DNA of 64,000 bases. Source: an uncultured Thermoleophilaceae bacterium. GTDB lineage: Bacteria; Actinomycetota; Thermoleophilia; Solirubrobacterales; Thermoleophilaceae. The translations under genes were made by a program, and so were the position numbers. Of this stretch, positions 1 through 64,000 are shown in pieces. Each line of letters begins with the position of its first letter. Positions within the stretch are counted from its first letter, which is position 1. Under the pieces are notes generated by a model that saw only the letters and a program-made list of their open reading frames with translations, was not told where the DNA came from and made no database searches. The stretch spans positions 5,405 to 69,404 of the forward strand of contig CAVSJF010000025.1 in NCBI GenBank assembly GCA_963728155.1, given 5' to 3'.

Positions 1-482
1 GTTCGGCGCTCGGCCCATTCGTCTTGCGTGCGCTGAAGGTTCCGGCCGCCGCGCCCGAAGGTGTCGGCGACCGCGGCAGGGACCTCATCCGCGCCGAACG
101 GCCGGTCCAACCACTGCGTGAGCCTCACATGGTTGATGCCGACGGCCTCGGCGGCAGGCGAATCGTCGTAGCGCCAGCCGCCGGTGATGCGCCCGAGGTG
201 GAACATCCCGTCGGTGGTGCGCGTCCAGACGAACGAGGCGACCGGTAGGTCTGCGAAACGCCGCAGCATCCTTCCGGCCTTCTCGCCGTGTTGCGCGACG
301 GCCGCCCTGACCGCGTCGTCGAACGTGGCCGGCGGGGCGGGCAGGGCGTCGCCGATGCCGACGACCCCATGCTGGAGACCGAACTCGGCGCCCGCCCCGG
401 CCGGGACGTCGTCCCGATCGCGGGCGCGCATTGGTGCCCGGTAAATCGGCGGCATCGCGACTACAGACTTCTCCGTTGGCAT
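1..482 (-). CDS. hypothetical protein; its 3' end runs off the left edge of the window
   Basis: Absent from the ORF track because there is no stop in the window. ATG at 482-480 lies 8 nt downstream of GGAGGGAGG. My translation MPTEKSVVAMPPIYRAPMRARDRDD...FVWTRTTDGMFHLGRITGGWRYDDSPAAEAVGINHVRLTQW stays open to base 1 and has GC-rich third codon positions. Confidence 0.6.
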   Translation of the reverse strand, partial: MPTEKSVVAMPPIYRAPMRARDRDDVPAGAGAEFGLQHGVVGIGDALPAPPATFDDAVRAAVAQHGEKAGRMLRRFADLPVASFVWTRTTDGMFHLGRITGGWRYDDSPAAEAVGINHVRLTQWLDRPFGADEVPAAVADTFGRGGRNLQRTQDEWAERR

Positions 483-546
483 CCCCGTGCCTCCCTCCAG
501 CGAGGTGCTTGCGAAATAAACCGCGCACGGACGCGTCTATATCAGT

Positions 547-1977
547 ATGAGGCGCTCCGGCGACCAGGCCCTGGTCCAGCCGCTCCGGGCAGCCGACGTC
601 TCCGCGGCGGCCGCTTGCGCCTCGGTGCGGCTTGTGGGCTGCGATGCCGAGGTGTCGTGCGGGGATGGCGGCCGGCGGCGCTACGTGAACCTCGACTACG
701 CCGCAAGCACCCCCGCGCTACCCGAGGTCTGGCGCGCCGTCGAGGCCTTTGTCCCCTGGTACAGCAGCGTCCATCGGGGCAGCGGACTCAAGTCGCGGCT
801 GGCGACTGAGGCGTTCGAGTCGACCAGGAGCGAAGTGGCCGCGTTCGTCGGGGCGCGCCCGGACCACCAGGTCGCGCTGGTTCGGAACACCACCGAGGCG
901 ATCAACGTCCTTGCCGCCGCCCTCCCCGACGGCACCCGCGTGCTGGGCACCCCGGTCGAGCACCACGCCAACATGCTCCCCTGGCGCCGCCACCACCTCG
1001 AAACGCTGCCCTTCCCGGGCTCGACGGATGAGCTGTGCGAGGCCTGCGAGCGGCAGCTTGGGGCGGCGCGGACGCCGTTCGACCTGGTCTCGGTCACCGG
1101 GGCGTCGAACGTCACCGGCGAGGTATGGCCGCTCGCGCGGCTCGCGAAGATCGCACACCGCCACGGTGCGCAGCTGTTCGTCGACGCCGCCCAGCTCGCT
1201 CCGCACCGTGCGATCGACATGGCCGCCATGGGGATCGACCTGCTCGCGTTCTCAGGTCACAAGCTCTACGCGCCCTTCGGCGCGGGCGCCCTGGTCGGCG
1301 ACCTCAGCCGGCTTGCCAAGACGGCGCCGCTGCTTCGCGGCGGTGGGGCGATCAAGCTCGTGACGCTGGACGACGTGATCTGGGCCGATGGGCCCGAGCG
1401 CCACGAGGCGGGCTCGCCCAACGTCGTGGGCGTCATCGCGCTCGGCGCCGCCTGCCGCAGCTTGGCCGCGCTCGGCATGGACGCGATTGCTCAGCACGAG
1501 CGCGCACTGTCAGCCCGCCTGCGCGCGGGCCTGCGCCAGGTGCCCGGACTAGAGACGCTCGCGCTCTGGTCCGGCGGCGATGTCGATCGCGTGGGTGTCG
1601 CCGCCTTCCAGCTGCCGGGGTACCGCCATCCGAAGCTCGCGGCGATTCTCAGCGCCGAGCACGCGATCGGCGTGCGCCACGGCTGCTTCTGCGCGCACCC
1701 CCTCATCGCCCACCTACTCGGGATCTCCGACGAGGAGCTCCGCGAGCTTGGAACGGCGCTCGCGGCCGGCGGCCGGCCGGCGATGCCCGGCGCGGTGAGG
1801 GCCAGCCTCGGGCTCGGCACAACGCCGGCCGACCTGGACCGGCTGACCGACGCCCTCCGTGACATCGCCCTGAACGGACCCACGGCGGCCTACCGCCACG
1901 TGCCGGCGCACGATGAGTACGAGCCCGCTGACCCGGTGCATGGCAAGACGATTGGCCGATTCCGGCGCATCGGCTAA
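547..1977 (+). CDS. class V aminotransferase / cysteine desulfurase-like PLP enzyme
   Basis: 476-aa ORF with YVNLDYAASTP, NTTEAINV, SGHKLYAPFGAGALVG (PLP-lysine context) and HGCFCAHP. The exact start is uncertain. Confidence 0.85.
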   Translation: MRRSGDQALVQPLRAADVSAAAACASVRLVGCDAEVSCGDGGRRRYVNLDYAASTPALPEVWRAVEAFVPWYSSVHRGSGLKSRLATEAFESTRSEVAAFVGARPDHQVALVRNTTEAINVLAAALPDGTRVLGTPVEHHANMLPWRRHHLETLPFPGSTDELCEACERQLGAARTPFDLVSVTGASNVTGEVWPLARLAKIAHRHGAQLFVDAAQLAPHRAIDMAAMGIDLLAFSGHKLYAPFGAGALVGDLSRLAKTAPLLRGGGAIKLVTLDDVIWADGPERHEAGSPNVVGVIALGAACRSLAALGMDAIAQHERALSARLRAGLRQVPGLETLALWSGGDVDRVGVAAFQLPGYRHPKLAAILSAEHAIGVRHGCFCAHPLIAHLLGISDEELRELGTALAAGGRPAMPGAVRASLGLGTTPADLDRLTDALRDIALNGPTAAYRHVPAHDEYEPADPVHGKTIGRFRRIG

Positions 1978-2011
1978 AGAACCGCTCCAGCCTGCCGATA
2001 CCTGAGAGCGG

Positions 2012-3471
2012 ATGCGACCGCCCCTCGCGACCCTGGCCCCAGTGGCCGCTGTCTTCGCCGCCAGCCCTGGCGCTCACCCAGCCCAACCCAGCCACTGCTC
2101 TGGGTGCGCCCGCCACGCAGCGAAGCGCTCCATCGGTAACGGCGCTGGGTACGCTCGCGCAGCTGAGCGGGGGCAAGGGGTGCCTGGTCGATCGATCCGA
2201 GCCACGCCGGGGATGCAAGCCCGTGCGGGCGCTCGACGGACCCGCCCCGTTTCTCGGCTCCAACGCGGTCGCGATCAGCCCGGACGGGAAGAACGTCTAC
2301 GTCGCTGCGTCGAGAAGTGACGCGATCGCCGTCTTCAGACGCAACGCGCGCACCGGCAGGCTGATCCAGCGCTCGGGTACCGCCGGGTGCGTCGCGGCCG
2401 GCGGTGCCAAGGGCTGCGCAAAGGCCCGCGGGCTGAACGGCCCCAACTCGGTGGCCGTGAGCCCCGACGGGAAGAACGTCTACGCGACGTCTCTCGAGAG
2501 CGACGCCGTCAGCATCTTCCGCCGCAACTCGTCGACCGGCGCGCTCACGCAGGCGCCCGGCGCGAGCGGCTGCATCGCCGGCATACCCGTACCCGGCTGT
2601 GCCACCGGTCGCTCGCTCGACGGTCCGGACGTGATCGCGGTGAGCCCCGACGGCGACAACGTCTACGTGGGCGCCTTCATCGGCAACGCGGTCGCGACGT
2701 TCGCCCGCGATGCGTCGACCGGGGCGCTGACCCAGCCCACCGACGCCACCGGCTGCATGGTCAACACGCCGACCGACGGCTGCACCACCGGCCTCGCGCT
2801 GGCCGCGCCCGAGGGCCTGGCGATCAGCGCGGACGGCAACAACGTTTACATCGCGTCCGCCGTGAGCAACGCGCTCGGTGTGCTCAACCGCAACCCCTCC
2901 ACCGGCGCGCTGACGCAGGCGGCCGACGGCACTGGATGCATCGTGAACAGCCGCCCTGGCCGGCTGCACGACCGGCACTCAGCTGGGCGGCGCCAACGCC
3001 GTGGCGGTCAGCGCCGATGACGACAACGTCTACGTGACCTCGCTGCTGAGCAACAGCCTGACGACCTTCGATCGCACGCCGTCCACCGGCCAGCTCACCC
3101 AGCAGACCGGCACGTCCGCCTGCGTGATCTTCGTTCTCTCGGTCGGCTGCTCGCTCGGCCGGGCATTCAACGGGCCCGAAGGCCTCGCGGTGTCGTCGGA
3201 CGGCTCGAGCGTGTACACGGCTGCGTTCAAATCGGGTGCCGTGGACGTGTTCAACCGCAGCGCCGATACAGGTGCGGTCATCCAGAAGGCCCGGCGCGCC
3301 GGCTGCCTGACGGGGAGCGGGCGACGCGACTGCGCCCGCGGGCGCGCCTTGGGCGGCGCCAGCTCACTCGTGGTCAGCCCCGATGGCAGGCACGTCTATT
3401 CAGGTTCCTTCGGGAGCGACTCCGTCGGCGTCTTCAAGCGGATTGCCAAGACGCGATCAGGGAAGGGTTGA
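2012..3471 (+). pseudogene. secreted 7-bladed beta-propeller repeat protein (lactonase/YncE-like); reading frame interrupted in this sequence
   Basis: ORFs 2223-3020 and 3001-3471 carry the same repeat in different frames. They join at about 2946-2949: GCIVN|(T)AALAGCTTGTQLGGANAVAVSADDDNVYV. A signal-peptide-like MRPPLATLAPVAAVFAASPGA at ATG 2012 sits in a third frame, and the repeat frame stays open upstream of GTG 2223 without any ATG/GTG/TTG. Confidence 0.7.
2223..3471 (+). repeat. seven tandem ~183-bp (~61-codon) coding repeats, one per propeller blade
   Basis: Recurring motif (A/V)(I/V)S(P/A)DG.NVY...S..(I/V).(V/T)F.R....G.L.Q....GC at about 2270, 2455, 2640, 2822, 3005, 3190 and 3375. 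Confidence 0.8.
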
Positions 3472-3472
3472 G

Positions 3473-5068
3473 ATGAAGCGCACCGACACCGATGGGATCA
3501 CTCGTGGCGACCTGCTGAAGGCCGCCGGCGCTGCCGCGCCGGGTCTCCTGCTGGGCGGCCGCGCTGTCGGTGCCGCCGCGCGACCGCGACGCGCGTCGCG
3601 CCCCCGCCAGGTCGCGGGCATGAACGTGCTGATCTTCATGACCGACCAGCAGCGCGCGATCCAGCACTTCCCGCGCGGTTGGGCCAAGCGCAACATGCCC
3701 GGCCTGACTCGCCTGCAGCGCCACGGCCTGAGCTTCGAGAACGCGTTCACGAACGCGTGCATGTGCTCGCCGGCGCGGTCTACCTTCATGTCCGGCTACT
3801 TCCCTGCCCAGCACGGCGTGAAGTACACGCTCGAGACCGACATGCCCGCCCCGCAGTACCCGCAGGTCGAGCTCGCCACCACGTTCAAGAACCCGGCCAG
3901 CGTGGTGGCGGCCGCCGGCTACACACCGGTCTACAAGGGCAAGTTCCACTGCAACAAGCCGGCGAACGGCTCCACCTGGGTCCCTTCCGACGTGAACCAA
4001 TACGGCTTCACCCGCTGGGATCCGCCGGACGCGGGCGCCAACCAGGACGTCTCGGAGGAGGGCGGCGGGGTCTACGACAACGACGGCCGCTTCATGAACT
4101 CCCAGGGGACGCCGGAGGACGGCAACGAGGGGGCGGTCCAATACCTGAGCTCGACCGCCGCGCAGAGCCAGCCCTTCTTCATGGTCGTGTCGCTGGTCAA
4201 CCCGCACGACGTGCTCTTCTACCCGAAGACCTACGCCAGCGGGGGCTATGACAAGTCCTGGCTGCAGGGTGAGATCGAGGTGCCGGCGACGGCGAACGAG
4301 GACCTCTCGACCAAGCCGAGCGTGCAGGCGCAGTTCCTGAAGCTCTTCAACGCGTCCGGGCCGATCCCGACCAAGCAGATGAAGCGCAACTACCTCAACT
4401 TCTACGGCAACCTCATGAAGGCCTCGGACGCCTATCTGGTGAAGATCATTCAGACGCTCGCGAGGTCCGGCCTGCTCGACAACACGCTCGTGATAGCCAC
4501 GGCCGACCACGGCGAGATGGGCACCACCCACGGCGGGATGCGCCAGAAGAACTTCAACTTCTACGAGGAGGCGACCCGCGTCCCGTTGGTCTACTCCAAC
4601 CCGCGCCTGTTCAAGAGGCCCCAGCGCAGCAAGGCTCTGGTGTCGCACGTGGACTTCCTGCCGACGCTCGCGAGCCTCGTCGACGCACCCGCCGCCGCCC
4701 GCGACTCCTGGCAGGGCGTCGACTACTCCGACCAGATCCTGAGCCGTTCGCCGAAGAAGCCGCCCCAGGACTACACCGTCTTCACCTACGACGACTGGCA
4801 GTCCGGCCAGTCACGCGGCCCCTACCCCAAGCCGCCCAACCACATCGCGAGCATCCGCGAGGAGCGCTACAAGCTCGCCCGCTACTACGACGCGGATGGC
4901 AACGTGCCCGACCAGTGGGAGATGTACGACCTCAAGACCGACCCGCTCGAGCGCGTGAACCTGGCCTACAAGGGCCACAAGCGCACCGCCGAGCAGCAGC
5001 GCCAGTACGTGCGCCTGCGTCGCAAGCTCGCCCGCGTCGAGCAGACCCGCCTTCAGCCGCTCAGCTGA
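3473..5068 (+). CDS. sulfatase (formylglycine-dependent arylsulfatase family), exported
   Basis: ATG 3473 follows GGAAGGG and lies 1 nt after the preceding stop. The N-terminus MKRTDTDGITRGDLLKAAGAAAPGLLL is signal-like. Motifs seen: sulfatase signature CMCSPARSTFMSGY (C-x-P-x-R) and ATADHGEMG. Confidence 0.9.
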   Translation: MKRTDTDGITRGDLLKAAGAAAPGLLLGGRAVGAAARPRRASRPRQVAGMNVLIFMTDQQRAIQHFPRGWAKRNMPGLTRLQRHGLSFENAFTNACMCSPARSTFMSGYFPAQHGVKYTLETDMPAPQYPQVELATTFKNPASVVAAAGYTPVYKGKFHCNKPANGSTWVPSDVNQYGFTRWDPPDAGANQDVSEEGGGVYDNDGRFMNSQGTPEDGNEGAVQYLSSTAAQSQPFFMVVSLVNPHDVLFYPKTYASGGYDKSWLQGEIEVPATANEDLSTKPSVQAQFLKLFNASGPIPTKQMKRNYLNFYGNLMKASDAYLVKIIQTLARSGLLDNTLVIATADHGEMGTTHGGMRQKNFNFYEEATRVPLVYSNPRLFKRPQRSKALVSHVDFLPTLASLVDAPAAARDSWQGVDYSDQILSRSPKKPPQDYTVFTYDDWQSGQSRGPYPKPPNHIASIREERYKLARYYDADGNVPDQWEMYDLKTDPLERVNLAYKGHKRTAEQQRQYVRLRRKLARVEQTRLQPLS

Positions 5069-5076
5069 GCGAGCGC

Positions 5077-5481
5077 TCAGCCGCCCTGGCTCTCGAGGAT
5101 GAGGAGCTGCCAGGTGTGGGGCCCCACCACTCCATCGACGTCCAGGTGCGCCTGCTTCTGAAAGCGGCGCGTCGCCTTCTCGGTGTCCGCCCCGAACGTG
5201 CCGTCCGCGCTGATGCCGAGCAGATCCTGCACAGCGCGGACGGGTTCACCGCGCTGACCCTTGCGAACCGCGACCACGACCTTGGACCACGTGTCGGTCC
5301 CCACCACGCCGTCGGCGTCGAGCTCGTTGGCGGACTGAAAGGCCTTCACCGCCTTCTCCGTCGCCGGTCCGAACTTGCCGTCGACGGTCACCTCGCTTCC
5401 GCGATGCAGCAGCAGCCGCTGCAAGGCCTTCACGGCCATCCCCTTCGTGTTTCTCTTCACCAGCGGCCAATCAGCGCTCAT
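5077..5481 (-). CDS. peptidoglycan-binding (PG_binding_1) repeat protein
   Basis: Two copies of the motif: VKALQRLLLHRGSEVTVDGKFGPATEKAVKAFQSANELDADGVVG and VRAVQDLLGISADGTFGADTEKATRRFQKQAHLDVDGVVG. Start set at the internal ATG (MSADWPLVK). Confidence 0.8.
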   Translation of the reverse strand: MSADWPLVKRNTKGMAVKALQRLLLHRGSEVTVDGKFGPATEKAVKAFQSANELDADGVVGTDTWSKVVVAVRKGQRGEPVRAVQDLLGISADGTFGADTEKATRRFQKQAHLDVDGVVGPHTWQLLILESQGG

Positions 5482-5534
5482 TGGGTTCCCATCGGTTGTT
5501 GGTGGCTGAGACCCTCGAAGTATGGTTGTCGCGC

Positions 5535-5723
5535 ATGGTTGAGCCGCACACCGACGAGGTACCCCAAGCCGGCCCACAGGGCTGGTGCGTCTGCGGCCAG
5601 AAGGTCACGATCGCCGACCCGCGCGAGCTGACCCTGCCGAACGGCCGGCCCGGCTGGGAGGGCCACTGCCCTGAGTGCGGGTCTCCGCTGTTCGCCATCC
5701 GCCGCAAACCTGCGGGCGGCTGA
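5535..5723 (+). CDS. small zinc-ribbon protein (62 aa)
   Basis: MVEPHTDEVPQAGPQGWCVCGQKVTIADPRELTLPNGRPGWEGHCPECGSPLFAIRRKPAGG contains a CxC...CxxC pattern. Third codon positions are GC-rich. The stop is 17 nt before the next gene start. Confidence 0.6.
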   Translation: MVEPHTDEVPQAGPQGWCVCGQKVTIADPRELTLPNGRPGWEGHCPECGSPLFAIRRKPAGG

Positions 5724-5740
5724 GGCCCGAGCGGGCCGGC

Positions 5741-7138
5741 GTGATCTTCCGGCAGGTGATCCACGACGACCTCGGCTGCGCGTCGTATCTGATCGGTGAC
5801 GAGAGTGCGGGGGTGGCCGCGGTCGTGGACCCGAAGCTCGACATCGACGACTACCTGAGCCTGGCCCGCTATCTCGGGGTGCGGATCGAGCACATCGTCG
5901 AGACCCACAACCACGCCGACCACGTCTCGGGCCACGGGCGTCTCGCGGCGGCCACCGGCGCCACGATCCACATTCACCGCGACGCCGGCCCGGACTACGA
6001 CCACGAGGCCTTCGACGACGGCTGGGAGCTCGAGCTCGGCGACCTGCGGGTGCGGGCGCTGCACACACCCGGCCACCGGCCCGAGCACACCGCACTGCTG
6101 CTGGTGGACGCCGGCCGGGGCGACGACGCTCCGTGGGCGGTGCTCACGGGCGATTCGCTGTTCGTCGGCGACGTCGCCCGCCCGGACCTCGCGATCGACA
6201 AGGAGGAGGGTGCGCGGGGCATCTTCCGCTCGCTGCACGAGAAGCTGCTCTCGCTGCCCGCCGAGGTAGAGGTCTGGCCCGGCCACCTCGGCGGCTCGCT
6301 GTGCGGAGGGCCGGGCATGGACCTGAAGGTTTCGTCGACGATCGGGTTCGAGCTCGCCCACAACCAGGTTCTGCGCATCGCCGAGGAGGACGAGTTCGTC
6401 GCCCAGGCGCTGGCCGGCCTCGGCCCTCAGCCGCCGAACTTCGAGAAGATCGTCGCCGTCAACCGTGGCCCGCTGCGCCGCGAGGGGGTCGAGGCCCACC
6501 CGCTCGCGCCCCGGCAAATCGAGCAGCAGCGCGAGAGCGGCGCCCTCCTGATCGACACTCGCACCGATCTGCAGTTCGACGACGGCCACATCCCCGGCGC
6601 GGTCAGCAACACCATGCTCCGCGCCGGCTTCGGCAGCAAGCTGGCGTGGCTGGCCGAGCCCGACCAAGACGTCGTGCTCATCGGTCGCGACGATGAGGAC
6701 GGCCGTCGCGCCGCCCAGCTCGCCGCGGCGGTGGGGATTACGCGCATCGCCGGCTACCTGAGCGGCGGCATGACCGCGTGGCGGGAGGAAAAGCGCGAGG
6801 TGCAGCGCATCGAGCGCGTGGCCCTGGCCGATTTCCACGAGCGCTGGGGGGCAGGCCGCGACACGATCCAGGTGCTCGATGTACGCGAACGATCCGAGTG
6901 GGACGCAGGGCGCATCCCCGGCTCGATCCACGAGCCCTACCACGACATCAAGGAGCTTCCCGAAGGGATCGACCCCGACCGGCCCATCGGGGTCGTCTGC
7001 GCCTCTGGGCAGCGCGCGGCGGTGGGAGCCAGCCTGGCCCAACGCTACGGGGCGCGCGAGGTGATGCACGTGGTCGACGGCGGCGTGCCGAGGTGGAAAC
7101 GCGAGGGCTGGCCGATCGAGCAGCCTGCGCACACCTAG
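5741..7138 (+). CDS. MBL-fold persulfide-dioxygenase-like domain fused to two rhodanese domains (CstB-like architecture)
   Basis: ETHNHADHVSGH (HxHxDH) at the N-terminus, followed by two rhodanese-like segments. The last has the active-site loop VVCASGQRAA. GTG 5741 was chosen as start (VIFRQVIHDDLGCASYLIGD). Confidence 0.85.
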   Translation: MIFRQVIHDDLGCASYLIGDESAGVAAVVDPKLDIDDYLSLARYLGVRIEHIVETHNHADHVSGHGRLAAATGATIHIHRDAGPDYDHEAFDDGWELELGDLRVRALHTPGHRPEHTALLLVDAGRGDDAPWAVLTGDSLFVGDVARPDLAIDKEEGARGIFRSLHEKLLSLPAEVEVWPGHLGGSLCGGPGMDLKVSSTIGFELAHNQVLRIAEEDEFVAQALAGLGPQPPNFEKIVAVNRGPLRREGVEAHPLAPRQIEQQRESGALLIDTRTDLQFDDGHIPGAVSNTMLRAGFGSKLAWLAEPDQDVVLIGRDDEDGRRAAQLAAAVGITRIAGYLSGGMTAWREEKREVQRIERVALADFHERWGAGRDTIQVLDVRERSEWDAGRIPGSIHEPYHDIKELPEGIDPDRPIGVVCASGQRAAVGASLAQRYGAREVMHVVDGGVPRWKREGWPIEQPAHT

Positions 7139-7265
7139 CCCGCCTACTCCGAGGCGGCGTAGCCGACCGCGCTCGCTTGACACGCTTCGGCGAATTTGGT
7201 CAACTGTCCAATACAGATGACTAAGCGTCTCAAACGCGGGGCGCTGACCGAAAGGAGCCGAGGTC

Positions 7266-8628
7266 ATGTCCGATGAGATCGGGGACCAGAGCGAGCGCGC
7301 CCGTTCCTTCCACGCTTCGCCCGCCGAGGCGACGCAGGCGCCGGCCGAGAGATTTCTGTATCTGGCCTGCCTGCACGAGGGCACCGGGGTGGATGAACCG
7401 GACTTCGTCGCGGTGGTGGACGCCGAGCCCGGACTCGGACACCTACGGCCAGATCGTCCACGAGACGCCGATGCCGAACGTGGGCGACGAGCTGCATCAC
7501 TTCGGCTGGAACCGCTGCAGCTCGGCCTGCCACGGACCCGATCGCTCTCACCTGATCGTGCCCGGGTTTCGCTCGTCGCGGATCCACATCCTCGACGTGA
7601 GCTCCGACCCGGGGCGGCCGCGGATCGAGAAGGTGATCGAGCCCGAGGAGCTGGCCGAGCAGACCGGCTACAGCCGCCCGCACACCGTCCACTGCATGCC
7701 CGGCGACAACGTGGTGATCAGCATGCTGGGTGACCGCGACGGGGGCGGCTCGGGTGGCTTTGCCTGCCTCGACGCGCGCAGCTTCGAGATCAAGGGCCGT
7801 TGGGAGAACGGCGGGAGCAAGCCGCCGCTGAACTACGACTTCTGGTACCAGCCGCGGAAGAACGTGCTGATCTCGTCGGAGTTCGGGGAGCCCAACGCCT
7901 ACGAGGGCGGCTTCGACCCGGCGGACGTGGCCGCGGGCCGCTACGGGCGCAATCTGCACTTCTGGGACCTCGCCGAGCGGCGCCTCGAGCAGACCCTCGA
8001 CCTGGGCGACGCTGGGCTGATCCCGCTCGAGGTCCGCTGGTTGCACGACCCCGACGCCGAGCAGGGCTTCGTGGGAGCGGCGCTGTCCAGCAACATGTTC
8101 CGCTTTCACCGCTCCAACGGCTCGTTCGCGGCCGAGCCGGTGATCGACGTGGAGAACGAGGAGCTCGAGGGCTGGCCGCTGCCCGGCGGTGTACCGGGAC
8201 TGATCACCGACCTGGTGCTCTCGATGGACGACCGCTTCCTCTACTTCTCGAACTGGCTGCACGGCGACCTACGCCAATACGACGTCTCCGATCCGGCGAA
8301 CCCCAAGCTCACCGGTCAGCTCTGGCTCGGTGGAATCCTCGGGAGGAGCAACGACGCGGGCCGCGAGCTCAACGGCGGGCCGCAGATGATCCAGCTGTCG
8401 CTCGACGGCCGGCGCCTGTACGTGACCAACTCGCTCTACTCGACCTGGGACAACCAGTTCTATCCGGAGCTCCAATCGTGGCTACTCAAGGTCGATTGCG
8501 ACCCGGCCGGCGGCATGAGCGTGGATCCCGACTTCTTCGTCGATTTCCACGACCGGCCGGGTGGCCCCGCTCGGGCCCACGAGGTGCGCCTCGAGGGCGG
8601 CGACTGCACGACGGAGATCTTCCAATGA
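7266..8628 (+). pseudogene. selenium-binding protein SBP56 / methanethiol-oxidase family; one frame break near 7428-7432
   Basis: N-terminus from ATG 7266 (RBS AAAGGAG): MSDEIGDQSERARSFHASPAEATQAPAERFLYLACL...PDFVAVVDAEP. The sequence continues one frame over as DSDTYGQIVHETPMPNVGDELHHFGWNRCSSACHG... to 8628. The break is at the cccgg run. Confidence 0.85.
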
Positions 8629-8759
8629 TCCCCGTGGCGCATCATGCCGGCGAGCAGGTGGTCCTCGCCGCCGCCCTGGGCAGCGGCCTGCTGTCGGGCA
8701 GCCTGCTCGTGTTGCGCGTGCGCCTCACGCAGGCGCTGCGCCGCCGGCGACGCGTGTGA
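8625..8759 (+). CDS. 44-aa single-TM peptide, translationally coupled on both sides
   Basis: MIPVAHHAGEQVVLAAALGSGLLSGSLLVLRVRLTQALRRRRRV. Its ATG overlaps the SBP56 stop (ATGA at 8625-8628). Its stop overlaps the GTG of the TetR gene (GTGTGA at 8754-8759). Confidence 0.5.
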   Translation: MIPVAHHAGEQVVLAAALGSGLLSGSLLVLRVRLTQALRRRRRV

Positions 8760-9365
8760 CCGTAGCGCCGCAGCCCGGACCGCGGGCCGAGACCGAGCAG
8801 GCGTTCCTGGACGCGGCGGAGCGCCTGCTCATCGAGGTCGGCTACGCCCAGATAAGCACCCGGCGGCTGGCTGAGGAGGCGGGCGCGAACCACGGTCTCG
8901 TGCACTACTACTTCGGCTCGATGGAGAACCTGTTCGTGCGCGTGCTCGAGCGGTTCACCGAGCGGCTGATCTCGCGGCAGCGGGCGATGTACGCCCGCGA
9001 CGTTCCCTTCATCGAGAAATGGCGGGCGGCGATGGGCTATATCGAGGACGACCTCGCCTCCGGCTACCCGAAGGTCTGGCTCGAGCTGCAGGCGCTGGGC
9101 TGGAACCGTCCCGACATCCGCGAGCGCGTCGCGCGCGTCAGCGGCGAATGGCGCACTGTACTGTCGGAGGCTTTCGCCGGCGGCCTCGACGAGTACGGGC
9201 TCGACCAAGACGACTTTCCGCTCGCGTGCATGGGTCACGCTGGTCTACACGTTCAACCTGGGTCTCGAGGCGGACCGGCTGTCCGGCGTGGACACCGGCC
9301 ACCGCGAGCTGCTCGAAGCAGTCGATCGCTGGCTTGAATCACAGGAGGAGGCGAAGCAACGATGA
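8756..9365 (+). pseudogene. TetR-family transcriptional regulator; one frame break near 9224-9227
   Basis: ETEQAFLDAAERLLIEVGYAQISTRRLAEEAGANHGLVHYYF is the HTH. After ...DQDDFPL the sensible sequence continues in the next frame as (R)AWVTLVYTFNLGLEADRLSGVDTGHRELLEAVDRWLESQEEAKQR, and the stop overlaps the next ATG (ATGA at 9362-9365). Confidence 0.8.
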
Positions 9366-11497
9366 GCACGGCGACGCAAACAGCTACCCGCAATGAGCAG
9401 TCCCGGGCCCGCTACCCGGACAGCGAGGGGTACGTCGAGCGCTCCGGCGTGCGCATCTTCTACGAGGTCTACGGCGAGGGCGAGCGGACGATCCTGCTCC
9501 TGCCCACCTGGTCGATCATCCACTCGCGCCACTGGAAGGCTCAGATTCCGTACCTCGCGCGCCATTTCCGGGTGGTGACCTTCGACGGCCGGGGAAACGG
9601 CCGCTCCGACCGCCCAAGCGGAGCGGAGGCCTACCTGGCGCGTGAGTTCGCCGACGACGCCCTTGCGGTGATGGACGCCACCGGCACCGAGAGCGCTCTG
9701 CTGGTGGCTCTCTCCCGCGGCACCCATTGGGCCACGATGCTCGCCGCCGACCATGGCGACCGAGTCGACGGCGTGGTCTACATCGGCTCCGCCGTTCCCC
9801 ACTCGGAGATAACCATCGAACGCGACGCCCATGACTTCGAGAGGGAGCTGGAGACCGACGAGGGCTGGGCCAAGTTCAACCGCCACTACTGGCTGCGCGA
9901 CTACCGCGGTTTCCTCGAGTTCTTCTTCAGCAGGGTCTTCAGCGAGCCGCACTCCACCAAGCAGATCGAGGACTGCGTCGGCTGGGGTCTGGAGACCGAT
10001 CCCGAGACGCTGATCGACACCAACGACGGAGCCGACCAATTCGACCGCGAATCGTTCCGCGAGTACGCAGCCCGTGTGCAGTGCCCGGTGCTCGTGATCC
10101 ACGGCGACTGCGACGAGGTTCGGCCCCACTCCCAGGCTGCGGCGTTCGCCGAGGAGATCGGCGGCGAGCTGGTGACCCTGGAGGGCTCGGGACACTGTCC
10201 GCATGTCCGCGACCCCGTGACGGTCAACCTGCTCGTGCGCGGCTTCGCCGAGCCACAGCGCCCGGCCGCCCGGACCTGGATCCGCGGACGAAGCCGGCGC
10301 CGGCGCGCGCTGTACGTGTGCTCGCCGATCGGGCTGGGGCACGCGCAGCGCGACGTGGCCATAGCGAAGGAGCTGCGCAAGCGCGTGCCCGATCTGGAGA
10401 TCGACTGGCTGGCTCAGGATCCCGTGACGAGGGTGCTGGACGCCGAGGGCGAGCGCGTGCATCCGCTGAGCCGCGAGCTGGCCAACGAGTCGCGCCACTT
10501 CGAGTCGGAGTCGGCCGAGCACGACCTGCATTGCTTCCAGGCCTGGCGTCGGATGGACGAGATCCTGCTCGCGAACTTCATGGTCTTCCACGACCTCGTG
10601 AGCGAGGAGAGCTACGACGTCTGGATCGGTGACGAGGCCTGGGAGCTCGACTACTACCTGCACGAGAACCCGGAGCAGAAGCGCGCCGCATACGTGTGGT
10701 TGACCGACTTCGTCGGCTGGCTGCCGATGCGGGACGGCGGCGACCACGAGCAGCACCTAACCGCGGACTACAACGCCGAGATGATCGAGCACATCGCCCG
10801 CTATCCGCGGGTGCGCGACCAGGCACTGTTCGTGGGCAACCGGGAGGACGTGGTGGACGACTCGTTCGGGGCCGATCTGCCGCGGATCGGCGACTGGACC
10901 GATCAGCACTTCGACTTCGTCGGCTACGTCCAGGGCTTCGACCCGGCCGAGTTCCGGGACCGCGAGCGGCTGCGCGACGAGCTCGGCTACCGCGAGGACG
11001 AGCGGGTGTGCATCGTCACCGTCGGCGGCTCGGGCGTGGGCGCGGATCTCCTGCAGCGCGTCACGGCGGCCTTCCCGGCGGCCAGGCAGCGCGTGCCCAA
11101 CCTGCGCATGATCGCGGTCTGCGGCCCCAGGATCGATCCCGCCTCGCTCTCACCCGTGGAGGGCCTGGAGGTGCGGCCCTACGTGCACAACCTCTATCGC
11201 CATCTCGCCGCGTGCGACCTCGCCGTCGTGCAGGGAGGACTCACCACCGCCATGGAGCTCACCGCCAACGGCCGGCCATTTCTCTACTTCCCGCTGCGCC
11301 ACCACTTCGAGCAGAACTTCCATGTGCACCATCGGCTCTGCCGCTACGGCTCCGGGCGGAGGATGGACTTCGAGGAATCCACTCCGGACGTGATCGCCCA
11401 GGCGATCGCCGAGGAGATCGGCCGCGAGGTCCAGTACCGGCCGGTGGAGACCGACGGCGCGGCACGGGCGGCGGAGAGGATCGCTCAGCTCCTCTAG
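9362..11497 (+). CDS. alpha/beta-hydrolase domain fused to a GT-B-type (MGT/GT28-like) glycosyltransferase-like domain
   Basis: The N-terminal ~290 aa is an alpha/beta hydrolase (ILLLPTWSIIHSRHW, ...LEGSGHCPHVRDP). Then RRRRALYVCSPIGLGHAQRDVAIAKELRK... runs to the end. There is no stop or alternative start at the junction in any frame. Confidence 0.75.
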   Translation: MSTATQTATRNEQSRARYPDSEGYVERSGVRIFYEVYGEGERTILLLPTWSIIHSRHWKAQIPYLARHFRVVTFDGRGNGRSDRPSGAEAYLAREFADDALAVMDATGTESALLVALSRGTHWATMLAADHGDRVDGVVYIGSAVPHSEITIERDAHDFERELETDEGWAKFNRHYWLRDYRGFLEFFFSRVFSEPHSTKQIEDCVGWGLETDPETLIDTNDGADQFDRESFREYAARVQCPVLVIHGDCDEVRPHSQAAAFAEEIGGELVTLEGSGHCPHVRDPVTVNLLVRGFAEPQRPAARTWIRGRSRRRRALYVCSPIGLGHAQRDVAIAKELRKRVPDLEIDWLAQDPVTRVLDAEGERVHPLSRELANESRHFESESAEHDLHCFQAWRRMDEILLANFMVFHDLVSEESYDVWIGDEAWELDYYLHENPEQKRAAYVWLTDFVGWLPMRDGGDHEQHLTADYNAEMIEHIARYPRVRDQALFVGNREDVVDDSFGADLPRIGDWTDQHFDFVGYVQGFDPAEFRDRERLRDELGYREDERVCIVTVGGSGVGADLLQRVTAAFPAARQRVPNLRMIAVCGPRIDPASLSPVEGLEVRPYVHNLYRHLAACDLAVVQGGLTTAMELTANGRPFLYFPLRHHFEQNFHVHHRLCRYGSGRRMDFEESTPDVIAQAIAEEIGREVQYRPVETDGAARAAERIAQLL

Positions 11498-11526
11498 GCG
11501 ATCGCGGGGATACGATCCGCCTCGAG

Positions 11527-13161
11527 GTGAATGCCGTCGAGCTCGAGCGCGGCCGCGACGCCCATGCGAGGCGGGAGTGGACGCTCGCCTACGAATCGCT
11601 GTCGCGCGCCGATGCCGAGGCGCCGCTCGATGCCGAGTATCTGGAGCTGCTGGCGACGTCGGCCTACATGCTCGGTCGCGACGACGACTACGTCCGCCTC
11701 CTCGAGCGAGCCCATCGGGAGTATCTGGAAGCCGGTGAGACCATGCGCGCAGCACGCTGTGGATTCTGGCTGGGCATCACGTTCATGCTGCGCGGCGAGG
11801 CCGGCGCCGGGAGCGGGTGGATAGGTCGCGCGCGGCGGCTCGTCGAGGCCGAGGAGAACGACTGCGTCGAGCGGGGCTACGTGCTGATGCCGCTCATCTT
11901 CCAGCATGAGGCCGCCGGCGACTACGAAGCCGCGGTCGCGGTAGCGGCGAAGGCCGCTGCCATCGCCGAGGGCTTCGGCGACAGGGATCTGTTCGCCCTC
12001 GCCGCGCAGGCACAGGGCGGCCTCCTGGTGATGGCCGGCCAGGTCGACGGTGGTCTGCGCCTGATGGACGAGGCGATGGTGTCGGTGACGGCGGGAGAGC
12101 TGTCGCCGATCGTCAGCGGCTTGGTCTACTGCGGAGTGATCCTGGGCTGCCAGGCGGCCTTCGAGCCGGGCCGCGCGCGCGAGTGGACCGCCGCGCTGGC
12201 GCAGTGGTGCGAGCAGCAGCCGGACATGGTGGCCTTCACCGGCCGCTGCCTGACCCATCGGGCCGAGATCATGTGCCTGCAAGGTGGCTGGGCCGAGGCG
12301 CTCGCAGAGGCGCGCCGGGCCGGAATCCGGTGCGAGGAGAGCCACAACCCGAACGCGGGCGGCGAGGCGGTCTACCTCGAGGGCGAGATACAGCGCCTGC
12401 GCGGAGCCCACGACGCCGCGGAGACGGCCTATCGCAGGGCCGGCCAGTGGGGGCGCGAGCCGCAGCCAGGTCTCGCGCTGCTGCGCCTGAGTCAAGGGAA
12501 AACGGATGCCGCCGCGGCCGCCATCCGCCGCGCTCTCGGTGAAACCGCCGAGCCCCCTCTGCGCGCGCGGCTGCTGCCCGCCTGCGTGGAGATCCTGCTG
12601 GCCGCGGGCGAGGTGCCGGGCGCCCGGGCGGCTTGTGAGGAGCTCGAGCAGATCGCCGACGCTCATGAGAGCGCAATGCTCGGCGCGATGGCAGCGGGCG
12701 CGCGGGGCGCGGTCAGCCTCGGCTCGGGCGATCCGCGGGCCGCCCTGCCGGCCCTGCGCCGGGCCGCGCAGCAGTGGCAGGTGCTCCAGGCGCCCTACGA
12801 AGCCGCGCGGGCGCGTGCGCTGGTGGGCCAGGCGTGCCGCGCGCTGGGAGATGACGAGGGCGCCGCGTTCGAGCTCGAGGCGGCCCGCGGCGTCTTCGCC
12901 GGGCTGGGCGCGGCGCGCGACCTGTCGCGGGTGGAGTCGCTCATCGATGCCGCGGGCGGCGGTGACGTCCACGGCCTGACCGCCCGCGAGCTCGAGGTGC
13001 TGAGACTGGTCGCCGCGGGCAAGAGCAATCGGGAGATCGCCACGGAGCTCGTGCTGAGCGAGCACACCGTCGCCCGGCACCTGCAGAACATCTTCGCCAA
13101 GCTGCGCGTGTCCTCGCGCACTGCCGCGGGCGCGTTCGCCTTCGAGCACGGGCTCACCTAG
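11527..13161 (+). CDS. LuxR-family transcriptional regulator with a long helical/TPR-like N-terminal domain
   Basis: C-terminal HTH: LTARELEVLRLVAAGKSNREIATELVLSEHTVARHLQNIFAKLRV. Start set at GTG 11527, after the stop of the preceding gene. The upstream part of the 821-aa ORF is Arg/Pro junk that overlaps gene 9362-11497. Confidence 0.85.
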   Translation: MNAVELERGRDAHARREWTLAYESLSRADAEAPLDAEYLELLATSAYMLGRDDDYVRLLERAHREYLEAGETMRAARCGFWLGITFMLRGEAGAGSGWIGRARRLVEAEENDCVERGYVLMPLIFQHEAAGDYEAAVAVAAKAAAIAEGFGDRDLFALAAQAQGGLLVMAGQVDGGLRLMDEAMVSVTAGELSPIVSGLVYCGVILGCQAAFEPGRAREWTAALAQWCEQQPDMVAFTGRCLTHRAEIMCLQGGWAEALAEARRAGIRCEESHNPNAGGEAVYLEGEIQRLRGAHDAAETAYRRAGQWGREPQPGLALLRLSQGKTDAAAAAIRRALGETAEPPLRARLLPACVEILLAAGEVPGARAACEELEQIADAHESAMLGAMAAGARGAVSLGSGDPRAALPALRRAAQQWQVLQAPYEAARARALVGQACRALGDDEGAAFELEAARGVFAGLGAARDLSRVESLIDAAGGGDVHGLTARELEVLRLVAAGKSNREIATELVLSEHTVARHLQNIFAKLRVSSRTAAGAFAFEHGLT

Positions 13162-13207
13162 TCAAGATCAACCACACGACTGCCTCGAGAGTTGGTCATA
13201 TCGCGCG

Positions 13208-14116
13208 ATGAAGCGTGCCGCCGGCGCCCGTACGGTCGCCGGTGCCATGACAACGACCCAAGCGATCACCAGCCCGCGCAGCCGACTTCTGGCCGGGCTC
13301 GACGCCGACGAGCGCCGCTTCGACGCGGCCGGCGTCGGGACGGTCGTCCTGGAGAGTGGGCAAGGCCCCCCGCTGGTGCTCTTGCACGGCGGGATCGAAT
13401 GCGGCGGCGCCGTCTGGGCGCCGGCCATACCAGCCCTTGCCGCGACCCATCGCGTGGTGGTGCCCGACCTGCCCGGGCTGGGCGAGTCCGAGCCCGCAGA
13501 GCGCCTGGACGCCTCGAACTTCGAGAGGTGGCTTCAGGCGCTGCTGGCCGCGACGTGCGATGAGCCGCCGGTGGTGGTGGCTCACTCTCTGACCGGCGGC
13601 CTGGCCGCTCGCTTCGCTGCTCGCAACGGCGCGCGGTTGCGCGGGCTCGTGATCTACGCCTCGCCCGCCGTAGGTCCATACCGCGTGCCGCTGGGGCTGC
13701 GCGTGGTCGCGCTGCGCTTCGGCCTGCGACCCACCAAGGCCAACGCCGAGCGCTTCGAGCGCTTCGCGTTCCTCGATCTCGATGTGGCCCGCCGCCGCGA
13801 TCCGGAGTGGTTCGCGGCCTTCAGCGAGTACTCGCGACTCCGCGCGGCCGTACCCCACGTGAAGCGCGCCATGGCGCAGCTGTTGAAGGCCGGCACCAAG
13901 CAGGTCCCGGATTCCGAGCTGCGGCGCATCGAAGCCCCGGCGGCGCTGCTCTGGGGCCGGCACGACCGCTTCGTCCCACTCGCCCTGGGCGAGGCCGCCG
14001 CCACCCGGCTCAACTGGCCGCTGCGTGTGATCGACCGGGCGGGCCACGTTCCGCACATCGAGCAGCGCGAAGCCTGGCTGGACGCACTGCAAACCCAACG
14101 AAGGAGCACAGCATGA
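13208..14116 (+). CDS. alpha/beta hydrolase
   Basis: PLVLLHGG, nucleophile elbow VVAHSLTGG, and a C-terminal GHVPHIEQ. Confidence 0.85.
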   Translation: MKRAAGARTVAGAMTTTQAITSPRSRLLAGLDADERRFDAAGVGTVVLESGQGPPLVLLHGGIECGGAVWAPAIPALAATHRVVVPDLPGLGESEPAERLDASNFERWLQALLAATCDEPPVVVAHSLTGGLAARFAARNGARLRGLVIYASPAVGPYRVPLGLRVVALRFGLRPTKANAERFERFAFLDLDVARRRDPEWFAAFSEYSRLRAAVPHVKRAMAQLLKAGTKQVPDSELRRIEAPAALLWGRHDRFVPLALGEAAATRLNWPLRVIDRAGHVPHIEQREAWLDALQTQRRSTA

Positions 14117-14947
14117 CCACCCAAGAAGTGACACAGACGCGCACCGCGTGGGACGAGATCGCGCCGGGCTACGACGAGTTCGTAACGCCCTCGCACATGT
14201 GGCTGGCCAATGAGGGCCTGCGCCGCGCCGGGCTGCGCCCCGGGATGCGGTTCCTCGACGTGGCCGCCGGGCAGCGGCGCTCTCAGCATCCCCGCCGCGC
14301 GCCTGGGCGCGCAGGTGCTCGCCACCGACCTGTCGCCGGGGATGCTGGAGCGCCTCGAGCAGCGCGCGCGAGACGAGGGGCTCGACGTCGAGACCCGGGT
14401 CATGGACGGCCACGCACTCGATCTCGACGACAACCGCTTCGACCTCGCGGGCTCGCAGTTCGGCGTGATGCTGTTTCCCGACATGCCGAAGGGCATCAGC
14501 GAGATGGCCCGGGCGGTCAGGCCCGGCGGCCGGGTGCTGATGAACGTCTACGGCGCTCCGCACGAGGTCGAGTTCTTCGGCTTCTTCGTGGCTGCCATCC
14601 AGTCCGTGGTCCCCGGGTTCGAGGGTCCCCCCACCGACCCCGCTCCGCTGCCCTTCCAGCTCCAGGATCCCGAGCGAGTGCGCAACGAACTGGCGGCCGC
14701 TGGGCTGCGGGAGGTTCGGGTTGAGACGATCACCGAGGCGCTCGAGTTCCGGTCCGGAGAGCACCTGTGGGACTGGCTCGTGAACAGCAACCCCATCGCC
14801 GGAGCGATCCTCTCCGAGCTGGACCTGACCGGCGACCAGAAAGCCGCGGTCCGGAAGACGCTGGGGCGCATGGTCGTCGAGCGCTCCGGCGCGAAGGGGC
14901 CGGCGGTGCTCACCAACCCGGTCAACATCGGGATCGGTTTGAAGTGA
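14113..14947 (+). pseudogene. class I SAM-dependent methyltransferase; one frame break at the ggg run 14269-14271
   Basis: ATG 14113 (RBS AAGGAG; ATGA overlap with the upstream stop) gives MTTQEVTQTRTAWDEIAPGYDEFVTPSHMW...MRFLDVAAG. The sequence continues in the next frame as SGALSIPAARLGAQVLATDLSPGMLERL...RPGGRVLMNVYG. Confidence 0.85.
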
Positions 14948-14971
14948 CGCGCGGGAGCGCTGTGCGTTAAC

Positions 14972-14989
14972 ATACAGGCATGCATGTAT
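14972..14989. promoter_or_regulatory. 18-bp imperfect palindrome ATACAGGCATGCATGTAT that spans the ATG of the TetR gene
   Basis: 16 of 18 positions are self-complementary. It sits in a local AT-rich patch (gttaacatacaggcatgcatgtatctatagg). ATG 14980 lies inside it. Confidence 0.45.
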
Positions 14990-15597
14990 CTATAGGTCGG
15001 GCCAGCCCCCGGGCGACCCAGGCCGAGCGGAGCGAGCGCACCCGCGCCGCCCTGCTCGAGTCCGCCGCCCGGGGGCTGTCCCGCTACGGATACGGCAACC
15101 TGGTCCTGGAGCGGGTGGCGAGCGACGCGGGCTACACGCGCGGGGCGCTCTATCACCAGTTCGAGGACAAGGAGGACCTCGCGCTGGCGGTAATCGATTG
15201 GGTCGATGAGACGTGGCAACAGGAGGTCGGGCGGCTCGTGGAGCAGGAGGCCGAGCCGGTGGACGCGCTGATGGCCCTCGCTCGCGGTCACGCCGTCTAC
15301 TGTCGCCGGGACGTCGCCCGGGTGGCCATGGCGCTTAGGCTGGAGTTCAGCGGTCGCGACCACCCCGTGGGGCGGCACCTCGAGCGGGTGTCCGAGGGCC
15401 TCGTCACGCGCTGCACCCGCCTCATCCGCGCGGGGCGCAGAGCGGGGACGATCCCGGCCGGCCCCCCGGCCCGAGCCGTCGCGCTTGCGTTTGTCGGGGC
15501 CATGGAGGGCACGGTCATACAGGTCGCCGGGCAGGTGCCGCACGATGAGGTCCTCACGGCACGCGCGGCCCGCGGTGTGCTCGGGCTGGCGCCGTGA
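14980..15597 (+). CDS. TetR-family transcriptional regulator
   Basis: RSERTRAALLESAARGLSRYGYGNLVLERVASDAGYTRGALYHQFEDKEDL. Confidence 0.9.
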   Translation: MHVSIGRASPRATQAERSERTRAALLESAARGLSRYGYGNLVLERVASDAGYTRGALYHQFEDKEDLALAVIDWVDETWQQEVGRLVEQEAEPVDALMALARGHAVYCRRDVARVAMALRLEFSGRDHPVGRHLERVSEGLVTRCTRLIRAGRRAGTIPAGPPARAVALAFVGAMEGTVIQVAGQVPHDEVLTARAARGVLGLAP

Positions 15598-15631
15598 TCA
15601 CGCGAATCTCCTACAGAAAGGCGGTCTTCCC

Positions 15632-16000
15632 ATGCATCCGTTCCGCGAGGCGGTAGAGACGGGCGAGATCGACGGCGTGCTCGAGTTGGTCTCGCCGGAT
15701 GTCGTGTTCAGCAGCCCGGTGGTGTTTCGCCCCTACCACGGGCGTGACACGCTCGGGGTGATCCTCCGTGCCGTCACGCGCGTGTTCGACGACTTCCGCT
15801 ACGAACGCGAGATCGGTTCCGACGGAGCCGAGGACCATGCCCTCCTGTTCCGAGCGAGCGTCGGAGACCGCGAGCTGCAGGGGTGCGACTTCCTCCACAT
15901 CGGCGAGGACGGGCTGATCGACGAGTTCACCGTGATGGTCCGCCCGCTGTCGGCGGCGCTCGCGCTCGCGGAGGCGATGCGCGCCGAGGTGCCCGCATGA
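15632..16000 (+). CDS. SnoaL-like / NTF2-fold protein
   Basis: MHPFREAVETGEIDGVLELVSPDVVFSSPVVFRPYHGRDTLGVILRAV... Internal ATG chosen, 35 nt after the TetR stop. Confidence 0.65.
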   Translation: MHPFREAVETGEIDGVLELVSPDVVFSSPVVFRPYHGRDTLGVILRAVTRVFDDFRYEREIGSDGAEDHALLFRASVGDRELQGCDFLHIGEDGLIDEFTVMVRPLSAALALAEAMRAEVPA

Positions 16001-16590
16001 GGCTGCCGAACAGCGCCCACACCGCTCAGCCGTGGCGAATCCACGAGGTCGCACCCGACTTCCGCCTCGAGGACGTGTGGGAGCTGCCGGTCACGGGCGG
16101 CCCGGACGATTTCGCGCGGCTGGTGGAGGAGTTTGCCTCGGCCGAGCCGGCGCAGGGTGCCCCGGGCCCCGTCCGCGCGCTCTGGGTGATCCGCTGGAAG
16201 CTCGGGGAGCTGCTCGGCTTGGACGATGAGGCGGGCGGGCTCGGCTCGAGGGTGCCCACGCTGCGCGACCGGCTACCCGAGGACCTGCGCGAGGCACCGC
16301 CCGGCCCGGAGTTCGCCTCGCTCCCCTTCAAGTCCCTCTATCTGCTCGAGGACGAGTGGGCGGCGGAGACCGCCAACCGGACCGTGCACGGCGTGCTGCA
16401 CATCGGACGGGTCCCGGACGGGACGGGCGGCTTCCGTGCCCGGATGGCCGTCTTGGTCAAGCCCAACGGACTGCTCGGGACCTCGTACATGGCCGCTATC
16501 ACCCCGTTCCGGCGTCTGATCGTGTACCCGGCGATGATGCGACGGATCGAACGCGAGGCTCGCGCTCCCCTGAGCGGCGGCTCCGTCTAG
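15997..16590 (+). CDS. DUF2867-like protein
   Basis: ATGA overlap with the upstream gene. MRLPNSAHTAQPWRIHEVAPDFRLEDVWELPV...MAVLVKPNGLLGTSYMAAITPFRRLIVYPAMM. Confidence 0.6.
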   Translation: MRLPNSAHTAQPWRIHEVAPDFRLEDVWELPVTGGPDDFARLVEEFASAEPAQGAPGPVRALWVIRWKLGELLGLDDEAGGLGSRVPTLRDRLPEDLREAPPGPEFASLPFKSLYLLEDEWAAETANRTVHGVLHIGRVPDGTGGFRARMAVLVKPNGLLGTSYMAAITPFRRLIVYPAMMRRIEREARAPLSGGSV

Positions 16591-17174
16591 CTGTGCAGGG
16601 GAGGCAGCGCCCTATCGCCGGGCGTCCGGACTCCGTCCAGCCAGATTGCGAGCACCCGGTCCCACCGCCAGCCGGGCTTCTCCGCAGCGGCCTCCGCCAC
16701 CGAGCCGATCGAGCAGACGATCGCCGGGATGTCGTCGACGGCGAGGTCTTCGCGCAGCGCGCCCGCCCCCTTCGCGACGTCGAGCAGGAGCTCGAGCTGC
16801 GTAATGAGGCCCGAGGCCACCGCCGCGGCGTGCATGCGCTCGGATCGGCTGGCCATCGCCTGGCAGAGCGCCCGGTCGGCAGCCTGCTGGGCGGCCGCCG
16901 TTTCGATGTAGTTACGGAAGGCCTCCCACGGCTCCCCCTGCGAGGCCACGCGAACCGCCTCGGTCGCGCGCTCGGCGAGGCTCTCGAAACGGCGCGTGAT
17001 CAATACGTCGAGCAGATCCTCCTTGGCAGGGAAGTGCCGGTAGACGGTGCCGACGCCGACCTTGGCCCGGCGCGCGATCTCGTCCATCTGCGCGTCGATG
17101 CCCTTCTCGGCAAACAGATCGCGGGCGGCGGAGACGATCGCGTCCCGGTTGCGCCGGGCGTCCGCCCGCATCAT
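16587..17174 (-). CDS. TetR-family transcriptional regulator, divergent from the MFS pump
   Basis: RRNRDAIVSAARDLFAEKGIDAQMDEIARRAKVGVGTVYRHFPAKEDLL. Confidence 0.9.
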   Translation of the reverse strand: MMRADARRNRDAIVSAARDLFAEKGIDAQMDEIARRAKVGVGTVYRHFPAKEDLLDVLITRRFESLAERATEAVRVASQGEPWEAFRNYIETAAAQQAADRALCQAMASRSERMHAAAVASGLITQLELLLDVAKGAGALREDLAVDDIPAIVCSIGSVAEAAAEKPGWRWDRVLAIWLDGVRTPGDRALPPLHS

Positions 17175-17231
17175 CCCCGGGCCACGAGGCTCGGCTGCCT
17201 GGTTTTGGAAGTCGTCACCTCAAGTCCTCAA

Positions 17232-17277
17232 ACGGAACGCCGATTCCGTATAGTGTGCAACATGAACCGGAATTCCG
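17232..17277. promoter_or_regulatory. two operator-like inverted repeats with the same CGGAA/TTCCG half-sites
   Basis: ACGGAA-cgccga-TTCCGT at 17232-17249 and the perfect 10-bp palindrome CGGAATTCCG at 17268-17277, both in the TetR/MFS divergent intergenic region. Confidence 0.5.
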
Positions 17278-17323
17278 CTTCCCACTATAGCCCGAACGAG
17301 GCGCAAAGGCACAAGGTGCACAC

Positions 17324-18793
17324 ATGACTGACGAACGCGATTACCTGGAGCGGCGCTGGTGGGCGCTGGCTCTTCTGTGCATGACGCAGTTCATGGTCGT
17401 GCTCGACGCATCGATCGTGAACATCGCTCTCCCGACGATTGGCGAGGACGTCGGCATCTCGCAGGAGAACCTCTCCTGGGTCGTGAACGGCTACGTCCTG
17501 ACGTTCGGCGGCTTCCTCCTGCTGGGCGGGCGCATGGCGGACCTGCTGGGCCGGAGGCGCGTCTTCATGGCGGGGCTCGTCGTGGTGGCGGTGGCCTCGC
17601 TGTTCGCGGGCTTCGCCTCCAGCGAGGGCGTCCTGATCGCCGCCCGGGCGGCGCAGGGGCTCGGCGCCGCGATCATCGCGCCGAGTGCCCTCTCGATCGT
17701 GACCACGATCTTCCGCGACGGCTCCGAGCGCAATCGGGCGCTGGGGGCGTGGGGAGCGGTGGCCGGCTCAGGCGGAGCGGCCGGTGTGCTGCTGGGCGGC
17801 GTGCTCACCGACGGCCTCGGCTGGGAATGGGTGATGTGGGTGAACGTGCCGGTTGCCCTGTTCGTGCTGGCCCTCACTCGGCGGCTGATTCCGGAGAGCC
17901 GCTCCGAGTCGCAGACCCGTCACTTCGACGTCGCGGGCGGGGTTACCGTCACGGCGGGCCTATCCCTGCTGGTCTACGCGATCGTGGATGCCGAGAGCGC
18001 CGGCTGGGGCTCAACGCAGACGATCGGCCTGCTTGCCGGCGCGATCGCTCTGCTCGCCGCCTTTACCGCGGTGGAGCTGCGCTCGGACGCGCCGCTCGTG
18101 CCGTTCAGCATCTTCCGCAAACGCACCCTCACGGGCGCCAACGCGGTTGGGCTGATGGTCGGAGGCTCGCTCTTCGCGATGTTCTTCTTCATCACGCTCT
18201 ATATGCAACAGGTGCTCGGCTACAGCCCGATCAAGGCCGGGCTGTCCTACCTGCCGCTCTCGATCGCGATCATCGCCTCCGCCGGCGTGGCCTCGCAGCT
18301 GGTGACCAAGGTCGGGTTCAAGCCGGTGATGGCGGTGGGGCTGGCGCTGGTCGCGGCCGGACTCGTCTGGTTCAGCCAGATCTCCGTGGACGGCAGCTTC
18401 ACCACCGACATCCTCGGGCCCTCGCTGTTGGCCGCGGTCGGCCTGGGCTTCGCCTTCGTCACCACCACCATCGCCGCGGTTTCGGGCATCGAGGACCGCG
18501 AGCAGGGGTTGGCCAGCGGCTTGATCAACACCTCCCAACAGATCGGCGGCGCCCTCGGGCTTGCGGTGCTGGCGACCATCGCGACCTCGCAGACGGAGCA
18601 GCTCATCGCCGACGCGGGCGGTGACCGGGCAGCGGTGCCGGGCGCGCTGGTCGAGGGCTTTCAGTCCGCGTTCCTCGGCGCTGCGGCGATCGCGATAATC
18701 GGGCTGGTGCTGACGTTCGTGTTGATTCGCGGCAGCGACAGTCGGGCCCACGTGGCTCTCGCCGAGGAGGGCAAGGCGCCGGTGGCCGCCTGA
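17324..18793 (+). CDS. MFS transporter, DHA2 (EmrB/QacA-like, 14-TMS) drug/H+ antiporter family
   Basis: 489 aa. LDASIVNIALPTIGEDVGIS, GRMADLLGRRRVF, and about 14 hydrophobic segments. Confidence 0.9.
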   Translation: MTDERDYLERRWWALALLCMTQFMVVLDASIVNIALPTIGEDVGISQENLSWVVNGYVLTFGGFLLLGGRMADLLGRRRVFMAGLVVVAVASLFAGFASSEGVLIAARAAQGLGAAIIAPSALSIVTTIFRDGSERNRALGAWGAVAGSGGAAGVLLGGVLTDGLGWEWVMWVNVPVALFVLALTRRLIPESRSESQTRHFDVAGGVTVTAGLSLLVYAIVDAESAGWGSTQTIGLLAGAIALLAAFTAVELRSDAPLVPFSIFRKRTLTGANAVGLMVGGSLFAMFFFITLYMQQVLGYSPIKAGLSYLPLSIAIIASAGVASQLVTKVGFKPVMAVGLALVAAGLVWFSQISVDGSFTTDILGPSLLAAVGLGFAFVTTTIAAVSGIEDREQGLASGLINTSQQIGGALGLAVLATIATSQTEQLIADAGGDRAAVPGALVEGFQSAFLGAAAIAIIGLVLTFVLIRGSDSRAHVALAEEGKAPVAA

Positions 18794-19416
18794 CCGCAGC
18801 TCGCCGCTCTTGGGCGCTCCGGCGCCTGTGCGTCGTCGCCGGCGTAGGCCTGGCATTGGGCGGTGCCGGCTGCGGCGGCGACGACGATTCTGACCCGAGG
18901 GTCAACACGGAAGACGTGCGACCCCGCCTCCTGCGGCCCGACAAGGCGGGGCGGTCAGGGACTCTGCGGCATCGCGCCTGCGACCTCGTCACCCCGGCGG
19001 AGGTCCGCCGGGCGGTGCGCCGGCCGGGACCTGAGCTGAAGGCGGCCGCCAACGACTCGCTCAACCTCTCGATCTGCGATTGGCGCGGCGAGGGTGTCGG
19101 GCTCGTGAAGCTGCTGGTCGACGCCGCCCCGAGCGCAGAGCTGCGCTTCTTCAACCAGCTGGCGGAGCAGCTGCAGTTCCACAACGCCGACCCGGAGCGC
19201 AAGCCGCGGCAGATCAAGGGAGTGGGCCGGGACAGTGCCTACGGGGGCGCCGGCGCATGGTGGACCCGCTCGGGATCGATGCTGGTGGCCTTTGAGGCGA
19301 AGAAGATCCTGCGTCTGCGGGTGAACGTGGCCGGGCTCGGCGACTCGGGCTCGCGGCGGGCTGCGGCGGCTCTGGCGAAGCGCGCGTTCGCCCGTCTCGG
19401 CGAGCCTCCCTCGTAG
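18790..19416 (+). CDS. putative lipoprotein (DUF3558-like); start codon unresolved
   Basis: The ORF track starts at TTG 18856, directly at GGAGC. The frame is open upstream and encodes a signal peptide: (L)TAARRSWALRRLCVVAGVGLALGGAGC. The only possible in-frame starts upstream are CTG 18790 (CTGA overlap with the MFS stop) and CTG 18826. Confidence 0.55.
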   Translation: MTAARRSWALRRLCVVAGVGLALGGAGCGGDDDSDPRVNTEDVRPRLLRPDKAGRSGTLRHRACDLVTPAEVRRAVRRPGPELKAAANDSLNLSICDWRGEGVGLVKLLVDAAPSAELRFFNQLAEQLQFHNADPERKPRQIKGVGRDSAYGGAGAWWTRSGSMLVAFEAKKILRLRVNVAGLGDSGSRRAAAALAKRAFARLGEPPS

Positions 19417-19428
19417 CCACTCGGCGTC

Positions 19429-20478
19429 TTACTTTGGTCTCTCTCCCGGCGCCAGTGAATCGGTCAGAACCCTCACCGCTCCCGGAGGCACGTCGAGCCA
19501 GACCCGCTGGCCCACGCGCAGGCCGAGGCGCTCGACCGCATGGGCGGGCTGCTCGCTCCTGATGTCTCCCACCACGACCGTGGTGCGGATGCCCTCGGGG
19601 ACGATTCCCGTGATCTCGCCCTCGGTCCCCCACCTTCCGGCCGCCCCGCCGGGGGTGTGCCCGACGAGCCAGGGAAGCACGGCGAGCTGCACCTGCCCCT
19701 CGGCGCGCTGCTCGATGCGAAGCACCTGCCCGCCGGCGAGGGCGACGGTCGAGCCCCCCGCGGGATCCGGCGAGGCCGCGCCGACGACCACGGTCGCCCC
19801 GATCAACGCCGCCACCAGCGCGTCAGCCGGGCCGGCCACGAGCTCCTGCGCGGTTCCCACCTGAAGGATGCGCCCCCGGGAGATGACCGCGATGCGCTGT
19901 GACAGCGCCGCCGCCTCGCGGAAGTCGTGCGTCACGAGGACGGTGGGCAGGCCCGCGGCGACGAGGGTCTCGCGCAGCTCATGGCGCAGCAGCGACCGGG
20001 TGTGGGGATCGAGCGCCGAGAGCGGCTCGTCGAGCAGCAGCACGTCGGGCTCGCTGGAGAGGGCGCGAGCCAGCGCCACGCGCTGGCGCTCGCCTCCGGA
20101 GATCCGGCCCGGGCGCTCTCCCGCCAGGTGGTCGATGTGCAGGCGCCGCAGCATCTCGTCGGCCTGTCCCGTGCCTCCGAAGGCCACGTTGTCCCGCACC
20201 GTCATGTGCGGGAACAGCGCGTAGTCCTGGAAGACCATGCCCACGGAGCGCTCCTCTGGCGCAAGATCGATGCCCTTAGCCCCGTCGAACCACGGCCGCT
20301 CGCCCACCAGGATCCGGCCCGTATCCGGCCGGTGCAGCCCGGCGATGCAGCGCAGCACCGTGGTCTTGCCGCTGCCCGACGGGCCGACGAGCGCCAGCGT
20401 CTCCCCCTCCACGGCGAGCGACAGGTCTAGGTCGAAGGACCGAAGCCGAGTCTTGATTTCGCTGTGGAGTCCTGCCAT
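19429..20478 (-). CDS. modC: molybdate ABC transporter ATP-binding protein with a C-terminal TOBE-like domain
   Basis: MAGLHSEIKTRLRSFDLDLSLAVEGETLALVGPSGSGKTT, LSGGERQRVALARAL, LLLDEPLSALD. The upstream 245 codons of the 594-aa ORF overlap modB and are Arg/Gly junk. Confidence 0.85.
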   Translation of the reverse strand: MAGLHSEIKTRLRSFDLDLSLAVEGETLALVGPSGSGKTTVLRCIAGLHRPDTGRILVGERPWFDGAKGIDLAPEERSVGMVFQDYALFPHMTVRDNVAFGGTGQADEMLRRLHIDHLAGERPGRISGGERQRVALARALSSEPDVLLLDEPLSALDPHTRSLLRHELRETLVAAGLPTVLVTHDFREAAALSQRIAVISRGRILQVGTAQELVAGPADALVAALIGATVVVGAASPDPAGGSTVALAGGQVLRIEQRAEGQVQLAVLPWLVGHTPGGAAGRWGTEGEITGIVPEGIRTTVVVGDIRSEQPAHAVERLGLRVGQRVWLDVPPGAVRVLTDSLAPGERPK

Positions 20479-21293
20479 CCGGCGACGAGCTTGTAGGCGA
20501 CGAGGATCGCCGCGCTGGTCAGCACCAGCAGGATGCCGATCGCCAGAGCGACGTCGAAATCCGCCTCGAGCTGTTCGTAGACGGCCAGGGTAAGGGTCTG
20601 GGTCTGCCCGAGGACATTCCCGGCGAACACGATCGTCGCACCGAACTCGCCGATCCCACGCGCAAAGGCCAGCACCCAGCCGGCCACGAGCGCGCTGCGG
20701 GCAAGCGGCAGCGCGACCCGCCGGAACGTCCGCCATGGGCCCGCGCCGAGAGTCCGCGCCGCGTCGGTGAGCGACCGATCCACTCCCTCGAAGGCGCTGA
20801 TCGCCTGGCGAACATAGAAGGGCGAGGCCACGAACGTCACGGCCAGCACCACGGCCCACTCCGAGAACGGGAGCACGATCCCGACGGAGGCCAGCTCGCC
20901 CCCCAGAAGGCCTCCGGCCCCGAAGGCGGCGAGCAGGCTGATCCCCGCCACTGCCGGGGGCAGCACGAGGGGCAGCTCGACCAGCGTCACCATCAAAGCT
21001 CGTCCGCGGAAGCGACGCGTGGCCAGCAGGTACGCCGCCGGCGTGCCGACTCCCACGATCAGCAGGTTGGCGACCAGGTTCGTGCGAGCGGTCACCTCGA
21101 GCGCCTCGCGCACCACGGGGCTGGTCAGCAGATCGGGCAGCTCCTCCAGAGGGACCTCGCTGAACAGCGCGATCAGCGGTATCGCCAGGAAACCCAGCGA
21201 CAACCCGAGGCACAGCGAGAAGAGTGCGGTGAAGGCGACCCGCTCGGCGGGCCGCCTTCGGCCGCTAGCTCTTCTTGCGGGGCGGAAGCCCAA
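20427..21293 (-). CDS. modB: molybdate ABC transporter permease
   Basis: EAA-loop context DAARTLGAGPWRTFRRVALPLARSALVAGWVLAFARGIGEFGATIVFAGN. The start may instead be GTG 21239. Confidence 0.85.
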   Translation of the reverse strand: MGFRPARRASGRRRPAERVAFTALFSLCLGLSLGFLAIPLIALFSEVPLEELPDLLTSPVVREALEVTARTNLVANLLIVGVGTPAAYLLATRRFRGRALMVTLVELPLVLPPAVAGISLLAAFGAGGLLGGELASVGIVLPFSEWAVVLAVTFVASPFYVRQAISAFEGVDRSLTDAARTLGAGPWRTFRRVALPLARSALVAGWVLAFARGIGEFGATIVFAGNVLGQTQTLTLAVYEQLEADFDVALAIGILLVLTSAAILVAYKLVAGWQDSTAKSRLGFGPST

Positions 21294-22008
21294 AGCCGAA
21301 CTGCTTTAGAACGCGGCGCCCGGTGGTGCTCACCACGCGCTTGATGAAGGCATCGGCGGCGGTGCGGTCCACCCCGTCCCGCCGGACGATGCAGATCTGG
21401 TAGCGCACCGGCGGCTGGGCGTACTTCGGCAGCCTGATCGTCTTGACGCGATCGCTCACGACCCGACCGTCGGTGACGTACGCGAAGCCGGCGTCGGCCG
21501 AGCCCAGGGCGACCTTGGAGGTGATGCTCGACACGTTCGGCTCGGTCGAGACGGTGTTGAGGGTGAGCACACGGCTCAGCCCCAGCCGGCGCAGGAGCCT
21601 GCGCGTGTAGGAGCCGATCGGAACGCCGGCCGACCCGATCGCCAGTCGCTTGGCCGGACCGCGCACGAGGTCGTAGACCGAGTCGATGTTCGCCGGATTG
21701 CTGCGCGGGACTAGGAGCACGACCACGTTCGTGGCGAAGGTCACCGGTCGCTCGCAGCGGTTCGCGGCAAAGAGCGCCTGGGCCTCCTCGGGAGCAGCCG
21801 AGGCGAACACGTCGGCCGGGGCGCCCCGCTCGATCTGAAGCTGCAGCTGGTTGGACCCGGCGAAGCTGTAGGTCTGGTTGGCGTCGAGGGCAGGGAACGC
21901 CTCACGCAGCGAAGCGGCGGCGAAGACGTTCGCGGCGTGGGCGCTGGCGGGCACGGCCAGCGCAGCCGTGACGGCTACCGCGAACAGGAGTATGCGAAGG
22001 CGTTTCAC
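21265..22008 (-). CDS. modA: molybdate ABC transporter substrate-binding protein
   Basis: Signal peptide MKRLRILLFAVAVTAALAVPASAHA. VFAAASLREAFPAL, ADVFASAA, GSADAGFAYVTD. Confidence 0.9.
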   Translation of the reverse strand: MKRLRILLFAVAVTAALAVPASAHAANVFAAASLREAFPALDANQTYSFAGSNQLQLQIERGAPADVFASAAPEEAQALFAANRCERPVTFATNVVVLLVPRSNPANIDSVYDLVRGPAKRLAIGSAGVPIGSYTRRLLRRLGLSRVLTLNTVSTEPNVSSITSKVALGSADAGFAYVTDGRVVSDRVKTIRLPKYAQPPVRYQICIVRRDGVDRTAADAFIKRVVSTTGRRVLKQFGFGLPPRKKS

Positions 22009-22029
22009 GGTTGGATTTCCTCCGGGTGG

Positions 22030-22644
22030 TTACTCGTCAGGGATGTCGGGCGCGGCGGGGACGCGCAGGAAGCTGTCGATCGTGGCTCCGGCGCGTTCGG
22101 AGCTGATCCCGCTCGGCAGCGGCGTGATCGCCGAAGCGCCGCGCAGGACCGCGATCTCGGAGAGGTGCTGCGCGTCTCGGCCCAGCGACCTGGCGAGCAC
22201 CAGGCGAGTACCCGGGTCGAGCGCGTCCTGGGCGCCGGCGGTGTAGACCCCCACGCTCAACCGCTCGAGCCGGCGCGCGAGCGCCAGCACCGCCGCCTTG
22301 GAGCGAAGCGACTTCCGGGGGATTTCGACCTCGAACTCACCCGACCCCGGCGCCTCGGCTCCCAGCGCCCTGGTCAGCTGGCGCTCTTGGCGGTAGTCGG
22401 CCTGACGCACGGCCCTCAGGATGCGCCTCTGCGCGCGGGTCCAGCCGTCCTGCGCCAGCGCGCTCGAGTAGAGCTCGAGCGTGATTCGCTCGCTCATCAC
22501 TCCGAGGAACAGGAAGTTGTAGTCGTCCTCGAACGGCGCCGGCGCGGGCGGCGCCGCCGCCGTGGCCAGCGACGAGGAGGCCAGGACCCCGGCCAGCACT
22601 AGAATCGCGAGCCAGCGTCCGGATCGTTCCCCAACAGCGCCCAC
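22030..22644 (-). CDS. secreted ferritin-like domain protein
   Basis: Signal peptide, then DDYNFLFLGVMSERITLELYSSALAQ...LERLSVGVYTAGAQ...RDAQHLSEIAVLRG. Confidence 0.6.
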   Translation of the reverse strand: MGAVGERSGRWLAILVLAGVLASSSLATAAAPPAPAPFEDDYNFLFLGVMSERITLELYSSALAQDGWTRAQRRILRAVRQADYRQERQLTRALGAEAPGSGEFEVEIPRKSLRSKAAVLALARRLERLSVGVYTAGAQDALDPGTRLVLARSLGRDAQHLSEIAVLRGASAITPLPSGISSERAGATIDSFLRVPAAPDIPDE

Positions 22645-22693
22645 GCATCCTCTCCTTCTGGCCAGTAGTCAGCGGGTGACTACTTTGTCGTAT

Positions 22694-23158
22694 ATGTTGC
22701 GCGCCTGTCAAGTCGATCGAGCCCTCACCGTCGTCGCCGTGCTCGGTGTGAGCGCGTCGCTGTGCCTGACGGCCTGCTCATCCGAGACCGAGGCGCCGGC
22801 CGCGCCCAAGAGGCTCGTTGCCGACCCCCCGCTGGCGACGGAGCGGCCGGCTGAAGGGGAGTTCGTCTTTCGCGGCGCGTACGCGCCGCGGTCGCACAAG
22901 CCGGCCGACCTGCGCGGCCGCTACCTCGTCCGCTTCCAGCAATGGGCCCCGGAGGATCCGAAGCGAGACTTCGAGGCTGAGACGGCTTTCGTGGCCTCGC
23001 TCGTCGGCACATCCGGCTCCGACAGGGGCAGGCGCGTCCGGCTGTTCCGAACCGCGGCGGCGCGGGGCGAGCGCCGGGTCGACCTCTCCGGCCGCTACCT
23101 CCTCGAAGTCGCGTTCGGCGACTTTCCCTATGTGGTCCGGTTCACTCCGCGCGGTTAG
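22694..23158 (+). CDS. lipoprotein, function unknown
   Basis: ATG 22694. MLRACQVDRALTVVAVLGVSASLCLTACSSETEAP contains the lipobox LTAC. Confidence 0.65.
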   Translation: MLRACQVDRALTVVAVLGVSASLCLTACSSETEAPAAPKRLVADPPLATERPAEGEFVFRGAYAPRSHKPADLRGRYLVRFQQWAPEDPKRDFEAETAFVASLVGTSGSDRGRRVRLFRTAAARGERRVDLSGRYLLEVAFGDFPYVVRFTPRG

Positions 23159-24326
23159 GCGCCCGGCGGCCGTGGTGATCGCGGCCACGCTCGGCCTGGG
23201 CCTGCTTGCGGGCAGCGCCCAAGCGGCTTCTGGCGTGACGGTGAGCCTGCCGGGTGGCGCGGGCGAGCGGTTCGTCGCGGCCCGGGACATAGCGGCGGCG
23301 GCCGACGTTCCGGTGACCGAATATGTCCTGCGATCGGCGGGTGGGCAGGAGGAATCGGTGTTCCAGACGGGCACGCGTCTCGCCAGCGTCCTGGCTCTGG
23401 CCGGGGTCGACCCGGCCGCGGTCTCGTTTCTCGAGCTCACTAGGCCGGACGGCAGCTCCTTGGCCCTTCCACGCGACGCGATCGATCCTCCGGTGGGACT
23501 CGCTCCGCTCGTCTGGGTCGACAAGGGCGTGGTCGGCTTCATACGTCCCAGCGCCGGGCCAGGCGACGCCAACGAACGCGACTCGTTCAGCATCTCCGGA
23601 GGAGCGGCGCTGAACGTGGTGGCCCGCACCGGGGCCCAGCTCACGGTGTCCGCCGAGGGAGGCCGCCGGCGCGTGCGCGCGGGCGGTGCGGTGGTGTTCT
23701 CCGGCGAGGCGACGGGGGCGGCCCCAGGCGAGCAGCTCACCTACGAGTGGCGTTTTGGCGACGGGACGACCGCCGCCGGCACGCGGGTGCGCCACGTGTT
23801 CGACGAGGCCGGCGGCTTCGACGTGGTCCTGCGGGTGACCGGGGACGGAGACTCGGGCGGAACCTCTGACCCGGTGTCCGTCCAGGTGGGAGAGCCGAGC
23901 GAGCGGGAACGGGGCGAGGGCGACGGCGACTCCACCGAGCCGGGGGCTCCGGAGAGCGGCCCGCAGACGGGCGAGAGCCCAAGCGGCGCGGCGCCCGCCC
24001 CGCCCCCGGCGGCAGTACCCGCACCGGTCGCGCCGCTGCCCACGCCGAGTCCTCCGCTTGCTCCATCGGCTCCTCCCCCCACGAGCCCTCCGGCGCCGCG
24101 GCCCGAGCCGAGCGACGGCGAGAACTCAGCGCCAAGCGGAGTGGTCACCGGCCTGCGCATCGCTCCCGGCGGGCAGGCCCGGCCCGCTCAGCTCACCGGC
24201 TCCCTCCCCGCCGCGCGGGCCGGGGGCGAGGCCCCGAAGCGCAGTGCGGCCACCGTCCCGACCGGCCTGATCGCGGCGGTGGTGCTCCTGGCATTGGGCG
24301 TGTGGCGCGAGGGAAGGAGGGCGTAG
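23130..24326 (+). CDS. secreted PKD-domain protein with a Pro-rich stalk and a C-terminal membrane anchor
   Basis: ATG 23130 gives MWSGSLRAVRRPAAVVIAATLGLGLLAGSAQA. PKD-like segment LTYEWRFGDGTTAAGTRVRHVFDEAGGFDVVLRVTGDGDSGGTSDPVSVQVG. Pro-rich APAPPPAAVPAPVAPLPTPSPPLAPSAPPPTSPPAPRP. C-terminus VPTGLIAAVVLLALGVWREGRRA. Confidence 0.8.
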   Translation: MWSGSLRAVRRPAAVVIAATLGLGLLAGSAQAASGVTVSLPGGAGERFVAARDIAAAADVPVTEYVLRSAGGQEESVFQTGTRLASVLALAGVDPAAVSFLELTRPDGSSLALPRDAIDPPVGLAPLVWVDKGVVGFIRPSAGPGDANERDSFSISGGAALNVVARTGAQLTVSAEGGRRRVRAGGAVVFSGEATGAAPGEQLTYEWRFGDGTTAAGTRVRHVFDEAGGFDVVLRVTGDGDSGGTSDPVSVQVGEPSERERGEGDGDSTEPGAPESGPQTGESPSGAAPAPPPAAVPAPVAPLPTPSPPLAPSAPPPTSPPAPRPEPSDGENSAPSGVVTGLRIAPGGQARPAQLTGSLPAARAGGEAPKRSAATVPTGLIAAVVLLALGVWREGRRA

Positions 24327-24327
24327 C

Positions 24328-24948
24328 GTGGAGGACGCGGCGATTGCCATCGCCGAGGCGCTTCGCTACCCGGTGCTCGCCCTGGGGCTGGCCGCCCTCG
24401 CGGTGGCGATCTTTCAGGTCGGCGAGCTGTCGGTGGAGCTCTGGCGCCGGCGCCGGCGGCGCGGGTCGCCGACCCTCTTCGTCAGGAGCGCCGAAGCCCA
24501 GGCCCTCCTGGCCAAGGGCCAGCGCGAGCAGGCCAAGCGGGTGCTCGCCGACTCGTCTCCGAGCGGGTCGATGACGGCGGTGCTCGACTTCATGGTCGCC
24601 GAGCACGGCCAACCCGGAGCCGACGACCGCATCGCCAAGTCGCTCGCCGATTTCGACCTGCACGCGCTACGCCGGCTCGAGCGCAGCCGCATCCTGGTCC
24701 GCGCCGGGCCGGGCCTCGGGCTGATGGGAACGCTGATTCCGCTGTCGCCCGCGCTCAGCGCTCTCGGACGCGGCGATCTCGAACAGCTCTCGGACGCGCT
24801 CCAGGTGGCCTTCGGGATCACGGTGATCGGCATCCTCATCGGCCTGCTGGCCTTCGGCGTGTCCCTGGTCCGCGAGCGGCTGTACGCCCAGGACCATTCG
24901 GATCTCGAGTACGCCGCCGCCGCGCTCAGCCCGGAGGGAGCATCGTGA
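24328..24948 (+). CDS. MotA/TolQ/ExbB-family proton-channel protein (short, 206 aa)
   Basis: GTG 24328 lies 1 nt after the upstream stop, preceded by GGGAAGGAGGG. ILVRAGPGLGLMGTLIPLSPALSAL...LQVAFGITVIGILIGLLAFGVSLVRERL. Confidence 0.75.
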   Translation: MEDAAIAIAEALRYPVLALGLAALAVAIFQVGELSVELWRRRRRRGSPTLFVRSAEAQALLAKGQREQAKRVLADSSPSGSMTAVLDFMVAEHGQPGADDRIAKSLADFDLHALRRLERSRILVRAGPGLGLMGTLIPLSPALSALGRGDLEQLSDALQVAFGITVIGILIGLLAFGVSLVRERLYAQDHSDLEYAAAALSPEGAS

Positions 24949-25271
24949 GCCGGCGAGTGAGCCCGCGAGTCTCCAGCCGGGTGCGGCTCACCGGTGACCG
25001 CGCGGGCGACCCGCTGGACGGCCTCGTGAACCTCTTCGACCTGGGCATCGTCCTGGCGATCGCCTTCTTGTTGGTCGCGGTGACCGGCCTCGAGATCTCT
25101 CAACGAACCGGCCAGGAGGAGGGCAGTGACCTGATCAAGCTGCGCCCCCGCGAGCAGGCCCGGCCCCTGAACGACCCAGGCGAGCGCGTGGCCGGTCGGG
25201 GTGAGCGGGTGGGCACCGTCTACCGCCTGCGCAACGGCGAGCTGATCTACGTGACGGGACCGAGAGACTGA
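24945..25271 (+). CDS. DUF2149-like single-TM protein (candidate stator partner of the MotA-like protein)
   Basis: GTGA overlap with the upstream gene. DPLDGLVNLFDLGIVLAIAFLLVAV...GERVGTVYRLRNGELIYVTG. The family assignment is from memory of PF09919-type sequences. Confidence 0.6.
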   Translation: MSRRVSPRVSSRVRLTGDRAGDPLDGLVNLFDLGIVLAIAFLLVAVTGLEISQRTGQEEGSDLIKLRPREQARPLNDPGERVAGRGERVGTVYRLRNGELIYVTGPRD

Positions 25272-25275
25272 CGCC

Positions 25276-25824
25276 CTGCGCGCAGGCGAAGCCGACACCG
25301 ATTCGCTCACCCTCAGTGAATGGGCGGTTCTCGGGATAGTCACCGAGGGCTCCACACACGGATTTGCCGCTGCCAAGCTCCTAGCGCCCGACGGCGAGCT
25401 CGGCCAGGTATGGACCGTCCGGCGTTCGCTCGTGTACCGCTCGCTCGAGCGCCTGAAGGCCCTCGGCCTGGTGACGGAGATCGGCGCGGAGAGCGGGCGA
25501 AGTGGGCCCGCCCGCACCCGGGTTGGCTGCACCGATGGCGGAGCGCAGGCATTCTCGGAGTGGCTGGCCACACCGGTCGAGCACGTGAGGGATCTCCGGC
25601 ACATGTTGATTCTCAAGCTGGCCTTTCTGGCCCGGCGGGGTGACAGCGCACAGTCCCTGCTCGAGTCGCAGGCGCGCGAGCTCGAGCCGATCGCCGAGGG
25701 CCTCGCCGGCGCCCACAGCGCCGCCACCGGGCTCGAGCGGCTGGTGCTCGACTGGCGCGTGGAAAACGCGAACGCGGCGCGGCGCTTCGTCCAGCGCCTG
25801 CTCGACGCAGTTAGGGTTCCCTAA
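25276..25824 (+). CDS. PadR-family transcriptional regulator; start codon unresolved
   Basis: The winged-helix part LTLSEWAVLGIVTEGSTHGFAAAKLLAPDGELGQVWTVRRSLVYRSLERLKALGLVTE begins upstream of the first GTG (25432). The frame opens at 25255 and the only in-frame candidate start is CTG 25276. Confidence 0.7.
   Translation: MRAGEADTDSLTLSEWAVLGIVTEGSTHGFAAAKLLAPDGELGQVWTVRRSLVYRSLERLKALGLVTEIGAESGRSGPARTRVGCTDGGAQAFSEWLATPVEHVRDLRHMLILKLAFLARRGDSAQSLLESQARELEPIAEGLAGAHSAATGLERLVLDWRVENANAARRFVQRLLDAVRVP
25811..25824. promoter_or_regulatory. operator-like palindrome TTAGGGttCCCTAA, overlapping the PadR stop codon
   Basis: Perfect 6+6 inverted repeat with a 2-nt spacer (7+7 if the flanking G/C are included). 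Confidence 0.5.
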
Positions 25825-25866
25825 CACCTAGCGCCGAAGTCTGATATCACTCGCGCCGGCAGGTTG

Positions 25867-25880
25867 TTAGGGCACCCTAA
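25867..25880. promoter_or_regulatory. operator-like palindrome TTAGGGcaCCCTAA, 18 nt upstream of GTG 25898
   Basis: Second copy of the same 6+6 palindrome, 56 bp centre-to-centre from the first, in a locally AT-richer spacer. Confidence 0.5.
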
Positions 25881-25897
25881 TACTGGAGCGACGCGCT

Positions 25898-26554
25898 GTG
25901 GACAACCGAGATCCAGGGCCGGTTTCGACGGAGGGCTTCGAGCGGCTGGCGACGGCGGGCAACCCACCCCGAGGCGAATTGCTGTCGGTGCTCGGCGCAA
26001 CCGTCGACGGCCGGCCGATACCCGGCACCGTCGACTTCGCTCTCGACGATCTCAGCCGGCGACTATTCGACGCGTCGGCCGCGCCTGCTCATGAAGCGGC
26101 AGCTCGGCTCGGCGCCCTGCTGTCCGAGGACCCCTGCTTCGCGGTAGATCACCGCGATCCGCGGACGCTGATGCTCGACCAGGTGTTGGCGCGGCGGGTC
26201 GGACATCCACTGATGCTTGCCGTCGCGATGGCGGAGGCAGGCCGGCGGGCCGGGATGCGCACCGGCGTGTTCTCCTCCCCTCACGCCTGGTACGCCGGCG
26301 TCAGCGACGCGGACGGCCTGTGGATCGTCGAGACCCGCGACGACCGCGACCTCCCCCACCCCGAGCAGCTGCGCCGCCACTGTGCGCACGAACTTGCCTG
26401 GGCCGCGCTGCTCGGCTTGGAGCGAAGCCACGGTTCGCTCGGCGACAAGCGGCGCGCGAACCGCGCGCGCCGGCTGCGCGAGATGCTGCCCACCCAACAG
26501 GCAGAGGCCGGCGCGGGTGACCCGCTCGAGGTGCTGTGGGCGGACGGCGCCTGA
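25898..26554 (+). CDS. transglutaminase-like / SirB1-N-like family protein
   Basis: LMLDQVLARRVGHPLMLAVAMAEAGRRAGMRTGVFSSPHAWYAGV. Confidence 0.55.
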   Translation: MDNRDPGPVSTEGFERLATAGNPPRGELLSVLGATVDGRPIPGTVDFALDDLSRRLFDASAAPAHEAAARLGALLSEDPCFAVDHRDPRTLMLDQVLARRVGHPLMLAVAMAEAGRRAGMRTGVFSSPHAWYAGVSDADGLWIVETRDDRDLPHPEQLRRHCAHELAWAALLGLERSHGSLGDKRRANRARRLREMLPTQQAEAGAGDPLEVLWADGA

Positions 26555-26615
26555 GCGCACCGGCCGGTCGTCGAGGTGAGCACCAGCTACACAGGCTGCG
26601 CACAGGTCGGCCAGC

Positions 26616-27425
26616 TCAGCTATGGCCCGCCCGAGTTCGCCGCGCGCCTCCCGGCCGCCCGACGCCGAGCTGAGCGCCCATGCGGGATTCCGGAAGCAAG
26701 TGGACGCCGCGGGCCGCCCATCGCGCGCGCCGGTTGCCGCCCGGTGGCCATGCCTCCTCGCCGCCGGCGCCGCCCGGCTCGGCGCGGTTGAGCACCACCA
26801 GCGGAGCGTGGCCGAGCCGCGCCAGGCAACTCGACCCCACCTCGGCCAGGGCAGGCTCGACGGCGGGCGTGGCCACGAGCAGAACACGGTCGGCCACCGC
26901 GGCAACGCTGCCGCCGAGCGCCGCCGAGCCGGCGTCGATCACGAGCGGCGCCAGCTCGCGGGTGGCGTGGCCCACCGCCGTCACCTCCCCGCCGGCGATC
27001 AGACAGAGCCGGCCGACCGCCCGCGGGTCGGCACCGGGGAGCCCCGACAGGCACTTCGCCAGCCGGCCGGCCGCCGGGGTGGCGAGCGGTATTCCCGCCG
27101 CGCGGGCGTCGCAGTGGACCGCCGCCGCGCCGTCGCTGTCGCGCCGGGCCAGCTCGGCGGCGAGCGCCCGTGCCACGACCGTGACTCCACACCGCTTGGC
27201 CAGCCCGAACACCGCGACCACCGGCCGGGGCCGCGCCGGGGCCAATCCGGGCGACTGCGGCGCGGGCGCGGCGGGCTCGACCAGCCAGGCACCGGCGGCC
27301 CCGACGGCCCCGGCCAGCAGGCCCGCCGCGCGTCCGCCGCGGCCACCGGTGAGCACGTGGAGCTCCGGCCGAGCATCCTCCGCCTCGGACTCGGCCTGCC
27401 GTCGCGGTGACGCCGCACCGCTCAC
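26616..27425 (-). CDS. ParA/MinD-fold protein of the CpaE/TadZ/Ssd type, with no canonical P-loop; C-terminus probably frame-broken
   Basis: GTGA overlap with the upstream TadE-like gene. PVVAVFGLAKRCGVTVVARALAAELA...LVIDAGSA...RVLLVATPAVEPALAEV...APLVVLNRA. After ...PESRMGAQL the protein-like sequence (GGREARGELGRAIAELADLCA) continues in the next frame. Confidence 0.5.
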   Translation of the reverse strand: MSGAASPRRQAESEAEDARPELHVLTGGRGGRAAGLLAGAVGAAGAWLVEPAAPAPQSPGLAPARPRPVVAVFGLAKRCGVTVVARALAAELARRDSDGAAAVHCDARAAGIPLATPAAGRLAKCLSGLPGADPRAVGRLCLIAGGEVTAVGHATRELAPLVIDAGSAALGGSVAAVADRVLLVATPAVEPALAEVGSSCLARLGHAPLVVLNRAEPGGAGGEEAWPPGGNRRARWAARGVHLLPESRMGAQLGVGRPGGARRTRAGHS

Positions 27426-27780
27426 GGGGCCTCCACCGCGGCGTGCGCGTCGACCTCGAGCTTCTCGGAGACCGAGCGCAACGGCGAGGGAGGCCTGAGG
27501 TGGACCTCAACCCGGCCGCCCGAGACCGCGATACGCGTCCGCGTCCGCGACCAGCCGGGAAGGGCCTCCTTCGCGCCCGCGCGAGCGTCGGCGCCGGCGG
27601 CCAGGGCGAGGGCGCCCGGCCTCGGCCGCCGCTCCAGCCAGCACGGAGGCGTAGCCCACGGCCAGCAGCTGGAAGAAGCACAAGGCCGACGAGCGCGATC
27701 GCCGGCAACAAGTCCGACGAGCTCCACGGCGGCCTGCCCCGACTCGCGCCGGGCCGCCGTGCGACCGTGCGCGGGCTCAC
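27422..27780 (-). pseudogene. TadE-like pilus-assembly protein; reading frame broken at least three times
   Basis: A sensible sequence ESGQAAVELVGL|LPAIALVGLVL|(L)QLLAVGYASVLAGAAAEAG|ALALAAGADARAGAKEALPGWSRTRTRIAVSGGRVEVHL is obtained only by skipping one base at about 27712, 27672 and 27617. The start is either GTG 27780 (GTGA overlap, but a different frame from the TadE motif) or GTG 27853. Confidence 0.55.
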
Positions 27781-28134
27781 TTCTCGCGCCCCATCGACGA
27801 CGTGGCCTCGACCCGTACCGGCGCGCGCCAGCGCCGCAGCAGCAGCGGCACACGCACCGAGACCCTGACTCCGCCCTCCCGCAGGCGCCCCACCTCGAGA
27901 TCCCGCTCCATCGAGCCCGGGAGGCTGCGGCGCGCGGCGGTGGCGACGTCGCGACCCACGGTGTCCGCCCGCGCCGCCGCCCGCGCGGCCTGTGCGGTGA
28001 GCCAGGCGGTGTGGCCCGCCAGCGCGAGCTGCCACACGACGGCGCCGATCAACAACACGAACGGCACCACCGCCACGAGCTCGACTGACGCCTGCCCGCG
28101 CTGGGATCGTTTGTCGGCGGCGGGGTGAGCTCAT
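27777..28134 (-). pseudogene. TadE-like pilus-assembly protein; one frame break at the aaa run 28110-28112
   Basis: ATG 28134 gives MSSPRRRQ. The next frame gives RSQRGQASVELVAVVPFVLLIGAVVWQLALAGHTAWLTAQAARAAARA... The TadE frame has no start codon of its own between the upstream in-frame stop and the GQASVE motif. Confidence 0.65.
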
Positions 28135-28206
28135 CGTCGACGGAGCCTGCCGCCGAACGCGTTGCGAGACAACGCGACCGGGTTACGAAAGAGCTACGAC
28201 CAGGTC

Positions 28207-28231
28207 AAAAGGCGCGGAGGCGGACCGCGCC
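28207..28231 (-). terminator. intrinsic terminator downstream of membrane-protein gene 28237-28593
   Basis: On the minus strand: GGCGCGG-tccgcct-CCGCGCC followed by TTTT, starting 6 nt after the stop codon. Confidence 0.65.
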
Positions 28232-28236
28232 GCGAC

Positions 28237-28593
28237 CTATCCGTAGCTTCGGTAGCGCGTCCAGGTCCAGTAGAGCCCGTACGAGCAGAGGGCGAGCAAC
28301 GCGAACCAGAGAAGCACCCCGAGGCCGCCGGCGTCGAACAGGCGGTCGGTCCCCACGAAGGTGATGATCGCGAGCCCGATCGATCCGTACAGGGCGAGCC
28401 GCATGTTCGGCTCGAGCGACTCGATCTCGATGTTGTACTGGCGGAACATCCGGTATCCGAGAAAGGCGATGGCGGCGAGGAAGGAGATCGAGAGCAGCGT
28501 CAGTACGACGTCCAGCGCGTTGCCGCCGCCGGGCAGCAGAACGATCACGAGCGCGACCAGCATTACGACGCCGAACTTCCAGGCGAACTGCAT
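28237..28593 (-). CDS. 4-TM integral membrane protein, function unknown
   Basis: MQFAWKFGVVMLVALVIVLLPGGG...LLSISFLAAIAFLGYRMF...LALYGSIGLAIITFVG...GVLLWFALLALCSYGLYWTW. Confidence 0.75.
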   Translation of the reverse strand: MQFAWKFGVVMLVALVIVLLPGGGNALDVVLTLLSISFLAAIAFLGYRMFRQYNIEIESLEPNMRLALYGSIGLAIITFVGTDRLFDAGGLGVLLWFALLALCSYGLYWTWTRYRSYG

Positions 28594-28616
28594 GGACGCG
28601 AAGGCATGTAGCCGAG

Positions 28617-29441
28617 CTACTCGATCGTGCCCGAGCTCACCAGCACCAACACCAGGATGCCCAGCGCCACGCGGTAGACCACGAACACCACGGTGGTGTG
28701 GGTGACGAGGAAGCGGAGCAGGAAGGCGATCGCCGCGTATCCGGCGACGAAGGCCAGGAAGGTGGCGATGATCAGCGCGCCCGTCCCGACGTTCTCGCCC
28801 TCCTCCCCACTCGCGATGGAGCCCAGCTCGAGTAGCCCGCTCAGCACCACCGCGGGTATCGACAGCAGGAAGGAGAAGCGCGCAGCGGACTCACGGTCGA
28901 GGCCGAGGAACAGCCCCGCGGTGATCGTCGCGCCAGAGCGGGAGACGCCGGGAACGAGCGCCAGCGCCTGAGCGAAGCCCAGCGCCACGCCATCACGCGC
29001 GGTGATCTGCTCGACCGAGCGGTCGCGCTTGCCCACCTTCTCGGCCACCAGCAGCACCAAGCCGAGGACGATCAGGGTGGTGCCGATCAGGTAGAGGTCG
29101 CGGGCGCCGGTCTCGATCTGATCCTTGAAGATGAGACCGAAGACCCCGATGGGAATCGTGCCCAGGAGGATGTACCAGCCCAGGCGGGCGTCGAGCTCGC
29201 GCCGGGCGGCCGGGTCGCGCAGGGAGCGCGTCCAGGCCTTGGCGATCCGCCACAGGTCCGCCCGGAAATAGAGCAGGACGGCGGCCATCGTCCCCAGCTG
29301 GGTGACCGCGGTGAAGGCCGCGCCGGGATCCTCCCAGCCCGCGAACGCGGGAATGATGCGCAGGTGCGCAGTGCTCGAGATCGGCAGGAACTCGGTGATC
29401 CCCTGCACGATCCCGAGGACGATTGCCTCGAAAACCGACAC
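28617..29441 (-). CDS. uppP: undecaprenyl-diphosphate phosphatase
   Basis: VLGIVQGITEFLPISSTAHL, ALALVPGVSRSGATITAGL; 274 aa. Confidence 0.95.
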   Translation of the reverse strand: MSVFEAIVLGIVQGITEFLPISSTAHLRIIPAFAGWEDPGAAFTAVTQLGTMAAVLLYFRADLWRIAKAWTRSLRDPAARRELDARLGWYILLGTIPIGVFGLIFKDQIETGARDLYLIGTTLIVLGLVLLVAEKVGKRDRSVEQITARDGVALGFAQALALVPGVSRSGATITAGLFLGLDRESAARFSFLLSIPAVVLSGLLELGSIASGEEGENVGTGALIIATFLAFVAGYAAIAFLLRFLVTHTTVVFVVYRVALGILVLVLVSSGTIE

Positions 29442-29498
29442 AGCCGAGCCAGACTAGTGACGCCCGGCGCATCTCACCGAACGGGTATCGTTGAAGGC

Positions 29499-29744
29499 GT
29501 GCGGCTCCTCGCGCCCCTCGTCATCCTCACGACGTTCCTGCTCACCGCGGCGCCGGCCTTCGCGGGCGACAACGGGGAGGGTCTCGTGGGAGAGACCGAC
29601 GACAAGATCATCACCTTCTTCTCGCTCGGCGTAATCCTGTTCTTCCTGCTGGTCGTGATAACCGGCTCGTTCATCCAGGGCCGCCTGGAGAAGCGCAAGA
29701 ACGAACGCAAGGCGACCGAGCTGCGCAAGCGCGTCGGCTGGTAG
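29499..29744 (+). CDS. small exported/membrane protein (81 aa)
   Basis: GTG 29499 gives VRLLAPLVILTTFLLTAAPAFAGDNGEGLVGETDDKIITFFSLGVILFFLLVVITGSFIQGRLEKRKNERKATELRKRVGW: a signal peptide, a TM segment and a basic tail. Confidence 0.55.
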   Translation: MRLLAPLVILTTFLLTAAPAFAGDNGEGLVGETDDKIITFFSLGVILFFLLVVITGSFIQGRLEKRKNERKATELRKRVGW

Positions 29745-29765
29745 CGCCGCGGCGGCCACACAAGG

Positions 29766-29793
29766 CCGCGACCCCGCCTAAGCGGGGCCGCGG
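29766..29793 (+). terminator. GC-rich hairpin downstream of the small gene
   Basis: ccgcgaCCCCGC-ctaa-GCGGGGccgcgg, with one mismatch. There is no T-tract. Confidence 0.4.
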
Positions 29794-29873
29794 GCGCGAG
29801 GAGGGATCTGCACGGCTCACTCTGGCGCGGCGGGCGAGGCACGGTGTGAACAGTCTGAGAAGCTTCGCCGCCG

Positions 29874-30641
29874 ATGCCCGATCCCGTGACCTACGAGCGC
29901 CGCGGCGCCGCGGCCGTGCTGACCATCGACCGGCCCGAGCGCCGCAACGCGATCGACGGACCGACGGCGGAGCTGCTCACGGAGGGCTACCGCTCCTTCG
30001 TCGCTGACGACGACGCGCGCGTGCTAGTGCTCACCGGCGCCGGCGACCTCGCCTTCTGCGCCGGAGCCGACCTCAAGGCGATCGAGACCTTCGGCCCGCG
30101 CCTCGAGCTCGAGGACGGGCCGCTCGGCTTCTCGCGCCTGATCTCGCCCAAGCCGACGATCGCCGCCATCTCGGGCTGGTGTCTCGCCGGCGGGCTGGAG
30201 CTCGCACTGTGGTGCGACCTGCGCATCGCCACCGAGGACGCGAAGCTGGGCTTCACCGAGCGGCGCTTCGGAGTGCCGCTGATCGACGGGGGCACACAGC
30301 GTCTGCCCCGGATCGTCGGGCTGGGCCGGGCGCTCGACATGATCCTGACCGGCCGGATCGTGGAGGCCGGGGAGGCGCGCGACATCGGGCTCGTGACCGA
30401 GACAGTCGCGCCCGGTCAGCACCTCGCCCGCGCGCTCGAGTATGCCGAGGCGCTCGCCGCGTTTCCCCAGGACACCATGCTGGCCGACCGCTCGGCGGCG
30501 ATCGAGGGCATCGGCCTGCCCTTCGAGGACGGCATGCGCCTGGAGGCGCGCGCCGCCCAGCCGACCCTCGCCACCGCCTGGGCCGGCGCCTCGCGCTTTG
30601 CCTCGGGCGAAGGGCGCGGCGGCGCTGGGGCCGGGGTCTAG
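29874..30641 (+). CDS. enoyl-CoA hydratase/isomerase (crotonase) family protein
   Basis: VLTIDRPERRNAI, VLVLTGAGDLAFCAGADLK, IAAISGWCLAGGLELALWCDLRIA. Confidence 0.9.
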   Translation: MPDPVTYERRGAAAVLTIDRPERRNAIDGPTAELLTEGYRSFVADDDARVLVLTGAGDLAFCAGADLKAIETFGPRLELEDGPLGFSRLISPKPTIAAISGWCLAGGLELALWCDLRIATEDAKLGFTERRFGVPLIDGGTQRLPRIVGLGRALDMILTGRIVEAGEARDIGLVTETVAPGQHLARALEYAEALAAFPQDTMLADRSAAIEGIGLPFEDGMRLEARAAQPTLATAWAGASRFASGEGRGGAGAGV

Positions 30642-30652
30642 TCTCGACCCCG

Positions 30653-31508
30653 ATGCCCCCGGTCATCGAGGTCACCGACCTGCACAAGTCCTACGGCGAC
30701 GTGGAGGCCGTGCGCGGGGTCTCGTTCTCCGTGGAGCGAGGCGAGGTATTCGGCCTGCTGGGCCCCAACGGCGCCGGGAAGACAACCACGGTCGAGATCC
30801 TCGAGGGGTTCCGCCGGCGTAGCGCCGGCGATGTTCGGGTGCTCGGCCAGGACCCCGCCGAGCGCAGCCGGGCGCTGCAGGAGAAGGTCGGGATAGTTCT
30901 GCAGAGCTGCGGCTTCTACACGCGCGCGACCGTGCGCGAGGCCGTGGAGCACTTCGCCAAGGCCTACCCCAGGCCGCGGGACGCGGGCGAGACGATCGCC
31001 CTGGTGGGGCTCGAGGAGAAGTCGGACGCGCGCACCCGGTCGCTCTCGGGCGGCCAGAAGCGCCGCCTCGACCTCGCCCTGGCGCTGGTGGGCGACCCGG
31101 AGCTGGTGTTCCTCGACGAGCCCACCACGGGCTTCGACCCCGCCGCGCGGCGCATCGCGTGGGATGTGGTGCGCCGCCTGAAGGAGCTCGACAAGACCGT
31201 CCTGCTCACCACCCACTACCTCGACGAGGCCCAGGAACTGGCCGACCGGGTGGCCATCGTCAAGGACGGCCTGGTGGTGGCCGAGGGCCCGCCGAGCGAG
31301 CTGCGCCCCGGCACGTCCGGCTACCGCATCTCCTACGTGTCCGAGGGACGGCGCGTGGAGCATCAGACCGACGACCCGACCGACCTGCTCCACCGCCTCA
31401 CCCGCGATGCGACTCGCCCGCGGCGAGCGGCTCGAGGGGCTCGAGGTGGCCCGGCCGACCCTCGAGGACGTCTACCTGGAGCTGACCCAGGAGGCCGACT
31501 CGGTATGA
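30653..31508 (+). pseudogene. ABC transporter ATP-binding protein (ABC-2/DrrA-like); one frame break near 31409-31412
   Basis: GLLGPNGAGKTTT, LSGGQKRRLDLALAL, VFLDEPTTGFD. After ...LLHRLTRDA the expected C-terminus LARGERLEGLEVARPTLEDVYLELTQEADSV is in the next frame, and its TGA overlaps the permease ATG (ATGA at 31505-31508). Confidence 0.85.
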
Positions 31509-32233
31509 GCAGCACGGCCCTGGCCTGGGAGCAGTTTCGCTTCGAGCGCAAGCTCTTCTGGCGCAATCCGAGCGCCGCCTTCTTCAACTTCCTCCTGCCG
31601 CTGCTCCTGCTCGTGCTCACTGCCACGGCGTTCGGGGTCCGCGACGACGGGCTCGACATCCTGATCCCCGGCGTGGCGGGCATGGGCGTGCTGGCCAACA
31701 CCTTCACCTCGCTCGCTTTCAACCTCACGGTCCTACGCGAGGACGGGGTGCTCAAGCGGGTGCGCGGGACGCCCATTCCCGCGGGCGCCTACCTGAGCGG
31801 GATCATGGGCTCGGTCACCCTCAACGCTTTCGTCCAGGTGGCGATGGTGGTGGGGATCGGCAGCCTCGCCTACGGCGCCGACTGGCCCGAGCAGCCGCTC
31901 CTGCTGGCGATGTTCACCCTGCTCGGCGTGGCCTGCTTCGCCTCCCTCGGCGTGGCCTTCTCGCACGCCATCCCCAACCAGGACGCGGCGCCCGCCTATA
32001 CGAACGCCGTGTTTCTGCCCCTGATCTTCATCTCGGGCGTTTTCTACTCCACCGAGGACCTGCCCGACGCGCTCAAGGCCATCGCCGAGGTGCTGCCGCT
32101 CACGCATCTGATCGACGGGCTCTCGGAGGCGATCGTCGGCGGCACGGGCGGCGCGGCGGTGGCCGCGGCGATCCTAGGCGCGTGGACCATCGCCGGCGTC
32201 GTGCTCGCCGTGCGCTTCTTTCGCTGGGAGTGA
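31505..32233 (+). CDS. ABC-2 type transporter permease
   Basis: MSSTALAWEQFRFERKLFWRNPSAAFFNFLLPLLLLVL..., six hydrophobic segments. Confidence 0.85.
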   Translation: MSSTALAWEQFRFERKLFWRNPSAAFFNFLLPLLLLVLTATAFGVRDDGLDILIPGVAGMGVLANTFTSLAFNLTVLREDGVLKRVRGTPIPAGAYLSGIMGSVTLNAFVQVAMVVGIGSLAYGADWPEQPLLLAMFTLLGVACFASLGVAFSHAIPNQDAAPAYTNAVFLPLIFISGVFYSTEDLPDALKAIAEVLPLTHLIDGLSEAIVGGTGGAAVAAAILGAWTIAGVVLAVRFFRWE

Positions 32234-32234
32234 G

Positions 32235-32918
32235 CTAGAGGCGCAGCGCGTGGCCGTGCCTGCGCAGCCACGCCTCGTGCGCCTCCCACTCCGGGCACCG
32301 GGCCGCGAGCAGGTTCCAGAAGCCCGCCGAGTGGTCGAGCACCTCCAGGTGGGCGACCTCGTGCTCGACCACGTAGGCCAGGATCTCCGGCGGGGCGAGC
32401 AGAAGGCGCCAGTTGAAGCTCATCACGCCGGTGGAGGAGCACGAGGCCCAGCGGGTGCGCTGACCGCGGATCTGCAGCCCCGCATAGGACGTTCCCGCGC
32501 GCGCGCAGGCGACCTCGAGGAGTGGCTCCACCTCCTCGCGGGCCCGGCGCCGGTACCAGCGCTCGACCGCGCCCCTGAGGTCGGCGTCGGCGGGCAGCGT
32601 CACGTGCAGCGTGTCGCCGCGGCGTACCGAGTGCTCGCGCACCCGCCCGGGCTCGACGGTCACGGCCAGGGTCAGCCGGCGGCCCAGGAACGGCAGCTCT
32701 CCCCCGTCGGCCAGGTGCGCCGGCGGCAACTCCGCGTGGGTCTCCTCCATGCGGAGCAGAGTGCGCTCGATCCAGGCCCGCTTCTCCTCGACGAAGGGCT
32801 CGACCTCGGCCAGCGGGAAGCGGGGCGGCACCACCACCTCGACCCCGTCGCCGCCCACGAGGATGCGCGCACGGCGCGCCCGCTGGGAGCGCCGTATGCG
32901 GTATGGGATGGACGTCAA
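32235..32918 (-). CDS. M48-family / YgjP-like (DUF45) metal-dependent hydrolase
   Basis: WASCSSTGVMSFNWRLLLAPPEILAYVVEHEVAHLEVLDHS (HExxH). TTG start overlaps the upstream stop (TTGA). Confidence 0.8.
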   Translation of the reverse strand: MTSIPYRIRRSQRARRARILVGGDGVEVVVPPRFPLAEVEPFVEEKRAWIERTLLRMEETHAELPPAHLADGGELPFLGRRLTLAVTVEPGRVREHSVRRGDTLHVTLPADADLRGAVERWYRRRAREEVEPLLEVACARAGTSYAGLQIRGQRTRWASCSSTGVMSFNWRLLLAPPEILAYVVEHEVAHLEVLDHSAGFWNLLAARCPEWEAHEAWLRRHGHALRL

Positions 32919-34318
32919 GGCTCGGTCAGAGTACGGGCGCCCGCGGACGGTGGCTTGCCCTCCGCCACCTCGCGGTAGATGCTGCCGAGGCCCGCCGCGA
33001 GCGCGGGCCAGGAGTAACGACCGCGGGCCACCTCGTAGGCCCGCTCGCCGCGGCGCCGGCGCTCCGCGGTGTCGTTCACCGCTTCCACCAGGGCATCGGC
33101 GAGCGCCTCCTCGTCGTCGGGAGGCACGAGCCAGCCGGTGTCCCCGGCGTCGATGATCTCGGCGGGCCCGTAGGCGTCGATCGCCAGCGCGGGCAGGCCG
33201 CAGGCCATCGCCTCGACTATCACCGCGCCGAACTGCTCGCGCACCGACGCCAGCACGAGCAGGTCGGCGGCGTTCAGCCCCTCGGGCAGGTCGTCGTGGC
33301 CGCGCCACCCGGCCAGGAAGACGTCCGGGTCGGCGGTCTCGCGCACCACGTCGAGTGGATGCTCGCCCTCCCACTCGCCGGGAAAGCCGCCGAGCAGCAC
33401 CAGCGGGGCCGGATGCGCGAAGCGCTCGCGTGCGCGGGCGTGGGCCCGAATCATCAGCGGGATGCGCTTGACCTCGGTGTAGCGCCCGACGTAGAGCATC
33501 ACCGGGCCGCCGCCGCGAAACGCCTCGAGCTGCTCCTCGGTGTAGGACACGCTGCCCGGCTTGCCCGACTCGTCCCATCCGCGCGGCTCCTCGACCAGCC
33601 AGCGCCGCCACTGGGCCAGCCGCGCGTCGCCCTCCTGCGGCCGGCGATCGAAGCCGGCGGGGTCGAAGCCGTTGGGGGCCCACACGAGGCGCTCAGGATC
33701 AACACCCAGCAGATCGGGCACGCGGCGCATGGCGTCGGGCGAGAGCACCAGCAGGCGCTCGCAGCCATTCGCCCAGCGCCGCAGGCGCTCGGCCCACTGG
33801 CTGGCGTAGGTCCAATTCTCGGGCGGCCCCTCCTCGATCTCCTGGAGCATCAGCAGCTCGGTGCCGTGCAGGTGGCCGATGCGCGGCACGTCGGGAAAGC
33901 GGCGCTCGGCGGCCTCGTTGATGGGCGTCAGGTGATGGAGATGGAGGACGTCCGCCTCACCGGCTCCGGCGCGCTGGAGCTGCTTCTCCCACACGGCAAC
34001 CAGACGCTCGTAGTCGCCGTCGTCGACCGTGGTGAACACCTGGTCGGGCGCGCCCGGACGGTCCTCGAAGGAGGGCTGGAAGGGCGGGTCGGCGGCGAGC
34101 GGGTTGGGCGCCGCGGCGGCCTCCGTGTAGTCGAGCGCACACACGTTCACGTCGCGGTAGAAGGTCTCCGCGTTGGACTCCTCCCCCGGCGCACCGAGCG
34201 ACCCCGTGGCCACCGTCGCGTCCCAGCCGTCGTCGGCCAGCGAGCGCGCGAGATAGCGCGCCACCTGGGCCGAGCCCCCGCGCGGGAAGAAGATCAGGCC
34301 CATCACGACGTTGCTCAT
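32915..34318 (-). CDS. glycosyltransferase family 4 (GT-B)
   Basis: [27 protein letters not shown]...VLASVREQFGAVIVEAMACGLPALAIDAYGPAEIIDAGDTGWLV (E-x7-E region). Confidence 0.85.
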   Translation of the reverse strand: MSNVVMGLIFFPRGGSAQVARYLARSLADDGWDATVATGSLGAPGEESNAETFYRDVNVCALDYTEAAAAPNPLAADPPFQPSFEDRPGAPDQVFTTVDDGDYERLVAVWEKQLQRAGAGEADVLHLHHLTPINEAAERRFPDVPRIGHLHGTELLMLQEIEEGPPENWTYASQWAERLRRWANGCERLLVLSPDAMRRVPDLLGVDPERLVWAPNGFDPAGFDRRPQEGDARLAQWRRWLVEEPRGWDESGKPGSVSYTEEQLEAFRGGGPVMLYVGRYTEVKRIPLMIRAHARARERFAHPAPLVLLGGFPGEWEGEHPLDVVRETADPDVFLAGWRGHDDLPEGLNAADLLVLASVREQFGAVIVEAMACGLPALAIDAYGPAEIIDAGDTGWLVPPDDEEALADALVEAVNDTAERRRRGERAYEVARGRYSWPALAAGLGSIYREVAEGKPPSAGARTLTEP

Positions 34319-35058
34319 CAGAAGTTCACCGGTACTGACCCGCCATCCACCGACCAGCTGGCACCACTCACGTTCGACGCCCTTTCCGAGCACAGGAAGA
34401 CAATGGCCGCGGCCACCTCCTCCGGCGTGCCCATGCGGCCCACCGGTAGCTTCGAGCGGGTGGCGTCGAGTACCTCCTCTCGATCTATTCCGCGCCGGGC
34501 CGCGAGCTGGTCGGCCAGTCCGCCCGGCTCGGTCCACAGCTCGTCCTCGACCGGTCCCGGCGCCACCGCGTTAACCAGCACGCCCTCCGCCGCCCACAGG
34601 TCGGCGAACGCTCGGCTGAGCGAGAGCTGGGCCGCCTTGGTAACGGAGTAGGCGGCGTCCAGGTTCGCGGACGGGCGCTTGCCCGACGAGGAGCTGAGGT
34701 TGACGATGCGCCCCCCGCCCTCCTTCGCCATGCGCGGCGCGAGGGCGCGCATGAGCCGCATCGGGGCCATCACGTGAAGCTCCCACTGGGCCTGCCAGTC
34801 CGCGTCGGTCAGCTCCTCCAGCGGGCGGGCTCGGCTCATGCCCGCGCCGTTCACGAGCGCCCAAGGGGTCTCGGCGCAAGCCTCGAGCACCCGCTCGGCC
34901 GCATCGCCGGCCGTGACGTCGAGCTCGAGGTCGGCGCCGTGGCGGGCCACGGTCAGCACGCGAGCGCCCTCCTGCGAGAGCATGCCCGCGGTGGCGGCGC
35001 CGATCCCGCGGGTGCCGCCCGTGACCACGCAGACCTTCCCTTCGAGACCGAGGTTCAC
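34318..35058 (-). CDS. SDR-family oxidoreductase
   Basis: GTG start gives [24 protein letters not shown]. Also [53 protein letters not shown]. Confidence 0.9.
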
Positions 35059-35065
35059 CGCCCCA

Positions 35066-35527
35066 ATGAAATCGCATACGCAGTACATGACGTTCAACAC
35101 CGACGAGCGGCGCGAGTTCGTCCGCATCACCGAGGACGTACAGGGCGCCGTCGACGAGGCCGGCGTGGCCGAGGGTCTGGTGCTGGTGGCCGCCATGCAC
35201 ATCACGGCGGCGGTGTGGATCAACGACGACGAGCCCGGGCTGCACGAGGACACGCTCGAGTGGCTCGACAAGGTGGCGCCGCCGAGCTGGAAGGAGCCGG
35301 CAAACGAGGTCGCGCGCGAGCTGCTGCCCGATCCGGGCGACTACCGCCACCACCGGGGCGGCGAAGATAACGGCGACGCCCACCTCAAGAACCTGCTCGT
35401 ACACCACCAGGTGATCGTCCCGGTGACCGAGGGGCGCCTCGACCTCGGTCCCTGGCAGGCGATCTTCTACCTCGAGTTCGACGGCCGGCGCGACAAGCGG
35501 CTCGTGATCAAGGTGCTGGGCGAGTAG
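35066..35527 (+). CDS. YjbQ/UPF0047-family protein (secondary thiamine-phosphate synthase-like)
   Basis: [26 protein letters not shown]...[24 protein letters not shown]...[39 protein letters not shown]. Confidence 0.85.
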
Positions 35528-35530
35528 AGC

Positions 35531-36454
35531 TCAGTTCGCCTGGTTGGGCATTGGGTCACCGGCCAGCCCGGCCAGCAGGTTGTCCACCGCCATGTCGGCC
35601 ATTTGCTCGCGGGTGGCGTGGGTGGCCGAGGCGATGTGCGGCACCACCAGCAGGCCGGGCGCCTCGAGCAGGGGATGGTCGCCGGGCAGCGGCTCGGGAT
35701 CGGTCACGTCGAGCGCGGCACCCGCGATCTCGCCGGCGTGCAGTGCGCGAGCCAGGGCGCCGGTGTCCACCACCGGGCCGCGGGAGGTGTTGACCAGGTA
35801 GGCCGTGTCCTTCATCCGCCCGAGCGCCGGGTCGTCGATGAGGCCGCGGGTGTCGGGGGTGAGCGGGCAGTGCAGGGTCACGAAGTCCGAGCGTTCCAGC
35901 AGCTCCTCGATCTCCGCTCCGCCGCTCTGGCTCGTGTGCAGGATCTCGCAGCCGAAGCCCTCGAGCCGCCGCGCCACGGCCCGGCCGATGCGCCCGTAGC
36001 CCACGATCCCCACCGTGGCCCCATGCAGGTCGCGCCCCAGCAGCAGGCCCGGCTCCCAGGTGCGCCACTGGCCGCTTCGCACGTAGGCGTCACCCTCCGC
36101 GAGCCGGCGCGAAATGCCGAGCATGAGCGCCAGCGCCAGGTCGGCGGTGGAGTCGGTGAGCACGTCGGGGGTGTTGCCAACCGGGATGTCGCGTTCGCTC
36201 GCCGCGTCGAGATCGACGTTGTCGGTGCCCACCGCGTAGTTGGATATCGCGCGCAGCTGCGGCGCCGCTTCGATCAGCTCAGCGTCCACGGGGTCGGTGA
36301 GCAGGGAGAGCAGGCCTTCGATGTCGCCGGCGCGAGCCAAAAGCTCGTCGCGCCCCGGAGGCAGCTGCTCGGGCCACACCTCGACCTCGTGTTCTGCGGA
36401 GAGGCGCTCGAGTGCCGAGCCGGGCAGGCGGCGGGTCACGAACACACGAGCCAT
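35531..36454 (-). CDS. D-2-hydroxyacid dehydrogenase / glyoxylate-hydroxypyruvate reductase family
   Basis: VGIVGYGRIGRAVARRL, LVNTSRGPVVD, VVPHIASAT. Confidence 0.9.
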   Translation of the reverse strand: MARVFVTRRLPGSALERLSAEHEVEVWPEQLPPGRDELLARAGDIEGLLSLLTDPVDAELIEAAPQLRAISNYAVGTDNVDLDAASERDIPVGNTPDVLTDSTADLALALMLGISRRLAEGDAYVRSGQWRTWEPGLLLGRDLHGATVGIVGYGRIGRAVARRLEGFGCEILHTSQSGGAEIEELLERSDFVTLHCPLTPDTRGLIDDPALGRMKDTAYLVNTSRGPVVDTGALARALHAGEIAGAALDVTDPEPLPGDHPLLEAPGLLVVPHIASATHATREQMADMAVDNLLAGLAGDPMPNQAN

Positions 36455-36482
36455 GACGCCCGGACGCTAGCGTCACTGCGCC

Positions 36483-37322
36483 ATGAGGGTGGCACTGGTG
36501 GCCAACGCCGGATCCGGCACCTGCGATCCCGACCAGTGCGCGGAATGGCTGCGCACGTTCGGGGCCGAGGTGGAGCTGTTCGCGATCGACGAGATCGATC
36601 GTGCCGTCGCGGCCGGCGCCGAGCGGTTGGTGGTGGCGGGTGGCGACGGCTCGATCGCGCCCGTGGCCGCGGCGGCCGGGCGCGCCGCGACCCCGCTGGG
36701 GGTTCTGCCCGCGGGCACCGCGAACGATTTCGCACGCGCGATGGGGATTCCGCCGCTCATGGGCCCTGCAGCGCGGCTGGCGGCACGCGGGACCGAGGTC
36801 AAGAAGATCGAGCTGGGCTGGATGGGCGATCGCCCGTTCGTGAACGTGGCCAGCGCCGGGCTTCCCGGCCCGGCCGCCCGAACGGCGAAGGCGTGGAAGA
36901 AGCCCCTCGGCCCGCTGGGATACGCCGCGGGCGCGCTGCTCGCCGGCATCATCGCGCGGGCGGTCAGCGTGGAGGTGGCCTGCGACGACGGCCAGCTGTT
37001 CGAGGGCGACGCCTGGCAGGTCACGGTGGCAGCCTCGGGCTCCTTCGGGGCGGGTTCGCGCATCGACGAGGCCGACCCCCACGACGGCAAGCTCGAGGTG
37101 ATCGCCGTGGAGGCCGGGCCGCGTCCTGGCCTGGTGGCCCTGGCCTACCGCCTGCGCGCCGGCACCTTGGGCGAACACCCGCGGGGGCGCCACGCGCGCT
37201 GCAAGAGCGCGGACGTGCGGCTGCGGGCGACAACGGAGTTCAACGTCGACGGCGAGGTCGTGGAAAGCGGCTCGGCGCAGTTCCGCGGCGAGGCCGATGC
37301 CTTCTCGCTCGTCGTCGGCTGA
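36483..37322 (+). CDS. diacylglycerol/lipid kinase (DAGK catalytic domain, YegS-like)
   Basis: RLVVAGGDGSIAPVAAAAG, PLGVLPAGTANDFARAMG. Confidence 0.85.
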   Translation: MRVALVANAGSGTCDPDQCAEWLRTFGAEVELFAIDEIDRAVAAGAERLVVAGGDGSIAPVAAAAGRAATPLGVLPAGTANDFARAMGIPPLMGPAARLAARGTEVKKIELGWMGDRPFVNVASAGLPGPAARTAKAWKKPLGPLGYAAGALLAGIIARAVSVEVACDDGQLFEGDAWQVTVAASGSFGAGSRIDEADPHDGKLEVIAVEAGPRPGLVALAYRLRAGTLGEHPRGRHARCKSADVRLRATTEFNVDGEVVESGSAQFRGEADAFSLVVG

Positions 37323-37334
37323 CCGCCTTTCGCC

Positions 37335-38195
37335 ATGGTGTCTGCCAGGATCTCGGCCGTGCGATTCCGACCATGGATGGTCGCCGCAGCGCTCGCGCTG
37401 CCGGCGGTCCTCGCTCCCGCGTCGGCGGCCCAGACCGGCGGCACTCCGGTGCCCGGCCCCGGCGACCCCTGCCCGGCGACCTATCCGGGCGACGACGCCG
37501 AGCAGAAGGCAACGGCCCGCTGGATGGCCCGCGGCGCGGCCATGCGGGACCTGCCCCAGGAGCTCCCGGTGATGGCCGGGCTAGCCGAGTCGGGCCTGCG
37601 CAACCTGCGTCACCCCGGTGGCTCGTTCTTCGGCTTCTTCGGCATGCACAGCTCGCTGAATGCCGGTCCCTACCGGGGCTTTCCCAAGAACCCTGACCTG
37701 CAGCTGCGCTGGTTCACCGACACCGCGGTGGCGGTGCGGCAGCGCGAGATCGCCGAGAGCGGCCAGGCGTACGGTGCCCGCGCGGCGGACTTCGGCGAGT
37801 GGATAGCCGACGTGGAGCGCCCCGCCCCGGAGAACCGCGACGGCTATCAGCCCTACTTCGAGGAAGCCGACGCCCTGCTACCCGGCTCCTGCCGGCCCAG
37901 CGATCACACGCCCGACTCCGCGCCGCCGGTGGTGCGCGTCCGCGGCGCGCGGCGCCAGCGGGGAGCGATCGAGCTGAAGATCCGATGCCCGGTCGAGGCG
38001 TGCATGGCGGCGGCCGCGGCCGAGCCGGCTCGGCGCGTGCGGCGCGCCGCGGCCGTGGAGGCCGGGGACGAGGCGGTCACGCTGACCCTGCCCGCCCGCT
38101 CGGCGCGCGGCGCCCGGCTGTTGGTCACGGTCACAGCGGTGGACGAGTCGGGCAACGCCGCGCAGGTGCAGCGCCGGATCACGCTGGTGCGCTGA
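37335..38195 (+). CDS. secreted hypothetical protein
   Basis: Signal peptide MVSARISAVRFRPWMVAAALALPAVLAPASAAQ. The ORF is coherent with GC-rich third positions, and its stop overlaps the next start (TGATG). Confidence 0.65.
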   Translation: MVSARISAVRFRPWMVAAALALPAVLAPASAAQTGGTPVPGPGDPCPATYPGDDAEQKATARWMARGAAMRDLPQELPVMAGLAESGLRNLRHPGGSFFGFFGMHSSLNAGPYRGFPKNPDLQLRWFTDTAVAVRQREIAESGQAYGARAADFGEWIADVERPAPENRDGYQPYFEEADALLPGSCRPSDHTPDSAPPVVRVRGARRQRGAIELKIRCPVEACMAAAAAEPARRVRRAAAVEAGDEAVTLTLPARSARGARLLVTVTAVDESGNAAQVQRRITLVR

Positions 38196-39343
38196 TGGCG
38201 CCGGACGTTCTCATCCATGGAGACACCAACAGCTCCGCGGCGCTGCGCCACGAGCTGCCGCTGGGCATCATCGACCCCTTCTCCTATTTCGAGATCGGTG
38301 GCCGACGGGTGGTCGAGATCGCCTCGATGGAGGCCGGTCGCGTGAAGGAGGCCGCGCCCGACGTGGAGCTGCTCGACCCGTATTCGCTTGGCCTCGACGA
38401 GCTGATCGCCCAGGGCATGGGCTGGCACGAGCTCGATTCTGAGCTGTGCCTGCGCGCCGCCCAGCACCTCGGGGCGCGCCGGCTCGTGGTGCCGGGCGCG
38501 CTGGGGGTGGCGGTGGCCGACCGCCTGAGAGCAGAGGGGATCGAGGTGGTGCCCGACGAGTCGGAGTTCATCCGGCGCCGGCGGCGAAAGAACCCAGTCG
38601 AGCTGGCGGGAATCCGCCGCGCCCAGGCCGCGGCCGACGCGGGAATGGCCGCGGCCGCGGAGCTGTTGCGCAGCGCCGGCGCCGGCGATGGCACGCTCAC
38701 CCTGGGCGGAGAGCCGCTGACCTCTGAGAGAGTTCGCGAGCGCATCCGCGAGGTCTGCGCCGGCCACGGCGCCCCCGCCCCGGAGGACATCATCGTGGCC
38801 GGCGGCGCCGCCGGGGCCAGCGGCCACGAGCAGGGCTCCGGCCCGCTGCCCGCGGGCACCCCGATCATCATCGACTTGTGGCCACGCGACGAGCGCACGG
38901 GCTGCTGGGCCGACATGACGCGCACGTTCGTCGCCGGGGGCGAAGCGGCGCCCGACGTGGCCCGCTGGCATGAGCTCTGCCACGAAGCACTCGTCCGCGT
39001 GACCGGCGAGGTCCGCGCGGGCGTGACCGGGCGCGCGTTGTTCGACACCGCGTGCGTGGTATTCGAGGAGGCGGGCGAGCTCACGCAGCGCACCAAGCCC
39101 GAGGGTGAGGACCTGGCCGACGGCTTCTTCCATTCGCTCGGGCACGGCGTGGGCCTCGAGGTCCACGAGGAGCCCGCCCTCGGTCGCACCGGCACCGGGG
39201 ATCTGGTGGCGGGCGACGTGGTGGCCGTGGAGCCGGGCTGCTACCGCAAGGGCTACGGCGGCGTGAGGATCGAGAACCTGCTGCTGGTGACCGAGGACGG
39301 CTGCGAGGTCATCACCAAATTCCCACTCGATCTCCGGCCCTAG
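38195..39343 (+). CDS. M24-family Xaa-Pro aminopeptidase
   Basis: KNPVELAGIRRAQAAADAG, IIIDLWPRD..GCWADMTRTF, HSLGHGVGLEVHEEP, VVAVEPGCY...GGVRIENLLLVTEDG. Confidence 0.9.
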   Translation: MAPDVLIHGDTNSSAALRHELPLGIIDPFSYFEIGGRRVVEIASMEAGRVKEAAPDVELLDPYSLGLDELIAQGMGWHELDSELCLRAAQHLGARRLVVPGALGVAVADRLRAEGIEVVPDESEFIRRRRRKNPVELAGIRRAQAAADAGMAAAAELLRSAGAGDGTLTLGGEPLTSERVRERIREVCAGHGAPAPEDIIVAGGAAGASGHEQGSGPLPAGTPIIIDLWPRDERTGCWADMTRTFVAGGEAAPDVARWHELCHEALVRVTGEVRAGVTGRALFDTACVVFEEAGELTQRTKPEGEDLADGFFHSLGHGVGLEVHEEPALGRTGTGDLVAGDVVAVEPGCYRKGYGGVRIENLLLVTEDGCEVITKFPLDLRP

Positions 39344-39360
39344 CCCGCTAACTTCAATTC

Positions 39361-40260
39361 ATGCCGCCGCGCGACACGGGTCTCCCCCAAACCGACGCCC
39401 AATTCGACTTCGGGCGCGCGCGGCGCAAGCGCGCCCTCTCGCAGATAGCGGCCCGGCTGCGGCGCGAGGGCGACCTGAGCACCATCCTGCCCTTCGAGGA
39501 GGTCGTGCGCGCGCTAGGAAGGCGCGACGAGCGCAGCCTCGGGCTCAAGACCATCGACCTCGACTCGATCATCGGGACGGTCGACCGCGGTCGCGAGTTC
39601 GATCGCAGCTTTCGCCCCACCTCGGGCCGCGTGCGCCCGCGCTGGGAGCGGATCAACACTGCCCAGCGCAAGGGGCAGGAGATGCCCCCCATCGACGTTT
39701 ACCGCATCGGCGAGCTGCACTTCGTCAAGGACGGCCACCACCGCGTGTCGGTGGCCCGTGCGCTCGGCTTCGACAAGATAGACGCGTACGTGACCGAGAT
39801 CGTCACCGAGCTCGGCGCCGGCCGCGAGATCCGGCTCGGCGACCTACCCCTCAAGAGCCACCAGCGGCTGTTCTTCGAGCGCGTTCCCCTGCCGGCCGAT
39901 GCGCGGGCCGACATCAAGCTGTCCGACGAGTGGCGCTACGCCGCTCTGGCCGAAGCGATCGAGGCCTGGGGCTTTCGCGTGAGCCAGGACCGCGGTGAGC
40001 TGATGACCCGCTCCGCGGTCGCCGAGGAGTGGTACGACGACGAGTACCGCCCGGTGGTGGAGATGTTGCGCGAGGCGGAGCTGATCCGCCGCGGCATGAC
40101 CGAGACCGAGGCCTACATGCGCGTGGCCCACCTGCGCTACCTGATCCTGCGCACCCACGAATGGGACGACGAGGTGATCGAGGCGGTCCGGCGCGACCTG
40201 GCCGCTCCGGGCATCGAGGAGGACACGATGGTGCGCGCGCTGCGCAAGGAGCTCAAGTAG
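39361..40260 (+). CDS. ParB/Srx-like N-terminal domain protein
   Basis: IDVYRIGELHFVKDGHHRVSVARALGFDKIDAYVTEI. Confidence 0.7.
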   Translation: MPPRDTGLPQTDAQFDFGRARRKRALSQIAARLRREGDLSTILPFEEVVRALGRRDERSLGLKTIDLDSIIGTVDRGREFDRSFRPTSGRVRPRWERINTAQRKGQEMPPIDVYRIGELHFVKDGHHRVSVARALGFDKIDAYVTEIVTELGAGREIRLGDLPLKSHQRLFFERVPLPADARADIKLSDEWRYAALAEAIEAWGFRVSQDRGELMTRSAVAEEWYDDEYRPVVEMLREAELIRRGMTETEAYMRVAHLRYLILRTHEWDDEVIEAVRRDLAAPGIEEDTMVRALRKELK

Positions 40261-41089
40261 GCAGCAAGGAGCGGAGCTCGGCGAGCATCGGCGCCGGGTT
40301 CTCGGTCACGTCATTCCAGGTGTAGCGGCGGAAGTCGTCGTCGCGGGCGTAGGCCTCGCGTTCTCTTTGCCTGTCGTTCTCCCAAGCGTGGCGCGAGTGG
40401 TGGTAGCGGTAGCCGTCCAACTCGACCGTCAGGTGGTGGTCGGGCCAGCGGCAGTCGACGCGTTTGCTGCCGGCGGGGCGGTTGGTCTGCGGCAATGGGA
40501 GGCCGGCTTGTTGTAGGCGTTCGAGGAAGCGGCGCTCGAGGTTGCTCAGGGTGACCCTGACCTCGCCGCGCAAGACGCGGCGAAGCGTCGCCGATCCGGC
40601 TGCGCGGGGTCGGCGAGCAAGCGCGGCTTCGACTTGCTTGGGACTGGTGTGGTGGCGCACGCCGGCTTCGTGACAGGCGCGGGCCAGTTCTGCTTCGTCT
40701 ACGGCAGCAGCCAGGTCGATGAGGGTTTCGGCGGGAGTGGTGACGGGGATGCCGCGCCAGGTCGTGCCTTCGCGCCACCCTTCGCGGACATTTACCCCCC
40801 TCACCCCACGCTTGGCGGGAACAGTGGTCTCGGGAGGTGGCGCTTTACCCTTAACCAGGCCGAGTAGATGCGCTGCCGCCCGGCCGCTCAGCAGCGCCCC
40901 GTCGCCGGAGGCCTTGACCGCCGCCAAGTGATGCGCTTCGACGCTGGGCGCCGTGTGGCCCACCCGGTAAACGCCGCGAAAGACAGCAATAAGGGCGCCG
41001 GTCCGCAGGCGCCGGTCGATCTGCTTGCCGCGGATCCCGACCCGCAGAAGCTCCCTCCGGGTGACCACCCCGTGCGAGCGCCACGCCAT
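40253..41089 (-). CDS. DUF559 endonuclease-like protein with an AbiEi-like N-terminal wHTH
   Basis: HGVVTRRELLRVGIRGKQIDRRLRTGALIAVFRGVY at the N-terminus. RVDCRWPDHHLTVELDGYRYHHSRHAWENDRQREREAY at the C-terminus. Confidence 0.75.
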   Translation of the reverse strand: MAWRSHGVVTRRELLRVGIRGKQIDRRLRTGALIAVFRGVYRVGHTAPSVEAHHLAAVKASGDGALLSGRAAAHLLGLVKGKAPPPETTVPAKRGVRGVNVREGWREGTTWRGIPVTTPAETLIDLAAAVDEAELARACHEAGVRHHTSPKQVEAALARRPRAAGSATLRRVLRGEVRVTLSNLERRFLERLQQAGLPLPQTNRPAGSKRVDCRWPDHHLTVELDGYRYHHSRHAWENDRQREREAYARDDDFRRYTWNDVTENPAPMLAELRSLLPT

Positions 41090-41216
41090 AGCGGCCAGCC
41101 TTCTGCTCCACAGTGCCGACTTTTCCCCTCATACGGGGGCAAAGTCGACTACTGCAACCGAACTCACCCCCTTATAGCCGCCGTTCAGCGGCAGCGCCGC
41201 GCCGCCGGCGGACGAG

Positions 41217-42516
<1,300 letters not shown>

Positions 42517-42536
42517 GCGGTGAGACCTCCTGTGAG

Positions 42537-43368
42537 CTAACCCTTGACCGCGCCGGCGGTGAGGCCCGCGACGATGCGGCGCTGGAAGATGAAGACCATG
42601 ATGATGATGGGGATGGTGACCACGATCGGAAGCCGCCGCGATAGCGCCGATGGGCTGCTCGAACTGCGACGCGCCGGTGAAGAAGGCCAGCGCCGCGGGC
42701 ACTGTGCGAGCAGCGTCGGTGGACGTCAGCGTGTTGGCGAAGATGAAGTCGTTCCAGGCGAAGATGAAGACGAGGATGGCGGCCGTGAACACGCCGGGCG
42801 CGGCCAGGGGCACGATCACCTTGGTGAAGGCCTGGAAGGGCGTGGCGCCGTCCACCTGCGCTGCCTGCTCGAGCTCCCACGGGATCTCCCGGAAGAAGGC
42901 TGACAGCGTGTAAATCGCCAGCGGCAGCGTAAAGGTCATGTACGGAATGATCAGCCCCGGCCAGGTGTCGTACAGCCCGATCGCGCGCCACATGTCGAAA
43001 AGCGAGCCGACGATTGAGATGGGCGGGAACATGGCCACCGCGAGCGCGCCGGACAGGATCACGGTCTTGCCCTTGAAGTCGAGCCGCGAAGTTGCATACG
43101 CGGCCAGCGCCGCCAGCACGATCGAGATGAGGGTGGCGATCATGGCGATGCCGATCGAGTTGATCAGCGCGGCAAGGAAGGTGTCGTCGGAGAAGATGAC
43201 CTCGTAGTTGTCGAAGGAGAAGCCGGAGAAGAACTTGCGGTCCGCGACCTGGGTCGGCGTCTTGAACGACAACGAGGCGATCCACGCCACGGGGATCAGG
43301 GCGTAGAGGATCACCACGAGGATGCCGATGAGCCACATCAGCTTGCCGCGCGCGGTGGTCTCGCTCAC
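42537..43368 (-). pseudogene. carbohydrate ABC transporter permease; one frame break at about 42627
   Basis: [29 protein letters not shown]...[26 protein letters not shown]. After ...GAIAAAS the expected C-terminus [29 protein letters not shown] (stop at 42537) is in the next frame. Confidence 0.85.
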
Positions 43369-44321
43369 TTCGCCCCCCCTGTCTGCTCGGCTGTGCTTGC
43401 GCCGAGCCCCTTGACGAACAGAACTGCGATCAGGATCACGCAGATGAAGATCAGGATCGACACGGCCGAGCCGAGGCCGAGGTTGAGCCGGTTGATCAGG
43501 ATGTTGAAGCCCAGGATGGACACGGTTTCCGTGCCGTTGGCGCCGCCGGGTTGGATGATGTAGGCGCTGTCGAACAATCGGAACGCGTCGAGCGTGCGGA
43601 ACAGCAGCGCCACCAGGATTGCCGGGCGCATCAGCGGCAGGGTGATGCGCACGAACCGCTGGATGGTGCTGGCGCCGTCGACCTTCGCGGCCTCGTGCAG
43701 CTCATCCGGGACGAGCGCGAGCCCGGCCAGTAGCAGGAGGGCCATGAAGGGCGTGGTCTTCCAGACCTCGGCCAGGATGATGATGAAGATCGAGCCCGAC
43801 TGGTTTGTCAGCGGGGCGTAGTCATCGGGCACGAGCGGCAGCCCGGCCACGAAGCCCACGGTGGGGTCAAAGGCGAAGCGCCACGTGAACGCGGCCACCA
43901 CGGTGACGATCCCGTAGGGGATCAGCACTGCCGAGCGCACCCCGCCGCGACCGAAGATGGCCTTGTGCATGACCAGCGCGATGGCCATCCCGAGCACGAG
44001 CTCGAAGGACACCGAGACCACGGTGATGACGAGGGTCACGAACACGTCCGACCACCAGGTCGTGGAGGTCAGAACGTCGACGTAGTTGGAAAGGCCGACG
44101 AACTCCTTCTCGTCGGGGAAGCGCAGGTCGATTTTCTGGAATGAGAGGTAGAGCGCGTAGCCGATCGGATAGCCGGTCACGAGCAGCATCGCGACCACCG
44201 CCGGCGCACACAGCATCCACGCCAGCTTGCGCTCGGCCTTGGCGCGGTCGGTGACCTTGCCCTTGGGCTTCTGCTCCGCGGCGGTGCCGGCGGGCGCGGC
44301 CCCTGCTTGGGCGGCTTCCAT
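43365..44321 (-). CDS. carbohydrate ABC transporter permease
   Basis: [38 protein letters not shown] overlap with the downstream permease. Confidence 0.9.
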
Positions 44322-45589
44322 TAGAAGATCGCTCCTTCGGCAGCCTTTTCCATGCGGTCGCGCAGCTTCGACTCCATGGTGTCGGGGTCGACGGCGTCGG
44401 GTGGGTGGAAGCTCTTCTGGATGGCCAGCGAGATGTCGCTGTAAGCCGGAGTCACCGGGCGCGGGGCGGCAGCGTCGATCGACTCGCGCAGAACGTCGGC
44501 GAAGGGGAAGGCCTTGATGACCTTCTTGTCCTCATAGAGCGCCTCGGTGGTGGGCGGCAGGCCGCCCAATTCGGCCGCGACGATCTGGTGCTCGTCGCTG
44601 GCCAGGCACTCCGCGGCGTCGAAGGCCAGATCGCTGTTGTTGCTGTAGCTCGAAACGCCGATGTTGATCCCGCCGAGCGGAGGCCTGCTCTCCTTGTCCT
44701 TCTCGGTGCGCGGGTAGCGGGCCCAGCCGATCTTCTCCTGGAAGCCCTTGATGGCGGCTGCGCTCGGGTAGATGAAGGTGTAGTTGAGCTGGTAGTTCGA
44801 GCGCTCGGACTCGAACCCGAGCCGCGCCTCGTCCTCCTTGTTGATGGACATGCCGGGAGGCGCAGCCGGCGAGTTGGCCAGCTTGCTCTCGATCTCGGCC
44901 GCCTTGGTGGCGCTGGCGTCGACCTTCACGTTTCCGTCCTGATCGACCACCTGGCCGCCGGCTCCGGCGATCAGGGCGTTTATCCAAACGGTCAGGCCCT
45001 CGTACTGGGCGCCCTGCACCTCGATGGCCTTGCCCTCCTCGGAGGCTTGGTCGATCATCTCGTCCCAGGTGAAGTCATCGGGCGGTGGGTCGACCTGGTC
45101 CTTGCGGTACCAGAGCAGCTGCGTGTTGCTGGTGAAGGGGATGCCGTAGATCTTGCCCTTGTAGTCCACGGTCTTGAGCGGGCCCTCCAGTCGGCCCGCC
45201 TCGGCCGCCTTGCGGCGCTCGCCCTCCCAGGGCTGGATCCAACCTGCCTCGGCCAGCTCGGCGGTCCAGATCACGTCCATGCCGATCAGGTCGATGCTGT
45301 CGTCCTCGGCCGCGAGCCGCCGGACGACCAGCTCGCGCTGCTGGTTGGCGTCGTTCGGCAGCTTGACGTAGTTGATCTGGTACTTGCCGCCGGCCTCCTT
45401 GTTGCAGTCGGCCACGGCCTTGTCGAAGGCTCCGCCCGGCTCGTTGAAGACGTACCAGTTGATGGCGCGGGCGCCCGAGCCGCCCTCGTCTCCGCCGACT
45501 CCGCAGCCGGTGGCGACCGCGCAAACCACCGTCGCCAAGAGGGCGACCAGCGTCCGGGTCCACCCTCTCGTGCCCTCCTTGGCCATCAC
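44321..45589 (-). CDS. sugar ABC transporter substrate-binding lipoprotein (family 1 SBP)
   Basis: MMAKEGTRGWTRTLVALLATVVCAVATGCGVGG (lipobox); 422 aa. Confidence 0.9.
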   Translation of the reverse strand: MMAKEGTRGWTRTLVALLATVVCAVATGCGVGGDEGGSGARAINWYVFNEPGGAFDKAVADCNKEAGGKYQINYVKLPNDANQQRELVVRRLAAEDDSIDLIGMDVIWTAELAEAGWIQPWEGERRKAAEAGRLEGPLKTVDYKGKIYGIPFTSNTQLLWYRKDQVDPPPDDFTWDEMIDQASEEGKAIEVQGAQYEGLTVWINALIAGAGGQVVDQDGNVKVDASATKAAEIESKLANSPAAPPGMSINKEDEARLGFESERSNYQLNYTFIYPSAAAIKGFQEKIGWARYPRTEKDKESRPPLGGINIGVSSYSNNSDLAFDAAECLASDEHQIVAAELGGLPPTTEALYEDKKVIKAFPFADVLRESIDAAAPRPVTPAYSDISLAIQKSFHPPDAVDPDTMESKLRDRMEKAAEGAIF

Positions 45590-45669
45590 CTGAGCGGCGT
45601 GTACCCAGTCGGGGCAGCATTGATGCGCATGCGGGGCGTTCTCCCTCCTCGTGGCCCGCGCAGGGGCCG

Positions 45670-45683
45670 AGACAACGTTGTCT
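45670..45683. promoter_or_regulatory. perfect 14-bp LacI-type operator palindrome AGACAACGTTGTCT
   Basis: Located in the divergent region between the SBP gene and the LacI gene. A weaker second copy, GAAGAACGTTTTCT, lies at 45726-45739 just before the LacI ATG. Confidence 0.7.
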
Positions 45684-45743
45684 GCACCCTAGACAGAAGC
45701 AAGGCGCCATGTCAAGGTGAGCGCGGAAGAACGTTTTCTGAAT

Positions 45744-46790
45744 ATGAGCGGGACACCCTCAGAAGGGTCGACGCGCGAGCGCCGGCGCCCGACCATGATC
45801 GACGTGGCCGCGCTCGCCGGGGTCAGCCTCAGCACGGTCTCGCGCGTGGTGAACGAGCAGGGTGCGGTCCGGGTGGACATGGCGCAGCGGGTCCGCGAGG
45901 CCGTGGAGCTGCTCGGCTACCGGCGCGACCTCACGGCCAGCACCCTGCGGCGAGCCGACCGAGCCTCGTCCAGCGTCGGGCTGGTGATCGAGGACGTGGC
46001 CAATCCCTTCTTCTCCACCATCCATCGAGGTGTGGAGGAGGTGGCGCGAGCTCGCGGCGTGCTGACCCTCGCCGGCAGCTGCGACGAGGATCCCCGGCGT
46101 GAGCGCGAGCTGGTGCACGGCCTTTGCGAACGCCGCGTCGACGGCCTCGTGATCGCCCCGATCGAGCGCAATCACAGCTACCTGCTGCGCGATCTCGAGG
46201 CGGGCATGGTGGTGGTGTTCATCGATCGCCCGCCCCGAGGCATCGAAGCCGACGCTGTCCTGATCGACAACGCCGGCGCGGCGGAGCAAGCGGTCGACCA
46301 CCTCGTCGGAGCGGGCCACCGGCGGATCGCCTTCCTGGGAGATCGCGAAGAGATCTACACGGCGCGCGAGCGCCTGGCGGGGTATCGCCTGGCGCTCCGG
46401 CGCCACGGCCTCCCGTACGACGACGCGCTCGTGCGCATGGAGCTCGACGAGAGCCCGCGGGCGCGGTCGGCCACGCTCGAACTCTTCGAGATCTCCGAAG
46501 CGCCCGGCGCCCTGCTGACGAGCCAGAACTACATAACCATCGGCGCCGTTCACGCGCTGCAGGCGCTCGGCCGCCAGCACGAGATCGCACTGGTGGGCAT
46601 CGACGACGTGGCCATGGGCGACGCGATCGAGCCCCGCCTCACCGTGGTGGCCCAGGACCCGCTGGGCATGGGCCGCGCGGCCGCCGAGCTTCTGTTCGCC
46701 CGGCTCGACGGCGCCACCGGGCCCGCGCGGCGCCTGCTCATACCCACCGAGCTGCTCGTCCGCGGATCGGGCGAGATCGCGCCGCTCTAG
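45744..46790 (+). CDS. LacI-family transcriptional regulator
   Basis: PTMIDVAALAGVSLSTVSRVVNEQGAVRVDMAQRVREAVELLGYRRD. The start could instead be GTG 45717. Confidence 0.9.
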   Translation: MSGTPSEGSTRERRRPTMIDVAALAGVSLSTVSRVVNEQGAVRVDMAQRVREAVELLGYRRDLTASTLRRADRASSSVGLVIEDVANPFFSTIHRGVEEVARARGVLTLAGSCDEDPRRERELVHGLCERRVDGLVIAPIERNHSYLLRDLEAGMVVVFIDRPPRGIEADAVLIDNAGAAEQAVDHLVGAGHRRIAFLGDREEIYTARERLAGYRLALRRHGLPYDDALVRMELDESPRARSATLELFEISEAPGALLTSQNYITIGAVHALQALGRQHEIALVGIDDVAMGDAIEPRLTVVAQDPLGMGRAAAELLFARLDGATGPARRLLIPTELLVRGSGEIAPL

Positions 46791-48193
46791 CTCGGCCCGA
46801 TCGCGCCGGCGTGGGGCGCCAGCTCCCCGTCGCGCAGCGACCCAGGGTGCGTCTCCACCCGAGGCTCGCCCCGGATCGGTACCGGCAGAGGCTCCGCGGT
46901 GGTGTTCACGGCCACCGTGTGCTCGCCGCGGCGGTAGGCCACCACGCCGTCGGCCGCGTCGAGCAGCTCGAGCCCGTCGCCCAGCACCCGGCGCAGGGCG
47001 AGCAGGTCGCGGACCATGGAGAGGAAGGAGGACGGGTCGTCGCGCTGGGCCTCGACGTTGTGCGCCTGGGGATCGACCACCGGGAGCCAGGGCTCGCCCG
47101 TGGTGAAGCCGCCGCCCGGCGAGGCGTCCCACTGCATCGGGTGGCGGAAGCGGTCGCGCCCCGCGCGATCGAACTGACTCTCGTCCGGCGGGCCGTCGCT
47201 CTGGCCGATCTCGTCGCCCTGGTAGAGAAAGGCCGGGCCGGGCAGCGTCAGCAGCAGCATGGCCGCGGCGCGCGCGTTCTCGGCTCCGAAGCGGGTCGCG
47301 AGGCGGCCGAAGTCGTGGTTCGACATCACCCACGCGGCGCGCCCGGGTATGTGTGTGCAGGCCTCGATCGCGCCGCGCAGCGCCTGCGCGTCCCAGGGCG
47401 CGTGCAAGAGCTCGAAGGCGAAGACCGCGTCGAAGTGATCGGAGTAGGGCTGCCAACGGGCAGCCGGGAGATAGACCTCCCCCACCAGGAACGCCGTCCG
47501 CCCGCACGCCTTGCGGATACCGGCCAGCGCCTCACCGGTGTCGGGCGCGTTGCGCGAGTTGCTCAGGGCAAGGCTCGCCTCGTAGTCGCTCAGCGGCAGG
47601 CCGAAGGGCTCAGTCGCGGGCGGGTCGTCGCGCAGCTGGGGATCCTTGAGCAGGCGGTCGATGGCGTCGATCCGAAAGCCGTCCGCCCCGCGCTCGAGCC
47701 AGAAGCGCAGCACGTCGTGCATCGCCGCCACCACCTCGGGGTTCCGCCAGTCGAGGTCGGGCTGCTCGGGATAGAAGGAGTGCAGGTAGTAGCGGCCGTT
47801 CAGGGGCTCCCACGTCGAGCCGCCGAAGGCCGAGGACCAGTTGTTGGGCTCGTCGGCCCAGATGTACCAGTCGGGGTGCTCGCGAAACCACGGATGCTCG
47901 ATCGAGGTGTGGCAGGGAACGATGTCGAGCAGCAGCTTCATGCCGCGCGCGTGCGTCTCCTCGGCGAGCGCGTCGAAGTCGGCCAGGCTGCCGAAAACCG
48001 GGTCGACGTCCGTGTAGTCGGACACGTCGTAGCCGAAGTCGGCCATCGGGGAGGGGTAGATGGGCGAGAGCCAGATGGCGTCTACGCCGAGCCACTCCAG
48101 GTGGTCGAGGCGAGAGCGGATGCCCGGCAGGTCACCGATGCCGTCGCCGTCGGAGTCCTGGAAGGACCGCGGATAGATCTGGTACACGACCAT
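46787..48193 (-). CDS. GH13 alpha-glucosidase / oligo-1,6-glucosidase-like enzyme
   Basis: MVVYQIYPRSFQDSDGDGIGDLPGI, GVDAIWLSPIY, DIVPCHTS, GADGFRIDAI, FLVGEVY, SNHDFGR. Confidence 0.9.
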   Translation of the reverse strand: MVVYQIYPRSFQDSDGDGIGDLPGIRSRLDHLEWLGVDAIWLSPIYPSPMADFGYDVSDYTDVDPVFGSLADFDALAEETHARGMKLLLDIVPCHTSIEHPWFREHPDWYIWADEPNNWSSAFGGSTWEPLNGRYYLHSFYPEQPDLDWRNPEVVAAMHDVLRFWLERGADGFRIDAIDRLLKDPQLRDDPPATEPFGLPLSDYEASLALSNSRNAPDTGEALAGIRKACGRTAFLVGEVYLPAARWQPYSDHFDAVFAFELLHAPWDAQALRGAIEACTHIPGRAAWVMSNHDFGRLATRFGAENARAAAMLLLTLPGPAFLYQGDEIGQSDGPPDESQFDRAGRDRFRHPMQWDASPGGGFTTGEPWLPVVDPQAHNVEAQRDDPSSFLSMVRDLLALRRVLGDGLELLDAADGVVAYRRGEHTVAVNTTAEPLPVPIRGEPRVETHPGSLRDGELAPHAGAIGPS

Positions 48194-48416
48194 CGACCCC
48201 ACGCTACGCGAAGAGCGTCTGCGCCCGCCCTGATGCCAAACGACGGCGAGGCGCCGGAGCGCCTCGCCGCGGGTCGGGGGGACGGGGGCCGGCACATGTC
48301 GGCGTAGCCGGCTCCCGTGGTCTGCGGAGACTGCCTTCGTGGCCGTCACCGCAGATACCTCCTCGTGTACCGGGGAGCGGTTTGGTCTAAACGACCTTTC
48401 GGGTAACGAACCGCAC

Positions 48417-49850
48417 ATGGCCACCGCTGCTCGCAAGAGCCCCTTCGCGACCAAGTCCACCGAGCAGCTCCTCAAGACCGCGGAGGGCTCGGGCCTCCAG
48501 CGAGGAATCGGCACCCTCGATCTCACCGCGCTCGGCATCGGGGCGATCATCGGCACGGGCATCTTCGTGATCGTCGGCGAGGCGATCGGCGAGTCCGGTC
48601 CCGCCCTTGTCATCTCATTCGTGCTCGCGGGCGTGACCTGCGTCTTCTCCGCGCTGTCCTACGCCGAGCTGGCGTCGACGATTCCGGTCTCGGGATCGGC
48701 CTACACCTACGCCTACGCGACGATGGGCGAGCTGCTCGCCTTCATCATCGGGTGGGACCTGATCCTCGAGTACGGCGTATCGGTGGCCGCCGTGGCGGTG
48801 GGCTGGGGGGCTTACTTCGTCGAGCTGATGGACTCGTTGTTCGGGGTTACGCTCAGCGAGTCGATCACCCTGCCTCCGGGCGACGGCGGCAACGTCAACG
48901 TCCCCGCCTTCATGCTCATACTGGCCGTCGCCGGCGTCCTGATCCTCGGCGTTCGCCAATCGGCGCGCTCGAACACAATCATGGTGATCACGAAGCTGGT
49001 GGTACTGGCCTTCTTCATCCTCGTGGCGATCACCGCGTTCGACGGCGACAACTTCTCCAACTTCGCCCCCAACGGCTGGAGCGGCATCGAGAACGCCGCC
49101 GCGCTGATCTTCTTCGCCTACATCGGCTTCGACGCGGTCTCCACCGGCAGCGAGGAGTGCAAGGACCCGGCCAAGAGCCTGCCGATCGCGATCGTCGGCT
49201 CGCTGGTGATCTGCACGATCATCTACATCCTCGTGTCCGTGGCGGCGGTCGGCGCGCTGCCCGCCGACCAGCTGGCCGGCCAGGACGCGCCTCTGGCTGT
49301 CGCTCTCTCCGAGGGGGCGGGAGTCCAATGGGGCGCCGACATCGTCACCTTCGGAGCGCTCGTGGCCATCACGAGCGTGGTGCTCACCATTCTCTATGGC
49401 CAGACACGGGTGGCCTTCTCGATCTGCCGCGACGGCCTGCTTCCCTCGAGCCTCGCCGTAGTGTGGGAGAAGACGCGCACGCCCGTGATCCTGACCCTCG
49501 TGTTCGCGATCCCCATAGCGCTTCTGGCCGCGTTCGTGCCGCTGCAGGAGATCGTCGAGCTGGTGAACATAGGCACGCTCTTCGCCTTCCTCATCGTGAA
49601 CATCGCGGTGATCGTGCTACGGCGGACGAAGCCCGACATGGAGCGCGGCTTCCGCGTGCCGCTGGTGCCCGTCGTCCCGATCATCGGTGGCCTTCTCTGT
49701 ATCTACCTGATGACCAAGCTGCCAGGGACGACCTGGGTGCGCTTCGGCCTGTGGCTGGTGCTCGGCATGATCATCTACGCCGCCTACGGGTACCGCCACT
49801 CGACTATGCGCAACGACGGCGACGAGCCGGCCGACGCGGAGATGGCCTAG
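48417..49850 (+). CDS. APC-superfamily amino-acid permease (cationic amino-acid transporter-like)
   Basis: LDLTALGIGAIIGTGIFVIVGEA, SGSAYTYAYATMGELLAFIIGWDLILEY, about 12-14 TMS. Confidence 0.9.
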   Translation: MATAARKSPFATKSTEQLLKTAEGSGLQRGIGTLDLTALGIGAIIGTGIFVIVGEAIGESGPALVISFVLAGVTCVFSALSYAELASTIPVSGSAYTYAYATMGELLAFIIGWDLILEYGVSVAAVAVGWGAYFVELMDSLFGVTLSESITLPPGDGGNVNVPAFMLILAVAGVLILGVRQSARSNTIMVITKLVVLAFFILVAITAFDGDNFSNFAPNGWSGIENAAALIFFAYIGFDAVSTGSEECKDPAKSLPIAIVGSLVICTIIYILVSVAAVGALPADQLAGQDAPLAVALSEGAGVQWGADIVTFGALVAITSVVLTILYGQTRVAFSICRDGLLPSSLAVVWEKTRTPVILTLVFAIPIALLAAFVPLQEIVELVNIGTLFAFLIVNIAVIVLRRTKPDMERGFRVPLVPVVPIIGGLLCIYLMTKLPGTTWVRFGLWLVLGMIIYAAYGYRHSTMRNDGDEPADAEMA

Positions 49851-49885
49851 TAGGCGTACTCGCCACCGCCGCCGCGACTTGGTTC

Positions 49886-50263
49886 ATGGCCGGCGTGGGC
49901 TGGTTCGTGCAGGTGGTGCATTACCCGCTGTTCGCGTCGGTGGGCACCGACGCCTTTCCCCGGTACCACGAGGCCCATTCGCGGCTGACGACCCGGGTCG
50001 TCCTCCTGCCCATGGTCGTGGAGCTGGCCGGCTCGGCGCTGCTGGTGGCCGACCGCCCAGCCGGAGTGGGGGCGGGATTGGCATGGGCCGGCCTGGCTCT
50101 GGCGCTGGTCACGTGGGTTTCCACGGCGGCGATCCAGGTGCCTCGCCACCGCACCCTCACGCCGGACGGCGTGAAGAGCCTCGTGGCCGGGACCTGGGTC
50201 CGCACCATCGCGTGGACGGCCCACGGCGGGGTGATGCTGGCCATGCTCGACGCCGCACGCTGA
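49886..50263 (+). CDS. DUF1772-like membrane protein; N-terminus probably extends upstream
   Basis: MAGVGWFVQVVHYPLFASVG...AIQVPRHRTL. The frame is open upstream (LVGVLATAAATWF) and would complete the first TM segment, but it contains no ATG/GTG/TTG. Confidence 0.5.
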   Translation: MAGVGWFVQVVHYPLFASVGTDAFPRYHEAHSRLTTRVVLLPMVVELAGSALLVADRPAGVGAGLAWAGLALALVTWVSTAAIQVPRHRTLTPDGVKSLVAGTWVRTIAWTAHGGVMLAMLDAAR

Positions 50264-50286
50264 ACCGCCCGATAGTGTGATTTGCG

Positions 50287-50973
50287 ATGGCTTCTTCGCG
50301 CAAGGACGAGCGCGAGAAGGAGCGGCGTTTCAACCTGCGGACGCTCGTGATCGCGAGCTCCGCCTCCGCCACGGCGGCCGTCGTGACCTCGCAGCTCTGG
50401 ATCGCCGGCACCTGGATCGCCGCGGCGCTGACGCCTGTGCTGGTGGCCCTGGTCAGCGAGCTGCTGCACCGCCCGACCGAGAAGATCGCCGAGCGCCTCA
50501 CCACCGACCGGCCGCCCCTGCGGGGCGAGCGCGAACCTTCGCCGCGGGAGCTCGAGCCGGGCGAGGCGCCGATCCGCGTGTACCGCAGCGGCTCACCCCC
50601 ACCGCGCCGGCGCAGGATCGCGGTGGGCGCCGTGCTCGGCACCGGCGCGCTGGCGCTGGTGATCGCGGTGGTGGCGCTGACCGTGCCAGAGCTGATCGCC
50701 GGCGGCGCGGTGGGCAGCAGCGACAGCAGGACCACCTTCTTCCAGCGCGATCGCGAGCGCTCGACCTCCGAAGAGGAACAGCAGCGCCAGGCGCCGTCCG
50801 AGAGCACCCGGGAGTCGCCGTCGGCCACCGTTACGCCGAGCGAGCCTCAGACCAGCGGGGAGACGACCACCGAGCCGCCCGCCACCGAGCCGCCGCCCAC
50901 GGCGACCACTCCCCCGCCCACGAGCTCGACGCCGGCCCCGGCCCCGGCACCGGCACCGGGTGCGCAGCCCTAG
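50287..50973 (+). CDS. hypothetical membrane protein with a Pro/Thr-rich C-terminal tail
   Basis: Two hydrophobic segments (LVIASSASATAAVVTSQLWIAGTWIAAALTPVLVALV; IAVGAVLGTGALALVIAVVAL), then TTEPPATEPPPTATTPPPTSSTPAPAPAPAPG. Confidence 0.55.
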   Translation: MASSRKDEREKERRFNLRTLVIASSASATAAVVTSQLWIAGTWIAAALTPVLVALVSELLHRPTEKIAERLTTDRPPLRGEREPSPRELEPGEAPIRVYRSGSPPPRRRRIAVGAVLGTGALALVIAVVALTVPELIAGGAVGSSDSRTTFFQRDRERSTSEEEQQRQAPSESTRESPSATVTPSEPQTSGETTTEPPATEPPPTATTPPPTSSTPAPAPAPAPGAQP

Positions 50974-50981
50974 CCGGGGCG

Positions 50982-51658
50982 ATGCGTAGGCTGCGCGAAT
51001 CCACCAGCTCGCCGAGAACGTATTCCGGCTCAAGGGCCGGCCACCCAACGTGATCAACGTCTACCTGGTCGAGGACGTGCTGATCGACGCGGGAACCGAC
51101 CGCGCGCACAGGCGAATCCTGCCCCAACTCGAGGGCCGCCAGGTAAGCGCCCACGCGCTCACCCACGCCCATCCCGACCACTACGGCTCGAGCCACAAGG
51201 TCTGCGAGGCCCTCGAGATCCCGCTCTGGTGCAGCGAGCGTGACGCGCCGGTGGTGGAGGGCGCGCGCCCGCCGACCGGCGAGGGCCGGGGTCGCGGACT
51301 GGCGGCCAAGCTGCCGCTTCCGCCCGCCCACACGGTCGCGCGCAAGCTCGAGGAAGGCGATGAGGTGGCCGGGTTCACGGTGATGGAGACCCCCGGCCAC
51401 TCCCCGGGCCACCTCTCGTTCTGGCGCGACTCCGACCGCACTCTCATCTGCGGCGACGTGTTCTTCAACCTCAATCCGCTCACCGGCCGGCCCGGCCTGC
51501 GCGAGCCCCCGCGGGTCGTGACCCCCGACGTGGCGCTCAACCGGGAGTCCGCCCGGCGCGTGGCCCGCCTCCAGCCGGCGTTGACGCTCTTCGGGCACGG
51601 CCCGCCGCTGCGCGACGCCGAGAAGCTCGTCCGCTTCGCGCAGTCCCTGCCGCGCTGA
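50982..51658 (+). CDS. MBL-fold metallo-hydrolase; N-terminus reachable only through a -1 frame change near 50998
   Basis: THAHPDHYGS and GHSPGH motifs. The conserved N-terminal strand IHQLAENVFRLKGRPPNVINVYLVEDVLIDAG lies upstream of the first GTG (51050) and has no start codon. ATG 50982 (MRRLRE) is one frame away, across an aa run. Confidence 0.7.
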
Positions 51659-51681
51659 GCGACTCAACCGGACGAGAGCGC

Positions 51682-52620
51682 GTGCCACCATTGACGCCGG
51701 TGGCCCAGCGCTCTCACCACCACGGCCACGACCACGTGGCCACGGCGAACGGACGCCGGCTCGGCGTCGCCCTCGCACTGATCCTGGGGTTCATGGCGGT
51801 CGAGGTGGTCGTCGGCATCCTCGCCTCCTCCCTCGCCCTGCTCTCCGATGCCGCGCACATGCTCACGGACGCCGGCGCGATCGCGCTCGCTCTCGTGGCG
51901 GCGCGACTGGCCGGCAGGCCGGCGCAGGGCGGCTTCACCTTCGGGCTCAAGCGCGCGGAGATCCTCTCCGCGCAGATCAACGGCGTGACGCTGGTGGCGC
52001 TGGCCGCGGTGATCGTGTTCGAGGGCATTCGCCGGCTGGTGTCGCCCCCGGACGTCGATGGCACGGCCGTGCTGGTGGTCGCCCTGGCGGGCATCGGGGT
52101 GAACCTGCTCGCGACCCTGGTCCTCGCCGGCGCCGACCGCCGCAGCCTCAACGTCGAGGGCGCCTTCCAGCACGTGCTGACCGACCTCTACGCCTTCATC
52201 GCCACGGCGGTCGCCGGCGGCGTCATCCTGGCGACCGGCTGGGGACAGGCCGACGGCATAGCCGCGCTGCTCGTGGCCGCGCTCATGTTCCGATCCGGGT
52301 GGGGTCTGCTGCGTGAGTCCGGGCGGGTACTGCTCGAGGCCGCACCGCGCGGCCTCGACCCCCAGGAGATCGGCCGCACGCTCGCCTCGGAGCCCCACGT
52401 GGTGGAGGTGCACGACCTCCACGTGTGGGAGGTCACCTCGGGAATGCCCTCGCTGTCGGCGCACGTGACCGTCGGCGCGGGCTGCGACACCCAGTCGCAC
52501 CGTCGCCGCCTCTCCGAGCTGCTGCAGGAGCGCTTCGGCATCGAACACACAACGCTTCAGGTCGAGGCCCGCCACGAGGGCCCGCTGGAGATCGAGCCGC
52601 TGCGGCCGGGCAGGGTCTGA
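51682..52620 (+). CDS. cation diffusion facilitator (CzcD/ZitB-type) metal efflux transporter
   Basis: His-rich N-terminus SHHHGHDH. LALLSDAAHMLTDAGAI, FQHVLTDLYAFI, VHDLHVWEVTSG. Confidence 0.9.
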   Translation: MPPLTPVAQRSHHHGHDHVATANGRRLGVALALILGFMAVEVVVGILASSLALLSDAAHMLTDAGAIALALVAARLAGRPAQGGFTFGLKRAEILSAQINGVTLVALAAVIVFEGIRRLVSPPDVDGTAVLVVALAGIGVNLLATLVLAGADRRSLNVEGAFQHVLTDLYAFIATAVAGGVILATGWGQADGIAALLVAALMFRSGWGLLRESGRVLLEAAPRGLDPQEIGRTLASEPHVVEVHDLHVWEVTSGMPSLSAHVTVGAGCDTQSHRRRLSELLQERFGIEHTTLQVEARHEGPLEIEPLRPGRV

Positions 52621-53085
52621 ATGCCCCGCTTCGTGATCCAGCAGCACGATGCGACCTCGATGCACTACGACTTCCGCCTCGAGGTGGACGGGACCTTCAA
52701 GTCGTGGGCCGTGCCCAAGGGGCCCTCCACCGACCCGCGCGACAAGCGCCTGGCGATGGCCGTCGACGACCACGAGATCTCCTGGGGCGACTTCGAGGGC
52801 GTGATTGGCGAGGGCTACGGCGCGGGCCGGGTGATCGTGTGGGATCGCGGCAGCTACGAGAGCCTTCACGAGGAGCCGATGGGCGAGTCGCTGGCCGCCG
52901 GGCACGCCTCGTTCTGGCTCGACGGCCACAAGCTGCGCGGCGGCTGGTCCCTGAGGCACACCGACGGCCGGCGCTGGCTGCTTATCAAGCGCCGCGACGA
53001 GGAGGCCGACGCCCGGCGCCGGCCCACCAGCACCCAGCCCGAATCGGTGGTCAGTGGGCGGAGGATCGACGAGGTGGAAAGCTGA
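52621..53085 (+). CDS. ligD: DNA ligase D 3'-phosphoesterase domain protein (stand-alone)
   Basis: MPRFVIQQHDATSMHYDFRLEVDGTFKSWAVPKGPSTDP...DHEISWGDFEGVIGEGYGAG. Confidence 0.9.
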   Translation: MPRFVIQQHDATSMHYDFRLEVDGTFKSWAVPKGPSTDPRDKRLAMAVDDHEISWGDFEGVIGEGYGAGRVIVWDRGSYESLHEEPMGESLAAGHASFWLDGHKLRGGWSLRHTDGRRWLLIKRRDEEADARRRPTSTQPESVVSGRRIDEVES

Positions 53086-53099
53086 GCGACTACGCCGCA

Positions 53100-53999
53100 A
53101 TGAAGGCCGTGCTCTCCGACGAGCCGTTCTCGGATCCTGCTTGGGTCTTCGAGCGCAAGCTCGACGGCGTTCGTTGCATCGCCCACCGCGACGGCTCGCG
53201 GGTGCGCCTGCTCTCGCGCACCGATCGCGACATGAGCGCTCAGTACTGGGAGATCGCCGAGGCCCTCGAAGCCGATCCGTGCGAGAACTTCGTGATCGAC
53301 GGCGAGGTGGTGGCCCTCGACAGCCACGGGATCTCGCGGTTCGGGCGGCTGCAGCGCCGGGGCAAGGAGCGGGTGGCCATCTACCTGTACGTGTTCGACC
53401 TGCTGCGCTTCGAGGGCACCGATCTGCGCGAGCTGCCCCTGCGGGAGCGCAAGCAGCAGCTGCGCGACGGCCTGCGCTTCCACGACCCGATCCGCTTCAC
53501 CCCGCACCGCAACGAGCAGGGCGAGCGCCTGTTCGAGGAGGCCTGCCGCAAGGGCCTGGAGGGGGTGATCGCCAAGCGGGCCGACAGCCCGTATCGGTCC
53601 GCGCGCTCGCGCGACTGGCTGAAGCTCAAGTGCCACGCCGAGCAGGAGCTCGTGATCGGGGGCTACACCGCGCCGCAGGGGACGCGCACCGACTTCGGCG
53701 CGCTGCTCGTGGGCTACTTCGAGGGCGAGCAGCTCCGCTACGCGGGCAAGGTGGGCACCGGGTTCGGACAGTCGACCCTCGCCGAGCTGGGCGCGGCGAT
53801 GCGAGAGCTCGAGGTGGAGGACAACCCGTTCGCCGAGGTCAATCCCGTCCCGCGCGGCACGCACTGGGTCAAGCCGGAGCTGGTGGCCCAGATCGCCTTC
53901 GCGGAATGGACGCGCGACGGGCGCCTGCGCCACCCGCGCTACCTGGGCCTGCGCGACGACAAGGCCGCCTCCGAGGTGGTACGGGAAGTTCCATCGTGA
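53100..53999 (+). CDS. ligD: ATP-dependent DNA ligase (LigD ligase domain, stand-alone)
   Basis: MKAVLSDEPFSDPAWVFERKLDGVRC (KxDG adenylation motif), EGVIAKRADSPY, DWLKLKC. Confidence 0.9.
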   Translation: MKAVLSDEPFSDPAWVFERKLDGVRCIAHRDGSRVRLLSRTDRDMSAQYWEIAEALEADPCENFVIDGEVVALDSHGISRFGRLQRRGKERVAIYLYVFDLLRFEGTDLRELPLRERKQQLRDGLRFHDPIRFTPHRNEQGERLFEEACRKGLEGVIAKRADSPYRSARSRDWLKLKCHAEQELVIGGYTAPQGTRTDFGALLVGYFEGEQLRYAGKVGTGFGQSTLAELGAAMRELEVEDNPFAEVNPVPRGTHWVKPELVAQIAFAEWTRDGRLRHPRYLGLRDDKAASEVVREVPS

Positions 54000-54877
54000 G
54001 CGTCGAGATAAGCCATCCCGACAAGGTGCTGTTCCCCGAGGACGGGATCACCAAGGGGGAGCTGGCCGATTACTACGAGCAGGCGGCGGAGTGGATGCTG
54101 CCCCACATCGAGGGCCGGCCGCTCAGCTTGCAGCGCTTTCCCGCGGGAATAGGCCAGCGCGGCTTCTTCCACAAGGACGCGCCCGACTACTTCCCCGCGT
54201 GGGTGCGGCGCGTGAAGGCGGCCAAGCACGGCGGGAGCGTGACCCACGCCATCGCGAGCGACACCCGGACGCTGGTGTACCTGGCCAACCAGAACACCAT
54301 CACGCCGCACATCTGGCTGTCGCGCGCGGACCGGATCGACCGGCCCGACCGCCTCGTGATCGACCTCGATCCGGCGCCGGGAAGCGACTTCGCCGATGTC
54401 CGGCGCGCCGCTCGCAGTGCGGGCGACCTCCTGCGCGACGTGGGCCTCGAGCCCTACGCGCAGGTCACGGGCTCCAAGGGGATCCACGTGTGGACGCCGA
54501 TCCAGCGCCGCGCGGACTTCGATCACGTGAAGGAGTTCGCGGACGAGCTGGCCGAGCTGCTGGCCAACCGCGATCCCGACACCCTGACCACCGAGTTCCG
54601 CAAGGAGAAGCGCGAAGGGCGGATCCTGGTCGACGTGCTGCGCAACCGTTACGCACAGACCGTCGTGCCGCCCTACGCCGTGCGCCCCCGCGCCGGAGCG
54701 CCCGTGGCCACCCCGATCGAGTGGAGCGAGCTGTCCGACTCGAAGCTGCGCCCCGATCGATGGACGGTCCGGACGGTGCTGCGGCGCCTAGGGCGCAAGG
54801 GCGATCCCTGGGCGGACATGCAGGGCGAGGCGCGCGGTCTGTCGCAGCCCCGCAAACGCCTGCGGGCGCTGGCCTGA
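53996..54877 (+). CDS. ligD: non-homologous end-joining polymerase/primase (LigD Pol domain, stand-alone)
   Basis: GTGA overlap with the ligase gene. ISHPDKVLFPEDGITKGELADYY, LVIDLDP, VTGSKGIHVW, ILVDVLRN. Confidence 0.9.
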   Translation: MSVEISHPDKVLFPEDGITKGELADYYEQAAEWMLPHIEGRPLSLQRFPAGIGQRGFFHKDAPDYFPAWVRRVKAAKHGGSVTHAIASDTRTLVYLANQNTITPHIWLSRADRIDRPDRLVIDLDPAPGSDFADVRRAARSAGDLLRDVGLEPYAQVTGSKGIHVWTPIQRRADFDHVKEFADELAELLANRDPDTLTTEFRKEKREGRILVDVLRNRYAQTVVPPYAVRPRAGAPVATPIEWSELSDSKLRPDRWTVRTVLRRLGRKGDPWADMQGEARGLSQPRKRLRALA

Positions 54878-54917
54878 TCCCCCGTTTAGCAGCACTCGGC
54901 GGGGGTAGACCAAACCT

Positions 54918-55979
54918 ATGCCGACGACGGGCGATTCCGCCGAGCGCCGGCTCGAGGCGCTGATCGAGCGCGGCGAGGACAGGGGATGCGTGAACCTCTC
55001 CGACTTCTCGGAGCTGGTGTCCGAGCTGGGCCTCCCCGAGGAGGAGAACGAAGCGCTGCACGATCAGCTCGAGGCGCGCGGCGTCGTGCTGACCGACGAC
55101 TGCGGCCAGGGCCCGCCGGCCGGGCCGGTCTACAACCACGACGCGCTCGCCACGCTGACCAGCGACGCGCTGCAGCTCTTCCTGCGCGACGTCCGCCGTC
55201 ACCCGCTGCTCACCGCCGCGGAGGAGGTGGAGCTCGCGCAGCGCATCGAGCGCGGGGACCTCGAGGCCAAGGAGCGGATGGTCAACTCCAACCTGCGATT
55301 GGTCGTGTCGCTGGCCAAGAAGTACCAGGGTCACGAGCTGGCTCTGCTCGACCTCATCCAGGAGGGCATCCTCGGGCTGATCCGAGCCGCCGAGAAGTTC
55401 GACTGGCGTAAGGGCTACAAGTTCTCGACCTACGCGACCTTCTGGATCCGCCAGGCGATCCAGCGCGGGCTGGCCAACCAGGGCCGCACTATCCGCATCC
55501 CCGTGCACATCGGCCAGCGCGAGCGAAAGATCGCTCGCGTCGAGCGCGAGCTGGCGGCCCGGCACGGCCGCCCGCCCTCCGACGAGGAGATCGCCGCCGC
55601 CGCGGATCTCACCCTGATCGAGCTGCACGAGACGCGCGAGGCCCTCCGCACAATCACGAGCCTCGAACGCACGGTCGGCGAGGAGGGCCAGACCGAGCTC
55701 GGCGACCTGCTGGCGAGCAACGAGCCCGAGCCCCACCAGGAGGTGGAGATCGGACTGCGAGACCGCACCGTGCGCGAGGCGCTGGAGCAGCTGCCGGAGC
55801 AGGAGCGCCGGGTGATCAAGCTGCGCTACGGCATCGGCGGCCAGGACCCGACCGCGCTGCGGGAGGCGGGCCGCCTGATGGGCCTCTCGCCGGAGCGGGT
55901 GCGCCGCATCGAGCACAAGGCGCTCGAGCACCTGGCCGAGATACGAGAGGTGGCGGCCCTGTCCGAGGCTCCCTGGTAG
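54918..55979 (+). CDS. sigma-70 family RNA polymerase sigma factor, group 1/2 (principal-like)
   Basis: Regions 1.2 to 4 are recognisable: [104 protein letters not shown]...[23 protein letters not shown]. Confidence 0.9.
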
Positions 55980-56218
55980 TGCCCAACCCCGAGCAGGAAC
56001 AGGCCCGGATTCGCGAGAACATCGAGCGCACCCGCGCCGAGCTCGGGCAGACGGTCGAGGCGCTGGCCCAGAAGGCCGACGTCAAGGCCCAAGCACAGGC
56101 CAAGGCACAGGAGCTCCAGCGCAGGCTCCCCGAGCCGCTGCGCGACAAGCCGGTCCTCCCGGTGGCCGCGGGCATCGGGGTGGCCTTGGTCGCGCTGTGG
56201 CTCATCAGGAGGCGCTAG
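55979..56218 (+). CDS. DUF3618-like small membrane-anchored protein
   Basis: The GTG overlaps the sigma stop by 1 nt. PEQEQARIRENIERTRAELGQTVEALAQKADVK... C-terminal TM PVAAGIGVALVALWLIRRR. Confidence 0.7.
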   Translation: MPNPEQEQARIRENIERTRAELGQTVEALAQKADVKAQAQAKAQELQRRLPEPLRDKPVLPVAAGIGVALVALWLIRRR

Positions 56219-56220
56219 CG

Positions 56221-57126
56221 ATGTCCTGGGGCGGAGTCCTCAAGCGCACCTTCAAGGAGTTCCAGCAGGACAACCTCACCGATTGGTCCGCGGCGCTCAC
56301 CTATTACGCAGTGCTGTCGATCTTCCCCGCATTGATCGTGCTCGTGTCGATTCTCGGGCTCATCGGGCCTTCGGCCACCGACCCGCTGCTCGAGAACCTC
56401 GAAACCGTCGCCCCGGGGCCCGCGAACGACATCCTCACCGACGCGATCGAGAACCTCCAGAGCAGCTCGGGAGCATCGGGGGTCGTCTTTGTCGTCGGCC
56501 TGGCCGCCGCGGTCTGGTCTGCCTCGGGCTACATCTCGGCCTTCATGCGCGCCTCGAACGTGATCTATGACATCGAGGAGGGGCGGCCGATCTGGAAGAC
56601 CCTCCCGGTGCGGGTGGGGCTGACCGTCCTGCTCATGGTGCTGACCGCCATCAGCTCGGTGGCGGTCACGCTCAGCGGCGGCCTCGCCCGAGAGGCCGGC
56701 GACCTCATCGGCGTCGGCGACACCGCGATCCAGGTGTGGAACATCGCCAAGTGGCCCGTCCTCCTGCTCCTCGTCAGCTTCATGTTCGCGGTGCTCTACT
56801 GGGCGGCGCCCAACGTCAAGCAGCCCGGCTTCAAGCTCATCTCCCCGGGCTCCGTGCTGGCCGTGATCGGCTGGCTCATCGCGTCCGCGGCCTTCGCGTT
56901 CTACGTGGGCAATTTCGGTTCCTACAACAAGGTCTACGGCGCGCTCGCGGGTCCGATCATCTTCCTCGTGTGGCTGTGGATCTCGAACATCATGATCCTG
57001 CTCGGGGCGGAGTTCAACGCGGAGCTCGAGCGCGGCCGCAAGATCGAGCAGGGCATGCGCCCGGAGGACAAGGAGCCTTACATGGAGCCGCGCGACACGC
57101 GCAAGATGGAGCAGAACAAGTCGTGA
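56221..57126 (+). CDS. YihY/BrkB-family membrane protein
   Basis: RBS AGGAGG. FKEFQQDNLTDWSAALTYYAVLSIFPALIVLV...YGALAGPIIFLVWLWISNIMILLGAEFNAEL. Confidence 0.9.
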   Translation: MSWGGVLKRTFKEFQQDNLTDWSAALTYYAVLSIFPALIVLVSILGLIGPSATDPLLENLETVAPGPANDILTDAIENLQSSSGASGVVFVVGLAAAVWSASGYISAFMRASNVIYDIEEGRPIWKTLPVRVGLTVLLMVLTAISSVAVTLSGGLAREAGDLIGVGDTAIQVWNIAKWPVLLLLVSFMFAVLYWAAPNVKQPGFKLISPGSVLAVIGWLIASAAFAFYVGNFGSYNKVYGALAGPIIFLVWLWISNIMILLGAEFNAELERGRKIEQGMRPEDKEPYMEPRDTRKMEQNKS

Positions 57127-57650
57127 GCGTCGAGGCCGGCGAGAAGCTGGCGGACGGAGTGTTCACGGGCTACGCCCCGCCCGAGCAACGGCCGTCGTTT
57201 GCGTCGCACGCCGCCTTCGCGGCGCTGTTCAACGGCGGCCTTGCCGCCGGAGTGCTCGCCGCGAGGCGCGCGGGCCACGAACTGCCCGATCGCCTCGACG
57301 AACGCGACCTTCTGCTGGTCGGCGTGGCCACCCACAAGCTGAGCCGGACGCTCGCCAAGGAGAAGGTCACCGTCTTTCTCCGCGCCCCCTTCACCGAGTT
57401 CGAGGCCAAGGGCGGGCCGGGCCAGGTGGAGGAGCGACCCCGCGGGGCCGGCTTTCGGCGCACGCTCGGCGAGCTCGTGACCTGTCCGTACTGCCTGAGC
57501 ATGTGGGTGTCCGGTGGCTTTCATCTCGGCCTGCTCACCGCGCCGCGCGCGACGCGCTTCGCCGCCTCCGTCCTTGTCGCGGTCACGATCTCCGACTTCC
57601 TGCAGCTCGCGCACCGGGCGGCTGAGCGCTCGCCCCAGGACTCCGCGTAG
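57123..57650 (+). CDS. DUF1360-like membrane protein
   Basis: GTGA overlap. GVATHKLSRTLAKEKVT...LGELVTCPYCLSMWVSG. Confidence 0.7.
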   Translation: MSVEAGEKLADGVFTGYAPPEQRPSFASHAAFAALFNGGLAAGVLAARRAGHELPDRLDERDLLLVGVATHKLSRTLAKEKVTVFLRAPFTEFEAKGGPGQVEERPRGAGFRRTLGELVTCPYCLSMWVSGGFHLGLLTAPRATRFAASVLVAVTISDFLQLAHRAAERSPQDSA

Positions 57651-57660
57651 CCTGAGGCCC

Positions 57661-58446
57661 TTGGCCGATCCCCTGCCCGACGCGGAGATAGATCGCCTCT
57701 ACGGCCTGCCGCTCGACGAATTCGTCGCCCAGCGTGACGCCCTGGCCAAGAGGCTGCGGGGCGACGGCGAGAAAGACGCCGCGGCCGCCGTCAAAGCGCT
57801 TCGGAAGCCCACCGCCGGGGCCTGGGCGCTCAACCAGGCCGTGCGCCGAAGGCGTGCCGAAACCGACGCCCTGCTGAAAGCCGGTGAGCGCCTGCGCGCC
57901 GCCCACGCGAGCCTGCTGGCGGGCGGCGACCGCGCGGAGCTGCGGGCGGCGATGAACGATCAACGCGAGCTGGCGGCGGCCCTGGCCGACTGTGCCGAGG
58001 CGATCGCCAGCGAGACGGGGAAGAGCGGCCCGGCTCTAAAGGAACGCGTGCGGGCGACGCTGCATGCGGCGGCACTCGACGACGACATCCGCGAGGAACT
58101 GGACCGCGGCCGCCTGGTGCGCGAGCGCGAGGCGGTGGGGTTGGGAGCGGCCTTCTCGGCGCCGGCCGCGGCCTCCGAGGGCCGCCGCGCCGGGGCCCGT
58201 GAGCCCTCCAAACGGGAGAGCAAGCGCTCGGCCGACCGAGCGGAGGCCGAGCGGCGGCTCGAAGAGGCCCAGGCGGACCGTGACCAGGCCGACGAGGCCG
58301 CTCAGGAGGCCTCGAATCGCGTGGACGCGGCGCGAGCCGCATTGAGCAAGGCCGAGGCCGCGCAGCGTGAGGCGGCCCGCCTGGTGCGCGACCGCGAGAA
58401 GGAGCGGGCCAAGCGCGAGCGGGCCTTCCGGCGGCTCCAGGACTGA
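57661..58446 (+). CDS. hypothetical protein with an Ala/Arg/Glu-rich coiled-coil C-terminus
   Basis: TTG 57661 gives LADPLPDAEIDRLYGLPLDEFVAQRDALAKRLRGDGEKDAAAAVKALRKP... The upstream part of the ORF overlaps the DUF1360 gene. Confidence 0.6.
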   Translation: MADPLPDAEIDRLYGLPLDEFVAQRDALAKRLRGDGEKDAAAAVKALRKPTAGAWALNQAVRRRRAETDALLKAGERLRAAHASLLAGGDRAELRAAMNDQRELAAALADCAEAIASETGKSGPALKERVRATLHAAALDDDIREELDRGRLVREREAVGLGAAFSAPAAASEGRRAGAREPSKRESKRSADRAEAERRLEEAQADRDQADEAAQEASNRVDAARAALSKAEAAQREAARLVRDREKERAKRERAFRRLQD

Positions 58447-58451
58447 GCGAC

Positions 58452-58476
58452 ATTTTGGCGGCCTGCGCCTAGGGAG
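58452..58476 (+). promoter_or_regulatory. candidate SigB/F-type promoter aTTTTGG-N13-GGGAG upstream of the first sigma paralog
   Basis: The same bipartite motif recurs upstream of the second paralog (59380-59403). It lies 74 nt before ATG 58550. Confidence 0.4.
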
Positions 58477-58549
58477 CGAGCCTGGGCATGGGCTAGACTT
58501 CCGGTCCTGGGGACGTTCGCGAGTCGTGGCGGCTGGGCGGCGGACCGAC

Positions 58550-59338
58550 ATGCAATTCAACCTTGCGTTGGAGGTCTGGTCCCCCTTGTCGGCTGCAGCA
58601 CGATCTTTTGACCGAGAAGCTGAGGAGCAGCTTCTTGTTCGCTACCACCGCGACGGCGATCTGCACGCGCGGGAGGAGTTGACGCGCAGGCTGATGCCGC
58701 TGGCGCGCGACCTCGCGTCGCGTTACGCGAACAGCGGGGAGCCGCTGGATGACCTCACCCAGGTGGCTTACATGGGTCTGCTTAAGGCGATCGATCGCTA
58801 TGACCCCGAGCGCAGCAGCGGCTTCGTCGCGTACGCGGTCCCCACCATCAGGGGCGAGCTCAAGCGCCACTTTCGCGACAAGGGGTGGGCGATGCGCGTA
58901 CCGCGCGACCTGCAGGAGCGGGCCCTGGCCGTGCGGCGGGCGCGGGAGGCGCTCGAGGGCCGTCTGGGCCGCTCACCGACGGTGCGCGAGGTCGCCGCCG
59001 AGCTTGACTGCGACACAGAGCAGGTGCTGGAGGCCACCCTGGCCTCCAGCCACTACAGCGTGGCCTCGCTCGACGCCCCACCGGCCCGAGACGAGGACGA
59101 CGCGGGCTCACTGGTGGAGCTGATCGGCTCTCCCGACGACACCTACTCCGCAGTCGAGGAGCGCGAAGTGATCGCGGGCAACTGGAGGGAGCTGAGCGAC
59201 CTGGAGCGCAAAGTCGTGTCCCTGCGCCTGGTCGACGACCTCCCCCAACGCGAGATCGGAAAGCGCGTCGGCTTCTCCCAAATGCACATCTCACGCGTGC
59301 TACGCCGCGCCATGGAACACCTCACGCCCGCGGCGTAG
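58550..59338 (+). CDS. sigma-70 family sigma factor, SigB/SigF/SigG-like (group 3)
   Basis: LLVRYHRDGDLHAREELTRRLMPLARDLASRY, FVAYAVPTIRGELKRHFRDKGWAMRVPRDLQE, REIGKRVGFSQMHISRVLRRAM. Confidence 0.9.
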   Translation: MQFNLALEVWSPLSAAARSFDREAEEQLLVRYHRDGDLHAREELTRRLMPLARDLASRYANSGEPLDDLTQVAYMGLLKAIDRYDPERSSGFVAYAVPTIRGELKRHFRDKGWAMRVPRDLQERALAVRRAREALEGRLGRSPTVREVAAELDCDTEQVLEATLASSHYSVASLDAPPARDEDDAGSLVELIGSPDDTYSAVEEREVIAGNWRELSDLERKVVSLRLVDDLPQREIGKRVGFSQMHISRVLRRAMEHLTPAA

Positions 59339-59379
59339 GGCAGTAGCCGAACCCGGCTTGAGAAAACCCGCCAGTTTCC

Positions 59380-59403
59380 GTTTTGGAACAGCGACGAAGG
59401 GAC
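59380..59403 (+). promoter_or_regulatory. candidate SigB/F-type promoter gTTTTGG-N12-GGGAC upstream of the second sigma paralog
   Basis: Located in a 170-nt, locally AT-richer intergenic region, 106 nt before ATG 59509. Confidence 0.4.
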
Positions 59404-59508
59404 ACAATCCACTCAGGTCAGTAAGAGGGGGACGATGCGTGGCCGGCCTTGGTCGGACGGGCCACAACTCGGACCGAACGTCAGGTAAATGCCGACGGAG
59501 GTCTACAG

Positions 59509-60318
59509 ATGAACGCAGTCGCGGTTGCCGGCCCGCCGGTGCTTCGGCTCTATCGCGGCGGGGCTTCGAGCCGCAAGGAGGAGCGGGAAGTCGAGCGCGA
59601 GCTGCTCGTCCGCTATCACCACGACGGCGACCTGGCCGCGCGCGAGGAATTGGCGAAGCGCTTCCTGCCGCTGGCCCGTGACCTGGCCCTCCGCTACAGC
59701 TACACGGACGAGTCCTTCGACGACCTGCTCCAGGTGGCAAGCCTGGGACTGGTCAAGGCCATCGATCGCTTCGAGCCCGGGCGGGGAACGAAGTTCTCGA
59801 GCTACGCCGCGCCCACCATCCTGGGTGAGCTCAAGCGCCATTTCCGCGACAAGGGCTGGGCGCTCCACGTGCCGCGCGACCTCCAGGAGCGCACGCTCGC
59901 CGTGAATCGCGAGACCGAGCTGCTGTCCAAGTCACTCGGCCGCTCCCCCCGGGTCTGTGAGGTGGCGAAGTCGCTCGGCTGCTCGGTCGAGAAGGTGCTC
60001 GAGGCCCAGGAGGCGGCCGCGAGCTACGAGGCTGCGTCGCTGAACGCCCCGACCTCGCGCGACGACGACGAAGCGGGCGAGCTGGTCGACCAGCTGGGCG
60101 GCGAAGATCGGGCGTTCGAGCTCGTGGAGAGTCGCGACGCGATCGCGAGCACCTGGCGGGCGCTGCCGGAGGTGGAGCGCCAGGTCCTCGAGCTGCGCTT
60201 CATGCACGATCTGACCCAGCGCGAGATCGGCGACCGGATCGGGTACTCGCAGATGCACGTGTCGCGCCTGCTGCGGCGGGCGCTCAAGCGCCTTGAGACT
60301 GCTGCAGCTGCCGCTTGA
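59509..60318 (+). CDS. sigma-70 family sigma factor, SigB/SigF/SigG-like (group 3), tandem paralog
   Basis: LLVRYHHDGDLAAREELAKRFLPLARDLALRY, FSSYAAPTILGELKRHFRDKGWALHVPRDLQE, REIGDRIGYSQMHVSRLLRRAL. By eye, more than half the residues are identical to the upstream paralog. Confidence 0.9.
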   Translation: MNAVAVAGPPVLRLYRGGASSRKEEREVERELLVRYHHDGDLAAREELAKRFLPLARDLALRYSYTDESFDDLLQVASLGLVKAIDRFEPGRGTKFSSYAAPTILGELKRHFRDKGWALHVPRDLQERTLAVNRETELLSKSLGRSPRVCEVAKSLGCSVEKVLEAQEAAASYEAASLNAPTSRDDDEAGELVDQLGGEDRAFELVESRDAIASTWRALPEVERQVLELRFMHDLTQREIGDRIGYSQMHVSRLLRRALKRLETAAAAA

Positions 60319-61030
60319 GTTGGGTGGCGTTCGCCACCGCAAAGCCCTCCCAGTCGTTGTTGAAGTACACGAAGACCTCGGCTCGCCGCCGCCACCCGGC
60401 GATTCGCCGGACCCACTCGTCGACCTCCTGGGCGGAGTAGTTGCCCCGCCGGCCCCGATGGCCGTGATGTAGGCGCAGCAGGGTCCAGTCGGCGGTCAGC
60501 TCGCGGGCCTGGAAGGGCCACTTCGGATGATCGGCGATCACCAGGGCCGCGTGGCGTTCGCGCAGAATGTCGTAGACGCCGGGATCGAACCAGCTCTCGT
60601 GGCGAAACTCGAAGCAGTGGCGCCCTGCGGGCAGCAGGACGAGAAGCCTGGCCAGAGCCTCGTCGTCGCGCCGGAAGTTCGGCGGCAGCTGCCACACGAT
60701 CGGGCCCAGCTTGGGTGATTCAGCGAGTGGCTCGATGTGCTCGTAGTAGCGGCGAACGCCCTCCTCCACGTCACCCAGGCGGCGGACGTGGGTCAGGTAG
60801 CGGCTGGCTTTGGCCGCGAACACGAAGTCGTCCGGAGTCTGCTCGACCCAGCGCGCCACGGCCTTCGGCGAGGCCAGGCGGTAGAAGGTCGAGTTGACCT
60901 CGACGGTGTCGAAGACCTCGGCGTACCGGCTAAGCCAGCGCGCCTTGCCGAGCCCCTCGGGATAGAGCCGGCCCCGCCAGCTGTCGTAGTTCCAGCCCGA
61001 GCAGCCGACGCGCAGCGGCCGCGGGGTCAC
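60284..61030 (-). CDS. DUF72-family protein
   Basis: LRVGCSGWNYDSWRGRLYPEG...FDTVEVNSTFYRL...VFVYFNNDWEGFAVANA. The 3' end overlaps the convergent sigma gene by 35 nt. Confidence 0.85.
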   Translation of the reverse strand: MTPRPLRVGCSGWNYDSWRGRLYPEGLGKARWLSRYAEVFDTVEVNSTFYRLASPKAVARWVEQTPDDFVFAAKASRYLTHVRRLGDVEEGVRRYYEHIEPLAESPKLGPIVWQLPPNFRRDDEALARLLVLLPAGRHCFEFRHESWFDPGVYDILRERHAALVIADHPKWPFQARELTADWTLLRLHHGHRGRRGNYSAQEVDEWVRRIAGWRRRAEVFVYFNNDWEGFAVANATQLKRQLQQSQGA

Positions 61031-61968
61031 CGGCGCGGCAGGCCGCTCGTGTCGACGACCTCGAACGCGCTGCCCTGCACGCGGTCCAGCGAATGGAGGT
61101 CGTCGTTGTCCCAGCCCGGGTGTGGCGCTCCACTGACGAACCAGGGCGCGCCGTTGTCGGCGAGGATCATCCCGTAGCGCTTGAGCGCGCGCAGGACCAC
61201 ACGCGTCTGGCGCGGGAAACTCGAGATGTCGTAGCCGCGCTTAAGCCGCAGGCGCTGGCCCATCGCGGGCAGATTCGGGTCGGTCAGGTCGGAGGCGAAA
61301 TGCCGTGCCGGGTAGACGAACGCGCGCCGCGTCTGAGACGCGGTGAAGCGCAGGGCGTGGTCGATGCGCCCGCGCTTGACCTCGTCGAAGCGAGCGAGGC
61401 CGGGAAGGATGGGAAGCCCGGCGGCGTCGGCCGAGGTCCAGCCCCGCGGGCGCAGCCGGTTGGAGCGCAGGTTCCAGATCGCGCCTGAGCCCGCGCTCCA
61501 GCGCGCACCGCCGTCCTGCGGGTAGGCGGCGAAGAGCTCGTAGAGGCGGCAGCGCGACCGGTCGACGACGATCACGTGACGGTCGCCGTCGGAGTTCCGG
61601 CCGCCCTCGATCGGCGCCCCGGCGGGAATCGGATAGGGGCCGCGATCGGATTCGCTCGCGTACTCGAAAGACACCGGCACGCGCCCCTGACCCTTGCCGA
61701 CGGTGGTGTAAGGAATGCCGATCGGGCGGCCCTCGTAAAGACCCGAGCCGAAATCGGCGTGCATCGTGTCGTCGATCCCGATGGAGCGCACGATGGCGCC
61801 GGAGTTCGCGTGCACCGGCAGGCGGTCGACGCGCTGGTTCCAGTGGTTGCTCTTGGGGAACACCGGGCAGGCCCGCGCGCCGGGCAGCCGGCTGCCCTGG
61901 GTCGAGGGCGCCGCCAGGACTCCGGCGGCGAGCAGCCCGGCGGCCAACAGGAGGAGGGCCCGTTTCAG
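61027..61968 (-). CDS. secreted hypothetical protein; start is either CTG 61968 or TTG 61947
   Basis: The conserved-looking body is CPVFPKSNHWNQRVDRLPVH...WTSADAAGLPILPGLARFDEV...HALRFT. The n-region of the signal peptide, (L)KRALLLL, lies upstream of TTG 61947 and begins with a CTG that overlaps the cupin stop (CTGA). Confidence 0.7.
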   Translation of the reverse strand: MKRALLLLAAGLLAAGVLAAPSTQGSRLPGARACPVFPKSNHWNQRVDRLPVHANSGAIVRSIGIDDTMHADFGSGLYEGRPIGIPYTTVGKGQGRVPVSFEYASESDRGPYPIPAGAPIEGGRNSDGDRHVIVVDRSRCRLYELFAAYPQDGGARWSAGSGAIWNLRSNRLRPRGWTSADAAGLPILPGLARFDEVKRGRIDHALRFTASQTRRAFVYPARHFASDLTDPNLPAMGQRLRLKRGYDISSFPRQTRVVLRALKRYGMILADNGAPWFVSGAPHPGWDNDDLHSLDRVQGSAFEVVDTSGLPRR

Positions 61969-62366
61969 CGCCTCGTCTCTCCCTCGGGCAGCCGTCCATC
62001 GCGGCCCACGTAGCCGTCCTTGCCCCCGGCGCAGAGGTACACGGCCGGCTCCTCACCCACGTTCTTGACCTTGCGGACGGTCGCCGGGTCGACGCGCGCG
62101 AGCCCGCCCGGCCCCAGGACGTGGGCCGAATCGTCGTTGAAGGTCATCTCGATGCGCCCGCGATGGACGAAGTACAGCTCTTCCTGCTCGTCGTGGAAGT
62201 GACTGCCGGTCTCGTAGCCGGGCGGAAGCTCGATCGCGTTGACCCCGAAGGCCGTGACGCCCAACTCGCGGCGGACCTTGCGAAATCCCGGCCCCTCGGA
62301 GAGGGCGTCGACGTTCGCGACGGCGTAGCCCTCGCCCTGCACCACCTCGTGGGTCTCATCAGCCAT
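61965..62366 (-). CDS. cupin-domain protein
   Basis: GVNAIELPPGYETGSHFHDEQEELYFVHRGRIEMTF. Confidence 0.8.
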   Translation of the reverse strand: MADETHEVVQGEGYAVANVDALSEGPGFRKVRRELGVTAFGVNAIELPPGYETGSHFHDEQEELYFVHRGRIEMTFNDDSAHVLGPGGLARVDPATVRKVKNVGEEPAVYLCAGGKDGYVGRDGRLPEGETRR

Positions 62367-62426
62367 GCCGGCCAGGGTAGCCCGAAGCAGCCGGCTCTGC
62401 CGGCTGCGCAGGGGGCGTTATCTGAG

Positions 62427-63203
62427 TCAGGCCGCGCGCTCGGCGGAGCGCAGCCCGCCACGCGCCCAGAGGGCGCTGACCGTCGCCAGCAGTAGCGCCA
62501 CGCCGAAGGCGGGCAGCACCTTGGTCGGGTCGCCTTCCAGGAATCCGCGAACCGCCTCGAGCACCAGGGTGACCGGATTGAACGACGCGGCCCCCTGCAC
62601 CCATCCGGTGAGCAGGTCGTAGGGAACCCAGACGGGCGCCAGGAAGAGCAGCAGGAACATCGGCATCTGCATCGCCGGCCCGGCCTGCATCGTGCGCAGG
62701 CGCATCGCCACGCCGGTGGCGAACAGCACGGCCGCGAAGTTGAGCAGGATCGCCAGCGTGTAAAGCCCGAGCAGGTCGACCGGCCCGCCGCTCACGTCGA
62801 GGCCCGCGATCAGCGCCACAACGGTGATGAGCGCGATCGTGAACAGGGCGCGCACGAGCGCCGAGAACCAGTACCCGGCCAAGATGCCGCCGCGATTGGT
62901 CGCGGCGAGCATGAGCCGCCGCGAGAAGCCGGACTCGAAGTCGCGGGCTACCGCGAAGCCCGTGAAGACACCGCCGAACATCGAGGCCTGCAGCAGAACG
63001 AAGCCGTACACGAAGGTCGTGTAGCCGGCCGCGTAGTCGAAGCCGGGGACCGAATCGACCCGGGACAGCCCGCCCGCGAAGGCGGTGAAGAAGAAGAGCG
63101 GGAACAGCAGTGCCGGGATCACCATCGCCGGGTTGGTGAAGAAGTTGTGGACGTTGCGCCAGGCCACGCCGCGGGCCACGGATAGGAATCCGCCGCGGCT
63201 CAC
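62427..63203 (-). CDS. ABC-2 type transporter permease
   Basis: 258 aa, six hydrophobic segments. GTGA-type overlap with the upstream paralog. Confidence 0.8.
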   Translation of the reverse strand: MSRGGFLSVARGVAWRNVHNFFTNPAMVIPALLFPLFFFTAFAGGLSRVDSVPGFDYAAGYTTFVYGFVLLQASMFGGVFTGFAVARDFESGFSRRLMLAATNRGGILAGYWFSALVRALFTIALITVVALIAGLDVSGGPVDLLGLYTLAILLNFAAVLFATGVAMRLRTMQAGPAMQMPMFLLLFLAPVWVPYDLLTGWVQGAASFNPVTLVLEAVRGFLEGDPTKVLPAFGVALLLATVSALWARGGLRSAERAA

Positions 63204-63976
63204 GTGCGCACCATCCTCGTGCGCAGGGCCGAGCTGGCCGCGGCCAGGGCGATCAGGGCGAGCCCGCCCGCACAGGCGAATCCGAGCGCGAGCGCCTCGG
63301 CGTCCCAGCCGGTGATTACCAGCGAGCGGATCCCCTCGAGCATGTACGAGACCGGGTTGTAGGTGGCCACGGTCTGAAACCAGCCAATCTCGATCAGGTT
63401 GCGCGGGAGCGCCATCGAGGAGAGGAAGAGGGCCGCGAAGAAGAGGGGAAACACGCCCTGCACCGCCTCGCCAGTACCGCTGCGCAACGCGACGAAGGCG
63501 CCGATGCAGCCAAAGGCCAGGGAGATGGTCAGCGACAGCAGCACGATCACCACAGCTCCCGCCACCCCGGCTGCGATGCCCGCGCCGAAGATCAGCCCTA
63601 CGGCGAGAAAGGTCAGCGCCTGGATCAGCCCGAGGGCGAGGATGCCCGACAGCTGGCCCATCATCAGCGCCACCCGTCGCAGCGGAGTGAGCGACAGGCG
63701 GTTCAGAAACCCGGTCTCGATGTCGTTGGCCACGTTGGTGCCCGCGCTGTTGGCCGAGAACAGCGCGCCCTGTACGAAGGCGATGGCCAGCGCGAACTGA
63801 AAGTAAGAGTCGGTGGGGAACCCGGGGATCTGCGTGGCCGAGTCGAGGCCGCTCGAGTTGATGGAGAGCAGCATCAGCGGGAAGATGATCGACGGCACGA
63901 CCATCGCCGGTTGGCGCAATGTGCGCACGACCGAACGGCGAGCGAGCATCCCTACCTGCAGGAACAGGCCGTTCAC
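63200..63976 (-). CDS. ABC-2 type transporter permease (paralog)
   Basis: 258 aa, six hydrophobic segments. The GTG overlaps the stop of the partial upstream gene. Confidence 0.8.
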   Translation of the reverse strand: MNGLFLQVGMLARRSVVRTLRQPAMVVPSIIFPLMLLSINSSGLDSATQIPGFPTDSYFQFALAIAFVQGALFSANSAGTNVANDIETGFLNRLSLTPLRRVALMMGQLSGILALGLIQALTFLAVGLIFGAGIAAGVAGAVVIVLLSLTISLAFGCIGAFVALRSGTGEAVQGVFPLFFAALFLSSMALPRNLIEIGWFQTVATYNPVSYMLEGIRSLVITGWDAEALALGFACAGGLALIALAAASSALRTRMVRT

Positions 63977-64000
63977 GCCGCCACGGGCTCCTCGGCCTCC
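63973..64000 (-). CDS. 3' end of an upstream gene, probably the ABC ATPase of this exporter; truncated by the window edge
   Basis: Only ...EAEEPVAA-stop is visible, with the TGA overlapping GTG 63976. The function is inferred from position only. Confidence 0.3.

Follow-up and report, generated by a model that had tools for sequence, protein, structure and literature searches.

A gene module from an uncultured Thermoleophilaceae bacterium, which encodes a stalked surface protein (PKDp), a MotA/ExbB-family membrane protein and a small DUF2149 protein, sits in or beside clusters of tungstate/molybdate, heme and zinc/manganese-type importers in related loci, and for this reason we propose, with belief and doubt about evenly balanced, that it is an undescribed proton-powered helper of the Ton/Tol kind for the ABC uptake of scarce metals. 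The argument is one of guilt by association; it concerns Actinomycetota that are taken to be monoderm, with no outer membrane, and the gene neighbourhoods suggest an accessory to binding-protein-dependent (ABC) import rather than a stand-alone system. The survey covered 89 related actinobacterial loci, searched with HMMs over a neighbourhood distance of 8 kb; because the 80 loci taken from a DUF2149 genome scan were the best-scoring of 439, mostly from Solirubrobacterales MAGs, locus counts do not represent independent events.

The five-gene string and the divergent mod operon

Within the window (the whole stretch of 64,000 nucleotides that was analysed), five close-set ORFs occupy the plus strand from 22694 to 25824, as originally predicted, encoding in order a lipoprotein, a PKD protein, a MotA/ExbB-family protein, a DUF2149 protein and a PadR-like regulator. 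Their tight packing was confirmed: the lipoprotein and PKD ORFs share 29 nt (23130-23158), a single nucleotide separates the PKD and MotA-like ORFs, the latter overlaps the DUF2149 ORF by 4 nt (GTGA), and a gap of 4 nt precedes the PadR ORF. GC3 values of 0.81-0.90, in a window of ~70% GC, are consistent with real genes. All peptide strings quoted in the original prediction were found, and the lipobox LTAC, signal peptide, Pro-rich stalk and C-terminal anchor are visible in the translations. The same gene order recurs in relatives L001 and L002, whose DUF2149 proteins are 95% and 76% identical to that of the window, so the string is not a chance arrangement; conservation of the order holds in these two, while the full block is limited to a narrow lineage. 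Tad-like genes lie downstream of the module in the window, and are lost from the L002 neighbourhood.

The window had been described as holding none of the usual partners of such proteins. This stands as far as ExbD, TonB, MotB, OmpA-like and flagellar genes are concerned, all of which are absent within +/-8 kb in the syntenic, Pfam-annotated locus L001, but it overlooks the modABC importer that adjoins the module on the minus strand (19429-22008). This comprises a modC-like ABC ATPase (19429-20478; its own ATPase HMM match, and PF00005 ABC_tran in the syntenic 343-aa gene of L001), whose start is approximate, the longest ORF reaching 21213 and overlapping modB; a modB-like ABC permease of 288 aa (20427-21293, an ORF whose L001 orthologue carries PF00528 BPD_transp_1); and the molybdate-binding protein modA of 247 aa (21265-22008; TIGR01256 modA 106.5 bits, cutoff 62.5; SBP_bac_11 128.6 bits), which has a Sec-type signal peptide without a lipobox. 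The first gene of this divergent operon encodes a secreted ferritin-like protein (22030-22644, minus strand; PF13668 Ferritin_2 24.9 bits, gathering score 24.7), and is kept beside modA in L001, L002, L087 and L088. In the lineage formed by the window, L001 and L002, the module is divergent from ferritin-like-modABC.

The small lipoprotein (22694-23158, plus strand, 154 aa) belongs to an unnamed actinobacterial family in which a conserved core is identifiable and none of whose 160 homologues carries a Pfam family. Its homologues P0173 and P0155 are divergent from ferritin-like-modABC at sites where the motor genes are missing, which argues against its being a component of the module, and the lipoprotein is likewise missing from the best-scoring 80 of 439 loci of the DUF2149 scan. 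These neighbourhoods indicate that it is a mod-locus partner co-opted as gene 1 of the unit, and not the motor component it had been taken for. They also bear on the original reading of the string as a self-contained five-gene proton-motor operon, lipoprotein included, lacking functional partners and unrelated to described systems. Tight coupling of the genes, retention of the block in L001 and L002 and a single putative PadR operator ahead of it all speak for such a unit, which is nevertheless distinctly improbable: the lipoprotein family accompanies ferritin-like-modABC also without the motor, the block is confined to a narrow lineage whereas the PKDp-MotA-DUF2149 core is widespread in or beside importer clusters, and the membrane pair is by family HmuU/HmuV (PMC11681262). 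The lipoproteins without a motor and the importer neighbourhoods largely refute it.

The surface protein and the membrane pair

PKDp (23130-24326, plus strand, 398 aa) matches Pfam PKD_4 at 57.2 bits and PKD at 39.6 bits. It consists of a signal peptide (23130-23225), a conserved N-terminal domain (23229-23639), a PKD/Ig domain (about 23655-23885), a Pro-rich stalk (about 23913-24257) and a C-terminal TM anchor (24258-24323) with an LG-x-W-R-E motif, all on the plus strand; the anchor motif LG-x-(R/W)-E is conserved in all classes of the protein, whose tail has a conserved charged cytoplasmic motif. The AF2 model of the ectodomain (pLDDT 93) is matched in Foldseek by sulfite oxidase and PKD domains. 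PKD/Ig domains are also common in adhesins and S-layer proteins.

The MotA-like protein (24328-24948, plus strand, 206 aa), an ExbB/TolQ-like channel subunit with three predicted TM helices, scores 30.4 bits against PF01618 MotA_ExbB (gathering score 22.9), and the DUF2149 protein (24945-25271, plus strand, 108 aa), the putative motor axle, 49.5 bits against PF09919 (gathering score 27.1); both family calls of the original prediction were borne out, as was that of PKD. The MotA-like family profile connects only weakly (E about 1e-3) with motors of solved structure, with matches to MotA 8gqy (E 5.7e-4), ExbB 5sv0 (E 1.3e-3, spanning profile positions 12-184) and TolQ 9avi (E 0.016). Within the family T135 is fully and T165 almost fully conserved, and both align to conserved threonines of ExbB TM2/TM3, which we take to be Thr148 and Thr181.

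The DUF2149 protein has an Arg-rich N-terminus, a single N-in TM helix and a small beta C-terminal domain; its AF2 model, of moderate confidence (pLDDT 72), places the helix at residues 23-56, followed by three strands. The block D22-L37, which includes the transmembrane Asp32, is invariant in 31 homologues. The suggestion that this protein is the plug of an ExbD/TolR/MotB-like stator thus finds backing in its topology and in Asp32, and on this basis an ExbD/TolR-like axle is plausible, but similarity to ExbD, TolR or MotB was undetectable in either sequence or fold. The MotA-like gene adjoins that of DUF2149 in 87 of the 89 loci, MotA-DUF2149 fusions are present among representatives, and a PKDp homologue lies no more than 8 kb from DUF2149 in 79.

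Importer neighbourhoods and regulation

The core conserved across the 89 loci is PKD protein - MotA-like - DUF2149, and in about 75 of them it lies in or beside a metal-nutrient ABC importer cluster. The commonest arrangement (~66 loci) is that of a tungstate/molybdate operon in which a TupA-like substrate-binding protein (SBP) is followed by PKDp, MotA and DUF2149 and then by TupB-like permease(s) and an ATPase; in L027, L041 and L078 the order is rearranged with the Tup-type gene set unchanged. Six loci carry a heme SBP, FecCD, an ATPase and, in some, HtaA ahead of PKDp, MotA and DUF2149, while in Patulibacter americanus an anchored-repeat metal ABC transporter (TIGR03772 755 bits, TIGR03771 360 bits) precedes the module. 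Four importer classes, in several families, are thus associated with it. In the remaining 14 loci the HMMs found no adjacent transporter; in one of these, L073, a curated scan places the module after an anchored-repeat metal ABC transporter, and in others, such as L089, the triad is found by itself.

Could the membrane pair itself carry the cargo across the cytoplasmic membrane, as a channel or transporter for a metal ion, heme or iron, or else set local ion conditions, with PKDp merely a surface binder that performs no mechanical work? The conserved Thr/Asp constellation would also suit an ion pathway, and the motor genes occur without a PKDp gene at L016, L055, L071, L075 and L086. We regard this as unlikely, given that the linked operons already hold complete ABC importers (SBP, permease and ATPase) and that characterised members of the MotA/ExbB/TolQ superfamily are all energy transducers and not solute carriers (PMC9389320, PMC12505986). 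Moreover, one and the same motor accompanies cargos as different in their chemistry as an oxyanion, heme and a divalent metal, and this disfavours a substrate-specific channel. The motor proteins are ~50% identical to those of the window across all classes, whereas the PKDp ectodomain is class-specific, with median scores of 116 bits in heme-type loci and 45 bits in Tup-type loci; cargo specificity would therefore reside, as judged from these comparisons, in PKDp and not in the motor. Since the window's ectodomain resembles the Tup-type less than it does the heme-type and Patulibacter versions, it is adjacency to modABC that suggests molybdate as the cargo there.

The same neighbourhoods weigh on whether the proteins form a motor of the Tol, Gld or Agl type that serves envelope maintenance, secretion or motility, and whose proximity to transporters would be incidental or merely a matter of co-regulation. 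The MotA-like protein falls in the non-flagellar "generic ion transporter" group together with the Tol and Agl systems (PMC12505986), and both the 14 loci without an HMM-detected transporter and the frequency of PKD/Ig domains in adhesins and S-layer proteins are in keeping with such a role. It appears quite unlikely, however, for a module that lies between the SBP and permease genes of one operon in ~66 loci and is shared by four importer classes; in addition, genes for division, pilus motors, gliding or secretion show no co-conservation with it, the Tad-like genes being lost in L002.

The last gene of the string encodes the predicted PadR regulator (25276-25824, plus strand), which is retained as a PadR-like ORF with two reservations. 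Its score of 26.3 bits falls just below the PadR gathering score of 27 (AphA_like 23.8 bits; the L002 orthologue carries PF03551), and its start at 25276, giving 182 aa, would be a CTG: ATG, GTG and TTG are lacking from the upstream stop (25252-25254) to 25432, the winged-helix part precedes 25432, and two relatives share both the CTG and the open frame. Upstream of the lipoprotein gene, in the 49-bp divergent intergenic region, lies a putative PadR operator, the inverted repeat AGTAGTCA-N5-TGACTACT (22664-22684, no strand assigned), with the site TAGTCA-N5-TGACTA. Related loci totalling 1.65 Mb contain 23 copies of the core TAGTC(A/C)-N5-TGACTA where 0.6 would be expected, a ~40-fold enrichment, and 22 of the 23 sites adjoin a PadR homologue; the core is absent at L087 and L088, the only two loci examined that have lipoprotein and mod without PadR or module. 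The whole string is probably repressed through this site by the product of its last gene.

In 19 of the 89 loci PadR homologues and their operator are found with the module, and this, with the charged motif of the PKDp tail, would fit a trans-envelope signalling route, FecA/FecR-like, in which a ligand is sensed by PKDp and the motor passes the signal on to PadR and so to transporter expression. Such a route is very improbable: 70 loci have no PadR nearby, a MerR+TOBE regulator being used instead (MerR+Mop/TOBE, no more than 8 kb away in 32 of all 89 loci), and family searches found no membrane or partner-binding domain in PadR. The MerR+TOBE regulator can sense molybdate directly.

Proposed mechanism and described systems

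In the proposed uptake helper, the ExbB-like protein would be an ion-conducting wheel and DUF2149 its axle, providing the transmembrane Asp as an analogue of ExbD/TolR, presumably in a proton-driven 5:2 assembly. PKDp, held by its C-terminal TM helix, would span the wall on its Pro-rich stalk, expose a partner-specific ectodomain and, physically coupled to the motor, act as a force-transducing or receptor arm, a TonB/TolA analogue of inverted topology. The TupA-like SBPs carry a Sec signal that is cleaved at ALASA|D, where no lipobox is present, and an Ig-like tail of some 350 aa; they are untethered, which is unusual for a monoderm and implies a need for a surface receptor. By analogy with TonB-dependent hemophore/receptor cycles, the preferred task of the module may be the capture and unloading or release of such secreted binding proteins at the cell surface. 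In the window, the module has been joined to the molybdate locus and is translationally coupled behind the mod-associated lipoprotein gene.

Like ExbB-ExbD-TonB and TolQ-TolR-TolA, the module combines a channel protein with conserved TM2/TM3 threonines, a small single-TM partner with a membrane Asp (essential in those systems) and a third protein in which a single TM anchor is followed by a Pro-rich spacer and, at the far end, a globular domain; Ton also serves nutrient uptake. Unlike them, it has an axle candidate that shows no detectable relation to ExbD/TolR and has just a very small beta unit as its outer domain; PKDp is anchored C-terminally after a cleaved signal peptide and has neither an SHLS motif nor a TonB C-terminal domain, and ABC importers take the place of an outer membrane and TonB-dependent transporter. 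The Corynebacterium-type HtaA-HmuTUV systems and the actinobacterial "anchored repeat-type ABC transporters" (TIGR03771-03773) likewise pair a metal-nutrient ABC importer with large binding or relay proteins exposed at the surface, and homologous gene sets immediately precede the module in L081/L072 and L073. In the described systems cargo is thought to pass passively from protein to protein, and we know of no MotA-like, DUF2149 or PKD genes in them.

The original prediction held the combination to be unassignable and saw in the pair no more than uncharacterised neighbours, found mainly in methanogens. The archaeal link is real, COG4744/arCOG03208 (DUF2149) forming a conserved uncharacterised membrane pair with TolQ-like proteins in methanogens (PMC9425974), which differ in lineage and envelope and for which a PKD/stalk protein or embedding in ABC operons is unreported. 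The account is incomplete, however, since besides the importer clusters the two families, MotA/TolQ/ExbB first and DUF2149 second, recur as HmuU/HmuV in Bacteroidota (Porphyromonas gingivalis PG1555/PG1556; Bacteroides thetaiotaomicron BT_0491-0492), equated here by family and not by direct alignment. There the pair is encoded, with a surface binding protein, inside the iron/heme-regulated heme acquisition operon hmuYRSTUV of Porphyromonas, Prevotella and Bacteroides (PMC11681262, PMC10434189, PMC12583661), and is strongly induced under iron or heme limitation (PMC10434189, PMC11681262), its role being unproven (PMC12094164, PMC12583661). Bacteroidota are diderm, and their operon includes the TonB-dependent receptor HmuR, the CobN-like dechelatase HmuS and HmuT, of which no counterparts were found here, a PKD/stalk/anchor protein and ABC importers standing in their place; the longest window ORF to pass the coding filter is <=711 aa, so no gene of CobN size is apparent.

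An anti-phage role like that of Zorya, where perturbation of the envelope would be sensed by a MotA/MotB-like anchor, draws on the remote relationship of ZorAB to MotAB/ExbBD (PMC12505986). It is scarcely credible in this nutrient-transport context, as none of the five proteins matched PADLOC models at E <= 0.01 and nuclease/helicase effector genes are absent.

The DUF2149 and TolQ/MotA-like pair was thus already known, as was HmuU/HmuV within the hmu operon; what appears to be new is the link to a PKD/stalk protein and to ABC importers. If the proposed reading is true, the module would represent a previously undescribed proton-driven energiser that assists ABC metal uptake across a monoderm envelope.

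The gene string at 22694-25824 and its surroundings

The five plus-strand open reading frames at 22694-25824 were found where the original prediction had placed them, and their third-position GC content (0.81-0.90, in a window of approximately 70% GC) indicates that they are coding. The genes are tightly packed: the lipoprotein gene (22694-23158) and the PKD gene (23130-24326) have 29 nt in common, 1 nt lies between the latter and the MotA-like gene (24328-24948), which shares 4 nt (GTGA) with the DUF2149 gene (24945-25271), and the PadR-like frame resumes 4 nt further downstream. The ATG at 23130 is the right start of the PKD protein, since the N-terminal residues MWSGS and the basic signal peptide that follows them are conserved in homologues that are 66-70% identical. 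For the PadR-like protein, the start proposed earlier, position 25276, holds as a coordinate, but the codon is a non-canonical CTG and had to be corrected as such. No ATG, GTG or TTG occurs in this frame from the stop at 25252-25254 to 25432, and the DNA-binding part of the protein (LTLSEWAVLGIVTEGSTHGF...) is encoded within that interval, which leaves the CTG as the sole candidate start; both the CTG and the open frame are maintained in L001 and L002, two related actinobacterial loci with the same gene order. Automated gene calling yields a shortened protein, of 116 aa in L001.

The predicted gene order is retained in these two close relatives, whose DUF2149 proteins are 95% (L001) and 76% (L002) identical to that of the window, and in both loci modC, modB, modA and a ferritin-like gene lie on one strand while the lipoprotein, PKD, MotA-like, DUF2149 and PadR genes occupy the other. 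The ModA protein of the window is an equivalog match to TIGR01256 (106.5 bits, cutoff 62.5), and permease (BPD_transp_1) and ATPase (ABC_tran) families are present at the syntenic mod locus of L001. A search of the window for a CobN/HmuS-like gene found none, no ORF that passed the coding filter exceeding 711 aa, and an Rfam scan at gathering thresholds detected neither a Moco riboswitch nor any other known RNA. A consensus scan of 22000-26600 predicted no sigma-70-type promoters or intrinsic terminators, a result that is uninformative in an actinobacterium of 70% GC. Further downstream, the segment at 26000-28100 has an unusually high GC content (0.769), with almost all frames open, and carries minus-strand genes of about 99-280 aa that have no Pfam match in the syntenic L001 and that resemble, going by their N-termini, Tad/Flp-pilus minor-pilin-type proteins; these are followed by an undecaprenyl-diphosphatase gene (BacA, 28617-29441).

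The PadR-like protein scores 26.3 bits against the PadR model, 0.7 under the gathering score of 27, and 23.8 bits against AphA_like, while its orthologue in L002 carries the annotation PF03551. Between the divergent starts of the ferritin-like and lipoprotein genes, a gap of 49 bp harbors a perfect inverted repeat, AGTAGTCA-N5-TGACTACT, at 22664-22684. The core of this repeat, TAGTCA-N5-TGACTA, recurs in L001 and L002, where the spacer differs. In L003, where a PadR gene lies upstream of a Tup-like operon, the core flanks the PadR gene (sites 2417 and 2997); it is missing from L087 and L088, the two loci examined that possess the lipoprotein and mod genes and no PadR. When one mismatch is allowed, a search for TAGTC(A/C)-N5-TGACTA across 1.65 Mb of loci gives 23 sites, where shuffling predicts 0.6, and 22 of the 23 adjoin a PadR homologue. 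There is thus good comparative evidence that this motif is the putative operator of this PadR subfamily, and the co-occurrence of operator and regulator supports a single regulated unit that runs from the lipoprotein gene through PadR. The predicted site may also control the ferritin-like-modABC genes.

The lipoprotein belongs to a family of 160 members, of 140-180 aa and with no Pfam model, characterized by a lipobox and the core GRYLVRF-Q-APED...FGDFPY-VRFTPR (GRYLVRF...FGDFPYVVRFTPR). Its HMM matched only the window, L001 and L002 among 87 sequences (the window and L001-L086), and none of the 80 loci taken from a genome scan for DUF2149. On two long contigs, L087 and L088, homologues stand divergent from ferritin-like-modA-modB-modC, and PKD, MotA and DUF2149 genes are absent downstream of them. 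The lipoprotein was for these reasons rejected both as a component of the module and as a fragment of large TupA-like proteins, and the earlier view that it forms part of a motor operon is not sustained. Since its family is tied to modABC and absent from other module loci, the string is composite: the lipoprotein is, as judged from these comparisons, a passenger from the mod locus, and a mobile core of three genes plus PadR is fused, by way of the 29-nt overlap, behind a molybdate-locus gene. In all five loci examined (the window, L001, L002, L087 and L088), a secreted ferritin-like gene (22030-22644, minus strand, in the window) heads modABC and is divergent from the lipoprotein gene (22694-23158, plus strand). 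The ferritin-like protein and the lipoprotein family are uncharacterised companions of molybdate uptake.

Constituents of the three-gene core

Both motor assignments of the original prediction are borne out by Pfam. The MotA-like protein (24328-24948) scores 30.4 bits against the MotA_ExbB model (PF01618), whose gathering score is 22.9. Searched as a single sequence against the PDB, it returned only spurious PsaK matches, so that a profile of 53 relatives was required to reach the solved motors MotA (8gqy, E 5.7e-4), ExbB (5sv0, E 1.3e-3) and TolQ (9avi, E 0.016); the alignment with ExbB covers profile positions 12-184, almost the full length. Within this profile T135 is invariant and T165 nearly so, and the two residues correspond in the alignment to the threonines that ExbB has in TM2 and TM3 (those of GLFGT and LATA). 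The predicted layout is consequently that of the ExbB/TolQ type, with TM1, a cytoplasmic helical domain, TM2-TM3, and conserved polar residues in TM2 and TM3. The subfamily is small, numbering 1003 representatives out of 1.84 billion at E <= 1e-3, and some of these are MotA-DUF2149 fusions. Two distant members, P0331 and P0354, carry extracytoplasmic N-terminal extensions of 400-450 aa with Ig-like/LEA_2 or PsbP-like domains.

The DUF2149 protein (24945-25271) scores 49.5 bits against PF09919/COG4744 (gathering score 27.1) and has 3533 detectable relatives in a large protein collection. Among 31 diverse sequences from actinobacteria, the N-terminal block D22-L37 (DPLDGLVNLFDLGIVL) shows no variation, and this includes Asp32, within NLFDLGIV. 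In an AlphaFold2 model (pLDDT 72), a single long helix (23-56) follows the Arg-rich N-terminus and precedes three short strands; the protein is thus predicted to have a single N-in TM helix with a conserved Asp near the cytoplasmic side, as in stator B subunits. No ExbD or MotB family match was obtained in Pfam or NCBIfam; the DUF2149 profile had 0 matches to PDB sequences at E <= 10, and Foldseek on the model gave nothing at E <= 0.001 and none below E 1. With sequence-profile and fold searches both empty, there is no basis for calling the protein an ExbD/TolR homologue. Of the proposed resemblance to ExbD, TolR and MotB, the single TM helix with its invariant Asp32 stands, while homology of sequence or fold was not detected, and the likeness is therefore one of topology and membrane Asp only.

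The third member, the stalked PKD protein (PKDp, 23130-24326), matches PKD_4 with 57.2 bits, PKD domains being the only Pfam families found. It possesses a cleavable N-terminal signal peptide, a Pro/Ala/Ser-rich stretch of approximately 115 aa as read from the sequence, and a C-terminal anchor whose cytoplasmic end bears a motif, LLL(G/A)LG-x-(R/W)-E-L-R, that is conserved in all locus classes; the anchor is not a generic one. A sortase-type sorting signal was considered and set aside in favor of the TM/tail motif, as 'VPTG' occurs in the window lineage only and there is no conserved LPXTG/LAXTG. The ectodomain, modeled at a pLDDT of 93.1, has chicken sulfite oxidase as its top Foldseek match (E 2.7e-7, probability 1.0), yet with a TMq of 0.40 and an rmsd of 15, and collagenase PKD domains are interleaved with sulfite oxidase among the matches. 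These matches suggest, as a lead only, the arrangement of the sulfite oxidase family, in which a small domain, here recalling the Moco-binding core, precedes an Ig domain. A profile of 36 PKDp N-terminal domains found nothing among PDB sequences, and the 36 domains searched against Pfam at E <= 10 yielded no consistent family; given the poor global superposition and the lack of profile-level support, the likeness is a lead at the level of fold. By eye, the N-terminal domain (23229-23639) has the pattern 'TG-x-L-x-x-LL-x-AG' in common with the Moco domain and no Cys at the position of the Moco ligand. The match, intriguing beside molybdate genes, is unproven.

Relatives and their transporter neighbours

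A scan of one genome per species yielded 439 confirmed DUF2149 relatives, of which the best 80 loci were used; in total 89 loci, a number that counts the window and some duplicates, were classified with our own HMMs, built from the first loci. The sample consists mostly of Solirubrobacterales MAGs, with Nocardioides MAGs, the two Microbacteriaceae isolates Galbitalea sp. SE-J8 and Frondihabitans sp. PhB188, and Patulibacter americanus DSM 16676. Since it is phylogenetically narrow, the following counts do not represent independent events: 65 of the 89 loci have a Tup-like transporter as neighbour, one has Tup-like genes plus ModA, six are of heme type (Peripla_BP_2, FecCD and ATPase genes, then PKDp-MotA-DUF2149), three are of Mod type (the window lineage), and 14 have no transporter recognized by these HMMs. 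The MotA-like gene adjoins DUF2149 in 87/89 loci, and a PKDp homologue lies within 8 kb in 79/89. In the operons of L027, L041 and L078 the gene order is rearranged and the gene set unchanged. Motor proteins are approximately 50% identical to those of the window in every locus class; the PKDp ectodomain is class-specific. That of the window is nearest to heme-type versions, at a median of 116 bits, and to the Patulibacter one, at 105 bits; Tup-type ectodomains are distant from it (median 45 bits).

In the more distant relatives, a large binding protein (PBP_like_2) comes first and is followed by PKDp, MotA-like and DUF2149; a permease gene (BPD_transp_1), single or paired, and the gene of an ABC ATPase complete the order. 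A TOBE protein is sometimes added, and some loci have a MerR-HTH + Mop/TOBE regulator alongside. In NCBIfam, the best specific matches of these importers are TupA, with 52-73 bits for a cutoff of 400, and TupB, with 138 bits for a cutoff of 320, then ModB; these scores lie far below the equivalog cutoffs, and the systems are accordingly labeled 'Tup-like' Mo/W-type oxyanion importers, with a putative substrate. Of 47 distinct TupA-like binding proteins, at least 44 bear a Sec signal whose cleavage site lies between ALASA and DTSSTLTVVGTSDV, with no lipobox there, and a lipobox is likewise absent from the ModA of the window. Untethered binding proteins are unusual in monoderms. TupA-like proteins carry an Ig-like tail of approximately 350 aa; their lengths, measured in three loci, are 534-695 aa (e.g. 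L004 2775-4862), with a long C-terminal run of Ig-like or carboxypeptidase-regulatory-like domains. In L003-L084, the usual neighbours of the TupA-like gene are a putative lipoprotein of small size ('up169') and a MerR+Mop/TOBE regulator.

In the heme-type loci, a 676-aa HtaA protein is usually found between the ATPase and PKDp. A further association emerged in L073, from the cultured Patulibacter americanus DSM 16676, which had been scored as having no transporter: a curated scan identified an 'anchored repeat-type' metal ABC transporter upstream of the module (TIGR03772, 755 bits; TIGR03771, 360 bits; several TIGR03773 surface proteins), so that the link between transporter and module can be tested in this strain. 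At 62-6986 of L073, a complete anchored-repeat cluster with TIGR03773/choice-of-anchor-M proteins lies directly upstream of PKDp-MotA-DUF2149. L089, a Thermoleophilaceae MAG locus of the same 'none' class, carries the triad alone.

The association with four transporter classes, in several bacterial families and in rearranged versions, points to repeated recruitment of the module, and from this genomic company it is assigned to ABC importers of scarce metals, which it would serve. Other readings explain these observations less well. MotA-like and DUF2149 could by themselves make up a channel or transporter, or the module could be an envelope or motility motor, a signalling device, or the self-contained operon of the original prediction, and each of these gives a poorer account of one triad inserted in the operons of chemically unrelated importers. 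The same applies to a defence system, a reading that was rejected because none of the five proteins has a PADLOC match to Zorya or other anti-phage defence.

A possible energiser of metal uptake

Textbooks associate energisers of the ExbB/TolQ/MotA class, driven by the proton-motive force, with diderm envelopes and flagella. In its anatomy the module resembles Ton/Tol systems built from different parts: the MotA-like protein would be the channel-forming wheel, DUF2149 the small axle that bears the Asp, and PKDp the transducer on its stalk, with a membrane anchor that is conserved and an outer domain that varies. PKDp itself shares with TonB and TolA a long Pro-rich spacer between anchor and globular domain and conserved anchor residues; it differs from them in its architecture, with a signal peptide and a C-terminal anchor, whereas TonB and TolA have an N-terminal TM anchor, a SHLS-type motif and a TonB/TolA C-terminal domain.

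The closest described counterpart of the motor pair is found in Bacteroidota, where the hmuYRSTUV heme operon of P. gingivalis ends in hmuU (MotA/TolQ/ExbB family) and hmuV (DUF2149), and the same arrangement in Prevotella and Bacteroides is induced up to ~100-fold or more by iron limitation (PMC11681262, PMC10434189). HmuU/HmuV have been conjectured to power the outer-membrane receptor (PMC12583661) or to be involved in inner-membrane transport (PMC12094164). The MotA_ExbB and DUF2149 assignments of the window equal the annotations of PG1555/PG1556 (PMC11681262), a match by family annotation; the HmuY hemophore, the TonB-dependent receptor HmuR and the CobN-like dechelatase HmuS are not among the Pfam-annotated neighbours in L001/L002. 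In methanogens, DUF2149 (COG4744) is listed among conserved membrane proteins, with a link to TolQ (PMC9425974). The original prediction, which held that the pair is known only as uncharacterised neighbours, mainly in methanogens, was thus correct as to methanogens and incomplete in that HmuU/HmuV belong to the same families. No publication was found in which MotA/ExbB-DUF2149 is connected with transporters of the Tup, Mod, HtaA or anchored-repeat kind, or in which the PKD/stalk protein is described.

In the mechanism that we propose, proton flow through the MotA-like/DUF2149 complex would do work on the PKD protein, at which secreted binding proteins, or relay proteins of the surface, would dock, and this work would drive the hand-off of cargo or the release of the emptied binder. 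The release step has an analogy in diderms, where TonB-family energy drives hemophore-receptor cycles. In the window the partner would most simply be ModA/ModBC, and possibly also the lipoprotein and the ferritin-like protein, as suggested by adjacency. The boldest form of this proposal, a tentative one that we consider rather unlikely to hold in full, is a monoderm counterpart of Ton in which a 5:2-type ExbB-like/DUF2149 proton motor pulls or rotates a wall-spanning PKDp, handles binders and energises metal ABC uptake, the same motor also explaining HmuU/HmuV and the methanogen pair. The binders captured, unloaded or ejected would be TupA-like proteins, ModA, HtaA and anchored-repeat proteins, and the cargo molybdate/tungstate, heme and other metals. 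The proposed machine would be a Ton/Tol-like motor of the HmuUV type, and should it truly be coupled to ABC import, there is a substantial chance that the concept is a new one.

Whether Ton-like proteins function in Gram-positives that have a thick wall and no ExbD, and in what way, is still to be tested according to a 2022 review (PMC9389320). The locus and its relatives make this question concrete, as they supply a defined three-gene module in which DUF2149 is a candidate substitute for ExbD and PKDp a candidate TonB-like arm with swappable ectodomains, along with identifiable cargo systems (Mo/W, heme and Zn/Mn-type ABC importers) and culturable carriers (Frondihabitans, Galbitalea, Patulibacter). 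The PadR-linked motif and the class-specific ectodomains provide handles for the genetics and annotation of genes presently labeled just 'PKD domain protein', 'ExbB/TolQ' or 'hypothetical', and a hypothesis is offered for the unexplained HmuU/HmuV genes of a medically relevant Bacteroidota heme operon. These observations suggest that monoderm ABC import may not always be energised by ATP alone. If the Ton-counterpart proposal is true, the DUF2149 motor would be the missing explanation for Bacteroidota HmuU/HmuV and for the methanogen TolQ-DUF2149 pair, and would represent an ancient, envelope-independent class of metal-acquisition energiser.
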